45,876 nt of DNA from Promethearchaeia archaeon (GCA_029856105.1 JAHQWH010000047.1:1-45876); one strand, 5' to 3'; positions 1 to 45,876 are shown, counted from the first letter of the stretch. Notes: generated by a model from the letters alone, not told the origin. Numbers and translations: made by a program.

Positions 1-1139
1 TTATCTATTTCTGAAGATAGAATTACGCCTATTGTGTCTGCTCCAACGAACCCCGCAATCAAAGGAAGCACATATACTTTTCCTCCTCGAGAGATCTTAA
101 GATTTGTATCTTTAGAATTTAAAGTTAGTCCTCGCTTAACTGCTGGCACATACGGGCTTAAACCAATATGTGTAGGATCTATGTTTAGAAAAATATGGTG
201 CATAACAGAATTACCAACAACAGTGGCTTCGCGTATGTCCGAAGGTTGAATTTTAACTTTTGCGCAATTTTTTTTTATCATATCATTTAAAGCGCCAACA
301 ACAGCAGAACTTAGTTTTAGAAGTCCATCTTCGTTGTCTTTAATATATGTAATCCGGGTAATAACATCCTCCCCATAGGCAGTTTGTGGATTAAGTGCTG
401 AGGCGACAGAATAGACTTTTCCGTCGTTCAAGTTTATTAGATAACCTACTAAAGTTGTAGTTCCAATATCAAACGCGATCCCGTAATTTCTATCAACTTT
501 ATTACCCGCTTCAAAATCGATGATTTTACTGTTGTCGTATAGAGTTATTGTAATGCGATGGTTTTCTTCTCTTAAAATTTTAGGCAATTTCTTTAAAGCT
601 TCAAATTCTACTAAAAGCGTATTTGTATCTTTAATAATTCCCTCTTTAGACGAGAGGGAATTTAATACTCTTTCCAAATCTGGAACGGGATCTTCTAAAT
701 TTGGTTTATTAACTTCTACAAACAACTTCTTAACCTTTGGATTTAGGTTAACTCCGTTATTTAACCCTGAAGTTAAAATCTTAAAATCTTCAACTAAGAG
801 CTCTTGAGGTAAAAAAACTCTAATTTGAGGTTGTTGCTGTGTTTTCAAGAGCGGAATTTGATTTTCCGCGACCCTACTTTGGCACGCTAACCGCCAGCTT
901 TCATTGATTTCTGTTGGAGTTAGAAGGGTCTTCTCTGAATCTGTGGGAGAATTCAAATATTTATTTCCTTTTTGAACCATAATTTTACACTTACCGCAAT
1001 TTCCAAGGCCACCACATAGTGATCTAACACGGATGCCAGAATTAATCAACAATTGGTAAATATTCTCGTCCTTTTCGCAGGATAGTCTCCTTGAGATCGG
1101 TTCAAAATCAATTGTTATTTTGAAATTATTATTATTCAT
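1..1139 (-). CDS. Reductive activator of corrinoid proteins (RACo/RamA/AcsV-like; 2Fe-2S + ASKHA/DUF4445), truncated by the window edge; missing from the ORF track
   Basis: Manual translation from ATG at 1139: MNNNNFKITIDFEP..., 2Fe-2S motif CGGLGNCGKC...RLACQ, ASKHA motif GIAFDIGTTT, NPQTAYGEDVITRI, VVGNSVMHH, LPLIAGFVGAD. Frame stays open to position 1. Confidence 0.9.
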   Translation of the reverse strand, partial: MNNNNFKITIDFEPISRRLSCEKDENIYQLLINSGIRVRSLCGGLGNCGKCKIMVQKGNKYLNSPTDSEKTLLTPTEINESWRLACQSRVAENQIPLLKTQQQPQIRVFLPQELLVEDFKILTSGLNNGVNLNPKVKKLFVEVNKPNLEDPVPDLERVLNSLSSKEGIIKDTNTLLVEFEALKKLPKILREENHRITITLYDNSKIIDFEAGNKVDRNYGIAFDIGTTTLVGYLINLNDGKVYSVASALNPQTAYGEDVITRITYIKDNEDGLLKLSSAVVGALNDMIKKNCAKVKIQPSDIREATVVGNSVMHHIFLNIDPTHIGLSPYVPAVKRGLTLNSKDTNLKISRGGKVYVLPLIAGFVGADTIGVILSSEID

Positions 1140-1360
1140 GGATTGTGCTCCCTTATATCAATTAAAGAAATAAAGATTAAGCATCAAAAATGACACTAAA
1201 ATGACTTTTAATGGTTATTTTTTGTTAGTAAGGTTAATCATTAAAATATAAAAAGTTTAATTAATAAATCGGTTTAATTTATTGTAAGAAATAAGAATAT
1301 TTTCACTCTAATCTTATTAACAATTCAATTTAAATTAAAAAATTACGAGTTAGTTTTAAA

Positions 1361-4300
1361 ATGGAGAGAAATGAGGCATTGGCTCAAGAAGCTGTAAGAT
1401 ACTTAGGCTTAGCTCAGAGGTTTGAGCAGGAGGGCAGTATAGAGAAGGCTATAGAACATTATGGTGTTGCTGCAGATTATCTTAAAAATAGCGGCTATAT
1501 GATGCAAAGAATTGATGAGATTTATTCCCGGATTGAAGAATTAAAAAAATTCGTTAAGCAAGAGATTTTCTACCGCCAAGAGCATTTCAGGGCTCAAGTT
1601 GAGCAAGTCCAAGAACAAGCATTTTCTTTGTTAGATGGAGCTCAAAAATTAGAATCTGATGGATTTCTTGAAGATGCAATTAGCCAATATATGTCAGCAA
1701 TTAAATTATTGGTTCAATCAGGATGGACTGAAGCTCAATTAGGGAATTTGAAGAGTAAAATAGCCGTTCTTGCGGGAAATTTGGAACGACAAAAAATAAT
1801 TCAAACGCAAAAAGAAATTGAATCTCAAATACTAGAAACTGAACCTCAAGTTGTTGGTGCGTTTGGCAAAAAGAAAATTGCTTCTAAAGCAGAAGAACTA
1901 AAAATATATAGAGAAGCCAAACAAAGAGAAGAACAAATTCAAACCGATGCTTTTGCGTTTATTGACAATGCAAAGTTTTTCGAAAAAGACAATAAATTTG
2001 ATAAAGCGATAGATAGTTACGAAAAAGCTATTGAACTATTAAACTTAATAGGGTGGCAAACCCAGACACAAAATATAGCGCTAATAGTTCAAAAATTAAG
2101 AAAAGACAAAAAAGAATTTGAAATAATTAAAACGCAGAAGCCTTTAGAACGAAGATTTATAAAAGGAGAAGTTGGAGTTAAAGGATTCGACGAATTTGAA
2201 CTCGAAGAATTTAAAAAGGACGAAGAGAAGATTCAAATAGACGCGTTTAACCTAATAGATATTGGAAAAAAGCTGGAGCGGGAAAAAAAATACGATAAAG
2301 CAATAACCAAGTACGAAAAGGCAATAGAATTACTTAAATCCATAGAATGGGATTCTTACATTCAACCTATTGTTAATTTTATCAAAAGTATAGAAAAAAA
2401 GCAAAAATATGAGGAAAGTACTGAAAGCCTGAAACAAAAGCGAGAAATCGATTTAAAAAGTCTACAAGACAAAATCTTCTTAAAAGAAAGAGAAGAGATT
2501 GTACAAACAGCAAAAGAGCTAGAGCAAAAAAGATTACAATTTGAACAAAAAAGAAGAAAAGAAACTAGAAAAGAGAAAGAATTTTTTACGACTTTAGATA
2601 ATGCCGATAAGATTTTAAAGGAAAAATACGATTTTAATAAGGCTGTTGTAGAATATCAAAAAGCGTTAGAACTTTTAAAAGGTTTAGGAGGGGGATGGGA
2701 ATCGTATGCGGGAACAATTAAATCTACAATATATAGTATCAACATGTTAAAAGAAACTCAGATAGAAAAAGAAATGGAACAACAAAAGAAAATAGAGCAA
2801 CAACGTAAAGGTGATTTAGAATTTCAACAACAAATTTCAATAGAATTAGCGAAGGAACGAGAGAGAATTAAACAAAGGGAAATTGCGTTAGAATTAAAAA
2901 GAGACGAAATTGAGTATAGAGAACACCGTAAGGAGGCTGCCTTTAAGGCTTTAGAAGAAGCAGAAGAATATGTAAATCAATCTGATTTAGATAACGCGAT
3001 ATTAGCCTATCAAACTGCGGGAAATATTTTTGCTGGCATCCAATGGGACGAAGAATTACATTTAATTGAAGATTCCATAAGAAATCTTGAAAGCAGAAAA
3101 AAAGAGAAATCATTAATGAAGCAAAAGGATTTACAGAGATCTATTGAAAAATATAAAGCAGAGCAATCGTTTCAGGAACAAATATCCAAAAAATTACAAG
3201 AAGAGCGTGAAAGATTAAGTAAAAAAGAGATTATATTAAGGGAGCGAGATGCAGAATTAGAACATCGAGAAAGAAGAAAGGAAGAAGCTTTTAATGTATT
3301 AGGCGAAGCGCAGAAGTTATTGGAAAAAGGAAATTACGAAAAAGTTATAGAATTATACCAATTAGCAACAAACATTTTTGCGGAAATTCAATGGTATGAT
3401 GAAGTTGAAAAAATTGGAAATGCAATTGTTGAGATAGAAAATAAAAAACTTGACACTGGAATTAAAAAGCAAAGGGATACGTTAGCTCTCATGAAAAAAG
3501 AAAGAGAGGATAGAGCGTTTCAAGAGATTACAATTAAAGAAATGAAAGTCCAAAGAGAAAAGTTAAAGCGAAAAGAAATTACATTAAGAGAACGCGAAAA
3601 AGAAGCCATATTTAGAGAAAAGCGAAAAGAAGAAGCCTTTAAAATACTAGAAGAAGCTCAAAATTTTCTCTCTTTAGGGGCGTTTGATATGGCAATTGAA
3701 AGTTATAGAAATGTAAGCGAGATCTTTGCTCAAATTCAATGGGTAGAAGAACTACCGTTGATTAGACAAGCTATTAGCGACATAGAAATAAAAAAGAAAG
3801 AGAAAGAGCTATGGAAACAAAAAGCGTTTCAAGAAGCGATCAAAAAAGAAACCGACCACAGACAATTTCTTGACCACATCAAACATCAACGAGAAATAGA
3901 AAATATTAAAATACAAAAAGAGAAAGAATTTTTTGTAGAAAAAAAAGAGTTAGTTGCAGAAAGTGTTGCAAAAGAGAAAGAAGCATTCAGAATTATTGAC
4001 GAAGCTGATTTTTTACTAAGACAAGAAAGCTTTGACGAAGCTTTACAATCTTATAATAACGCTCTTATCATATTAAATGACATTGGGTGGACAGGAAGTT
4101 ATATAACCTTATTAGAAGATACAATTCGATCGATCCAGTTTAAAAAGAAGGAAAAAGATCAGAGAATTATTCGAGAAAGGGAACGTTTAAAAAAACAAAT
4201 AGACGATGAAAGAGAGTTCGAGAGAAATATAGCTGAACATCTTCAAAGTGAAAAAGAGCGTATGATGTCTAAGAAAGTTGAGCTTCGAAAAAGGGAAGAT

Positions 4301-6286
4301 TTAATAAAATATATGGAACAACGTAAATTAGAAGCCTTTAAAATTATGGATCAAGCAGAAGTGTTATTAATGCAAGGGTTATACGAGCATGCTATAGATA
4401 TTTATTATCAAGCAGAGTTAATCCTAACTCAAATCCAATTCCCAACGGATATAATTAAAGAAATGATTCGTAAGGTACAAGAGAAAAAGCATGAAGATGA
4501 TTTAGCAAAACAAAATGAATTTGAACTCATAATAAAAAAAACTGAGGAAGAAAAGCACTTTCTACAAACTATTGTAGAAAGTATGAAGTACGAAGAAGAA
4601 AAAATGAAAGCGAAGCAAATCAAACTTAAAGAACGAGACGAGCTAAAAATCTATCTGGAAAAGCGTAAAGACGTCGCATTTGAAATATTTGATGAAGCCA
4701 ATGTCTTTGTAAAACAAGGAAAATACGATAAAGCACTTGAATATTATAGAAGCGCGGAATTAATATTAAACGAAATTCAATTTCCAACCGATTCTATTAA
4801 GGAATTAATCGTTAAAGTCGGAGAGAAAAAACGAGAACATGAATTGCAAAAACAAAAAGAATTAGAATTTAAAGTTCAAAAGGAGCGCGAAGAAATCGGG
4901 TTTCAAAAGAAAGTTGCTGAGGATATAAGGGAAAAAAAAGAGCGCTTAAAATTAAAACAGATCGAAATTGGAAATTTAGAATTGTTACAAGCCAAACTTG
5001 AAAAGAGAAAAGATGAGGCTTTTCTGGTTTTAGAAAAAGCAGAGCATTATATTAATAGATTAGAGTATGATCTAGCCATTGCAAGTTATAGGAAAGCAAT
5101 GTTAATTTTAAATGAAATCCAATTTCCAACAGATTCTATTAACAACATGATTGAAAAAGTCATCAATCTCAAAGAGCAGAAAGAATTTGACGAACAACAT
5201 AAATTACAAAGAGAATTAGAAAGGCTGAAAGAAGAGAAAAATTTACAAGAAATATTAGAAGAGAGAAAAAAGCAAGAAAAAGAGAAAAAGATTGCGCAAC
5301 AATTAGCGCTTCAACAAAGAGAAAGATTAGTACAAGATCAACTAACTAACAGAGAGGCTGCTTATTCCCTTCTTGAAGAAGGAGTAGAATTTCTTAAAAG
5401 GGGGGTTCCTAATTTTGACAAAGCAATATCGTTGTATATTCAAGCAAGAGATTTACTGGCCGAAAAAATTGGCTGGGAACCTGAGATTAATAACTTGAAT
5501 ATACTGATAAAAGATCTCATTCAACAAAAAGCAGATTTTGTAGAAAAGAAAAAAATGGAAGCAGAGGTTAAAATTAAAAGGCAGCGCGAGTATGAAGTCT
5601 TTAGAGAAGAAATTCAAAAACGACGCACAGAATACGAACTAAAAAAGAGAGAGCAACAATTAAAGGTTAAAAGGTTATTCGAATCTAAACGAGATGCGGA
5701 GATAACTAAAGAGAAAGGTTTAAGGCTAATAGACGAGGGAAAACAGGCTGCAATCAAATATGACTTTAAAAAAGCTTATAAAAAGTTCAACAGCGCAATT
5801 GAAAAGTTTAAACAGATTGGATGGATTGAACAAATAAAATACATTCAAAAAGAGATTGAAAACACACGACAAATTGAACAAAGAACAAAAGAAGAAGATT
5901 TAAAATTCCAAAAGATTCGCGAAGATTTAGAATTTCAAAGAAGAAAGAAAGAGCGCCAAGTAAAAGAAGAAGAAACAAAATTAAAAGTGGTAGTTGGAGA
6001 AGTGAGCGATTTATCTATTGAGGTTTCGAAGTTAATTGAAATTAAAAGGCATCAAGATGAGATAAAAGCCCAACAAAAAATAAAACAAGTTGTATCCGAG
6101 TCAAAAGAATTTCGCAAGGATATGAAGGAATTTATTAATTTAAAGCAGGAACTTATGAATGAATTATCGGAATCGAAGGAAGATGCAAATAAGAGAAAAG
6201 AGAAGCTCAAATTAAATAAAGATAAAGAAAAAGCGGACGAAATTAAGAAAATGCTTAAAAAAATATCAAAAAACGAAAAAAAATAG
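1361..6286 (+). CDS. Giant repeat protein: about 14 MIT/TPR-like helical units joined by long E/K/R-rich charged helices
   Basis: 1641-aa ORF. Recurrent motif (E/D)AFxxLxxAxxxxxxxx(F/Y)DxAIxxYxxAxxIxxxIx(W/F) at roughly 90-125-aa spacing. No TM segment or signal peptide seen. Confidence 0.85.
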   Translation: MERNEALAQEAVRYLGLAQRFEQEGSIEKAIEHYGVAADYLKNSGYMMQRIDEIYSRIEELKKFVKQEIFYRQEHFRAQVEQVQEQAFSLLDGAQKLESDGFLEDAISQYMSAIKLLVQSGWTEAQLGNLKSKIAVLAGNLERQKIIQTQKEIESQILETEPQVVGAFGKKKIASKAEELKIYREAKQREEQIQTDAFAFIDNAKFFEKDNKFDKAIDSYEKAIELLNLIGWQTQTQNIALIVQKLRKDKKEFEIIKTQKPLERRFIKGEVGVKGFDEFELEEFKKDEEKIQIDAFNLIDIGKKLEREKKYDKAITKYEKAIELLKSIEWDSYIQPIVNFIKSIEKKQKYEESTESLKQKREIDLKSLQDKIFLKEREEIVQTAKELEQKRLQFEQKRRKETRKEKEFFTTLDNADKILKEKYDFNKAVVEYQKALELLKGLGGGWESYAGTIKSTIYSINMLKETQIEKEMEQQKKIEQQRKGDLEFQQQISIELAKERERIKQREIALELKRDEIEYREHRKEAAFKALEEAEEYVNQSDLDNAILAYQTAGNIFAGIQWDEELHLIEDSIRNLESRKKEKSLMKQKDLQRSIEKYKAEQSFQEQISKKLQEERERLSKKEIILRERDAELEHRERRKEEAFNVLGEAQKLLEKGNYEKVIELYQLATNIFAEIQWYDEVEKIGNAIVEIENKKLDTGIKKQRDTLALMKKEREDRAFQEITIKEMKVQREKLKRKEITLREREKEAIFREKRKEEAFKILEEAQNFLSLGAFDMAIESYRNVSEIFAQIQWVEELPLIRQAISDIEIKKKEKELWKQKAFQEAIKKETDHRQFLDHIKHQREIENIKIQKEKEFFVEKKELVAESVAKEKEAFRIIDEADFLLRQESFDEALQSYNNALIILNDIGWTGSYITLLEDTIRSIQFKKKEKDQRIIRERERLKKQIDDEREFERNIAEHLQSEKERMMSKKVELRKREDLIKYMEQRKLEAFKIMDQAEVLLMQGLYEHAIDIYYQAELILTQIQFPTDIIKEMIRKVQEKKHEDDLAKQNEFELIIKKTEEEKHFLQTIVESMKYEEEKMKAKQIKLKERDELKIYLEKRKDVAFEIFDEANVFVKQGKYDKALEYYRSAELILNEIQFPTDSIKELIVKVGEKKREHELQKQKELEFKVQKEREEIGFQKKVAEDIREKKERLKLKQIEIGNLELLQAKLEKRKDEAFLVLEKAEHYINRLEYDLAIASYRKAMLILNEIQFPTDSINNMIEKVINLKEQKEFDEQHKLQRELERLKEEKNLQEILEERKKQEKEKKIAQQLALQQRERLVQDQLTNREAAYSLLEEGVEFLKRGVPNFDKAISLYIQARDLLAEKIGWEPEINNLNILIKDLIQQKADFVEKKKMEAEVKIKRQREYEVFREEIQKRRTEYELKKREQQLKVKRLFESKRDAEITKEKGLRLIDEGKQAAIKYDFKKAYKKFNSAIEKFKQIGWIEQIKYIQKEIENTRQIEQRTKEEDLKFQKIREDLEFQRRKKERQVKEEETKLKVVVGEVSDLSIEVSKLIEIKRHQDEIKAQQKIKQVVSESKEFRKDMKEFINLKQELMNELSESKEDANKRKEKLKLNKDKEKADEIKKMLKKISKNEKK

Positions 6287-6293
6287 GTTCAAA

Positions 6294-7829
6294 TTATTCT
6301 TCACCATCTCTTTTTTTAAAACTTAATGTTAATTTCCTGATGTAAATCAGACTAATAACATTAATTCCTAATAAGATTATAAATGCAATATTTCTATATT
6401 CAAACACTAGTCGTACTAAAAAGCTTCCTGAAGCTCTCTGAACTAATTTTACAACTAAATAATAATTTTGAACTTCACTCGCGAAAACGCCCATTCTTTT
6501 GTCAAGATTATTCGGAATTAGTTGGTTTATGGTGTGAGACATTAGAATTGGTGATCCATATTCGTTAGGATCCATGTTGAATAAATACATTTCAGCTTGC
6601 GCTGCTCCAAGTTGATTTAATTCAAAAAAGTAATGATTTGGTTTAAGTTTAATCGGTAAGCAATAAACGCTAAAGTTTTGATTTAGAGAAAACCCTATTT
6701 CCGTACTTTCATTAATTAGTATTGGGTTATTTAAGGCGTCTAAGGCGGCATAACCTTGTATAATCCCCCACCCTTGTATATTATCTTGAATCGCTAGTGG
6801 GTTAACCGTCTTAAATGAAGTTAATGAGATTATGCTTTTTAGTTGTAACGGAGTTAAAGTCTCTTCTTTTTCCAACATTAACGCTGCTAATCCCGCAACG
6901 AAAGGTGTAGCTCCAGAAGTACCGGTCCTATAGCTATAACCATCTTGAAGGTCTTTGTCAGCACCAATTACTCCAACAGCGGGAGCGCACACATCTGGTT
7001 TTATAACGCCTTCAAAAGTCGGACCCTTCGCGCTACTTGGATACATGCTTCCTTCGTAATCTACTCCTCCAACAGCAAGAGCCGCTTTATCTGAAGCGGG
7101 AGCGTTAATAGTCCCATCGCCATAATCTTTTGAAGGATCCCCATCATTACCTCCAGCTGCAACGACTAGTATTCCGTCGTCAATAAGTGTTCTAGTTAGG
7201 CTATGAAATCGGGCAATTTCATCGAGATTGTTAGGTTCTGGTTTTGCTCCAAAACTCATACTAACAATTTTTATATCGAAAACATCCTTATTTTGAACAA
7301 TCCAATTAATAGCATTTTCCAATACAGAAGCGTTGGTTTCTCCAGTACTATCAAAAATTTTCAATATTACCAAATTTACATCTGGTGCTACTCCTTGATA
7401 TTCGCTACAATTTCCTCCTAAAATTGAAGCTGCCCATGTTCCGTGACCGTGATCGTCTCGTGGAATACTTGATTGATTTTCAATCACGTCGTAGAAGTTA
7501 ACAATTCTTTCAAACCAATCTAATTGACCACTATTTGTAAACACGCTATGATTAGCATAAATCCCAGTGTCTAATACAGCAACAGTTATATTTTTTCCCG
7601 TTAATCCATTATCCCAAAGACTATCTTGCAGGCCAATATAATCTTGCGCATTGTATGTAGAACTAATTTTTATTTCACTTGATGAAAAATGGAATGTATT
7701 ATCAACATTCGAACATTTTAAGCGCGAGCCGATTATTTGAGGAAACTCATAATCGTTTATTCCTAAAACTATAAATTGGGTTATTGGAAGTGTTAAAATG
7801 ATTAAAATTACTATAAATTGCTTTTTCAA
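6294..7829 (-). CDS. Subtilisin-like S8 serine protease, secreted, with C-terminal membrane anchor
   Basis: Catalytic triad motifs VAVLDTG, HGHGT, GTSGATP; hydrophobic N-terminus; C-terminal TM followed by a basic tail. Confidence 0.93.
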   Translation of the reverse strand: MKKQFIVILIILTLPITQFIVLGINDYEFPQIIGSRLKCSNVDNTFHFSSSEIKISSTYNAQDYIGLQDSLWDNGLTGKNITVAVLDTGIYANHSVFTNSGQLDWFERIVNFYDVIENQSSIPRDDHGHGTWAASILGGNCSEYQGVAPDVNLVILKIFDSTGETNASVLENAINWIVQNKDVFDIKIVSMSFGAKPEPNNLDEIARFHSLTRTLIDDGILVVAAGGNDGDPSKDYGDGTINAPASDKAALAVGGVDYEGSMYPSSAKGPTFEGVIKPDVCAPAVGVIGADKDLQDGYSYRTGTSGATPFVAGLAALMLEKEETLTPLQLKSIISLTSFKTVNPLAIQDNIQGWGIIQGYAALDALNNPILINESTEIGFSLNQNFSVYCLPIKLKPNHYFFELNQLGAAQAEMYLFNMDPNEYGSPILMSHTINQLIPNNLDKRMGVFASEVQNYYLVVKLVQRASGSFLVRLVFEYRNIAFIILLGINVISLIYIRKLTLSFKKRDGEE

Positions 7830-7906
7830 TAAGACGCACTAAAAGAATTTATATTTCTATGAAAAATTAATAATATATAATATTATTAAAATTAAGGATA
7901 TTTATA

Positions 7907-9484
7907 ATGACGGTAAACAAGGAAGATTTTAAAAAATCGCGAATGTACGCAAGACAGCAATTAATTGACGGGTGGGACCAAGAGATTGTTAGCAAAGGAT
8001 GCGTTATGATTGTCGGAGTTGGGGCTTTGGGTTGTGAAATAGCAAAAGATTTTGCCTTAATGGGAATTGGGAAAATAGTATTGGTAGATTTAGATACTAT
8101 CGAAACGTCCAATCTTTCACGTCAAATGTTGTTCAAGCCGGGCGATGAAGGTCGTCCTAAAGCAGAAGTAGCCGCAGAAAGATTAAAGGAAATGAATCCT
8201 TTTTTAAACGTCGATTTTTATTTTGAAAAGCTCCAAAAATTACAAATGTCGGTTTATGAAGAATGCGACGTTATCATTGCCGCTTTGGATAACTTTAACG
8301 CAAGGTTAGATTTGAATAAAATTTGTTTAAGGATAAAAAAACCTATGGTAGAAGGGGGAACCGTAGGATTTGAAGGACACGTACAAATCATTATTCCAGA
8401 AGGTTCTGATCTTCAATATAAAAAGAGAGAAATCGAGATCGAAAAAATAATTGAAAGTAAAATGTGGGAATTTGACAATCCGGAGTACTTAGACGCTCAG
8501 AAGGAAATAGAGCAACTAGAGTATCTAATTGATAGGTTAAAGAAAGAGAAACTTGAACCTTTTAGAAGACTAGTTAGAAAAAAAGTTGAAGAAGAATTTG
8601 ATAAAATATACGCTGGTAAAGTTTTGGATTTAACTCCTTGTTATCGTTGTATGGTCCCTATTCCTCCGGCAGACGATAAATTGGTCGCGGCGTGTACTTT
8701 AAAAGGGCTTCCAAGAAATAGGAATCATTGCGTTATAAAAGCAGAAGTACTGTTCGAAAAAGAATATGGTTTTAAACCTGATACGACCGTGGACGATGAC
8801 GTAGTAAAACTGAAGGCTTTAGCCCAGAATGAATTGATAGATTTAAGAAAAAGAGTGTTTGATGAAAATGTCTCTCCCGAAAAATTAGAAGGCCTATCCC
8901 CTGAAGAGATTCAAGAATGGAAAAATAACATTGAAGATACTTTCGGACCTGACTATAAGTTCGAAGAAATGGAAAATATATTAGGAAATAAAGTTGCGGC
9001 AATTCAATCCGTAAGTTCTATTATTTCTAGCATACAATCCCAAGAGGCGTTAAAACTATTATTTCGAATGCATGGAAGGAATATAGGCCCTCCAATGGAC
9101 CCTCCTTACATCAATTATAATGGGGTTTATGGACAATTCGACCATCTAGATGTAATTAAAAGGGACGATTGCCTTGCCTGTGGAGACATTGAAGGAGAAG
9201 AAAATGTTCAAATAGTTGTTCCGTTTGATGCGAACATAGCCTATGTGTTCAAAGCTATGAGAATAAGTGGATATACTTTAGAACCTATCCTATGGTTGAT
9301 TACTAATGCGGTGAACAAAGAAATGCTTTGGAATCCTTATATGAGCGGTGAATTTAAAGACCCAACTATAAAATTGACAGCTCTAAAAATCAAAAATAAC
9401 GACGTTCTTACTCTCACTCCTCTGGGAAAGGCAAAAGTAGAATCAGAGATTAAAAAATACAATGTTATAATTACTTTCATGTAA
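7907..9484 (+). CDS. Ubiquitin-like activating enzyme E1 (ThiF/MoeB adenylation domain + UBA3/UBA2-like catalytic Cys domain)
   Basis: YARQ, GVGALG, DLDTIETSNLSRQMLF, ALDN, Zn motifs PCYRC and CLAC, catalytic segment ACTLKGLPRNRNHCV. Confidence 0.92.
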   Translation: MTVNKEDFKKSRMYARQQLIDGWDQEIVSKGCVMIVGVGALGCEIAKDFALMGIGKIVLVDLDTIETSNLSRQMLFKPGDEGRPKAEVAAERLKEMNPFLNVDFYFEKLQKLQMSVYEECDVIIAALDNFNARLDLNKICLRIKKPMVEGGTVGFEGHVQIIIPEGSDLQYKKREIEIEKIIESKMWEFDNPEYLDAQKEIEQLEYLIDRLKKEKLEPFRRLVRKKVEEEFDKIYAGKVLDLTPCYRCMVPIPPADDKLVAACTLKGLPRNRNHCVIKAEVLFEKEYGFKPDTTVDDDVVKLKALAQNELIDLRKRVFDENVSPEKLEGLSPEEIQEWKNNIEDTFGPDYKFEEMENILGNKVAAIQSVSSIISSIQSQEALKLLFRMHGRNIGPPMDPPYINYNGVYGQFDHLDVIKRDDCLACGDIEGEENVQIVVPFDANIAYVFKAMRISGYTLEPILWLITNAVNKEMLWNPYMSGEFKDPTIKLTALKIKNNDVLTLTPLGKAKVESEIKKYNVIITFM

Positions 9485-9555
9485 ATTTTTCAAATTTATT
9501 ACTTTTTCTTAAACTCTTAGACCTTCAAAATGACTAAAAATATACTCATTTTATT

Positions 9556-9751
9556 TTAAATAATATTATCAAATATATTTTGATTAATTACTTGTGGCAT
9601 CAGTCCGAATGTCTCTATCCCATCAACCCTTACGGAATTTGGGAATATTTTTTTTCATTATATTATAACCAGCTTTTACATCGGCATTGATGAGCGTACC
9701 ATTGGAAGTTCTAAATAACCCCCGACTAATTATTTTACCTACATATTTCTT
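9556..9751 (-). pseudogene. tnpB: C-terminal remnant of a tnpB gene (RuvC-III region), frameshifted
   Basis: Minus strand reads KKYVGKIISRGLFRTSNGTLINADVKAGYNIMKKNIP / NSVRVDGIETFGLMPQVI..., matching the typical TnpB tail (RGLF..NG.LINADVN.A.NI..K..P....DGIE..GL.P), with a frameshift at or near an A-run. Confidence 0.8.
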
Positions 9752-9808
9752 ATAATTAAGATCTTTAGGATAGTTGTAAGTTTTATATTTATATTTGAAT
9801 TTAATTTA

Positions 9809-10321
9809 ATGGAGGAATTAAATATGAAACCATTTCATGAATATATGAATGAATATAGAAAACAGATGGAGAAAGGAGACATCAAAGAAGCATATAAAGG
9901 ATTGATGGAATATATTATGGAATTGAGATTGTATTTTAAAAAAAAATATCCTGATTATTTCGTATCTGGGAGTATTTATTATGGATATATGGATATGTCG
10001 TATTTTTCCTTCTTCCCAGAGTCATTAAAACTTCGAAAATTGAAAGTTGCGATAGTTTTTATTCATGACACATTTAGATTTGAAGTTTGGTTAGCGGGAT
10101 ATAATAAACAGATTCAAACAAAATACTGGAAATTGTTTAAAGAAAGTGATTGGAATAAATACCACATTCCATCAACGATAAAAGGTGTTGATTCTATTAT
10201 AGAGTACATTTTAGTTGAAAATCCAGATTTTAGTGATTTAGATACGTTAACAAAGCAAATAGAGAGAGGGACATTGAAATTTATTAAGGATGTTGAGAAC
10301 TTCTTAATAATATCAAGGTAG
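9809..10321 (+). CDS. Conserved hypothetical protein (resembles DUF7000 family)
   Basis: 170-aa ORF with GYMDMSYFSF...RFEVWLAGYNK; family recalled from memory, not searched. Confidence 0.6.
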   Translation: MEELNMKPFHEYMNEYRKQMEKGDIKEAYKGLMEYIMELRLYFKKKYPDYFVSGSIYYGYMDMSYFSFFPESLKLRKLKVAIVFIHDTFRFEVWLAGYNKQIQTKYWKLFKESDWNKYHIPSTIKGVDSIIEYILVENPDFSDLDTLTKQIERGTLKFIKDVENFLIISR

Positions 10322-10382
10322 AAATAGAATAGAAATTAGTCAATTGAATTTAAAATACCTCAATCTACTTATTATATTATAT

Positions 10383-11000
10383 CTATTCATTTTTACAACT
10401 TTTAACAAGGTTTATGAGGTCATCAATATAATGAGCTTCAATTCCTGCGTTAGCACCAGTCATTAAATCCTTTTCTAAATCACCGAAATAAATAATGTCT
10501 TCTTTGTTGACCTTGTAATGTTCCATAATTCTTAATAATCCTTCTGGTTCGGGTTTCCAACTTCTTACATCTTCTCTTCCTATAATAAAGTCAAATTTAC
10601 CGCTAATTCCTGCTAATTCTAAGGATTTTTTAATTGTTGGTCTTGTGTTTAAGGATAAAATGGCTAGTTTAGTCCCCTTTTTTACGCCAAATAATTTTGT
10701 ATTGTTGATAAAGTAGATTGTCTCTTCAATAGGTTCGTTCTTTTCTATGTTATCAAGTTCATATTGCTTAATAACATCAAAATTATGGTGTAATTCCGCT
10801 TCATCCCCTTTTTCAACAATTTTACTAAGGCAAACAGAAATACTCGCAAATTGACGGTCATCTTGAAAATGTTCAGAATAACGATCGTTTAAAACTTTTT
10901 TTAATGAATGCCAATCTGCCGCTAATTTAACGATCGTACCATCTAAATCGAACACAATTACTTTCTTATCTTTAAATGGAAGTATTTTCTTCTCAGGCAT
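10383..11000 (-). CDS. HAD-superfamily hydrolase (phosphoglycolate phosphatase-like)
   Basis: Motif I FDLDGT, motif III KPEPEG, motif IV GDLEKD. Confidence 0.9.
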   Translation of the reverse strand: MPEKKILPFKDKKVIVFDLDGTIVKLAADWHSLKKVLNDRYSEHFQDDRQFASISVCLSKIVEKGDEAELHHNFDVIKQYELDNIEKNEPIEETIYFINNTKLFGVKKGTKLAILSLNTRPTIKKSLELAGISGKFDFIIGREDVRSWKPEPEGLLRIMEHYKVNKEDIIYFGDLEKDLMTGANAGIEAHYIDDLINLVKSCKNE

Positions 11001-11044
11001 GCTTCATATTCAACAAGAGTAATGAATAATTAAGAAAATTTTAC

Positions 11045-11200
11045 ATAAAAATTAAGTTTTCGTTTTGAACTACCACGCCCTAATGGGCTTGGATTCGCAG
11101 GTTAAGAGTCGTTAAACTTTTAACACTGTTGGATGGTTCAAGCACCCTCTATCCCCTAACCACTTAGACTCAGGGACTCCTTTCTGTATCATGTTTCTTG
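11045..11200 (-). ncRNA. Putative TnpB omegaRNA (reRNA): scaffold overlapping the tnpB 3' end and right end, plus about 20-nt guide AACGAAAACUUAAUUUUUAU from the flank
   Basis: Established architecture of IS200/IS605 right ends; the right-end hairpin and TTCAA terminus are visible. The 5' boundary is a guess. Confidence 0.55.
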
Positions 11201-12410
11201 AAGCGTTTACATCGGCGTTTAATACTAACCCGCAATCATTACATGTATATAGACCACGATACTTGCGGTTTGACTTGCGTACGACTCCACATGAAGAGCA
11301 CGTTTGCGAAGTGTACTCTTCGCCAGTTCTAATTACTTGAATTCCGACCATCTCAGATTTATATTCAATTTGTTGAACAAGTTTTAAAAACGGCACGGAA
11401 ACAAAGTTCTGGTTGTTTTTTTTCCCTATCTTAATTTTCTGCTTCCACCCCTCGTTATATCCGATAACGATCGTTCCGATATCGTGAGAGATGCAGTAAT
11501 TGACTACTTTTTTGGAAGTTTTGTGAAAAAAATCTCTAATTTTATTGTTTCGCTTTCGATGAAGCCTCAAGATGCGTTTAGTTAATTCGGTGTCGTTACA
11601 AATCTTGCCTAACGATTTGTATTTGGCTAATTGCTTGTTGTAGAATTGATTGATTGACTTCACAACACCGCCTTTGATAATCAATGGATTGTTTCCAACG
11701 TTATCTGATGCAGTTACGATATTGTTAAGTCCTAGATCGATTCCTAACATGTTATTTTCGTTCAAGTGCAAGTCCCGAGGCTCGTAATCGTAGATCAGTT
11801 CAATATTGTATCGATCTCCGAAAGGAACGATGCGAACGCCTTTCACGCTTTTGAGATCCGTTTTTATTCTCGGAAAGCCTAACCTTTCCATCTTTCTTGT
11901 TAGTAAAACAAAGCCATCCTTCAACCTACATTGTAAAAATGTGAAATAGACTAAATTACGACCGTTCTTACGCTTGTAACGTGGGAGTTTTGGCATTCCC
12001 TTAAATTTAAACGGTTCTTTTTTCCACATTTTAATTGCTTTAAAAAAGCTCTTGAAGTTTCGATCTACCTGCTTTAAGACTTGTTGCGGTGGATGCGAAC
12101 CGCACATTTCTTGAAGCTTTTTATACACCTCGTGGCTTTTTAACAAGTTCCATAACTCGTGATAGCGAGTCCAATGACGATCCAGGAAGAACCGTTGTCG
12201 AACCGTGTAGGTGGCGACATTAAACAAGTTTTTTGAAAGAAAAGTGATCTCGTCCAATAATTTCGTGCGTTTGAATTGAACTTGTCGAACGAGTTGCATT
12301 AATTAATCCATCGTTCTTTTCGTATTTAAAGAAGAAGAGGTTCAATTTTTAGTGATGTAAAATTCATCACATCCCTAAATAAAGGAATGTGTTTTCTTTT
12401 GCGAAAGAAG
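11065..12410 (-). mobile_element. IS200/IS605-family element, IS1341 type (tnpB only, no tnpA)
   Basis: Left-end hairpin CACATTCCT-TTATTT-AGGGATGTG (12391..12368) preceded by TTTAT (12415..12411, putative target/TAM). Right end GAATCCAAGCCCATTAGGGCGTGGTAGTTCAA ending at 11065. Exact ends are inferred. Confidence 0.8.
11112..12299 (-). CDS. tnpB: RNA-guided endonuclease TnpB
   Basis: PKLPRYK, RuvC-I GIDLG, IVIGYNEGWKQ, EEYTSQTCSSC...CNDC Zn finger, RuvC-III NADVNASRN. Confidence 0.95.
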   Translation of the reverse strand: MQLVRQVQFKRTKLLDEITFLSKNLFNVATYTVRQRFFLDRHWTRYHELWNLLKSHEVYKKLQEMCGSHPPQQVLKQVDRNFKSFFKAIKMWKKEPFKFKGMPKLPRYKRKNGRNLVYFTFLQCRLKDGFVLLTRKMERLGFPRIKTDLKSVKGVRIVPFGDRYNIELIYDYEPRDLHLNENNMLGIDLGLNNIVTASDNVGNNPLIIKGGVVKSINQFYNKQLAKYKSLGKICNDTELTKRILRLHRKRNNKIRDFFHKTSKKVVNYCISHDIGTIVIGYNEGWKQKIKIGKKNNQNFVSVPFLKLVQQIEYKSEMVGIQVIRTGEEYTSQTCSSCGVVRKSNRKYRGLYTCNDCGLVLNADVNASRNMIQKGVPESKWLGDRGCLNHPTVLKV

Positions 12411-12428
12411 ATAAATTTTCAAATCAAT

Positions 12429-13310
12429 TTATAAACGCGAATAATACATTGCTTTATAACCAATTTTGTGAAATGGACATTCTTTTATACAGATAGAACA
12501 TCCCGTAGATTCGTAAAAATATTCGATACACTTTTCTCCATCAATTCGAGTTTTTATACCATTTTCCTTGATAATTGGTTCGTAATAAATCGCGTTCACG
12601 GGGCACATTTGAACGCATCTTTTGCATTTCTTACAATACTCGTCTATCTCAAAATTATCTTGAGAGACTTCAGGAAGAGGGGTTGCGTTTATTGAAATCA
12701 TGGATAATCTCTGCCTTGGACCGAATTTTTTAGTGATTAAAAGACCTTGCGTTCCAATCCTCCCCAAACCTGCTTTTACGGCCATCGCGGGTAAAAGAAT
12801 TGGACCACCAAGGGGATGGCACGCTATTGTCCTATAACCTTTAGATCGAATAAAATCTGCTAATTTATTTGTCGCCTCACCTAACTCTGCGTAGATGTTT
12901 AAAGATTCTAACCCTGCTGGAGGTTCAGGAGCCTTATCTATAGCTTCGTAATCCATCTCCATTCCTAAAACAATTCCATTCTCGTATAGAAATTCGATTC
13001 CGCCTATGTAATCGTTCTTAAAAATAAAATTTTCATCCACAGGAGCAAATCCTACAAGACCAATTCCTAAAATCTTCGCTTGCTCGATAACTTCTTCCCA
13101 AAATTCTTTAGGTGCGGATTGAACATTGTCGGGTAGGTTTTTCATCTCTCTTTTGTAATCCGTTTTTGCTCTTTGAACAGTTTTGAAGAGTTTCGGAACT
13201 ACTATTTTAGCTTTGTCAGATAAAAGTCCCTTAAATTCTCTTATATCAAATTTATTCAGCTCAATTAATCTGGAATTTAACCCTTTTGATTTTTTTAGCA
13301 ACCTTATCAC
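12429..13310 (-). CDS. Reductive dehalogenase / epoxyqueuosine reductase-like cobalamin, 2x[4Fe-4S] protein
   Basis: AVKAGLGRIG..GLLIT..FGPRQRL; CKKCKRCVQMCP and C...GCSICIKECP. No TAT signal. Confidence 0.8.
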   Translation of the reverse strand: MIRLLKKSKGLNSRLIELNKFDIREFKGLLSDKAKIVVPKLFKTVQRAKTDYKREMKNLPDNVQSAPKEFWEEVIEQAKILGIGLVGFAPVDENFIFKNDYIGGIEFLYENGIVLGMEMDYEAIDKAPEPPAGLESLNIYAELGEATNKLADFIRSKGYRTIACHPLGGPILLPAMAVKAGLGRIGTQGLLITKKFGPRQRLSMISINATPLPEVSQDNFEIDEYCKKCKRCVQMCPVNAIYYEPIIKENGIKTRIDGEKCIEYFYESTGCSICIKECPFHKIGYKAMYYSRL

Positions 13311-13447
13311 GCAAAAAATAGTTATTTGCTTTAATCCAGTTAGTTTTATAAATATTTTTATTATAAAAACCGAAGAAATAATCTTAATATCACTCTATTG
13401 TCTATCAATCTCAGAAAATAAGGGATAATAAAAATAATAAAAATGAA

Positions 13448-13966
13448 CTAATCCATTGCGTATTTTTTTGTCCAAGCAGCTGCTTTAGCTTGAAACTTTT
13501 TCAAAGCCCTGAAATATTGTTCGCCCGCTTCGTGGTTGAGCGGATCTCCAGGGTTAAAGAAGGGAGGTTCTACATGCATCATGCCCTTTAAAGCCTCTAC
13601 TATATTAGTTAGGGTCTTGCTCGGAGTCCAACCTGAAGCTCCAGTTGAAGCGTCCACCTTCCCTACTAAATCAGGGTTAATTAAATCTAAACAAATGTTA
13701 AGCTTCCCAGGAGGTATGCTACTATCGATGTTTGGATGCCACATAAGCGTTACCGCGTACGCGTAGGGAGGAGCAAATGGATAATTTTCTGGGAATTTCA
13801 CCTCGAAAAGAAACTTTCCTTTGTAATAAGGTGTTCCTTCTTTTCCTATGATTGTAAGCCGGAGATGATCGATACTACGCCCCCATGGTTCGATGATGAT
13901 ATTACTATCGTCTTTATACGCTTCGATGGCTTCAGTATAATCAGTTTCTTCTCTCATAATACTCAC
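13448..13966 (-). CDS. Ubiquitin-conjugating enzyme E2 (UBC fold)
   Basis: GTPYYKGKF, FPENYPFAPP, HPNI, catalytic ICLDL, WTPS, NPGDPLNHEAG. Confidence 0.95.
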   Translation of the reverse strand: MSIMREETDYTEAIEAYKDDSNIIIEPWGRSIDHLRLTIIGKEGTPYYKGKFLFEVKFPENYPFAPPYAYAVTLMWHPNIDSSIPPGKLNICLDLINPDLVGKVDASTGASGWTPSKTLTNIVEALKGMMHVEPPFFNPGDPLNHEAGEQYFRALKKFQAKAAAWTKKYAMD

Positions 13967-14198
13967 TTTTCTTTAAAAATATTAAACCAATATTAAATAT
14001 ATAGTTAGGGTGTTCTTTAAAAAATATTGTGCTAATTTCGATTTTTGTTATAAATCGGATAAATAACAAAATATAGCAAGATTCAAAAGTTTTGTTTTTA
14101 CAAATTTATAAATTCCCTTTATTGTTGCTAATTCTATTAGAAAATCGTAAAAATTATATGATTATTTAAATTAAAAAATATATTGATATTTTTTCAAA

Positions 14199-14322
14199 CC
14201 CCCCATAGCTCAGTTGGTTTAGAGCGCGCGGCTGTAGATAAATATCGCATACTAAGGTTTTTGCCTATGAAGTATTGTCAGCCGATACCGTGAGGTCCCC
14301 GGCTCAAATCCGGGTGGGGGGA
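14199..14322 (+). tRNA. tRNA-Tyr(GTA) with about 49-nt intron at 37/38 (14238..14286)
   Basis: Acceptor stem CCCCCCA/TGGGGGG + discriminator A; D arm GCTC/GAGC; anticodon stem CGCGG/CCGTG with loop CT-GTA-G|A; T arm CCCGG-CTCAAAT-CCGGG; C1-G72 (archaeal/eukaryal Tyr identity); no encoded CCA. Confidence 0.95.
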
Positions 14323-14357
14323 CTATTATTTATTTCAAAGAAGATTTAAATTATAAT

Positions 14358-16316
14358 TTATTTGAGTTTCTTCACCTTTTTTTTAATGACAACTATTAAG
14401 AGGCCTATAAGATGCAAGCTAAGAAGTATAAAAATTCCTATATCATATCCTATAATCGCTAGCTCGGCGCTATGAATAATTAAATCCAACGAGAGGTCGT
14501 AATCTGCGTTTAATTGGACCAAAACGTAATTGTCATATAATAGACTTACTTTACCAGGCTTTGTGGATAGGTTAAGAGATAATTCGGTTGTACCATTAAT
14601 CCAAATGTTTTGACTATAAATCTCATACCCTGATACGTCATAGACTACTAGAGGAACTTGTTGTGAATACGCATAATCGTTCAAAGGCACGTTAATATCT
14701 TCAATTGTTAGATTTAAGATCTTCGTTGTTGCATTGTAATTATGCTCCGAGAATGAATATTTTGGAAGATAGGGGTTATCGAACCACGGGAAAAAGAACC
14801 AATCTAACGATTGTCCTACTACAGTTTCGAATGCTTGCTGTATATCTGACAAAACCACGAGCTTAAATTGGTAGCTTTCAAAATAATGCCTTAATCCAGC
14901 GATGAAATTTGAATGCCCTATAGTTTGGCGCAATTTTTCGAAGATAAGAGGTGCTTTAGTATACGCAACATACCAATAATCAGTATTAGTATCTATACAT
15001 TCGTAAATAGTTTGGTTGATCTTTGAACCCCTCAACATTTCCACGAAGTAGATTCTAACGTATTGAATATAAGGTGTGCTTTGGAAGTGTTCCCAATCTC
15101 CGTAATAATATTCACCGTAATAGTCGGTCGACCAACACGTAATACCTTCGTCTATAAAACCCACATCGATTTCGTCGTTTCCTACTAAGTTATACCACCA
15201 TTGGTGGCCTAATTCATGAGCAATAACTTTTTCTAAGTAATGTCGCTTATATAAGAGAGAGGCATCCCAATTATCCATAGATTCGGTTACATAAACTTGG
15301 TTTGGATATTCCATACCCCCGTACCAAGTATATTCTTCTACAACATTAAGAGTTGGATAAGGATAAGTTCCAAAAGTGTTATTATACAGAGAAAGCGCTT
15401 GTTCGGCGTAATTTAAGGCAAAAGTAGTCCATAAATAGCCAGATTTAGGAATGTAATAAACTGAAAGGTTTACTCCATTTGAAATTTTCGACTCTACTTG
15501 AAAGTATCGAGAAGCTGAAAAGGTGACCTCTCGAACGGGATAAATGGGGTTAAAACGATAGAAGGTCGTTGAACCCTTGTTTATTTTTTCTTCTAATTTT
15601 CCGGTTGCCGCGATTACCATTTCGCTGGGCACTTCAATAGAAAGGTTATAGTAAGCCATGTCAAAGTAAAAGGGATCGCCGATATTCAAATAGGGATCGA
15701 CGTTCCAACCGTCGTCATTGTCGTAAACGCAAGGTATGGGATAAAAACTCCCAAATTTGTAAATGCGTGCTTGTTCTACGTCGCTTCCGTGAGAATTTGC
15801 CCTGTCAATTGGTCCATCTGGAAGAGTTGCGTTAAATTGAATGATAAATTGCGTCCTCTTTTGAGGTTCTAACTTTTCCGAAATATTTACCCACATGATC
15901 TGCTGATTTGAGTAGACTTCAAAGGGAAACGTTAAACTGGGGTTGTTTATATCAGTTATATTGACGATCTCTATAATCCCAGGCCTAGTTTCGTAATTCA
16001 TTCCTGATAAATAGAGGTGAAAAGGGATTTTTGTAAAATTAATTTCATCGTTATTGTAGAAATCAACCGTTAAATTGCCGTCGATAAACGAATTTGCTTC
16101 GTCCAATACAACTGATAAATTGTAGCGAGAAAAGTTGCTTGTAGGTTGGGCTAATTTCGGGGCGTTGGTTAAAAAAGGAGGAGAATTAATAAATGATTCG
16201 AGGTTACTTCCATATCCAGAGGTATAGTTCGTTATGGAAGAGTTTAAATTAACACAGCTAAAAACAAACAAAACTACAAGTACTATTCCAGAAAATTTGT
16301 AGTGAATTTCTTTCAT
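14358..16316 (-). CDS. M1-family zinc aminopeptidase, secreted and membrane-anchored
   Basis: GGMEYP, HELGHQWW-x-DEG (HEXXH-x18-E), AYTKA; N-terminal signal and C-terminal TM with basic tail. Confidence 0.92.
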   Translation of the reverse strand: MKEIHYKFSGIVLVVLFVFSCVNLNSSITNYTSGYGSNLESFINSPPFLTNAPKLAQPTSNFSRYNLSVVLDEANSFIDGNLTVDFYNNDEINFTKIPFHLYLSGMNYETRPGIIEIVNITDINNPSLTFPFEVYSNQQIMWVNISEKLEPQKRTQFIIQFNATLPDGPIDRANSHGSDVEQARIYKFGSFYPIPCVYDNDDGWNVDPYLNIGDPFYFDMAYYNLSIEVPSEMVIAATGKLEEKINKGSTTFYRFNPIYPVREVTFSASRYFQVESKISNGVNLSVYYIPKSGYLWTTFALNYAEQALSLYNNTFGTYPYPTLNVVEEYTWYGGMEYPNQVYVTESMDNWDASLLYKRHYLEKVIAHELGHQWWYNLVGNDEIDVGFIDEGITCWSTDYYGEYYYGDWEHFQSTPYIQYVRIYFVEMLRGSKINQTIYECIDTNTDYWYVAYTKAPLIFEKLRQTIGHSNFIAGLRHYFESYQFKLVVLSDIQQAFETVVGQSLDWFFFPWFDNPYLPKYSFSEHNYNATTKILNLTIEDINVPLNDYAYSQQVPLVVYDVSGYEIYSQNIWINGTTELSLNLSTKPGKVSLLYDNYVLVQLNADYDLSLDLIIHSAELAIIGYDIGIFILLSLHLIGLLIVVIKKKVKKLK

Positions 16317-16452
16317 TTTTAATTGAAAATTAATATTTGAGATTTTCTAGGAAATGTATATTGATAAATGTTTTGACTATGGTTCTATTAACTTGATAAA
16401 ATTCTTATTTTGATTAGCATTATTTTTCAATATAAATAGTTTAATTTTTTAA

Positions 16453-17379
16453 TTGAGAGCAATGAAAAAGAAAAGAACAGCTGTTGTTGGTGCTGGTTGG
16501 TTTGGTCGGGCACATATAAGAAATTTTAACGATCTCTCTGAGCTTGTTGGTATATGTGACACTAACGAAACTAAGTTAAAGCAAATGGCGGAGCAATACG
16601 ATGGAATTAATACCTATAAAAATGTAGACGATCTAATAAAAAACGAAGAGATTGACGCCGTGAGCATCGTAACCCAACCAAAACAAATTCCAAAAATTGC
16701 TAAAAAGTTTGCTGAAGCTGGAATAGATATATTAATGGAAAAACCGATGGCGTTGAAGTTAGAAGATTTAATTGGTTTTAAAGAATACGACAACATTCGA
16801 ATAATGCCTGGATTTATCGAGTTGTTTAATCCCGCTTTTACTAAATTACTAAACCATGTTGACGATATAGGAGAGATAATTTCAATTGCGTCAAAACGCG
16901 TTGGGTTGTATCCTAAAAGAGATTGGGACATGGGCGTTATTTTAGATTTATCTATTCACGATATTTATCTACAAGAAAAAATTTTAGGTAAAAATAATAT
17001 AATAAATGCATTTGGCGTCAAAAAATGTTATAAAGATAGCGTTCATGCCGATGCGGCTTTTATAATATTAGATTTCGGTACGGCAATAGGTCAGATCGAG
17101 TCTAATTGGCTAACACCATCTAAATTCAGAAGAATGTATGTTAATGGTGAATTTGGGGGCATTTCTATTGATTTCATTACTCAGCAGATAAACATCCGAA
17201 CGGGCATCGATCTGCAGGGAGAATGGCCAGTTACAAAAGATACTTCGTTCACTCCTTTGAAAGGGGACGAACCTTTGAAGAGAGAAATTAATAATTTCCT
17301 TTACGGTAAAGAGCTAGAAGTAACTCTAGATGACGGTATAAGAGCCCTAGAAATTGCTTTAAAAATCGTAAATTCTTAA
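16453..17379 (+). CDS. Gfo/Idh/MocA NAD(P)-dependent oxidoreductase (NDP-sugar dehydrogenase-like)
   Basis: GAGWFG, EKPMA, GFIELFNP, DLSIHDI. Confidence 0.9.
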   Translation: MRAMKKKRTAVVGAGWFGRAHIRNFNDLSELVGICDTNETKLKQMAEQYDGINTYKNVDDLIKNEEIDAVSIVTQPKQIPKIAKKFAEAGIDILMEKPMALKLEDLIGFKEYDNIRIMPGFIELFNPAFTKLLNHVDDIGEIISIASKRVGLYPKRDWDMGVILDLSIHDIYLQEKILGKNNIINAFGVKKCYKDSVHADAAFIILDFGTAIGQIESNWLTPSKFRRMYVNGEFGGISIDFITQQINIRTGIDLQGEWPVTKDTSFTPLKGDEPLKREINNFLYGKELEVTLDDGIRALEIALKIVNS

Positions 17380-17414
17380 TTTTATATATTATTTAAAATT
17401 ATGAGGTAATAATA

Positions 17415-17843
17415 TTGAGCGAGCACAACAACGACGAAGAACAACACGAATTAGAAAAGATTCGGTTGAAAAAAATGAAAGCTCTTATGGATGCTCAAAA
17501 TCAGCAGAAACAAATGCAGGAGAGAGTTCATTCCATAACTGAAAAAGTCGTTTATGTATTGAGAGCTGTTTTAGCACCAGATGCTTTTTCTTATCTAGAG
17601 AAAATAAAGACTAGCGAACCAATGGTATATCAAGCAATTTACAACGAGTTAATTAGTCCAGATGTATTAGCAAATATAGATTATTTAATTGCCATTATCA
17701 ACCGCCAAGGTGGAATTCCAAGAAGGATTCCTTTGGATGCAATTATTCATTTAGTTCGAAAAATTAAAGGAGTTAAAGGAAAGATCCAAGTTAAAAAAGG
17801 TGATGGTAAATTGATGGATTTAGGCTCCTTTTTGACAAAATAA
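17415..17843 (+). CDS. PDCD5-like (dsDNA_bind family) protein
   Basis: ELEKIRLKKM..., LRAVLAPDAFSYL, C-terminal KIQVKK pattern typical of PDCD5/MTH1615. Confidence 0.7.
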   Translation: MSEHNNDEEQHELEKIRLKKMKALMDAQNQQKQMQERVHSITEKVVYVLRAVLAPDAFSYLEKIKTSEPMVYQAIYNELISPDVLANIDYLIAIINRQGGIPRRIPLDAIIHLVRKIKGVKGKIQVKKGDGKLMDLGSFLTK

Positions 17844-17918
17844 TTTTAAATCGTCTTAATTTTAGAATCTAATTTTATATTAGGATTTCTTTATAAAATT
17901 AATAGTTATTGCAAGAAA

Positions 17919-18473
17919 CTATTGTTCTCTGGCTGAAATTATTGCGATTATTTCCCACTCTCCATTATCAAATAGATTTGCGTCAATATTAGAAAACTGA
18001 AAAGCAAAAGGTCGTTTAAAAATTTGTTCTATCATAGGGCTAAATGAACTTACAGCAAAAATTAAGAGTCTTTTCAAAATACTTTCAGTTTTGGCTTCAA
18101 TGTTTAAATCCTTCATTACATTATTGATAGCTTCAATTTCGCCTAAGTTATAATGATATTGGTAAATAAGTTTGAAATCAACTGCAGTCGGAGCCTCTGC
18201 TCCAGAAAGCGTTAAACCTCTCTTTCTGAAAGGGAACATTGTAGTAAGGTAAAAATAGAAAATCTCCTCGTAATGGTCTTTTAGCAGATATGAGATTTTA
18301 GAACCCTCTTGATATTTTGGCCAATAGTTGAGCATTAACTCTAAAAGCCGCGGGTAATTTTTGTATTTATTTTCGCTTTCTTTTTGTAAATGGTTTAATA
18401 ACCTATTTTTAAGCGGCTTGAATTCGTTGTCTTTAGCTACTCTTTCAACAAATTTTGTAAATCTTTGACTCAT
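17919..18473 (-). CDS. Hypothetical protein
   Basis: 184-aa ORF with ATG, fills the intergenic gap; no motif recognised. Confidence 0.7.
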   Translation of the reverse strand: MSQRFTKFVERVAKDNEFKPLKNRLLNHLQKESENKYKNYPRLLELMLNYWPKYQEGSKISYLLKDHYEEIFYFYLTTMFPFRKRGLTLSGAEAPTAVDFKLIYQYHYNLGEIEAINNVMKDLNIEAKTESILKRLLIFAVSSFSPMIEQIFKRPFAFQFSNIDANLFDNGEWEIIAIISAREQ

Positions 18474-18603
18474 TTTATAGCGGTGGACTAATTTAGTATG
18501 ATATATTCTTAAATACCTTTAATTTTTTATATGTGACTCCGATAATATAATTTTTTGTATTTTTTTTTAAAAACTTATAAAAAATGGATTGTAATTATTA
18601 TTT

Positions 18604-19800
18604 ATGGTTAATAAGACAGCGCTTATTTATACCAATAAATATCAAAGTTATAATTTTGGACCACAGCACCCTTTACGACCTTTAAGGATTAAACTTACAT
18701 ATAGCCTTATGGAGAAACTAAATCTTTTTAATAACAAAAGATTAGAGATCTTTGAACCAATTTCCGCCACACAAAAAGAAATAGAAAGAGCTCACGACCC
18801 AGAGTATGTGGAAATAGTTAAAAAATTAAGCGAGAATCCTACGGATAGAAGTGTTCAACCATATCTCTATGGGTTAGAGACTGGAGATACTCCTGTTTTT
18901 AAAGGCATGTACGAGGCATCAGCATTAGTATGTGGAGCAAGTTTGTTAGCTGCAGATCTAGTTTGGCAAGACAATGATATAACGATCGCTTTTAATCCAG
19001 CAGGAGGACTTCACCACGCACATAAAAAAAAAGCTTCGGGATTTTGTATTTTTAACGACATTGCCGTAGCTATTCATCATCTTAAAAATTTAAAAAAAGA
19101 TATTAGAATTGCGTATTTGGATATAGATTGTCACCATGGAGATGGTGTACAAGGGTTCTTTTACGACGATCCAAATGTCTTAACGATCTCTTTTCACGAA
19201 AGTGGAAAATTTTTATTTCCTGGTACTGGAAACACTAAGGAAGTCGGTGAAGGAGCAGGAAAGGGGTTTTCTATTAACTTACCTTTGTTGCCAGGTACTG
19301 ATAATAGAATGTTTCGAAAATTATTTCGTTATTGTGTGCCTAGGATTTTAGAAGCCTATGCCCCCGATGTCTTATTAACTCAGTTAGGGGCAGATATGTA
19401 CTTTAACGACCCTTTAACGCAAATGGGGCTTTCCCTTTCGATTTATCGGGACATTGCTCAAACACTTTACACATCTGCTCAGGATTACTGTCAAAACAAA
19501 TGGATTGCAGTAGGGGGAGGAGGCTATTTAATGACTGCCGTACCTAGAGCTTGGACGTTATTTTTAGCGCGAATGCTAGATGTTGAATTAAAAAACGAAT
19601 TACCCGAAGAGTGGCTAAATCAAGTTAAGGAAGAGGTTCCATACGAAACTACCCCTTACTTATTATGGGATCGCGACGATAAAGCGGAAGTACAACTGCT
19701 TTCTCATCCTGAAATTGCTAAAAAAATGATCGATTATAACAAGGAATTAAAAACTCTTTGCGATGAAGAATTTATTCCGAATCTTAAAAAAAAAAGTTAA
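18604..19800 (+). CDS. Zn-dependent deacetylase, HDAC class I / AcuC family
   Basis: HPLRPLR, GGLHHA, SGFCIFND, DIDCHHGDG, GADMYFNDPL, GGGGY. Confidence 0.93.
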   Translation: MVNKTALIYTNKYQSYNFGPQHPLRPLRIKLTYSLMEKLNLFNNKRLEIFEPISATQKEIERAHDPEYVEIVKKLSENPTDRSVQPYLYGLETGDTPVFKGMYEASALVCGASLLAADLVWQDNDITIAFNPAGGLHHAHKKKASGFCIFNDIAVAIHHLKNLKKDIRIAYLDIDCHHGDGVQGFFYDDPNVLTISFHESGKFLFPGTGNTKEVGEGAGKGFSINLPLLPGTDNRMFRKLFRYCVPRILEAYAPDVLLTQLGADMYFNDPLTQMGLSLSIYRDIAQTLYTSAQDYCQNKWIAVGGGGYLMTAVPRAWTLFLARMLDVELKNELPEEWLNQVKEEVPYETTPYLLWDRDDKAEVQLLSHPEIAKKMIDYNKELKTLCDEEFIPNLKKKS

Positions 19801-20522
19801 TTTGTGTTAATATTATTTCTTTTTAGTATCCAGTTATCAATTAAGAAGTTTTGGGTGCTATCTTTTGCTGAAGTGTCGTAATCAGATCGAATAATTGATT
19901 TAGGAATCCACACTTCTTTATCTTCGTTAAACTGGATAAGCAAAGCTTTTTCGGTTTCACCTTCAATAACGCCTTTTAATTGACTAACTTCACTTTCGTT
20001 ACGTTCTACTGTTTCTGTCACAATTGGTAACGTCTTTGAGGCATTTCCTTTATTTACTTGCTCACCTTCTTTAGGAAATATTCCCTCTTTATTAATCGCG
20101 CCAAAGTTCAAAACCGTAGCAAACTCGATTTTTTCGTTTAATATATGCTTTAATAATAACCTGAAAATTTCAATTTGGGCAAATTTTAACATCTTAGAAT
20201 ATTTACCGATATAAATTAATAATTTTTCCTTAGCATCATCTTCCCATTTAAAAGATATTTGAGTTTTTACATCGTTGAAATTATGAAAGCTCGTCCACGA
20301 GGGCCTATTTCGATTTAGTACGTCTAAAATCATTACGATTTCGTCTAAATTGCATTTTATTGTCTTTCCTTCTCCTAAAGAAGGTTTTTCCCACGAGCCA
20401 TCGGGTTTTTTCTTGATGCACTTCAAAAAGATATATGGTTCGGTTTTTGAAGAACTTCTAATCGTGAGCCCCGTTGATTGCCCAAAAAAACTTTGGCTAT
20501 GTTTATCAACCATTTTTATCAC
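19797..20522 (-). CDS. Hypothetical two-domain protein (possible nucleic-acid binding)
   Basis: 241-aa ORF overlapping the HDAC stop; C-terminal ETEKALLI...VWIPKS small beta domain. Confidence 0.7.
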   Translation of the reverse strand: MIKMVDKHSQSFFGQSTGLTIRSSSKTEPYIFLKCIKKKPDGSWEKPSLGEGKTIKCNLDEIVMILDVLNRNRPSWTSFHNFNDVKTQISFKWEDDAKEKLLIYIGKYSKMLKFAQIEIFRLLLKHILNEKIEFATVLNFGAINKEGIFPKEGEQVNKGNASKTLPIVTETVERNESEVSQLKGVIEGETEKALLIQFNEDKEVWIPKSIIRSDYDTSAKDSTQNFLIDNWILKRNNINTN

Positions 20523-20699
20523 ATTTTTATAGTAAATACTGCTTTTTTATTGTATACAGTTTAATGAATTTTTAATATTCTAATTATATATAAAGGAAAA
20601 TGTGGTCCAAAAATTCAAAAATTCATAATACTGTTAAAATATATTAAGTATCGAGAATCTTTTTAAGAAAAGAAAGCGTTTTTTGCTATTTGGGGCAAA

Positions 20700-21524
20700 A
20701 TGAAGGAAATCTCACTTATTAGTACTCCAACAGAATCTCATTTCCATAAAGCGATCAAGTTTTTATTGTACAAGTATATTTATGAAAACGATAAGTCGGT
20801 AATAAAAAGATCCCTTGAAAAATATTTAGGGAATCGCTTTGCCGACGTGTATTTTAAACTCGATACAGGAAAAGAAGTAGTAGTAGAAGTTCAAAATTCT
20901 AAAATTTCTGTAAAAGAACTTATCAAAAGAACGAAGGATTATAATCAAAAAGGTATGTACATTTTGTGGGTGTTATACGGGGAGGGGAACTGCGTTGCAT
21001 CGCCAAAATACCCCGTTGATACTAAATGTATAAAAATTAGCTTAGCAGAAAATTTCTTGCATCGAATGTATGGGGGGCGTGTCTATTATGTTAATTTGAA
21101 CATTCGTAAAAATAAGGCATCTCTTAGAACGCCTTTCGCGCTTCATTTTTCTAAGCCATTAAATAAAAACAAACGTGGGTTTTTTAAAACTCGATACGAT
21201 AGCTATTATTTTAGGGATTCAAATTTTACAGAAATTCCTAGTTGGAACATACTGTGTACAGAATTTTCCGGGTACAAGATCGCTCGGTTCTACGATAAAA
21301 ATTTAAAAAATGTTTTGAAAAAGAGAATTGTAAATTTTTATCTTTTGAAGAAAAAGAAAGCACGGTATGACGAGAATAGATTGTTAAAGTTAATTTTAAA
21401 GTCTTTTAAAAAAAATTATGGAAAATACATGATTTATAACGCAATAATTGAATTGGTTAATGAGAAAAAGATAGATTTTCGTAGAAAATTTATTAAAAAA
21501 ATTCAAAAAAAAATTATTTCGTAG
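20700..21524 (+). CDS. CoiA-like PD-(D/E)XK nuclease
   Basis: ESHFHKAIK, RFADV, VVEVQNS (D...ExQ), RTKDY...ILWVL. Confidence 0.75.
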   Translation: MKEISLISTPTESHFHKAIKFLLYKYIYENDKSVIKRSLEKYLGNRFADVYFKLDTGKEVVVEVQNSKISVKELIKRTKDYNQKGMYILWVLYGEGNCVASPKYPVDTKCIKISLAENFLHRMYGGRVYYVNLNIRKNKASLRTPFALHFSKPLNKNKRGFFKTRYDSYYFRDSNFTEIPSWNILCTEFSGYKIARFYDKNLKNVLKKRIVNFYLLKKKKARYDENRLLKLILKSFKKNYGKYMIYNAIIELVNEKKIDFRRKFIKKIQKKIIS

Positions 21525-22120
21525 TTACCTATTTATATTAACTACAACATGGAAATCCAACATGGGAATTATGCTGTTCTTAAAAGTTAGACAAAGAATA
21601 TAAATTTCCTTATAATAATTTCCTAAGATTCGTCTAAAATCACAAAAACGCTCATTTTTAGTAAAAGCATCACAGTATCTTTTTAAATTGACATTTAATA
21701 ATCTTATACTAGCCCATTTTCGATTTTCCCTTTTGTCATGTGAAAAGATAGATATCTTTATATAGTTAAGTGATCAATATCTAAATATAAAAAAAAATTG
21801 GAAACCATGATCAAAAAATATATTCTTATACCTAAGAGTCGAAAGACTCAATACCTCAACCCTTAACCCTGTTATTAGATAAATACATCTCCTCTTTTTA
21901 CAATTTTGAAAGTCTTGGTTTCCGATTTACTCCTTTTTCCAAACTGAAAAGATTGGTTATACCCAATTGCAAAAAAGAGTTTGTTTTGTTTATATTTTTT
22001 TTATATTTATATTTTTGAATTGCTGATTTCTAAGTCAAGATTTATAAAGTCCCAAAAAGTATAAAAAAAAATAGTCTATTATTTAATAAGAAGCAAATTT
22101 TAAGCAAATTAATTATTGAG

Positions 22121-22579
22121 TTGAGGTTCGAATTGGTTAAAAAAATTAAACTAAGGTCTGGTTTAGAGGTTGAATTCGACGAACAAGCGCCCAAAACTCT
22201 TTTTGAAATAATAATAAGCGAAATATTAATTCCAAAATATAAAGAGAATAAAGATTGGAACTTAACTTTAAATATTATTCTTGAGGAAATGAACGAAGTT
22301 ATCACTGAGTATCAATTGTCCCCTAAGTTAAAATTAGGGCTATTAAATCAAGTTGAAGAACATTTAGATAAAGATATCGAAGAATTAACCGGTTGTGATA
22401 AAATTGAAATACTTTTCTTAGACATGGATGACTACGTAGAGGATATAGAAAAATTAATTTGTGCCGGTAAAAACAAAATTCAGTTAAGAACTGACATGGC
22501 TAACTTAGTCTATCCGCTCACGATCTTTGAATTGGGCGAGCTTTTTATTTATTTAGGAAAAAGAGCGTTTCTAAAGTGA
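22121..22579 (+). CDS. Hypothetical protein
   Basis: 152-aa acidic helical ORF with TTG start. Confidence 0.65.
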   Translation: MRFELVKKIKLRSGLEVEFDEQAPKTLFEIIISEILIPKYKENKDWNLTLNIILEEMNEVITEYQLSPKLKLGLLNQVEEHLDKDIEELTGCDKIEILFLDMDDYVEDIEKLICAGKNKIQLRTDMANLVYPLTIFELGELFIYLGKRAFLK

Positions 22580-22652
22580 TTTATTTTTAATCATTTCTCT
22601 TTTTATTATTTGGGCAAAGTGAAAAAAAGTTCGAGTTGATTTAATTCTATTA

Positions 22653-23009
22653 TTAGTCGATTAAATAGAGATTACCCCTATCCTCTCCATCATGAATAAT
22701 TTTTACTTTTCTTCCGTTCAAAGTAGACAAATTTTTTACTGAGAGTTCTATTCCCATAATACACGGGAGCCCAAATTCTCTTGATATAATAGCTAGGTGT
22801 GAACCCGCGCTTCCAGTGGTACATATAGTTGCTACCAATTCATTTAAAAGAGGACCTAGTGTCGTTATTCCCGCATCATCAATTAAACATATTTTTCCAG
22901 CAGCTTTATCGAATAATTCGATTACATCTTCGAGAGTTGCAATATACGCTAATTCACCAGTAACATCGGATTTGGTAGAGCACGATAACCCCTCTCCAAT
23001 CTTTTTCAT
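22653..23009 (-). CDS. Stand-alone PEP-utilising enzyme mobile (swivel phospho-histidine) domain protein
   Basis: TTGSAGSHLAIISREFGLPCIMG matches the PPDK/PEPS/EI His motif G..SHxAIxxRExGxP. Confidence 0.88.
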   Translation of the reverse strand: MKKIGEGLSCSTKSDVTGELAYIATLEDVIELFDKAAGKICLIDDAGITTLGPLLNELVATICTTGSAGSHLAIISREFGLPCIMGIELSVKNLSTLNGRKVKIIHDGEDRGNLYLID

Positions 23010-23173
23010 TAGCTATATCCCCATCTAATTCTTAATTTATTACCACTAATTAGATTTTAGTTTTTTGTATATTACTTAAATTTTTTTAAAAAAAAAATGA
23101 TAGTATTTCAAATATTTAAATAGAACTAAGTTTAAAGTTAATATTAAATGGAAAGGTTTAGGAGGAGATTTAG

Positions 23174-24331
23174 ATGGACATTAAAGCTGCGAATGAATTA
23201 ATAGCTCGTGCTTCCGAATTAGTAGATTACCAAGTATCACGAAGAGGACTTTTAGAATCAAAGTTATTTCCTGTAACTGCTTACATTTGCGTTTCTTTTT
23301 ATGAAGCTTACGACATCTTGTATGATATTTTGAAAAAAGTCTCAGAAAAAACTACTCCCGAAAAAATGGGCAAAGAGAGTAGAAAAATCCTATCAGAGAT
23401 TCATGCTTTAAGTATTTTTTATATTCCGCTGTATTATTTGGTAGGACGGATGGGTGAAATACAAAGGAATGGCGGAGATGCGAAAAGTGAAACCCAAGAA
23501 AAAAGAGAAGAGACTTTATTTGTCCTCGATTTCTGGAAACGATTAGCAACTTCATATTTTCCTGAAGGAAAATTATCAGTATACGATTCTAACAAACATA
23601 ATATTGCTATAAATCAATCTGATATTGATTGGGCTAAAAATCAAATTATAGATATATCAAAAGAAGAAGCTATAAATGTCAAAAGATCAATGGCGAATCT
23701 TGAAGTCGTGTCATTTCTTGACGAGTGCGAGGCTAGGGCTAAAATTTGCGACCATGGCCCATACCAAATTAATGAAAACGAAGTCTTGATATTTAGAGAA
23801 ATATCACATCTCTATGATGGTGGTAAACCTCATTTTCCTTGGTCTGAAACGGATGCTATATCTCCCTTTAATAACGTTGCTTTTGTTTTTCGATTAAAAG
23901 ATATAGAAGCTAAATTTGACGATTTTGCTACTTTAGAAACTGTTCCTGCAGATTTTATTGATAATATAACCGGAGTTGCACTGTTAAATAGAGAGGGGAA
24001 TAACGTTAAACCACTGGACTTAGACGTATTAGACTCCTTTAGCACTTATTCAGTAAATGCCAATAAAGAATTATTTTTAAAATTTGCTAAATGGGATAGA
24101 AAACAAAGATTAATTGCGGGGGCTTACGCATATTGTTACGGATACGCGAGGTATACTAATTTCGCTAGGGTTACTGAGGAGATTAATTGGGAACTTACTG
24201 AAAGAATAATGGATAAATACATACCAATCTTTATGGAAAGTGATTTCGATCCGGGAATTCCGAGATTATTAAGAAGTAGAGCAAAAAAAAAGAGAGAAGG
24301 TCCGTCCCTTTATTTACTACCACAAGATTGA
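23174..24331 (+). CDS. Conserved hypothetical protein divergent from the phospho-His domain gene
   Basis: 385-aa ORF with a clear SD (AGGAGG); motifs LESKLFPVTAYI, SFLDECEAR..ICDHGPY. Confidence 0.75.
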   Translation: MDIKAANELIARASELVDYQVSRRGLLESKLFPVTAYICVSFYEAYDILYDILKKVSEKTTPEKMGKESRKILSEIHALSIFYIPLYYLVGRMGEIQRNGGDAKSETQEKREETLFVLDFWKRLATSYFPEGKLSVYDSNKHNIAINQSDIDWAKNQIIDISKEEAINVKRSMANLEVVSFLDECEARAKICDHGPYQINENEVLIFREISHLYDGGKPHFPWSETDAISPFNNVAFVFRLKDIEAKFDDFATLETVPADFIDNITGVALLNREGNNVKPLDLDVLDSFSTYSVNANKELFLKFAKWDRKQRLIAGAYAYCYGYARYTNFARVTEEINWELTERIMDKYIPIFMESDFDPGIPRLLRSRAKKKREGPSLYLLPQD

Positions 24332-25257
24332 TTTACATGGATATTAACGAGAAAGGTTCTACTTTGGTTGAAGTTGACGAATTACTTCATCAACCTTCGA
24401 GTGAACTAAAATGGAGGGAATCTTATTATTTTAATTGGGCAGATCTGAAAAATAAAATTTCGGGATTCTCAACAATAGGGATAGTTCCTCATGAAAATAG
24501 GAGAGAGTTTGTATTCTTATTATTCTTAGAAGATCGAAATGAAGTATATTATAAAGAGCCACCATTACAGGAATACGATAACGATATAAATTCTATGTTA
24601 CGAGATAAGAAACTCTCTTACACGCTTGTTAAACCCTTTAAAAAATGGAAAATAATTTATAAATCGCGAAAATTAAAGTTTGATATAACCTTTGAAACCA
24701 GATTTCCAACTTTTAATTTCGGTAAAGATTCTTCTAAATCTTGGCACCAGCATTTTGAATCGTCAGGAGTAATCACCGGTAAATTAATTAGAAAAGACGG
24801 AGAAATTATTAATATCACAGGATATGGTCAACGTGATAAGAGTTGGGGCTTTCGGGACTGGCATCAGTTTGATAAATGGTACGCAGGTCATTTCCAATTC
24901 AAAAATTGGTCATGTGCATTTCGAAAAGATTATACTGAAAATCGAATAGATTTATCAGGTCATACTTCGAATAAAAAAGGAAATATTTCAATATCCAATT
25001 TAGAAATCCAAACTTTAAACGACTCTGATCAGTTTAAAAGTCCATTTACAACAACTTATAAATTTACGGATGCAACTGATATAGAATATAAAATCAAAGC
25101 AGAGCGATTCGGAAAGAATTCGTTAATTCGCTTTGTTAGAAGTTTCCCCGGGGGATATACAGAATTATTTGAACAAATGGCCAAGATAAAGGATTTAAAA
25201 ACTGGAGAGATTGGTGTTGGTATGATGGAACACTTAAGAACTTTTAAGACAGAATAA
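24328..25257 (+). CDS. Tocopherol cyclase/CrtC/AttH-like beta-barrel protein (DUF7064-like)
   Basis: WRESYYFNW, HFESSG.I.G, GQRDKSWGFRDW, G.GMMEHL; overlaps the upstream stop. Confidence 0.7.
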   Translation: MIYMDINEKGSTLVEVDELLHQPSSELKWRESYYFNWADLKNKISGFSTIGIVPHENRREFVFLLFLEDRNEVYYKEPPLQEYDNDINSMLRDKKLSYTLVKPFKKWKIIYKSRKLKFDITFETRFPTFNFGKDSSKSWHQHFESSGVITGKLIRKDGEIINITGYGQRDKSWGFRDWHQFDKWYAGHFQFKNWSCAFRKDYTENRIDLSGHTSNKKGNISISNLEIQTLNDSDQFKSPFTTTYKFTDATDIEYKIKAERFGKNSLIRFVRSFPGGYTELFEQMAKIKDLKTGEIGVGMMEHLRTFKTE

Positions 25258-25370
25258 AGGAATAGATTTATATAGTAAAAAGTCGAATTTCTATTAATTA
25301 AGAAATTAATGAAATAATAATAAAACATTATTTAATCAAAGGGATGTGATTAACGATTTGTGATTGGTGT

Positions 25371-26225
25371 TTGGCCCATGGAGCAGGTAAAAAATGGTAC
25401 ATGAATGCCCGAAATTACTCCAATGAGCTTGCCGAAGAACATAATATGAAAGAATATTTAACCGAGCAATGGATGAATTTTGAACAAGTTTTTATAAGAA
25501 AAATAATGGGTTTTTCGTCTAAAGACTTGGGATACAAGTTGAAAATGCCAATAATTGGTAAAATTCTTCGTTGGAAAGCTGAGAAGATGATCCATAGCGA
25601 AAAGAAAAATCGAAACCCTGTAAGGGCTGATGGTCATTTTGGACAAGCTATTCCTTTAGAAGACGCTCAGATCATTATGTCAGAGCTAGCTGCTGAACCA
25701 ATAATCCTTAATTATTGTATGTGTCGCTGGATGCAAAGAAAAAAAAAAGAAGCAGTGTGTATAAATTTCGGTGTGCTTTCGGAAGTTTTAGAGAAACTAC
25801 CGCGCTTTATTCCAAAAGATCGCGTTGTAAGGATAGATCGCGAGACCGCGATGGAAAAATTAGAAGAGTTTAATAAAAAAGGATACATTTCTAGTGTCTG
25901 GTTTCAGCCAGTACCATACATTAACGCCATTTGTTCTTGCGAAAGTCCAGAATGTGGTGGACTTACTCTAAGAAACAATTTTAATTTAAACGCTATGTAT
26001 AAAGCAGAATATATCATCCAATTAGATCAAGATAAGTGTGAAGGTTGTAAGTCGTGCGTTGCTATGTGTCAATTTAGTGCTATTCGCTTTATCCCTTCGA
26101 TGAACAGAGTTATCATAGACTACGATAAATGTTTTGGTTGTGGTGTATGTAGACATGCTTGTAAAAATGATGCTTTAAAATTAATACCCAGAGAGGAATA
26201 TCCAGGATTTGATGGATCTTATTAG
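25371..26225 (+). CDS. 4Fe-4S dicluster-domain protein
   Basis: CMCR, ICSCESPECG, CEGCKSCVAMCQ, CFGCGVCRHACK. Confidence 0.88.
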   Translation: MAHGAGKKWYMNARNYSNELAEEHNMKEYLTEQWMNFEQVFIRKIMGFSSKDLGYKLKMPIIGKILRWKAEKMIHSEKKNRNPVRADGHFGQAIPLEDAQIIMSELAAEPIILNYCMCRWMQRKKKEAVCINFGVLSEVLEKLPRFIPKDRVVRIDRETAMEKLEEFNKKGYISSVWFQPVPYINAICSCESPECGGLTLRNNFNLNAMYKAEYIIQLDQDKCEGCKSCVAMCQFSAIRFIPSMNRVIIDYDKCFGCGVCRHACKNDALKLIPREEYPGFDGSY

Positions 26226-26233
26226 GTGATATT

Positions 26234-26518
26234 ATGAGCAAAGCAAAGAAAAAGAAAAAGAAAAGAACTAAGATAAATATTGATTATTCTATATGTGGAG
26301 AAAAGGGTAAAATAGACCCAAGAGATTGTGGACTATGTTTGAAAGCATGTGATCCTGCTGTTTTTGTAATGCATCCGACAATCGGAACGGAAGACAAACA
26401 AGAAGATCCATACGATCCACAAGACTGGCGAATTACTCCTATTTGGGGTTCTTTATGTAGTCGTTGTTTCAAATGTGTTGAGGTTTGTCCTGAAAATGCT
26501 ATAACAATATCATGGTAA
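26234..26518 (+). CDS. Ferredoxin-like 4Fe-4S protein
   Basis: C-x9-CGLCLKACDP and CSRCFKCVEVCP; SD AGGTGA. Confidence 0.88.
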   Translation: MSKAKKKKKKRTKINIDYSICGEKGKIDPRDCGLCLKACDPAVFVMHPTIGTEDKQEDPYDPQDWRITPIWGSLCSRCFKCVEVCPENAITISW

Positions 26519-26567
26519 AGGAAACAATTAAGTTCAAAAATCTTTAACTTTTTATTAATTTTAAAGC

Positions 26568-28577
26568 ATGCAACAAAAATTTAACCCTAAAGATATAAAA
26601 ATTGGTCTTAAATTACCTACAATTTTGACCCCACTAAGCTCAATTATTATTCGAATGGCTTTTTTTGTAGATTATGTCTTCCCTCCTCTATTTAAAATAT
26701 TTAAAATAATTGGGCGTTTGGGTAAACTTCAAAATATTAGTTTTTTACCTGAAAATGACGTTATTAGATTAAAACAAACCCTTATAACTCTTGAAGACGG
26801 AGGAAAGTTAGCAACCGACATATATTTACCGAAAGAGATTTATAAAAAGAAAGGCAAGGGCCCTACAATTCTAATAAGACTACCTTATTGGAAAGATCGC
26901 CTTAGCATATTAGGGTATTTCTTAGCATCTAAAGGTTTTGTTTCAGTTCTCCAAGATATCCGCGGCACTGCGCAATCGAGCGATTATAGTACTAATTCGA
27001 TATACATGTATGAACGACAAGATGGTTTAGAAGTTCTACGTTGGATCACTAAACGATTTTGGCATAATGGAAAAGTAGGGATGTGGGGATTGTCTTATTT
27101 GGGCATAACACAATTAGCGGTATCTTGGAATAACGAAAATTTACTTACTTGTTTAAGTCCAATTCACAGTTCTTTTTCAAATGTTTTTTGGCATCCTGGA
27201 GGTTTGTATCCGATTGGTTTGTCAGGATCTCTTTATTTAATCATGAATTCAACCTCAAGCATGAAAAAACTAACAACTATGGATTTTGATCAGTGGGATA
27301 AAGATGGATATTACAAACAATTGTTTTTTAATCCCTCAATTAGCTTATATAACGAACCTATAGACTCAAAAATACCAAAATTATCGGATATGGCAAGCAT
27401 AGAAGGAGCTAAATACTTGATGAAGATTATGAATCGAGTCTATAAAACGGATGTAGATGTTTCTAAAAAGGACGATGGCTCGTTCGCTAAGTTGATAAAG
27501 GAAGTGTTCTATGAGAGAAAACTATTTCACAATCACGAATTATCCCCATATGGATTTGGACTTGATTATAAATTTAATACGCCCATACTGTTTATTGGGG
27601 GTTGGTACGACATGTTTATTGAACACATGGTACGAGACGCGAAGTTAATACAAGAGAAGGCTCCAGAATTTTTTAAAGAGAATTTTAAGATGATCATTGG
27701 CCCTTGGACACACATGAATATGGATAAATTATTTATTAAGCCATTAAAGTACGCCCATTTAAAAGATGATTTCAGGTTTTTTAAAAATATCCTTCCATTT
27801 TGGTGGTATGAATCTTGGTTAAAAGGAGAAGAGGCAGATTTTTCAAAACTACCTCCATTACAAGTATTTGTGTTAAATAAAAACATTTGGAGAGGTTTTA
27901 AAAAGTGGCCGCCTTCTTCCAATGAATTTAAATTATACTTACATTCTAATGGGAAAAGTAATAGCCTTTACGGAGATGGTTTCCTTTCAAAAAACGAACC
28001 GAAAGAAGAACCGCCCGATAGATATAATTTCGATCCTACTAATCCTGTGATTACAAAAGGGGGACGAAATCTTTTTCTCTTAAGCGGCCCTCAAGATCAG
28101 ACTAACATTGAAAAGCGTGATGATGTATTAATATACACTTCAAAAACGCTCGAAAAAGGGATAGAAATTATCGGTGAGGTCAAAATGGTCCTTTTTGCTT
28201 CTACCACCGTACGGGATACAGATTTTATGGTTAAGCTAGTTGACGTCTACCCTAATGGAAAAACTTCAATAAATGTTATAGATTCTGGCGTAAGAGGTCG
28301 CTTTCTTAATGGCGATTTGAACGAACCTAAACTCATCAAACCAAATAAAATAAATAAATACGAATTCGCTATTGGTTCAATTGGTATCTATTTCCCAAAA
28401 AACCACAAAATACGCTTAGAAATAACTTCGAGCAATTTCCCCCGATTCGACGTAAATTCCAATCTTGCAGGGGTACAAAATGAGAATGGGTACAAGGTTG
28501 CTACACAAACCATATATCACGATAAAGTTAATCAATCACATGTAATCCTTCCCGTTTTTTCTAATGAAAAACAATAA
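26568..28577 (+). CDS. CocE/NonD-family alpha/beta hydrolase (peptidase S15)
   Basis: RLPY, QDIRG, nucleophile GLSYLG, GGWYD, GPWTH, C-terminal SSNFPRFDVN. Confidence 0.92.
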   Translation: MQQKFNPKDIKIGLKLPTILTPLSSIIIRMAFFVDYVFPPLFKIFKIIGRLGKLQNISFLPENDVIRLKQTLITLEDGGKLATDIYLPKEIYKKKGKGPTILIRLPYWKDRLSILGYFLASKGFVSVLQDIRGTAQSSDYSTNSIYMYERQDGLEVLRWITKRFWHNGKVGMWGLSYLGITQLAVSWNNENLLTCLSPIHSSFSNVFWHPGGLYPIGLSGSLYLIMNSTSSMKKLTTMDFDQWDKDGYYKQLFFNPSISLYNEPIDSKIPKLSDMASIEGAKYLMKIMNRVYKTDVDVSKKDDGSFAKLIKEVFYERKLFHNHELSPYGFGLDYKFNTPILFIGGWYDMFIEHMVRDAKLIQEKAPEFFKENFKMIIGPWTHMNMDKLFIKPLKYAHLKDDFRFFKNILPFWWYESWLKGEEADFSKLPPLQVFVLNKNIWRGFKKWPPSSNEFKLYLHSNGKSNSLYGDGFLSKNEPKEEPPDRYNFDPTNPVITKGGRNLFLLSGPQDQTNIEKRDDVLIYTSKTLEKGIEIIGEVKMVLFASTTVRDTDFMVKLVDVYPNGKTSINVIDSGVRGRFLNGDLNEPKLIKPNKINKYEFAIGSIGIYFPKNHKIRLEITSSNFPRFDVNSNLAGVQNENGYKVATQTIYHDKVNQSHVILPVFSNEKQ

Positions 28578-28650
28578 TAATTACACCTTCACCTAAGAAG
28601 AAAGGCTACAGAATAAGAATATTGTAGAAGCTTTTCTACAAATAAAGCAT

Positions 28651-29448
28651 TTATTTTAATTTAACTATATCAGCCGTCTTATATAAATACATGAAATAAA
28701 AATTGCTAGCGGGTCCAAAAGCGATATGATCGGCCATAACACCAAAATAAGATAATTTTTTAAAAATATCTTGTGTCAGAATTATAAAGGCATCTTCCCC
28801 TTCGTCCATTACCACGCTAGTTCCAAAAACTTGATCACGGGAACGAATTTCAGCGATTTGAGCGTATTTTTCAAGGATTTCTTTAAATTTTTTATCCTTT
28901 ATTATTACTTCTTCAACTAATAATCTAATATCTGTGACTCCTCGAGCTCTTGCTTTTTTTATTTCCTCGTAAAACAAATCTAAAAATTCGAAATCCTGTG
29001 CGACAAGGTATAGGGCCATTTTTGCTGAATTTATTAAAGTTAAAGCTCTATTAATACAAACATCTCTTCCCCGGTGAATATATAAAGCAACTTTTATCGG
29101 TGTATCGTGAGATTCGTAAATGGGGGTAAGCTCACGAATAATTGTGTCTGAATATCCGTCAAAACTATCGCTGTATTGTTTTTTTGCGATTACCAACGCT
29201 TCATCAGGGCTTTTTGCGAAATATCTCGACGGTCTTGATTCTTCCTCTTTTAAGATCCACATTTTATCCTTTTCTAATTGAGTTAAAATGTTATAAATTC
29301 GAGAATATGGAACTCTTGAGGCTTCAGAAAGCTCTCTCGCGTCCATAGGCCCTTTTGAGATTAAAGTTAAATATATTGCTATCTCGTAATCCGTTAAACC
29401 AATCGAACGTAGAGATTCTTTAACGTTCTCGGGAGTTTCATGTGACAT
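28651..29448 (-). CDS. TrmB-family transcriptional regulator
   Basis: GLTDYEIAIYLTL...ARELSEASRVPYSRIYNILTQL wHTH, RPSRY, C-terminal effector domain. Confidence 0.9.
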   Translation of the reverse strand: MSHETPENVKESLRSIGLTDYEIAIYLTLISKGPMDARELSEASRVPYSRIYNILTQLEKDKMWILKEEESRPSRYFAKSPDEALVIAKKQYSDSFDGYSDTIIRELTPIYESHDTPIKVALYIHRGRDVCINRALTLINSAKMALYLVAQDFEFLDLFYEEIKKARARGVTDIRLLVEEVIIKDKKFKEILEKYAQIAEIRSRDQVFGTSVVMDEGEDAFIILTQDIFKKLSYFGVMADHIAFGPASNFYFMYLYKTADIVKLK

Positions 29449-29585
29449 TTTTTTACACCATTAACCAAAATCGTGTAATTTAAGAGATTTTGGGCACTTA
29501 AAAGAATTTTGTTAATTAATAAATTAATAAATATTTCATACTATTTCATACTATATTTTTTTTTTTCTTTTTACCCTTGCGGGGT

Positions 29586-29624
29586 AAGTCGTTTTGCGAC
29601 TAGAATTTTCTCGCAAAAGTCATT
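29586..29624 (-). promoter_or_regulatory. Putative eukaryote-like SECIS element
   Basis: AAUGAC-UUUUGCGA-GAAAAUUCUAG-UCGCAAAA-CGACUU: AUGA/GA tandem sheared-pair core, perfect 8-bp helix, apical AAAA; directly 3' of an ORF with an in-frame UGA. Confidence 0.75.
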
Positions 29625-29626
29625 CT

Positions 29627-29824
29627 TTATGATAATATTAGATTTAAAATGATTTTTTGACAAACATTGGCTAAGCAAAGTCATCCACCTCCGTTGTCAT
29701 CTTGGGGGATGAAATTGATGACTGCAACAGAGATGATTGTAGTAAAAGTAATAACCAGTGCTATGATAATAATGGCAATGAATATTTTTTTATTTCTTTT
29801 ATTTTCCAGAATTTTTAAAGGCAT
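29627..29824 (-). CDS. Putative small membrane selenoprotein (65 aa; UGA codon 48 at 29683..29681)
   Basis: MPLKILENKRNKKIFIAIIIIALVITFTTIISVAVINFIPQDDNGGG-U-LCLANVCQKIILNLILS*; basic N-terminus plus TM helix; SECIS-like hairpin just after the TAA. Confidence 0.7.
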
Positions 29825-29906
29825 ATTTAAAACATTTTTATTATGTTAATTGATAAAATTTGTAGTAAACATAAAGAAACATAGAATCTTAAACTTATTT
29901 TTTTTA

Positions 29907-31535
29907 TCAATCAAAATACTTTTTAACGAATTCTTGGCGATAAATTTCCGGATTTTCAGAGTTTTTCAAGATAAAGTCCTCATATCTACCATAAATTTTA
30001 AGCATATCGTCGTATAATTGTCTACAAGCTTCTGTTGGTTTTATGACTTCAATACCTTTAATGTATAAAAACTGTTTCACTAAATCGGACCATTCCTTTT
30101 TAACATTGATTGAATCATAATAAGATTTAGCGCTTCTAAAAGCAGCGCCTATGGCTGCAGAATCAGGGACATTAAATATACGTACTTTAGTGTTAAATAT
30201 ATCTGCTGCTACTTGTAAGATTTCTCGATTTGCAGATGCTCCTCCAGTTGCATAAATCTCTTCAGGCTTTTCACCAATCCATTTTGAGTGTAATCTCATA
30301 GACAAGAATTGAGCCTCGATAATTGCTCTAACATTTCCTTCTAAATCTTTATCATCGAATCCAAACCGGTATACTTTAGGTTGCAATACAAACGGGACGA
30401 TCTCAGGAAAAAAATAAGGGAGCATTATTTTCCCATAATTACCACAAGGTGTTTTTTTTAAAATCGCTGAAAAATCCTTCCAAGTAAGGTTGTAATTATT
30501 TTTAACCTTCTCTCTTGCTAAAGAACCATTTTTGTAGCAGATTAGGCTCATATAATCGCCTGTGGGCGCTCCAAAAACGTGTCCCTCGCCCTTCAAATCA
30601 AAATGTAAGTTCTTCATATAACTAAAATATGTATCGCTTGTCCCTAAACTAATCGCAACTTTACCTTTTTCTGTAAGACCAACTCCAATTAGGCTATTGG
30701 GATTATCTCCCGACCACGCGATTAGGATAGTTTCTGGAGAAAAACCAAATCTTTCTACAAAATAAGGAGATATTTTTCCTATGACATCGTAAGAATTGAC
30801 AAGGGACGGTAATTTTTGTCGTAAATTCAGAGCAGTAGCGTTTAAAGCTTTATCGTCCCATTGTTTAGTTCTAATGTTCATTAAATTCATACCTGCTCCA
30901 TCCCCATGGTCGATTGGTGAATTTTTACCTAGTAATACTGAAGATAGAAAAGAGCTTACGAGATGAATCGTTGAAGTTTGAATATAATCGTCGTAATTTT
31001 GTTCGTAAAATTTTCTGATTTGCGGTCCAGAAAATCTCTCAAAAGTATTTGAACCAGTTATACTTATTGTAGGTTCTAATCCTCCTAATTCAAGACGAAT
31101 CTCTTCGCATTGCTTGGTTGTGCTTGAATCCATCCAGATTGGACTAGTTTCTCTTGTAAAGACTTTCTGTAATTGATTTACTAAAGATTTTTTAGAATCT
31201 AAATTTTTTAGAGTTGTTTCGAAAGAATTGTTTAAATAAACCGTTCCATGTTGCTGACCTGAACCAGAAATTGCTTTTATTTCGTTCAAAGGTAAGTTTT
31301 TTTGAACAAGCGCTTTAAATAATAATTCTAAAGCTTCTACCCACATTAATGGATTCGAATGAACAACTTTACCGCCATTCGAAGTAAAAACGCCATTTTG
31401 GGTGTTATAATGTGGTAGTTCTTCGTCAAAATTAATACTGTGACTAATGATAATTTCATTTTTGCTAAGATTTATGAGAACGGCCGTTAAACTTTGAGTT
31501 GAACAATCTACACCGAGAAAATAATCCATATTCAT
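29907..31535 (-). CDS. xylB: D-xylulose kinase (FGGY family, eukaryote-like subtype)
   Basis: LGVDCSTQSL, SGSGQQHG, WMDSST, ERFSGPQIRK, GDNP, ISLGTSDT, KNGSLARE, TGGASAN. Confidence 0.88.
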   Translation of the reverse strand: MNMDYFLGVDCSTQSLTAVLINLSKNEIIISHSINFDEELPHYNTQNGVFTSNGGKVVHSNPLMWVEALELLFKALVQKNLPLNEIKAISGSGQQHGTVYLNNSFETTLKNLDSKKSLVNQLQKVFTRETSPIWMDSSTTKQCEEIRLELGGLEPTISITGSNTFERFSGPQIRKFYEQNYDDYIQTSTIHLVSSFLSSVLLGKNSPIDHGDGAGMNLMNIRTKQWDDKALNATALNLRQKLPSLVNSYDVIGKISPYFVERFGFSPETILIAWSGDNPNSLIGVGLTEKGKVAISLGTSDTYFSYMKNLHFDLKGEGHVFGAPTGDYMSLICYKNGSLAREKVKNNYNLTWKDFSAILKKTPCGNYGKIMLPYFFPEIVPFVLQPKVYRFGFDDKDLEGNVRAIIEAQFLSMRLHSKWIGEKPEEIYATGGASANREILQVAADIFNTKVRIFNVPDSAAIGAAFRSAKSYYDSINVKKEWSDLVKQFLYIKGIEVIKPTEACRQLYDDMLKIYGRYEDFILKNSENPEIYRQEFVKKYFD

Positions 31536-31824
31536 ATTTTTTTTTTTAAATGATAGTGGTAATATTAGTAGTTAGACATATAAAAAATATGCAAATTTAT
31601 TAATTTAGTAATAATGTACTAAACATTTGATTATTTTAACAATAACAATTTTCAAATTATTATACTAGATAATACATATCGACCAAAATCGCTTTTTTTC
31701 GAAAATTTCAAGTAAAAAATAAAAATTTAAATACTAGAAAACAAAAAAATAATTAACTTAATATCACAAATAATATATAATTAAGATCATTTTAGTAATA
31801 TATTAAATATATATTTAGAAGAGG

Positions 31825-32256
31825 TTGAAAATTATATTGGACGCAATCGATGAAAAAATCTTAGAAGAATTGAAGGTAGATAGCAGAATATCATTTAAAG
31901 ACATTTCTGAGCGAGTAGGAAAAACAGAAGCTACGGTTCGAAGGCGGGTTAATAAGTTGAAGGAGGATGGCATAATAAAAAGTTTTACTATAGAATATAG
32001 TGTCAATTCTAAACCACAAACTAGAGCCACTGTTAAAATTGAACCTGATTTTAAGGAGATGAAAAATATAATGAAAGAATTAAGAGCAATTGATGAGATT
32101 ACAGATATTTGGCGCTTAAGTGGAAATTGTGGTCTTTTCATAAAAGTGGAGATTCCTACTATTGAACAGTTTAACCCTTTAATTGAAGAGAAAATATCTG
32201 TAATCAAAGGAGTTAAGATAATGGAAACTTGTTTTATAACTGATATTATAAAATAA
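31825..32256 (+). CDS. Lrp/AsnC-family transcriptional regulator
   Basis: LDAIDEKILEELKVDSRISFKDIS...EATVRRRVNKL..DGII plus RAM domain. Confidence 0.93.
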   Translation: MKIILDAIDEKILEELKVDSRISFKDISERVGKTEATVRRRVNKLKEDGIIKSFTIEYSVNSKPQTRATVKIEPDFKEMKNIMKELRAIDEITDIWRLSGNCGLFIKVEIPTIEQFNPLIEEKISVIKGVKIMETCFITDIIK

Positions 32257-32436
32257 TCAGTTCTTTCAGATGTATATGTTTTTGTAATAATCAAAAATTA
32301 GAAACTTCATTACTAATTCTTTATTTGATAAATTTCTCCCATTTTTAATGCTTTGAATTTTTTAAAATTAAAATTTTTAAAAAAAAACCATTAAGTAATA
32401 AATATTATTTCCATTATTTTACTAATATCTAAAAAG

Positions 32437-32934
32437 TTGGAATCTAAAATGGTTATTAAGAAGGGCGATATTATTAAAGTAGAATACGAAGGGCGATTAG
32501 AAGATCTAACGATATTTGATAGTACGGAACTTCAAGGGGGAAAACCAATTAAGTTTGAAGTTGGTGTTGGTTTATTAATTCGGGGTTTTGATAATTCAGT
32601 TGTGGGTAAAGAAGTTGGAGATGAATTTACTATTACTTTAAAAGCTTCTGAAGCTTATGGTGAGGTTGATCCGCAATTAATTCAAACTATTTCCAGAGAG
32701 CAACTTCCAAAAGATATTGATCCTGAACCTGGGATGATGTTGAACGCATTTGATGCTAACGGGGCACAATCTGTGATCTGGATTAAGGAGGTCGACGACG
32801 AGTTTGTAACGCTTGATATGAACCACCCAATGGCCGGAAAAACGCTAATTTTTAAAATTAAGATTCTAGAAACAGGTTGCGAACCAGATCCACCTGGCAC
32901 TCATGAATGTGGGTGTGGGTGTGAGCACAATTAA
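32437..32934 (+). CDS. slyD: FKBP-type peptidyl-prolyl isomerase (SlyD-like)
   Basis: VEYEGRL..FDST, EAYG, DMNHPMAGKTL; Cys/His metal-binding tail HECGCGCEH. Confidence 0.9.
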   Translation: MESKMVIKKGDIIKVEYEGRLEDLTIFDSTELQGGKPIKFEVGVGLLIRGFDNSVVGKEVGDEFTITLKASEAYGEVDPQLIQTISREQLPKDIDPEPGMMLNAFDANGAQSVIWIKEVDDEFVTLDMNHPMAGKTLIFKIKILETGCEPDPPGTHECGCGCEHN

Positions 32935-33114
32935 AAAGAATAAAATTTTACCACATTTTTATTATTCAAAAATAATAATTTTAACTAATTTTAAACTAAT
33001 TAATAGTTCCCTGAAAAGAAATTAAAAATAATCTTTCTTAAAAATCAATGAACAATTTTATTTGTTTTAGATAATTTTTACTATTAATAAATTTGCCCCC
33101 ACCAGTAATCAAAG

Positions 33115-34437
33115 ATGAGCTATAAATTTACAAAAGAAGAATTAAAGGAACTTTTAATTGATTACAATAAAGTTGCTTTAAAAGAGCAAAAACTTGATCT
33201 TCCTTCTAAAGTCTGTATTTGGGACGAAACATTGAGAGATGGAGAGCAAAGTCCTACTGTTTATCTTACCTTAGAGGAAAAGATCCATTTAGCAAAATTA
33301 ATGGATGAGATAGGAGTTAAATTAATCGCAGTTGGGTTTCCAGCAGTCTCAAAAACCGAAAAGAAAATCGTTAAAGCGATAGTAAATGAAAATTGTAAAA
33401 ATGCTACTATCCTTGGAATTGCTCGTCCAAAGAAGGAAGATATTAATGCGTGTATCGATGTAGATCTTAAAGAAATCGTAATTTTCATGCCAATTTCTCC
33501 AATTTTTAGGAAAACTTTAAAGCAAACACCTGAGCAACAACTAGAAATGATCGAAGAAGCCATTCATTACGCGAAAGACAACGGATTTAAAGTCAATTGG
33601 GTTTCAGAAGATGGCACTAGATGCGATTTTAATCATTTGATAAATGTTTTCAAAACGGCAATAGCAGCCGGGGCAGAAAGGATCGTTCTTGGAGACACAG
33701 TAGGAGTTTTAACGCCACTTTCTACTTCGTATTTGATTAAGCGAATAAAAAATGACGTTATAAAACCACAAAAAAAAGAAATTCCTATGGGTATTCACAC
33801 GCACAACGATTTTGGCTTAGCGGTTGCTAATACTATTACTGGCGTATTTGAGGGATGCACTTATCCACATACCTGTATAAATGGTTACGGCGAAAGAGCA
33901 GGAAATGCCGCTTTAGAAGAGGTTGCTACGAATCTTGAACGGATAGGTATTAAAACAGGTATAGATTTGACAAAATTACCAGAATTAAGTGAAATTTGCG
34001 AGAAATATTTTTGCCAACCATTAGCCCTAAACAAGGCCATCGTAGGTGAACACGCCTTTAGTCACGAAAGCGGACTTCACATTGCTGCAATTTTAGCACA
34101 CCCATTAACATATGAACCAATAAACCCCCATATAGTAGGCCGAAGAAGAAAGTTCTATTTAGGGAAATTCTCAGGGTCTAAATCAATATTAAACGCACTA
34201 AAACAAAAAATTAAGGTTTTAGATTTAGATATTCCAGATGAAATTATTAAGCGAATTGTTTTAGAAGTGAAAAAGAAACACGAAGAGACGTCTAAGAAGG
34301 AATTAAGAAAGTCGTTTAAGATAATAAAGCAAGAATTAGAGAAAGTTACAAAAGGAGTCGGGGATAAAGAGTTCTTCGAAATTGTAAATAAATACGCTCA
34401 ACCATACGTTCCTGACGAATTTAAGCCAAAAATTTAG
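33115..34437 (+). CDS. DRE-TIM 2-oxoacid synthase (homocitrate/isopropylmalate/citramalate synthase family, no LeuA regulatory domain)
   Basis: DETLRDGEQ, DTVG, HTHNDFGLAVAN, GERAGNAALEE, HESGLH. Confidence 0.9.
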   Translation: MSYKFTKEELKELLIDYNKVALKEQKLDLPSKVCIWDETLRDGEQSPTVYLTLEEKIHLAKLMDEIGVKLIAVGFPAVSKTEKKIVKAIVNENCKNATILGIARPKKEDINACIDVDLKEIVIFMPISPIFRKTLKQTPEQQLEMIEEAIHYAKDNGFKVNWVSEDGTRCDFNHLINVFKTAIAAGAERIVLGDTVGVLTPLSTSYLIKRIKNDVIKPQKKEIPMGIHTHNDFGLAVANTITGVFEGCTYPHTCINGYGERAGNAALEEVATNLERIGIKTGIDLTKLPELSEICEKYFCQPLALNKAIVGEHAFSHESGLHIAAILAHPLTYEPINPHIVGRRRKFYLGKFSGSKSILNALKQKIKVLDLDIPDEIIKRIVLEVKKKHEETSKKELRKSFKIIKQELEKVTKGVGDKEFFEIVNKYAQPYVPDEFKPKI

Positions 34438-34468
34438 AATTTAATGAATATAAACCTTACTCTGCTTT

Positions 34469-35830
34469 TTATAGTTTTTTATCAATCTCTTTAATTTTGT
34501 TTTTAGTTACCTTTAAATCATTCTCCAGTTGGCCAGCCCTTTTTTCGTAAGATTTCTTATCCATTTGTCCGTCTTTATATTTCTTTTCTACAAAATCAAG
34601 TAAGTTTCGAACCGAATTAAGTTTACTTTCTAGTCCCTTCTTTTCGGCTAATAAATCTTTCTTTTTAACTTTCTTTTTAGTCTGTGGTTTTGGAGAAGGC
34701 TTTAAATTATCGGAAATGTCGATACTTGGCAATCCAATAAAATATTCGTCCTCTTTTCCGTCTAAACTCTCAGGTCTTTTGGGAAGATCGGTTAGTGGTT
34801 CATTTGAGGCTATTAATTCGTCTAAACCATCACTTGTTGTTTTTTGAGAATAATTCTGTTGTTTATTAGGTGGGGGTCCATTCAATTCCGTAAGCGAAGT
34901 TTCCGAAGAAGCAACCGTTCTAATTAGTTTGTCGATTGTAGTCTTCATTGTATCAATTTGATTTTGAAAAATCTTTAGCAAATCGAATAATTCACTTTTA
35001 TTAGATATTTTCATAGAAAAATTGATATCTACATTTTTCCTTTCAGTTGTTGCAGAACTAATTGGTGACGATTGGTAATCCATTGTTTTTGTTGTAGAAG
35101 GTACCTCTTGAGGAGCAATCTCGGGGATAGCACCGCTCGAATGCAATTCCATTCTATAATCTGAAACTAACCATGAAAAAATATTAAACGCTAAATTTGG
35201 ATGCTCATCGTTACCGAAGCCCCCTCCAACTCTGTCTCTAAACAGTTCATAACTTCCTATAGCACAGACCCTTCCTTCATCGGGTTCAGCAACACAAATT
35301 AAGGGAGTAGAAAAAGGTTCTGATGTTTCATTTGAGGATACGATAGAAATCGAACTACCTACTAACGAAAGCGAACATCCAGATCTAAAGCACAATGAAC
35401 TAATACTATTTGTAATTGGATGTGGTGGAATAAAGGCCGTAACTATAGGCATATTTTCTAAGCCTAAATTATAAGTTTTATCTAGTACTTGGTCGTTTTC
35501 AAATGCTATTCCATACGTTTGGCTTAATTCGCTTAGGTTACTATTTCTTCCTCTATCGCCCCCTGCATGAGACAGCATCAATAACCCGCCCCCATCTTCT
35601 CTAACCCAACTGTTAATTTCAGTTATTTCCATCGAAGAGATTTTTGCAAAATCAGGGCAAACAAATACTAAAATATCAAACGATCTTAAAGAATTTCGGG
35701 TAATCGGTGCTTCTAAGAAATTATAACAAACGTAATCGTTAGCATTTAAGAAGTCTCGTAATTCCGTTAGATTCTCGTCTAACTTTCCCCGTGGTTTGTG
35801 GGCTGTATCAAACGCTATATTATACGGCAT
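34469..35830 (-). CDS. GIFT (IFT52/GldG-like, class I GATase fold) domain protein with low-complexity linker and C-terminal coiled coil
   Basis: FDTAH, DILVFVCP, WVREDGGGLLML..GGD....NL.EL...YGI.FEND.V; no signal peptide. Confidence 0.7.
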   Translation of the reverse strand: MPYNIAFDTAHKPRGKLDENLTELRDFLNANDYVCYNFLEAPITRNSLRSFDILVFVCPDFAKISSMEITEINSWVREDGGGLLMLSHAGGDRGRNSNLSELSQTYGIAFENDQVLDKTYNLGLENMPIVTAFIPPHPITNSISSLCFRSGCSLSLVGSSISIVSSNETSEPFSTPLICVAEPDEGRVCAIGSYELFRDRVGGGFGNDEHPNLAFNIFSWLVSDYRMELHSSGAIPEIAPQEVPSTTKTMDYQSSPISSATTERKNVDINFSMKISNKSELFDLLKIFQNQIDTMKTTIDKLIRTVASSETSLTELNGPPPNKQQNYSQKTTSDGLDELIASNEPLTDLPKRPESLDGKEDEYFIGLPSIDISDNLKPSPKPQTKKKVKKKDLLAEKKGLESKLNSVRNLLDFVEKKYKDGQMDKKSYEKRAGQLENDLKVTKNKIKEIDKKL

Positions 35831-35875
35831 GATAATTATTTTTTTTTGTCATTTAATAAAAAGAGTAATCTATTA

Positions 35876-36973
35876 TCAATAAATACTTTTGTCTCCTATA
35901 ATTAAATTATTTTTAGTAATGTTTTCTACTCTTACATTACTTCCTATGATTGAACCCTCAGTTATCACATTTTTTAAAGTTGCATTCTTTTCAATAACGC
36001 AATTTTCTATAATGCAATTTTGAATATTAGAATCGCAACCAATCGAAACATATGGTCCAACAACGGAATAAGAAATTTTGGTATTCTTCCCTATATACAC
36101 AGGACCTTTTATGAACGACCTTTCAGAAACGACATTTAGCTCTTGAAAATCTTCGATAGTGACCGATTTTTGTTTTAAAAGATACTTGTTACCATTCAAC
36201 ACTTCAGAAGGTCTTCCAAAATCCAATATTCCTTTTTTAAGCTTAACTGCTGCGATTTTTAATCCGCTATCGATTAAATCTTGTAAGCTTTCGGTTAAAT
36301 AAACCTCTTTAGATCCATCCACTCTTTTATCTAAATATGTTTTTAAATTATCAAAGAGAGCTTGAGTTGCAGAGTTAGAAAATGCGTATATACCAGCTAT
36401 AGCTAAATTGGATATAAATTCTTTTGGTTTCTCAACTAATTTTTGAATAAGTGAATTATCATCTATGACAACAACACCATAAGAGCTCGCATCTTCTTTT
36501 GGGACTTCCATTACTGTAATAATTCCATCTATGTCAGATTCGTAATATCGATACATTAAGTAAGAAAATTCGTCAATTGGAATCATGTCTGCTAAGAAGA
36601 TTAACGATCCTTCCCGTTTATCAGCTTCTTTACTTGTGTGTGTGTGTGTTTCAAACCTTGAATTAGCTAAATATACCGCTTCGCCCAATCCCCAGTAAAA
36701 TGGTATATCATCGTTGTATCCTCGTGGTATTTGCTCTATAAAAATTAACTTAAACTTATCGCCATACTTTTGTTTAACGAATTCTGTTATTTGTCTTCTC
36801 TTATATCCGACAATTAAAATTAATTCCGTTTTTGAACCAAATGTATCGCTAATTTTATTAAGGATGTGTTCCAACACCGTCTTTCCAGCAACATTTATGA
36901 ATGTTTTAGGTTTGCTTAAGGTAAATGGGCGTAATCTCGAACCAATACCTGCACATGGACCTATAATTTTCAT
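35876..36973 (-). CDS. Sugar-1-phosphate nucleotidyltransferase with C-terminal left-handed beta-helix
   Basis: CAGIGSRLRPFT..KPK, GLGEAV, YGVV, VEKP, DFGRP, hexapeptide repeats. Confidence 0.9.
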   Translation of the reverse strand: MKIIGPCAGIGSRLRPFTLSKPKTFINVAGKTVLEHILNKISDTFGSKTELILIVGYKRRQITEFVKQKYGDKFKLIFIEQIPRGYNDDIPFYWGLGEAVYLANSRFETHTHTSKEADKREGSLIFLADMIPIDEFSYLMYRYYESDIDGIITVMEVPKEDASSYGVVVIDDNSLIQKLVEKPKEFISNLAIAGIYAFSNSATQALFDNLKTYLDKRVDGSKEVYLTESLQDLIDSGLKIAAVKLKKGILDFGRPSEVLNGNKYLLKQKSVTIEDFQELNVVSERSFIKGPVYIGKNTKISYSVVGPYVSIGCDSNIQNCIIENCVIEKNATLKNVITEGSIIGSNVRVENITKNNLIIGDKSIY

Positions 36974-37029
36974 ATTTTAATTTGAAATATTGTCTTTTTA
37001 CTTTATTTAGTGTTAATAATCATTTAATT

Positions 37030-37809
37030 TTAATAAAACTTTGACTCATCCGAATCGAAAATTCTTTGTAAATAGCCAAATAATAAATCAAGTCCATATT
37101 CTTCTTTATTTGAGCAGGGGATCAACTCTGAAGTGGAGCCTAATTGAACGAATACATCTGAGATTAACATAGATAACTCCCTTATTAAACCACTTTCTCT
37201 TTCATTAGTGGAATCCTCTAACGCTCGAAAGTCTTGACTCCAATTAACAATCATATCGATTTGATCTTCGCCTAATAGATCAGCTTTGGATAAAACATTA
37301 ATTTGGGAAATATTTCTAAACCTAAATTGTACTGAGGCTGCTAAAAGTAGTGTAGAGATGAATCCATTAGGTCTGAGGACTAAGTTTGAATCAAAAAGAA
37401 AAGAAACTGCCTTTTGAATTGATCCAAAACCTAATGAGCTTGCAATTAAAGGTCCCGTGTCCCTAAAAGCAAACAGTTCAAGCTGTCCAGCAGTATCTAC
37501 AAATACCCAATCTGCATTGTATTCGTCAATTTCGTACTTTAAATCGTCTAGAAAGTTAACCATTAAATCAGAAGCTAAGATCATGGCTCCATTTGGCCCC
37601 AATTCGTATTTATCCATTACTTCTTCAAGAACGATGAAGTCTCTTATATCTATATCGGGAGTATAAGGCATTCTATTAACTCCAGGGTCCAAGTTTAAAG
37701 TAATAGCCGAAATATCAGGATTTCTTTTAAGAACGTATTCTTTAAATAATCCTGTTAATGTGCTCTTACCGCTTCCAGCCGTTCCAATAAAATAATTTAA
37801 TAAAAAAAT
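37030..37809 (-). CDS. GPN-loop GTPase; true start lies upstream of the ORF-track call and is probably ATT
   Basis: Frame extends to FLLNYFIGTAGSGKST (P-loop); NLDPG, LGPNG, DTAGQLE, SKAD. Confidence 0.9.
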   Translation of the reverse strand: MFLLNYFIGTAGSGKSTLTGLFKEYVLKRNPDISAITLNLDPGVNRMPYTPDIDIRDFIVLEEVMDKYELGPNGAMILASDLMVNFLDDLKYEIDEYNADWVFVDTAGQLELFAFRDTGPLIASSLGFGSIQKAVSFLFDSNLVLRPNGFISTLLLAASVQFRFRNISQINVLSKADLLGEDQIDMIVNWSQDFRALEDSTNERESGLIRELSMLISDVFVQLGSTSELIPCSNKEEYGLDLLFGYLQRIFDSDESKFY

Positions 37810-37954
37810 AATCGACCTCTGTTAAGTTTTCTTTCCTCATTAATATTTAAATAATCAAAGATAATTAAAGATTCATAATAAAACTAATAGTTAACACTAC
37901 GAATGAATATTAGGGATTGAGTTAAAAAAAGTGAGTTTAGTATTCATTAATAGC

Positions 37955-38953
37955 TTATTTTGGTTTATTTAATTTTTTCAATTTGACTTTTTTTTCTTTT
38001 TGTTCTTGTTGTTCTAGCTTTTTTTTGAATCTTTCAATTTGGTTGTTGATTGCGATTTCTTCCTTTTTCTTTAATTCCTCATCGCTCAATACGATAGCTT
38101 TAAGTTCATCTCCGCTCATTGGTTTTAAAATATCTGTAATACTAAAACCATTGTTTTTCTCTGTGATTTCTCTAAACTTTGTTTTCATTTCTTTCATCAC
38201 TAAAAGTTTAGCTGATGATCCTCGGCTTTGCATCAATGACGGTAATTCGGATCTTTTAATTCTTTCGATGCCCGGTCCCGAAACTCTTTGGGAGGTGCGT
38301 ATTGGAGGCCCATAAGATATAGGGTTAGCCGGCATATTTTGCATGGTTAAGGAGAGATTTTTTAAATGTAGCTCTATGTTCTTTAAAGTCTCGTTGCTCT
38401 CTTTCATCATTGAAATTACTGATTGATCGGCAGAAACACTCTCAATACTATTTTTTTCGTAAATTATTGTTCTTTCTTCTTTATTTTGGTTGTAATCCGT
38501 CTTAATCGATTGTACTACTCTTTCTTGAGTGACTTTTCTTTTTTGACCTTTGCCTAAACTTAAATCTATAAATTGAAAACCATCGTAGCACTCATCGTTA
38601 ATTCCAATGTCTAATATGTTAAATTTCTCTGAAAATATGTACTCGATTCGGTGCCCAGAATTTAGATATATCGTTAGTTTTAAAACCTTAATCTGGATAT
38701 CTGTATAACCTTGAATTTCATCTAATTCAATTGTAAAACATAGAAGCTCGTTTGAGTGATAAAACTTTTTTATTGAAACCAGCGATGGAGATTGCTTGTA
38801 ATATATCTCTTGTCTAACAACCTTAGATATTTCAAACTGGAAATTCAACCTTTTAATCTTATCTGGAAGAAATTGAACTTGCTCTTCATCGTTTTTTTTA
38901 AATTCTAAAAACAATTTCCTTTGATCGTCCCAAAAAACTTGGAACAATTCCAT
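37955..38953 (-). CDS. Hypothetical protein with C-terminal low-complexity and coiled-coil region
   Basis: 332-aa ORF with ATG. Confidence 0.7.
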   Translation of the reverse strand: MELFQVFWDDQRKLFLEFKKNDEEQVQFLPDKIKRLNFQFEISKVVRQEIYYKQSPSLVSIKKFYHSNELLCFTIELDEIQGYTDIQIKVLKLTIYLNSGHRIEYIFSEKFNILDIGINDECYDGFQFIDLSLGKGQKRKVTQERVVQSIKTDYNQNKEERTIIYEKNSIESVSADQSVISMMKESNETLKNIELHLKNLSLTMQNMPANPISYGPPIRTSQRVSGPGIERIKRSELPSLMQSRGSSAKLLVMKEMKTKFREITEKNNGFSITDILKPMSGDELKAIVLSDEELKKKEEIAINNQIERFKKKLEQQEQKEKKVKLKKLNKPK

Positions 38954-39119
38954 TTTTGCTTATAACCCTTAGTTTTTATCGTTTATTTTTTCAATCGATC
39001 TACTTATGTCTAAAATTTAATCTATCCTTTAAAATATCGCGACTTCACCAAATTATTGATTTTTAAGGGACTTAATTATCGAATAGACGGAGATTCTTTG
39101 ATGAGAAGAAAATTAAAAA

Positions 39120-39524
39120 TTAATTTAATTTAAGTTTGGAAAAATAATATACTGGCTTTTTTAGTTTGACTTGAAAATATTCAATTTCTTCTTTTGATTG
39201 ATCCCCAATATATTTATTGACATCAAGTACTAAAATTGCATCTTGATGGTGTAGTTTTCTTAGGGCAACTTCTTGGAGATTATCCCACTCTTCCACCGAG
39301 AATCTTTCTTTATTTAATAATCCGTCAACCGAACAGATTTCGACAAGTTTTTTATAATTAATTTGTAAAATTGACTCGATCTTAATAAAATAATCCTTAA
39401 ATCGCATGGAACCTACTAAAAAGATTTTATTTTCTTTTATTTTTGAAAAATCGTAATCTTGGAACTCATCCAAGAAATTCTTATTTAACCGTTCTTTTTT
39501 TATCATAATTGTATTAATGTTCAT
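39120..39524 (-). CDS. Nucleoside deoxyribosyltransferase-like (Rossmannoid) small protein
   Basis: FLVGSMRF...DAILVLDVNKYIGDQSKEEIEY resembles the NDT-like S...D..LV....G.S...E pattern. Confidence 0.55.
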   Translation of the reverse strand: MNINTIMIKKERLNKNFLDEFQDYDFSKIKENKIFLVGSMRFKDYFIKIESILQINYKKLVEICSVDGLLNKERFSVEEWDNLQEVALRKLHHQDAILVLDVNKYIGDQSKEEIEYFQVKLKKPVYYFSKLKLN

Positions 39525-39541
39525 TCCTATTTAATCCTCAC

Positions 39542-40345
39542 ATGAAATTAAATATTGTCTATCTCGCAGAAAACTTAGAATTTATGAGAAAACTGGATTC
39601 AGAAGTAATCGATCTTATCTATATTGATCCTCCTTTTTACAGTGGCGTCGATTACAAGGAATTTTCTGATTTATGGAAATCGCTAGATGATTATTTAGAT
39701 TTTATGAAATTAAGAATTAAAGAAATGCATCGTATCCTTAAAGAAACGGGTAGTTTTTACCTACATTGCGATACAAATGCAAAATTTGACTTGAAACCTA
39801 TTTGTGATGAAATTTTTGGGCGAAAAAGTTTTCGAAGAGAAATCATTTGGAATGTGGGAAGCGTTTCGGGATTTAAAAGCCAAGTAAATGGTTGGGTACG
39901 CCAGCACGATACAATAATTTATTACACGAAATCATCAGTTTTCACTTTTTATAAACAATATTTACCATATCGAGAAGATTATATTAAAAAAATGTTTAGA
40001 TATAAAGACAAAGAAGGACGATTGTATCGAAAACGCCGAGGAGGTAGACAATACTTAGACGAACGTCCCGGATCATTAGTAGGTGACGTATGGAATGATA
40101 TTTATTCTTTTCAAACGACTACGAGATCGAAGGAATATTTAGGTTATCCCACTCAAAAACCTGAAAAATTACTCGAACGAATAATTTTAGCATCTTCAAA
40201 TGAAGGAGATATCGTTGCTGATTTTTTCTGTGGTTCTGGAACAACAATAGCTATAGCTAAAAAGTTAAATAGAAAATGGATTGGTGTTGATAACAATCAG
40301 AATGCCATCGAATTGTGTAAAGAAAGGCTAAATTTAAACTTATAA
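39542..40345 (+). CDS. DNA methyltransferase, N6-A/N4-C, beta class; apparently orphan
   Basis: Motif IV DPPF precedes motif I DFFCGSGTT; YPTQKPEKLLERII. Confidence 0.92.
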   Translation: MKLNIVYLAENLEFMRKLDSEVIDLIYIDPPFYSGVDYKEFSDLWKSLDDYLDFMKLRIKEMHRILKETGSFYLHCDTNAKFDLKPICDEIFGRKSFRREIIWNVGSVSGFKSQVNGWVRQHDTIIYYTKSSVFTFYKQYLPYREDYIKKMFRYKDKEGRLYRKRRGGRQYLDERPGSLVGDVWNDIYSFQTTTRSKEYLGYPTQKPEKLLERIILASSNEGDIVADFFCGSGTTIAIAKKLNRKWIGVDNNQNAIELCKERLNLNL

Positions 40346-40414
40346 ACCTAAATACAAATATTTTTATTCAATTTTATTCACTTTAACATAAAATTAAACA
40401 ATAATTGAAAAAAA

Positions 40415-40774
40415 GTGGCAAAAATGGGAGAAAAATTCGCGTTATTTGCGTTTAATGGAGATCCTATGTGTTTTATTCACGTAGTATTAAACGCGTTAGA
40501 TCTTGACAAAAAGGGATATGAAGTGAAAGTAATCGTCGAAGGTTCAGCTACGAAATTAGCGGAGCAATTCGAAAACAAGAAGAATCCTTTCTTTAAGCTT
40601 TATCAAGAATTAAAAGATTCAGGATTAATCGATTGTTTCTGCAAAGCGTGTTGTAATAAAATGGGATCTTTAGGTGAAGTGGAGAAACTAGGGTTTCCCC
40701 TCTGCGACGAACTAATGGGGCATCCTAGTATGGCTAGCTATATTAAAAAAGGATTTACAATAATTACATTTTGA
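40415..40774 (+). CDS. DsrE/DsrF-like sulfur-relay or redox family protein
   Basis: GDPMCFIHVVLNAL, EGSA, CKACC, GHPSM. Confidence 0.75.
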   Translation: MAKMGEKFALFAFNGDPMCFIHVVLNALDLDKKGYEVKVIVEGSATKLAEQFENKKNPFFKLYQELKDSGLIDCFCKACCNKMGSLGEVEKLGFPLCDELMGHPSMASYIKKGFTIITF

Positions 40775-40778
40775 TAAT

Positions 40779-42068
40779 TCAAAAAGATTCTGCTCCTAAC
40801 GATAAATAGGCAAACCTAGCAACTGCAGCTAAAATTTGGCTATAGAAGATTAACATCAAAATCCCTATTAATAGGAAAGAAAAAAAAGTTATAAGAACAA
40901 AATAATCTAATTTTTTAATTTTTTTAGAAGCTCTCTTATAATGTTTAATTTTTTCGTACCTATAAAAAAGAACAATTGAAGAAATTGCTATTAAAATGAT
41001 TAAATTAAGGTAAATTAGGGATTTTACTATAGAAAAACCGTACTTCCATACAATAATTCCATTTCTATTTACCTCTAAAATTATTCCGTTATAAGCACTA
41101 CTAATTAGGATATTTCCATTATCTAATAAATCTGCTTCGTAAGGAATAATTAAATCTTGAGCAAAACTCCACACAATTTGTTTACTGTCTTTGTTAACCT
41201 CTATAATTCTACTATTACTACTATCTGTAATCAATATATTTCCATTATCCAGCTCGTCAGCGTCTCTCGGCCAATTTAATCCTTGGTCTAACTTCCACTC
41301 TACTTCTTTTGTTGTATAATTAATTTCGATAATTCGATCGTTTCCAGAATCAGAGATAATTACATTTCCACTATCTAAATAATCGGGGTTATGTTGTCTA
41401 AATAAGAGAGTGTGGTTTTCGTAATCACCATACCACCAATTTATATTATCTGAATTGTTTGGGTCGTTAAAATCTGCGGTGTAATTAACCTCTACTATCA
41501 AATCAAAATTTCTTATAGAAATTAAACATGCATTCCAAGTACTATATTGTTTAAAATCCACATCGTTAAGATGGGACCAATCATAAGTTGAAGGATTATT
41601 ATAATAATGATCAGAATCCCATTTGGGATTAACTTTAGTCCAATTTATTTGTGCGGGCTCCCAACTCCAAATTATACTCTTATTAGGATAATCCACTTCT
41701 ATTACTCTATTATAACCCGTGTCGGCAATTAATAAATGCCCATTAGGTAATTCTAAAACCTCGTGAGGATACGCCAAGCCCCTTAATTCCCAGATTACAT
41801 TTCCCGCGGGATCAACTTCGTATACTTTATGCGCGGGGTTATTCGGTTCTACTGGTTTTTGATCATCGATTCTATTTAAGTGATTTAACATTTCAGAAAA
41901 TGAAGCAGACACTATTAATGTGTTTCCATTAGACTTACGGTCAGCATCGTGAGGGACATCAATCAATTCAAGGTTATTAAATACAAAAAACATTATAATA
42001 TTTGAAGATAACAATAAGATTGCAAAAAATAGAAGAACTCTGTACCTTAATCTTATTCTTCTTAACAT
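40779..42068 (-). CDS. Arylsulfotransferase (ASST)-like beta-propeller membrane protein
   Basis: Repeats PHDAD/PRDADEL.NGN.LI.D; DWSHLNDVD, QHNPD; N-terminal anchor plus two C-terminal TMs. Confidence 0.8.
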   Translation of the reverse strand: MLRRIRLRYRVLLFFAILLLSSNIIMFFVFNNLELIDVPHDADRKSNGNTLIVSASFSEMLNHLNRIDDQKPVEPNNPAHKVYEVDPAGNVIWELRGLAYPHEVLELPNGHLLIADTGYNRVIEVDYPNKSIIWSWEPAQINWTKVNPKWDSDHYYNNPSTYDWSHLNDVDFKQYSTWNACLISIRNFDLIVEVNYTADFNDPNNSDNINWWYGDYENHTLLFRQHNPDYLDSGNVIISDSGNDRIIEINYTTKEVEWKLDQGLNWPRDADELDNGNILITDSSNSRIIEVNKDSKQIVWSFAQDLIIPYEADLLDNGNILISSAYNGIILEVNRNGIIVWKYGFSIVKSLIYLNLIILIAISSIVLFYRYEKIKHYKRASKKIKKLDYFVLITFFSFLLIGILMLIFYSQILAAVARFAYLSLGAESF

Positions 42069-42174
42069 AAATCAGATTTTGCTTTTATTATTTAAATAAG
42101 TTTCGCGTAGTTTTAAAAATGAATGAAGAATTATAGAAAATATTTGAGAAAGCAAAAAAATAGAGAATTTTAAA

Positions 42175-43260
42175 ATGCCTGAAACAAACATATATTTCGA
42201 AAATAATGCCAATCTAGAAAAATTAAAAGATAAAAAAATTGTAATAATAGGGTATGGAAATCAAGGAAGGGCTCAAGCACTTAACTTAAGAGATAGTGGT
42301 CTAGATGTAATAATTGGTAATAAAGAAGACTCCTACAAAGAAAAGGCCATGAAGGATGGTTTTGAGACATTCAACATCTCTGAGGCTGTAAAGCGTGCAG
42401 ATATTGTCTTTCTATTAACTCCAGACGAGACTATGCCCGATATGTTTGAAAAAGAAATTGAGCCAAATCTTAAGGATGGAGCTTGTATAAATTTTGCAAG
42501 CGGATATAACATTGCTTTCAATCTCATAAATCCTCCAGATAACATTGATGTAATAATGATCGCTCCGCGCATGATAGGTGTTGGTGTCAGAGAAAATTAC
42601 CTTAATGGAGAGGGATTTTACAGTTTTATTGGAGTACATCAAGAGGTAACCGGAAATGCTAAAGAAATTCTATTAGCACTTGCAAAAGCACTAGGAACTC
42701 TAAAAAAAGGAGGCGTTGAAATATCAATGAAACAAGAAGCTATATTAGATTTGTTCAATGAACAGGCGTTTGGTCCTGCATTTGGAAGAGTTCTTTTAAC
42801 ATGCATTAAAGTCTTAATTAATAATGGTCTTCCTCCTGAGGCAGTTCTTATTGAAATGTATATGAGTAATGAGATGTCATATACTTATCAAAAAATGGCT
42901 CAAATAGGTCTCGTGAAGCAAACTAATTTCCATTCTCATACTTCTCAATATGGAGCAATGTCAAGAGGAGTTAGATATAGAAAACTGCCTTTGGAAGAGA
43001 AAATGCAAAAGTCTTTTGATGAGATTGCATCTGGAAAATTTGCAAAAGAATGGTCTGGAAAAGTGTCAAAACTTAAATTCAAAATTATAAAATACTTTGC
43101 CATGAAACAAGAAATAAACAAGATTGAACAAGAAGTCCGCAAAAATTTAAAATTGAAAGATTTTGATGTATACTCCGCCCCTGAAAACATTGAAGAACTT
43201 TTGAAAAAACCTGATGTCAAAAACGAGTTAAAAAGCATCATGGATTCTTTTGAATTTTAG
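42175..43260 (+). CDS. ilvC: Ketol-acid reductoisomerase
   Basis: IIGYGNQGRAQALNLRDSG, LTPDE, MIAPR, DLFNEQ, SHTSQYG. Confidence 0.9.
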   Translation: MPETNIYFENNANLEKLKDKKIVIIGYGNQGRAQALNLRDSGLDVIIGNKEDSYKEKAMKDGFETFNISEAVKRADIVFLLTPDETMPDMFEKEIEPNLKDGACINFASGYNIAFNLINPPDNIDVIMIAPRMIGVGVRENYLNGEGFYSFIGVHQEVTGNAKEILLALAKALGTLKKGGVEISMKQEAILDLFNEQAFGPAFGRVLLTCIKVLINNGLPPEAVLIEMYMSNEMSYTYQKMAQIGLVKQTNFHSHTSQYGAMSRGVRYRKLPLEEKMQKSFDEIASGKFAKEWSGKVSKLKFKIIKYFAMKQEINKIEQEVRKNLKLKDFDVYSAPENIEELLKKPDVKNELKSIMDSFEF

Positions 43261-43283
43261 CATATATTGCCTTTGAAAGAGAT

Positions 43284-44114
43284 GTGTTTAAAATGGCTAA
43301 TGAAAATATTGTCATTGGATTAATTATTGGAATAATTGCTTATATCTGTCTTGATATAGGGAAAGGAATCCAAAAGTATGCAATTGAAGGTTTTAAAGAA
43401 GAAAACTCGATTAAGAAAAAAAATTCTGGAATATGGGTCGTTGGAACTATTTTAACGAGTTTGTACATGTTCATCCAATGGGCTGCATTATTTTTTGCCC
43501 CAATTAATATCGTAGCTCCATTAGAAGGTGTTGGGCTAATCATTCTTTTACTTTTTTCTTATTATATCTTAAAAGAACATATAACCCCTATTGAAATTAG
43601 CGGTGTTTTTTTCATAATTGTAGGAACTGTTTTAGTAACACTGTTTAACGCAAATGTTGGAAGCCTTAACATGAGTAATTTCAACCTACTTTTTTTCTTG
43701 TGTTTTTCTATAATTATTCTCCTAATTGAGTCGATTTTAATTTTTATATCTAAATTAAATGATTATAAATATGTTGGAATAATTATTGCGCTTACAGCAG
43801 GAACCACTAACGCATTGCAAACTGTTTCAAAGCGGATTACAACTATTCCCGAAATGACACTATATTTCACTTTAGCTACATTTATTTTTGCGCCATCAAC
43901 TTTGCTTATAACTCAATACGCCTTTACTAAAGCAAAAGCCAATCAAGTTGTACCTTGTTTTACTTCTACTAGCATTATTTTAGCATCCTTAATGGGTGTT
44001 TTAGCTTTAAATGGAAGTATTAGCTGGATTCAAGTTATTGGAATCATTATAATTGTAATTGGGATTATTCTAATTTCAGCATTTCAAAAAAAAAGCGAAA
44101 ATTTAACTAAATAA
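43284..44114 (+). CDS. DMT-superfamily transporter, NIPA Mg2+ transporter-like
   Basis: About 9 TM segments; IQK, WVVG, AALFFAPINIVAPL...FSYYILKE. Confidence 0.75.
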   Translation: MFKMANENIVIGLIIGIIAYICLDIGKGIQKYAIEGFKEENSIKKKNSGIWVVGTILTSLYMFIQWAALFFAPINIVAPLEGVGLIILLLFSYYILKEHITPIEISGVFFIIVGTVLVTLFNANVGSLNMSNFNLLFFLCFSIIILLIESILIFISKLNDYKYVGIIIALTAGTTNALQTVSKRITTIPEMTLYFTLATFIFAPSTLLITQYAFTKAKANQVVPCFTSTSIILASLMGVLALNGSISWIQVIGIIIIVIGIILISAFQKKSENLTK

Positions 44115-44139
44115 CAATAAATCATTAGATAATTTTTCA

Positions 44140-44520
44140 TTAATCCTTTTTAAAAATTATATCTCCAATACCTATCCATTCTTTGGCGTCCTCAAGGTTG
44201 GATACGATTTTCCTTTTGGAAGATTCAACATGCTTTAGAAGATATTTGAATTCTACGCCTAATGGTGGATTTTTCGAGATTATAAAGGCAGATTTGTTAA
44301 GTTTTTCATTGTTTCGTTTTAATAAATCTAAGACTATATCAATTGACTCTATCCGTAAAAGAATCGCTTCGGTAATGTCGATAATTACATTTAAATTCTC
44401 GTGAATGTCTTTAGTTAAATCCTCAAATTCTATTACAAATCTTTCTGCTACAGGTAAAGGAAAGGTTCCAATTGCTTTTATGTAAAAACTATCGTCTCCT
44501 ATTTTCTCAATTTGATACAT
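44140..44520 (-). CDS. Small alpha/beta protein, STAS/SEC14 (SpoIIAA)-like
   Basis: VIIDI...SAFI...NLEDAKEWI C-terminal signature. Confidence 0.6.
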   Translation of the reverse strand: MYQIEKIGDDSFYIKAIGTFPLPVAERFVIEFEDLTKDIHENLNVIIDITEAILLRIESIDIVLDLLKRNNEKLNKSAFIISKNPPLGVEFKYLLKHVESSKRKIVSNLEDAKEWIGIGDIIFKKD

Positions 44521-44733
44521 TTTATCGTCAATTTTTCTGTTTTAAATAAAAGTATACCAAATTGTTTATATTAATTTTTTTCTTTGATTTTTTTTGACAC
44601 AAAAGTTTAAATATGAATATGTCCATTATTATTATGGACGGCTATTAAGAATATAGACGTCCATTTTTAGAATGGCCCCCTCCGGTTTTATAAATTAAAA
44701 ATATAAATGTAAAAATTCAATGGTGATGTTTTA

Positions 44734-45687
44734 ATGAATTTGAAAGTAGAAAGCCTAACTGATACACAAAAAACAAATTTGATAAAATTCCTAAAAAAAA
44801 TTAATTATCCTAAAGAAGAATTAGTATTAGCAGCAAAGATTGAATTAAATGATCCTAATCTTAAAAAAAGTGGTTTGTTTGATGATTCTACAAAAATAGA
44901 AGATTTAATTCATAACGTTGTGCAAAATATTGGTTTAAACTGGTTAATATCAACAATCTCATCTGATATTTTTAAAATATATGAGAAGTCTATTAGTCGA
45001 GGGCAAGCAGAAGCCTTAATAAGACGTATTTTGGGATTTACACTCACAAGTACAGGTCGAAGTCAGCTGTATGAATTACGGAGAAAAATTAGTAGATATG
45101 AAAAATTTTTAAATCACTTTGGAGAATACGGAAAAAAGTTTGACCATTTATTTAAAATAATTATAATCGGATTGAACGATAAACAATCAAATATACTTCC
45201 TTCCATGCTTATCACCCCTAAAGTTTCAGGAGAGAGAAAAACAATCGGAGTTGACTTCTATACCAAAACATTAGAATCTTACGATAAATCTCTTACAAGC
45301 CTACAGTTTTGGAATATTTCAGGAGAAAAAAGATTTGAATTTTTAAGAGAGCATTACTATAAGGGTGCGAGTGCTATTATAATAGTCTATAAAAAGGGAA
45401 ATCGGGAATCGCTAGAGCTAGTTAGAAAGTATTATTCTGAATTTAAAAAAACTACGAATTTAAAATTCAAAATAAGAAAATTGAAAGAAAAGTATATCGA
45501 TACGCCAATTATTCTTGTAGGATTAGGAGATGCGCCTGTAATACCATCAGAAGGAGGTTCCTACCTTGCAAAAGAATTAGATGCAACATACTTCGATAAG
45601 CACGATATCGATGTTAATGAATTTGAAGATATCTTTACTTTTATTTCACTCCAATTACTCGTAAAATGTCAAAATGCACTGAAATAA
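44734..45687 (+). CDS. N-terminal helical domain + Rab-like small GTPase domain with degenerate G motifs
   Basis: FDHLFKIIIIG, TIGVDF, LQFWNISGEKRF, YYKGASAIIIVY; P-loop GKS/T and NKxD absent. Confidence 0.8.
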   Translation: MNLKVESLTDTQKTNLIKFLKKINYPKEELVLAAKIELNDPNLKKSGLFDDSTKIEDLIHNVVQNIGLNWLISTISSDIFKIYEKSISRGQAEALIRRILGFTLTSTGRSQLYELRRKISRYEKFLNHFGEYGKKFDHLFKIIIIGLNDKQSNILPSMLITPKVSGERKTIGVDFYTKTLESYDKSLTSLQFWNISGEKRFEFLREHYYKGASAIIIVYKKGNRESLELVRKYYSEFKKTTNLKFKIRKLKEKYIDTPIILVGLGDAPVIPSEGGSYLAKELDATYFDKHDIDVNEFEDIFTFISLQLLVKCQNALK

Positions 45688-45700
45688 GCTAATTTTTTTT

Positions 45701-45876
45701 TTATTTTTTTTCAGATACATTTATATCAAAATCAAATAGTTTGTCTTGAATTTTGTTCCTTATTTCCTTAGAGATGTTATTTATTATTTCTTCAGGGACA
45801 TATTCCAAGTATGCGTATAACTCATTTTGAATTATCAGCCCAATTTCACTCATAGATTTTTCAATAGTTTCGTGTT
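45701..45876 (-). CDS. C-terminus of a hypothetical protein entering from beyond the window
   Basis: Open frame ...HETIEKSMSEIGLIIQNELYAYLEYVPEEIINNISKEIRNKIQDKLFDFDINVSEKK*, TAA at 45703..45701. Confidence 0.6.
   Translation of the reverse strand, partial: HETIEKSMSEIGLIIQNELYAYLEYVPEEIINNISKEIRNKIQDKLFDFDINVSEKK

Follow-up and report, generated by a model that had tools for sequence, protein, structure and literature searches.

A probable small membrane-anchored selenoprotein family, predicted to use its own lokiSECIS, in one lineage of Lokiarchaeia

A short reading frame with an in-frame TGA, between a sugar kinase gene and a TrmB-family regulator gene of a Promethearchaeia archaeon, is very probably a genuine selenocysteine (Sec)-decoding protein-coding gene, the 65-residue product of which would be a selenoprotein served by the gene's own lokiSECIS. 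The frame lies on the minus strand of the window, by which we mean the whole stretch of 45,876 nucleotides that was analyzed (GCA_029856105.1 JAHQWH010000047.1:1-45876). An earlier interpretation of this stretch, made from its letters alone and referred to below as the sequence-only reading, had proposed a 65-residue membrane selenoprotein with its own SECIS at this place, and the proposal is now supported by a conserved TGA, a conserved SECIS and the Sec machinery of the genome. In the mechanism that we envisage, tRNA-Sec and a SelB/EFSec-like factor would recode the UGA at codon 48 to Sec, directed by a type I lokiSECIS that starts 60 nt downstream and 3 nt past what would be the true TAA stop; from these comparisons we infer that selenium is actually inserted at the UGA. 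If true, this would be the first membrane-anchored archaeal selenoprotein and the first archaeal selenoprotein family known in the Sec form only.

The gene, its product and the Sec machinery of the genome

The gene, delineated by sequence and translation and built alike in 45 distinct members of its family, comprises 65 codons plus a TAA (29627..29824, minus strand). It begins with the ATG at 29824-29822, carries the in-frame TGA as codon 48 at 29683-29681 and ends with the TAA at 29629-29627; these positions, and that of the hairpin downstream, are exactly the ones first proposed. When the TGA is translated as Sec, the product reads MPLKILENKRNKK-[TM]-NFIPQDDNGGG-U48-L-C50-LANV-C55-QKIILNLILS. 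The basic N-terminal segment MPLKILENKRNKK precedes a predicted single transmembrane (TM) helix at about residues 14-36 (29717..29785, minus strand), and the linker leads into the motif G45-G46-G47-U48-L49-C50 (29675..29692, minus strand), in which the Cys50 codon occupies 29677-29675. The 17 residues that follow Sec include a hydrophobic or amphipathic C-terminal tail (residues 51-65; 29630..29674, minus strand) that is weakly constrained and varies in length within the family. Both of the cysteines to which attention had been drawn, C50 and C55, are present in the window; conservation in the relatives extends to C50 and not to C55. Gene calling with translation table 11 in the window recovers only a 47-codon fragment, in keeping with the earlier remark that gene callers miss the full frame. 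Two open reading frames on the plus strand, at 29667-29849 and 29702-29818, were considered as genes and rejected, being not conserved.

The Sec machinery of the genome is complete. The SepSecS gene scores 479 bits, and on the same contig lies a SelB/EFSec-like gene (229 bits) which, like the PSTK-like gene (139 bits), falls below its NCBIfam cut-off and is the best and only candidate. Two SelD genes stand in tandem, each with an in-frame TGA. The tRNA-Sec gene was missing from the seven tRNAs that aragorn reported for the whole assembly and was also missed by RF01852 on the genome; it was found by probing with the tRNA-Sec of a relative, adjoins SepSecS, and contains two intron-like insertions between exon parts that are identical to those of the relative. 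Across the genus, 13 of 30 genomes have a tRNA-Sec above the Rfam cut-off. The sequence-only reading had named this machinery as something to confirm, and all of it (tRNA-Sec, PSTK-like, SepSecS, SelB-like and two SelD genes) is present.

A lokiSECIS directly past the stop codon

The element that we assign as a type I lokiSECIS (29589..29623, minus strand) begins 3 nt past the TAA, a gap that ranges from -4 to +19 nt in the genus. It consists of an AUGA (29623-29620), a stem of nine positions formed by CUUUUGCGA (29619-29611) and UCGCAAAAC (29599-29591), an apical loop of 11 nt, GAAAAUUCUAG (29610-29600), which is of the GAAAA...AG type, and a GA (29590-29589). As defined in the original study, a lokiSECIS has an AUGA, a 9-bp stem, an 11-nt apical loop and a GA, and lies near the stop codon; the first five bases of its loop are mostly A and the last is an invariant G, usually after an A (PMC4989117). 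The hairpin in the window satisfies every one of these items, the sole deviation being a C.C at the stem position adjacent to the core. It had been described as a perfect 8-bp helix, and eight Watson-Crick pairs are indeed present; the ninth stem position, the C.C beside the core, belongs to the stem as well. The distance from UGA to core, first put at about 58 nt, measures 60 nt from the first base of the UGA to the first base of the AUGA.

Searching the 3.66-Mb genome with the strict lokiSECIS pattern gave seven matches, four of them behind known VhuD- or Prx-like selenoprotein genes (three after VhuD/FrhD-like genes with a GU..EC Sec motif and one after a Prx-like WUSHC gene). The remaining three are the candidate in the window, an ambiguous match (C19) and one that does not have the A-rich loop and lies within an open reading frame. 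The stem behind one of the VhuD-like genes (C194) is nearly identical to that of the candidate, with one compensatory pair differing. A covariance model, R1, was then trained on 13 SECIS elements of VhuD and Prx genes only and run with filters off. It scored the candidate at 56.2 bits (E 3.7e-12, span 29586-29629), with 12.7 bits for the runner-up within the 45.9-kb window, and returned exactly one match per family locus at 23 loci.

Among the 44 aligned members, the AUGA and the GA, which in elements of this type is on rare occasions an AA, are invariant in 44/44, as are loop columns A21-A24 and G30, and the innermost stem position is non-canonical in 24. Double-sided changes occur at all nine stem pairs, and 93% of the cells are paired, compared with about 45% when the partner strand is slid; none of 500 shuffles reached the observed values (0/500). 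The SECIS-like hairpin is far beyond chance. Two of the checks proposed with the sequence-only reading, namely scoring by a Loki-SECIS covariance model and conservation of the AUGA/GA core, thus came out in its favor: a model built without the small-selenoprotein family gives the hairpin 56 bits, and the core and stem are kept in relatives with compensatory changes. A scan of the region against Rfam at E<=10 gave no SECIS family and only chance sRNA or snoRNA matches. This silence is uninformative here because Rfam has no lokiSECIS model, and general and Rfam SECIS models failed on the Loki elements in the original study as well (PMC4989117).

Behind the SECIS lies a second short GC-rich hairpin (UACCCC-GCAA-GGGGUA region; 29572..29586, minus strand), which is 88% paired across the family with three covarying pairs and has an equivalent behind 12 of the 13 VhuD and Prx gene elements. 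No oligo-T run follows it. The weakness of SECIS helix I, raised at first as a caveat, is immaterial, since the type I lokiSECIS elements of the known genes here are also without helix I and have a separate small hairpin of the same kind behind them.

The spacing from UGA to SECIS is 44-121 nt in all members and 57-60 nt in the genus. In 13 members the terminal stop is itself a UGA, 0-5 nt from the SECIS. A UGA right beside the SECIS works as a terminator in Loki genes, following a minimal-distance rule (PMC4989117), and by analogy with these published genes the adjacent UGA stops of the family would be terminators too. Together with the 57-60 nt spacing, such stops offer natural data on the minimal working distance of an Asgard SECIS.

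Family spread, the Sec codon and competing explanations

Loci of the same genus were collected by a DNA search in 40 relatives followed by a scan of each locus, and the wider distribution by whole-genome profile searches with stops read through, covering 400 genomes of the phylum in all. The reading frame and its SECIS are present in 37 of 41 genomes of the genus, 43 of 54 of a sibling genus and 89 of 134 of the taxonomic family, and every full-length match in those 89 genomes carries an in-frame TGA. In the other 266 genomes of the phylum the profile search did not find the family; its matches there are to the TM helix alone, with no TGA. As judged from these genomes, the family is lineage-specific, confined to one taxonomic family of Promethearchaeota/Lokiarchaeia and known in the Sec form only. 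Relatives with the locus include cold-seep bins and MAGs recorded as "Promethearchaeota archaeon", Loki_b31 among them, which bears out the Lokiarchaeia presumed in the sequence-only reading. Throughout the genus the frame opens with a basic N-terminal segment, runs on through a hydrophobic helix and a Gly-rich acidic linker to the TGA, continues with x-C or xxx-C and 11-19 codons more, and ends at a stop behind which the lokiSECIS lies. There is usually one copy per genome; this genome has two, the second on contig C122 with the sequence ...NGG-U-CC... and a SECIS with a 10-nt loop that scores 45 bits with R1.

The 45 distinct members were each verified with their SECIS elements. The codon at the Sec position is TGA in 45/45, never TAA or TAG, a count which, like others of this type, overstates independent events because the members are related. 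Stops of long open reading frames in this genome are 75% TAA, 13% TAG and 12% TGA, and the family members' own final stops are TAA in 30, TGA in 13 and TAG in 2. Sec48 and G46 are the sole invariant columns in two alignments; GGG stands directly before the TGA in 32 of the 45, and a GG(G)U context is found in all. The UGA, the SECIS and the Sec-flanking residues are conserved. A Cys lies near Sec in 43 of the 45 members (at +1 to +4 in 41, at -2 or -3 in two more), and the two members in which it is absent mean that the Sec/Cys couple is not universal.

Several features point to translation through the TGA. Where the +1 codon encodes Pro, all four of CCT, CCG, CCA and CCC are used, the nearby Cys codons are TGT in 21 cases and TGC in 20, and the stretch from the TGA to the Cys is free of stops in every member. 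Synonymous variation is also seen in the Gly codons 5' of the TGA, and a profile made from a single genus aligns across the tail in other genera. The frame containing Sec is the only one free of stops besides the Sec TGA in 45/45 members, each of the other five frames being open in at most 5/45 (the antisense frames in 0, 5 and 0 of 45). The Pro, Cys and Gly codon patterns suggest protein-level constraint on both sides of the UGA. Before the TGA, dN/dS is 0.33-0.61; after it, the ratio is 0.32 in subgroup D, with 18/3/31 differences by codon position, and 0.7-1.6 in subgroups A-C, over about 16 codons only. The length of the open frame after the TGA does not discriminate, averaging 18.9 codons in-frame and 23.2 in the +2 frame. 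The latter often opens with an AUG that overlaps the UGA; it was rejected as a conserved frame, since in 9 of 36 members it stays open for only 2-7 codons.

Protein databases hold the same picture in truncated form. Our profile search of 1.84 billion representative proteins gave 43 matches, mostly of 44-62 aa and ending exactly at the Sec position, and five that read on past it with a W there. The DNA of two such W forms (P0011 and P0027) translates only with TGA=W, and so the W forms come from gene calling under code 4, in which the same UGA is read as Trp. What public databases have of the family would be either a piece of about 47 residues or a protein wrongly given a Trp in place of Sec. 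Of the homology checks suggested at the outset, that for a conserved TGA (45/45) was borne out, and that for coding-type conservation past it found signs in favor (Pro codons of all four CCN types, TGT/TGC for Cys, tail alignment between genera) next to the dN/dS of 0.7-1.6 in three subgroups and an open frame no longer than the +2 frame. The search for Cys-for-Sec homologues gave none in 154 genomes of the order, in the 400 genomes of the phylum or in the 1.84 billion representative proteins, an outcome that the sequence-only reading had not foreseen. Such homologues, with a Cys aligned to the UGA, are usual for selenoprotein genes though not obligatory, and here none anchors the position of Sec.

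The window protein has no Pfam match at E<=0.001, and 43 members searched at E<=10 gave sub-threshold generic TM-protein noise (ETRAMP, Sigma_reg_N) with neither SelK nor SelS. The archaeal selenoproteins reported fall into about eight families of soluble enzymes, each of which has homologues with Cys (PMC11227280, PMC13188914), and no eukaryote-specific selenoprotein family was reported in Asgard archaea (PMC11227280). A family such as the present one is absent from the 2016 lokiSECIS study (PMC4989117) and from the 2024 survey of over 400 Asgard genomes (PMC11227280), and none was found in a 2026 review or by full-text literature searching. The protein belongs to no described selenoprotein family, in agreement with the sequence-only reading, which had recognized no archaeal family in it. 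Short lineage-specific selenoproteins of this kind would escape both homology-driven surveys and standard gene callers.

Three other explanations of the locus were weighed. Were the UGA an ordinary stop, the product would be a 47-residue membrane peptide ending in GGG, and the hairpin a relic or an element of RNA stability or termination. Public gene calls do end there, as reflected in the 44-62 aa of most database matches, three subgroups have a dN/dS close to 1 past the TGA, and Rfam has no match at the hairpin, although that silence is void for want of a lokiSECIS model in Rfam. We nevertheless consider an ordinary stop very improbable, given that 45/45 members have TGA here although TAA is the preferred stop of this genome, that the Pro and Cys codons just past it vary only synonymously, that no member has a stop from the TGA to the Cys, and that every member has, at a fixed distance, a full covarying lokiSECIS that is indistinguishable from the elements of the VhuD and Prx genes. 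The hairpin might alternatively serve the FGGY carbohydrate kinase gene upstream (29907-31535, minus strand), whose TGA-TAA end precedes the SECIS by about 285 nt on that strand and which could on this account have a C-terminal Sec (...YFD-UGA-UAA), leaving the small frame incidental. The kinase is upstream in only 13 loci of the genus, however, and other loci, with an opposite-strand radical-SAM gene or unrelated genes in its place, retain the small frame and the SECIS, which is always 44-121 nt from the small frame's UGA. The neighbors of these other loci thus speak against a role of the SECIS at the kinase's TGA-TAA; among FGGY orthologues, conservation of a terminal UGA only where a SECIS follows was not seen, and we regard this explanation as close to negligible.

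The remaining explanation, that the frame is a selenium-sensing leader in which the balance between Sec read-through and termination tunes the downstream trmB gene, the peptide itself being minor, stays alive at low odds because the TrmB-like neighbor is constant within the genus. The regulator gene in the window (28651..29448, minus strand; Pfam TrmB and Regulator_TrmB) is treated here as context only. In the genus, 28/28 loci have a TrmB-like gene as the downstream neighbor on the same strand, its distance from the start of the SECIS being constant at about 165-200 nt, and the upstream gene varies; the missing oligo-T run behind the second hairpin and the weak constraint on the tail past Sec would also fit a leader. 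Against it, the sibling genus has another downstream gene and still keeps the frame, the GG(G)U motif and the SECIS: neighbors there include an ARMT1-like phosphatase, an MFS transporter and other genes, with some downstream genes on the opposite strand, so that the TrmB link is consistent within the genus only and no partner is conserved across genera. The second copy on C122 is located elsewhere in the genome; conservation at the level of protein covers the basic N-terminus, the TM helix, the Gly run and the Cys, with dN/dS of 0.33-0.61 before the TGA, and a mere leader would have no need of it; and the AT-rich spacer of about 125 nt 5' of trmB could carry a putative promoter of its own. On balance a leader function is improbable.

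Predicted topology, possible function and comparison with known systems

The selenoprotein that we favor would be a simple membrane protein. AlphaFold, run with a 43-row alignment, gives a mean pLDDT of 75 and a helix-loop-helix with no fold beyond the two helices: residues 9-38 form the first (core pLDDT about 90), residues 39-49 a loop holding GGG-U48, and residues 50-64 the second, which starts at C50 (pLDDT about 65). All members have a hydrophobic stretch of 20-30 residues and share a charge bias, the N-terminal segment averaging 4.2 K/R and the loop after the TM helix 0.1 K/R and 1.4 D/E. By the positive-inside rule, applied to the charges of the N-terminal segment and the loop, the predicted topology is N-in/C-out with Sec just outside the membrane, and the family-wide bias thus yields the same placement of Sec outside the cell as had been predicted from the window by itself. 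The protein would then be a signal anchor: its basic N-terminus would lie in the cytoplasm, its one TM helix would cross the membrane, and an acidic linker rich in Gly would hold Sec48-x-Cys50 a few residues clear of the outer surface, ahead of an amphipathic helix under loose constraint. Sec lies 4-14 residues past the TM helix, and the tail after it spans 1-61 residues across the family; it is dispensable, since two genera do without it and end in ...GGGUC* and ...GGUGC*. The most likely chemistry is that of a Sec-x-Cys redox selenylsulfide or a soft-metal/chalcogen site at the outer membrane face, to which we give somewhat less than an even chance even for a real gene; a selenol and a thiol paired at the membrane surface might there carry out redox or soft-metal chemistry.

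The family shares its recoding and RNA element with the type I lokiSECIS genes described previously (HdrA-VhuD/FrhD, VhuU/FrhA and Prx-like; Mariotti et al. 2016, PMC4989117; Huang et al. 2024, PMC11227280), including a SECIS directly past the stop, a small GC hairpin next to it and a SECIS-adjacent UGA that acts as a stop. It differs from them in its protein, which is unrelated, 45-110 residues long, membrane-anchored, without a cofactor domain and without Cys homologues, and in its Sec-UGA, which is unusually near the SECIS at an almost fixed spacing (57-60 nt in the genus). With the CxxU and UxxC sites of thioredoxin-fold proteins, such as the Prx-like WUSHC protein of this genome (C77), it has in common a Sec beside a resolving Cys, an arrangement that by analogy suggests selenylsulfide redox chemistry. 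The small proteins have no thioredoxin fold, however, and instead of a fixed CxxU their spacings are U-x-C, U-xxx-C, U-C, C-x-U or C-xx-U.

The eukaryotic selenoproteins SelK and SelS are small single-pass membrane proteins with Sec in a Gly-rich C-terminal context, ending in GGUG(R), and with a kink-turn SECIS in the 3' UTR; Sec lies in a long disordered Pro/Gly-rich cytosolic domain, and their topology is the reverse of N-in/C-out. The present family resembles SelK (PF10961) and SelS (PF06936) in its small size, its single TM helix and a Sec that follows a run of glycines near the C-terminus, and the ...GGGUC* and ...GGUGC* ends of two genera recall the GGUG(R) ends. The sequence-only reading had suggested an analogue or forerunner of SelK/SelS; this resemblance of layout stands, with no sequence match to go with it and with the predicted topology reversed. 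Among 43 members no Pfam SelK or SelS match was obtained even at E<=10. Sec follows 4-14 residues past the TM helix rather than behind a long disordered cytosolic domain, stands at the very end of the protein in just 2 of 45 distinct members, and usually has a hydrophobic tail and a partner Cys, most often at +2 or +4. The charge bias points to N-in/C-out, opposite to SelK/SelS, so that Sec is predicted outside the cell and not in the cytosol. The taxonomic range is narrow and probably late: among the phylum genomes searched, members occur within one taxonomic family of Lokiarchaeia and in none of the 266 genomes outside it.

An Asgard host lineage with a eukaryote-like SECIS (PMC4989117) would fit true homology to SelK/SelS, or a forerunner of them; the reported absence of eukaryote-specific selenoprotein families from Asgard archaea (PMC11227280) speaks against it, and with the differences above we judge such descent highly improbable. 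Little more credence can be given to the broader idea of an Asgard-born, Sec-only membrane-tethered selenopeptide as a starting point, or an independent parallel, of the SelK/SelS type, under which Sec would be displayed outside the cell and the type would later have been used by eukaryotes at the ER membrane.

A hairpin behind the SECIS and the adjoining sequence

The SECIS of the window's small membrane selenoprotein gene is trailed on the minus strand by a short GC-rich hairpin (29572-29586), with counterparts in the extracted loci L107-L119 and L027. This second hairpin starts 3-5 nt past the SECIS 'GA' and has GAC-NNACC...GGTT as its consensus; its loop is frequently GCAA or GCGA. It is present in 12 of 13 VhuD/Prx genes and across the whole new family, with pairs that covary. 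We found no mention of such a hairpin 3' of the SECIS in the passages of the literature that were consulted. Between it and the start of the trmB-like gene, a 10-nt unit that reads ATAGTATGAA on the minus strand occurs twice in tandem (29535-29554), and there is also an AT-rich TTATTAATTTATTAATT stretch; this could be a promoter or operator. Upstream of the small gene, the FGGY kinase gene ends in TGA with TAA directly after (...YFD-TGA-TAA; 29907-29912, minus strand).

Family members and SECIS elements beyond the window

The same genome contains a second small selenoprotein of this family (contig C122:1120-1320, plus strand; locus L120), ending ...IEDENGG-U-CC-VAILSTILVNLAKYYY*, whose SECIS has an apical loop of 10 nt and scores 45.2 bits with R1, the covariance model trained on VhuD/Prx elements. 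In five public metagenome gene calls (P0008, P0011, P0012, P0021 and P0027; loci L099 and L100), made on short contigs, Trp stands in place of Sec, since these were translated with TGA=Trp; all other database entries of the family are cut off at the UGA.

A further lokiSECIS-like element (C19:120158, minus strand; locus L121:322-365) scores 27.5 bits with R1 (E 1e-4) and is followed by the usual GC hairpin. About 50 nt 5' of it is a 36-codon zinc-ribbon ORF (CPNC...CKVC) ending TGA-TAA, and the site may represent either a C-terminal Sec in this ORF or an orphan SECIS. In another genome, locus L113 (G004:C47:5800-6750) has a well-formed lokiSECIS at 813, with no recognisable selenoprotein gene within 420 nt upstream; this element was excluded from the covariance model training set.

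tRNA-Sec and SelD genes

The tRNA-Sec gene of the window's genome adjoins SepSecS (C16, about 26700-26860, minus strand; locus L094:1440-1610) and is split by two intron-like insertions, which add about 31 nt to the D-arm region and about 30 nt within the T-loop. At this gene aragorn gave no match and the Rfam score was only 28 bits. Its exon parts are 100% identical to tRNA-Sec from another genome of the genus, where the gene has no introns. The genome also has two tandem SelD genes (C222:10694-13087, plus strand; loci L001 and L002), each with one in-frame TGA; multiple selD copies are on record for Lokiarchaeia (PMC11227280).
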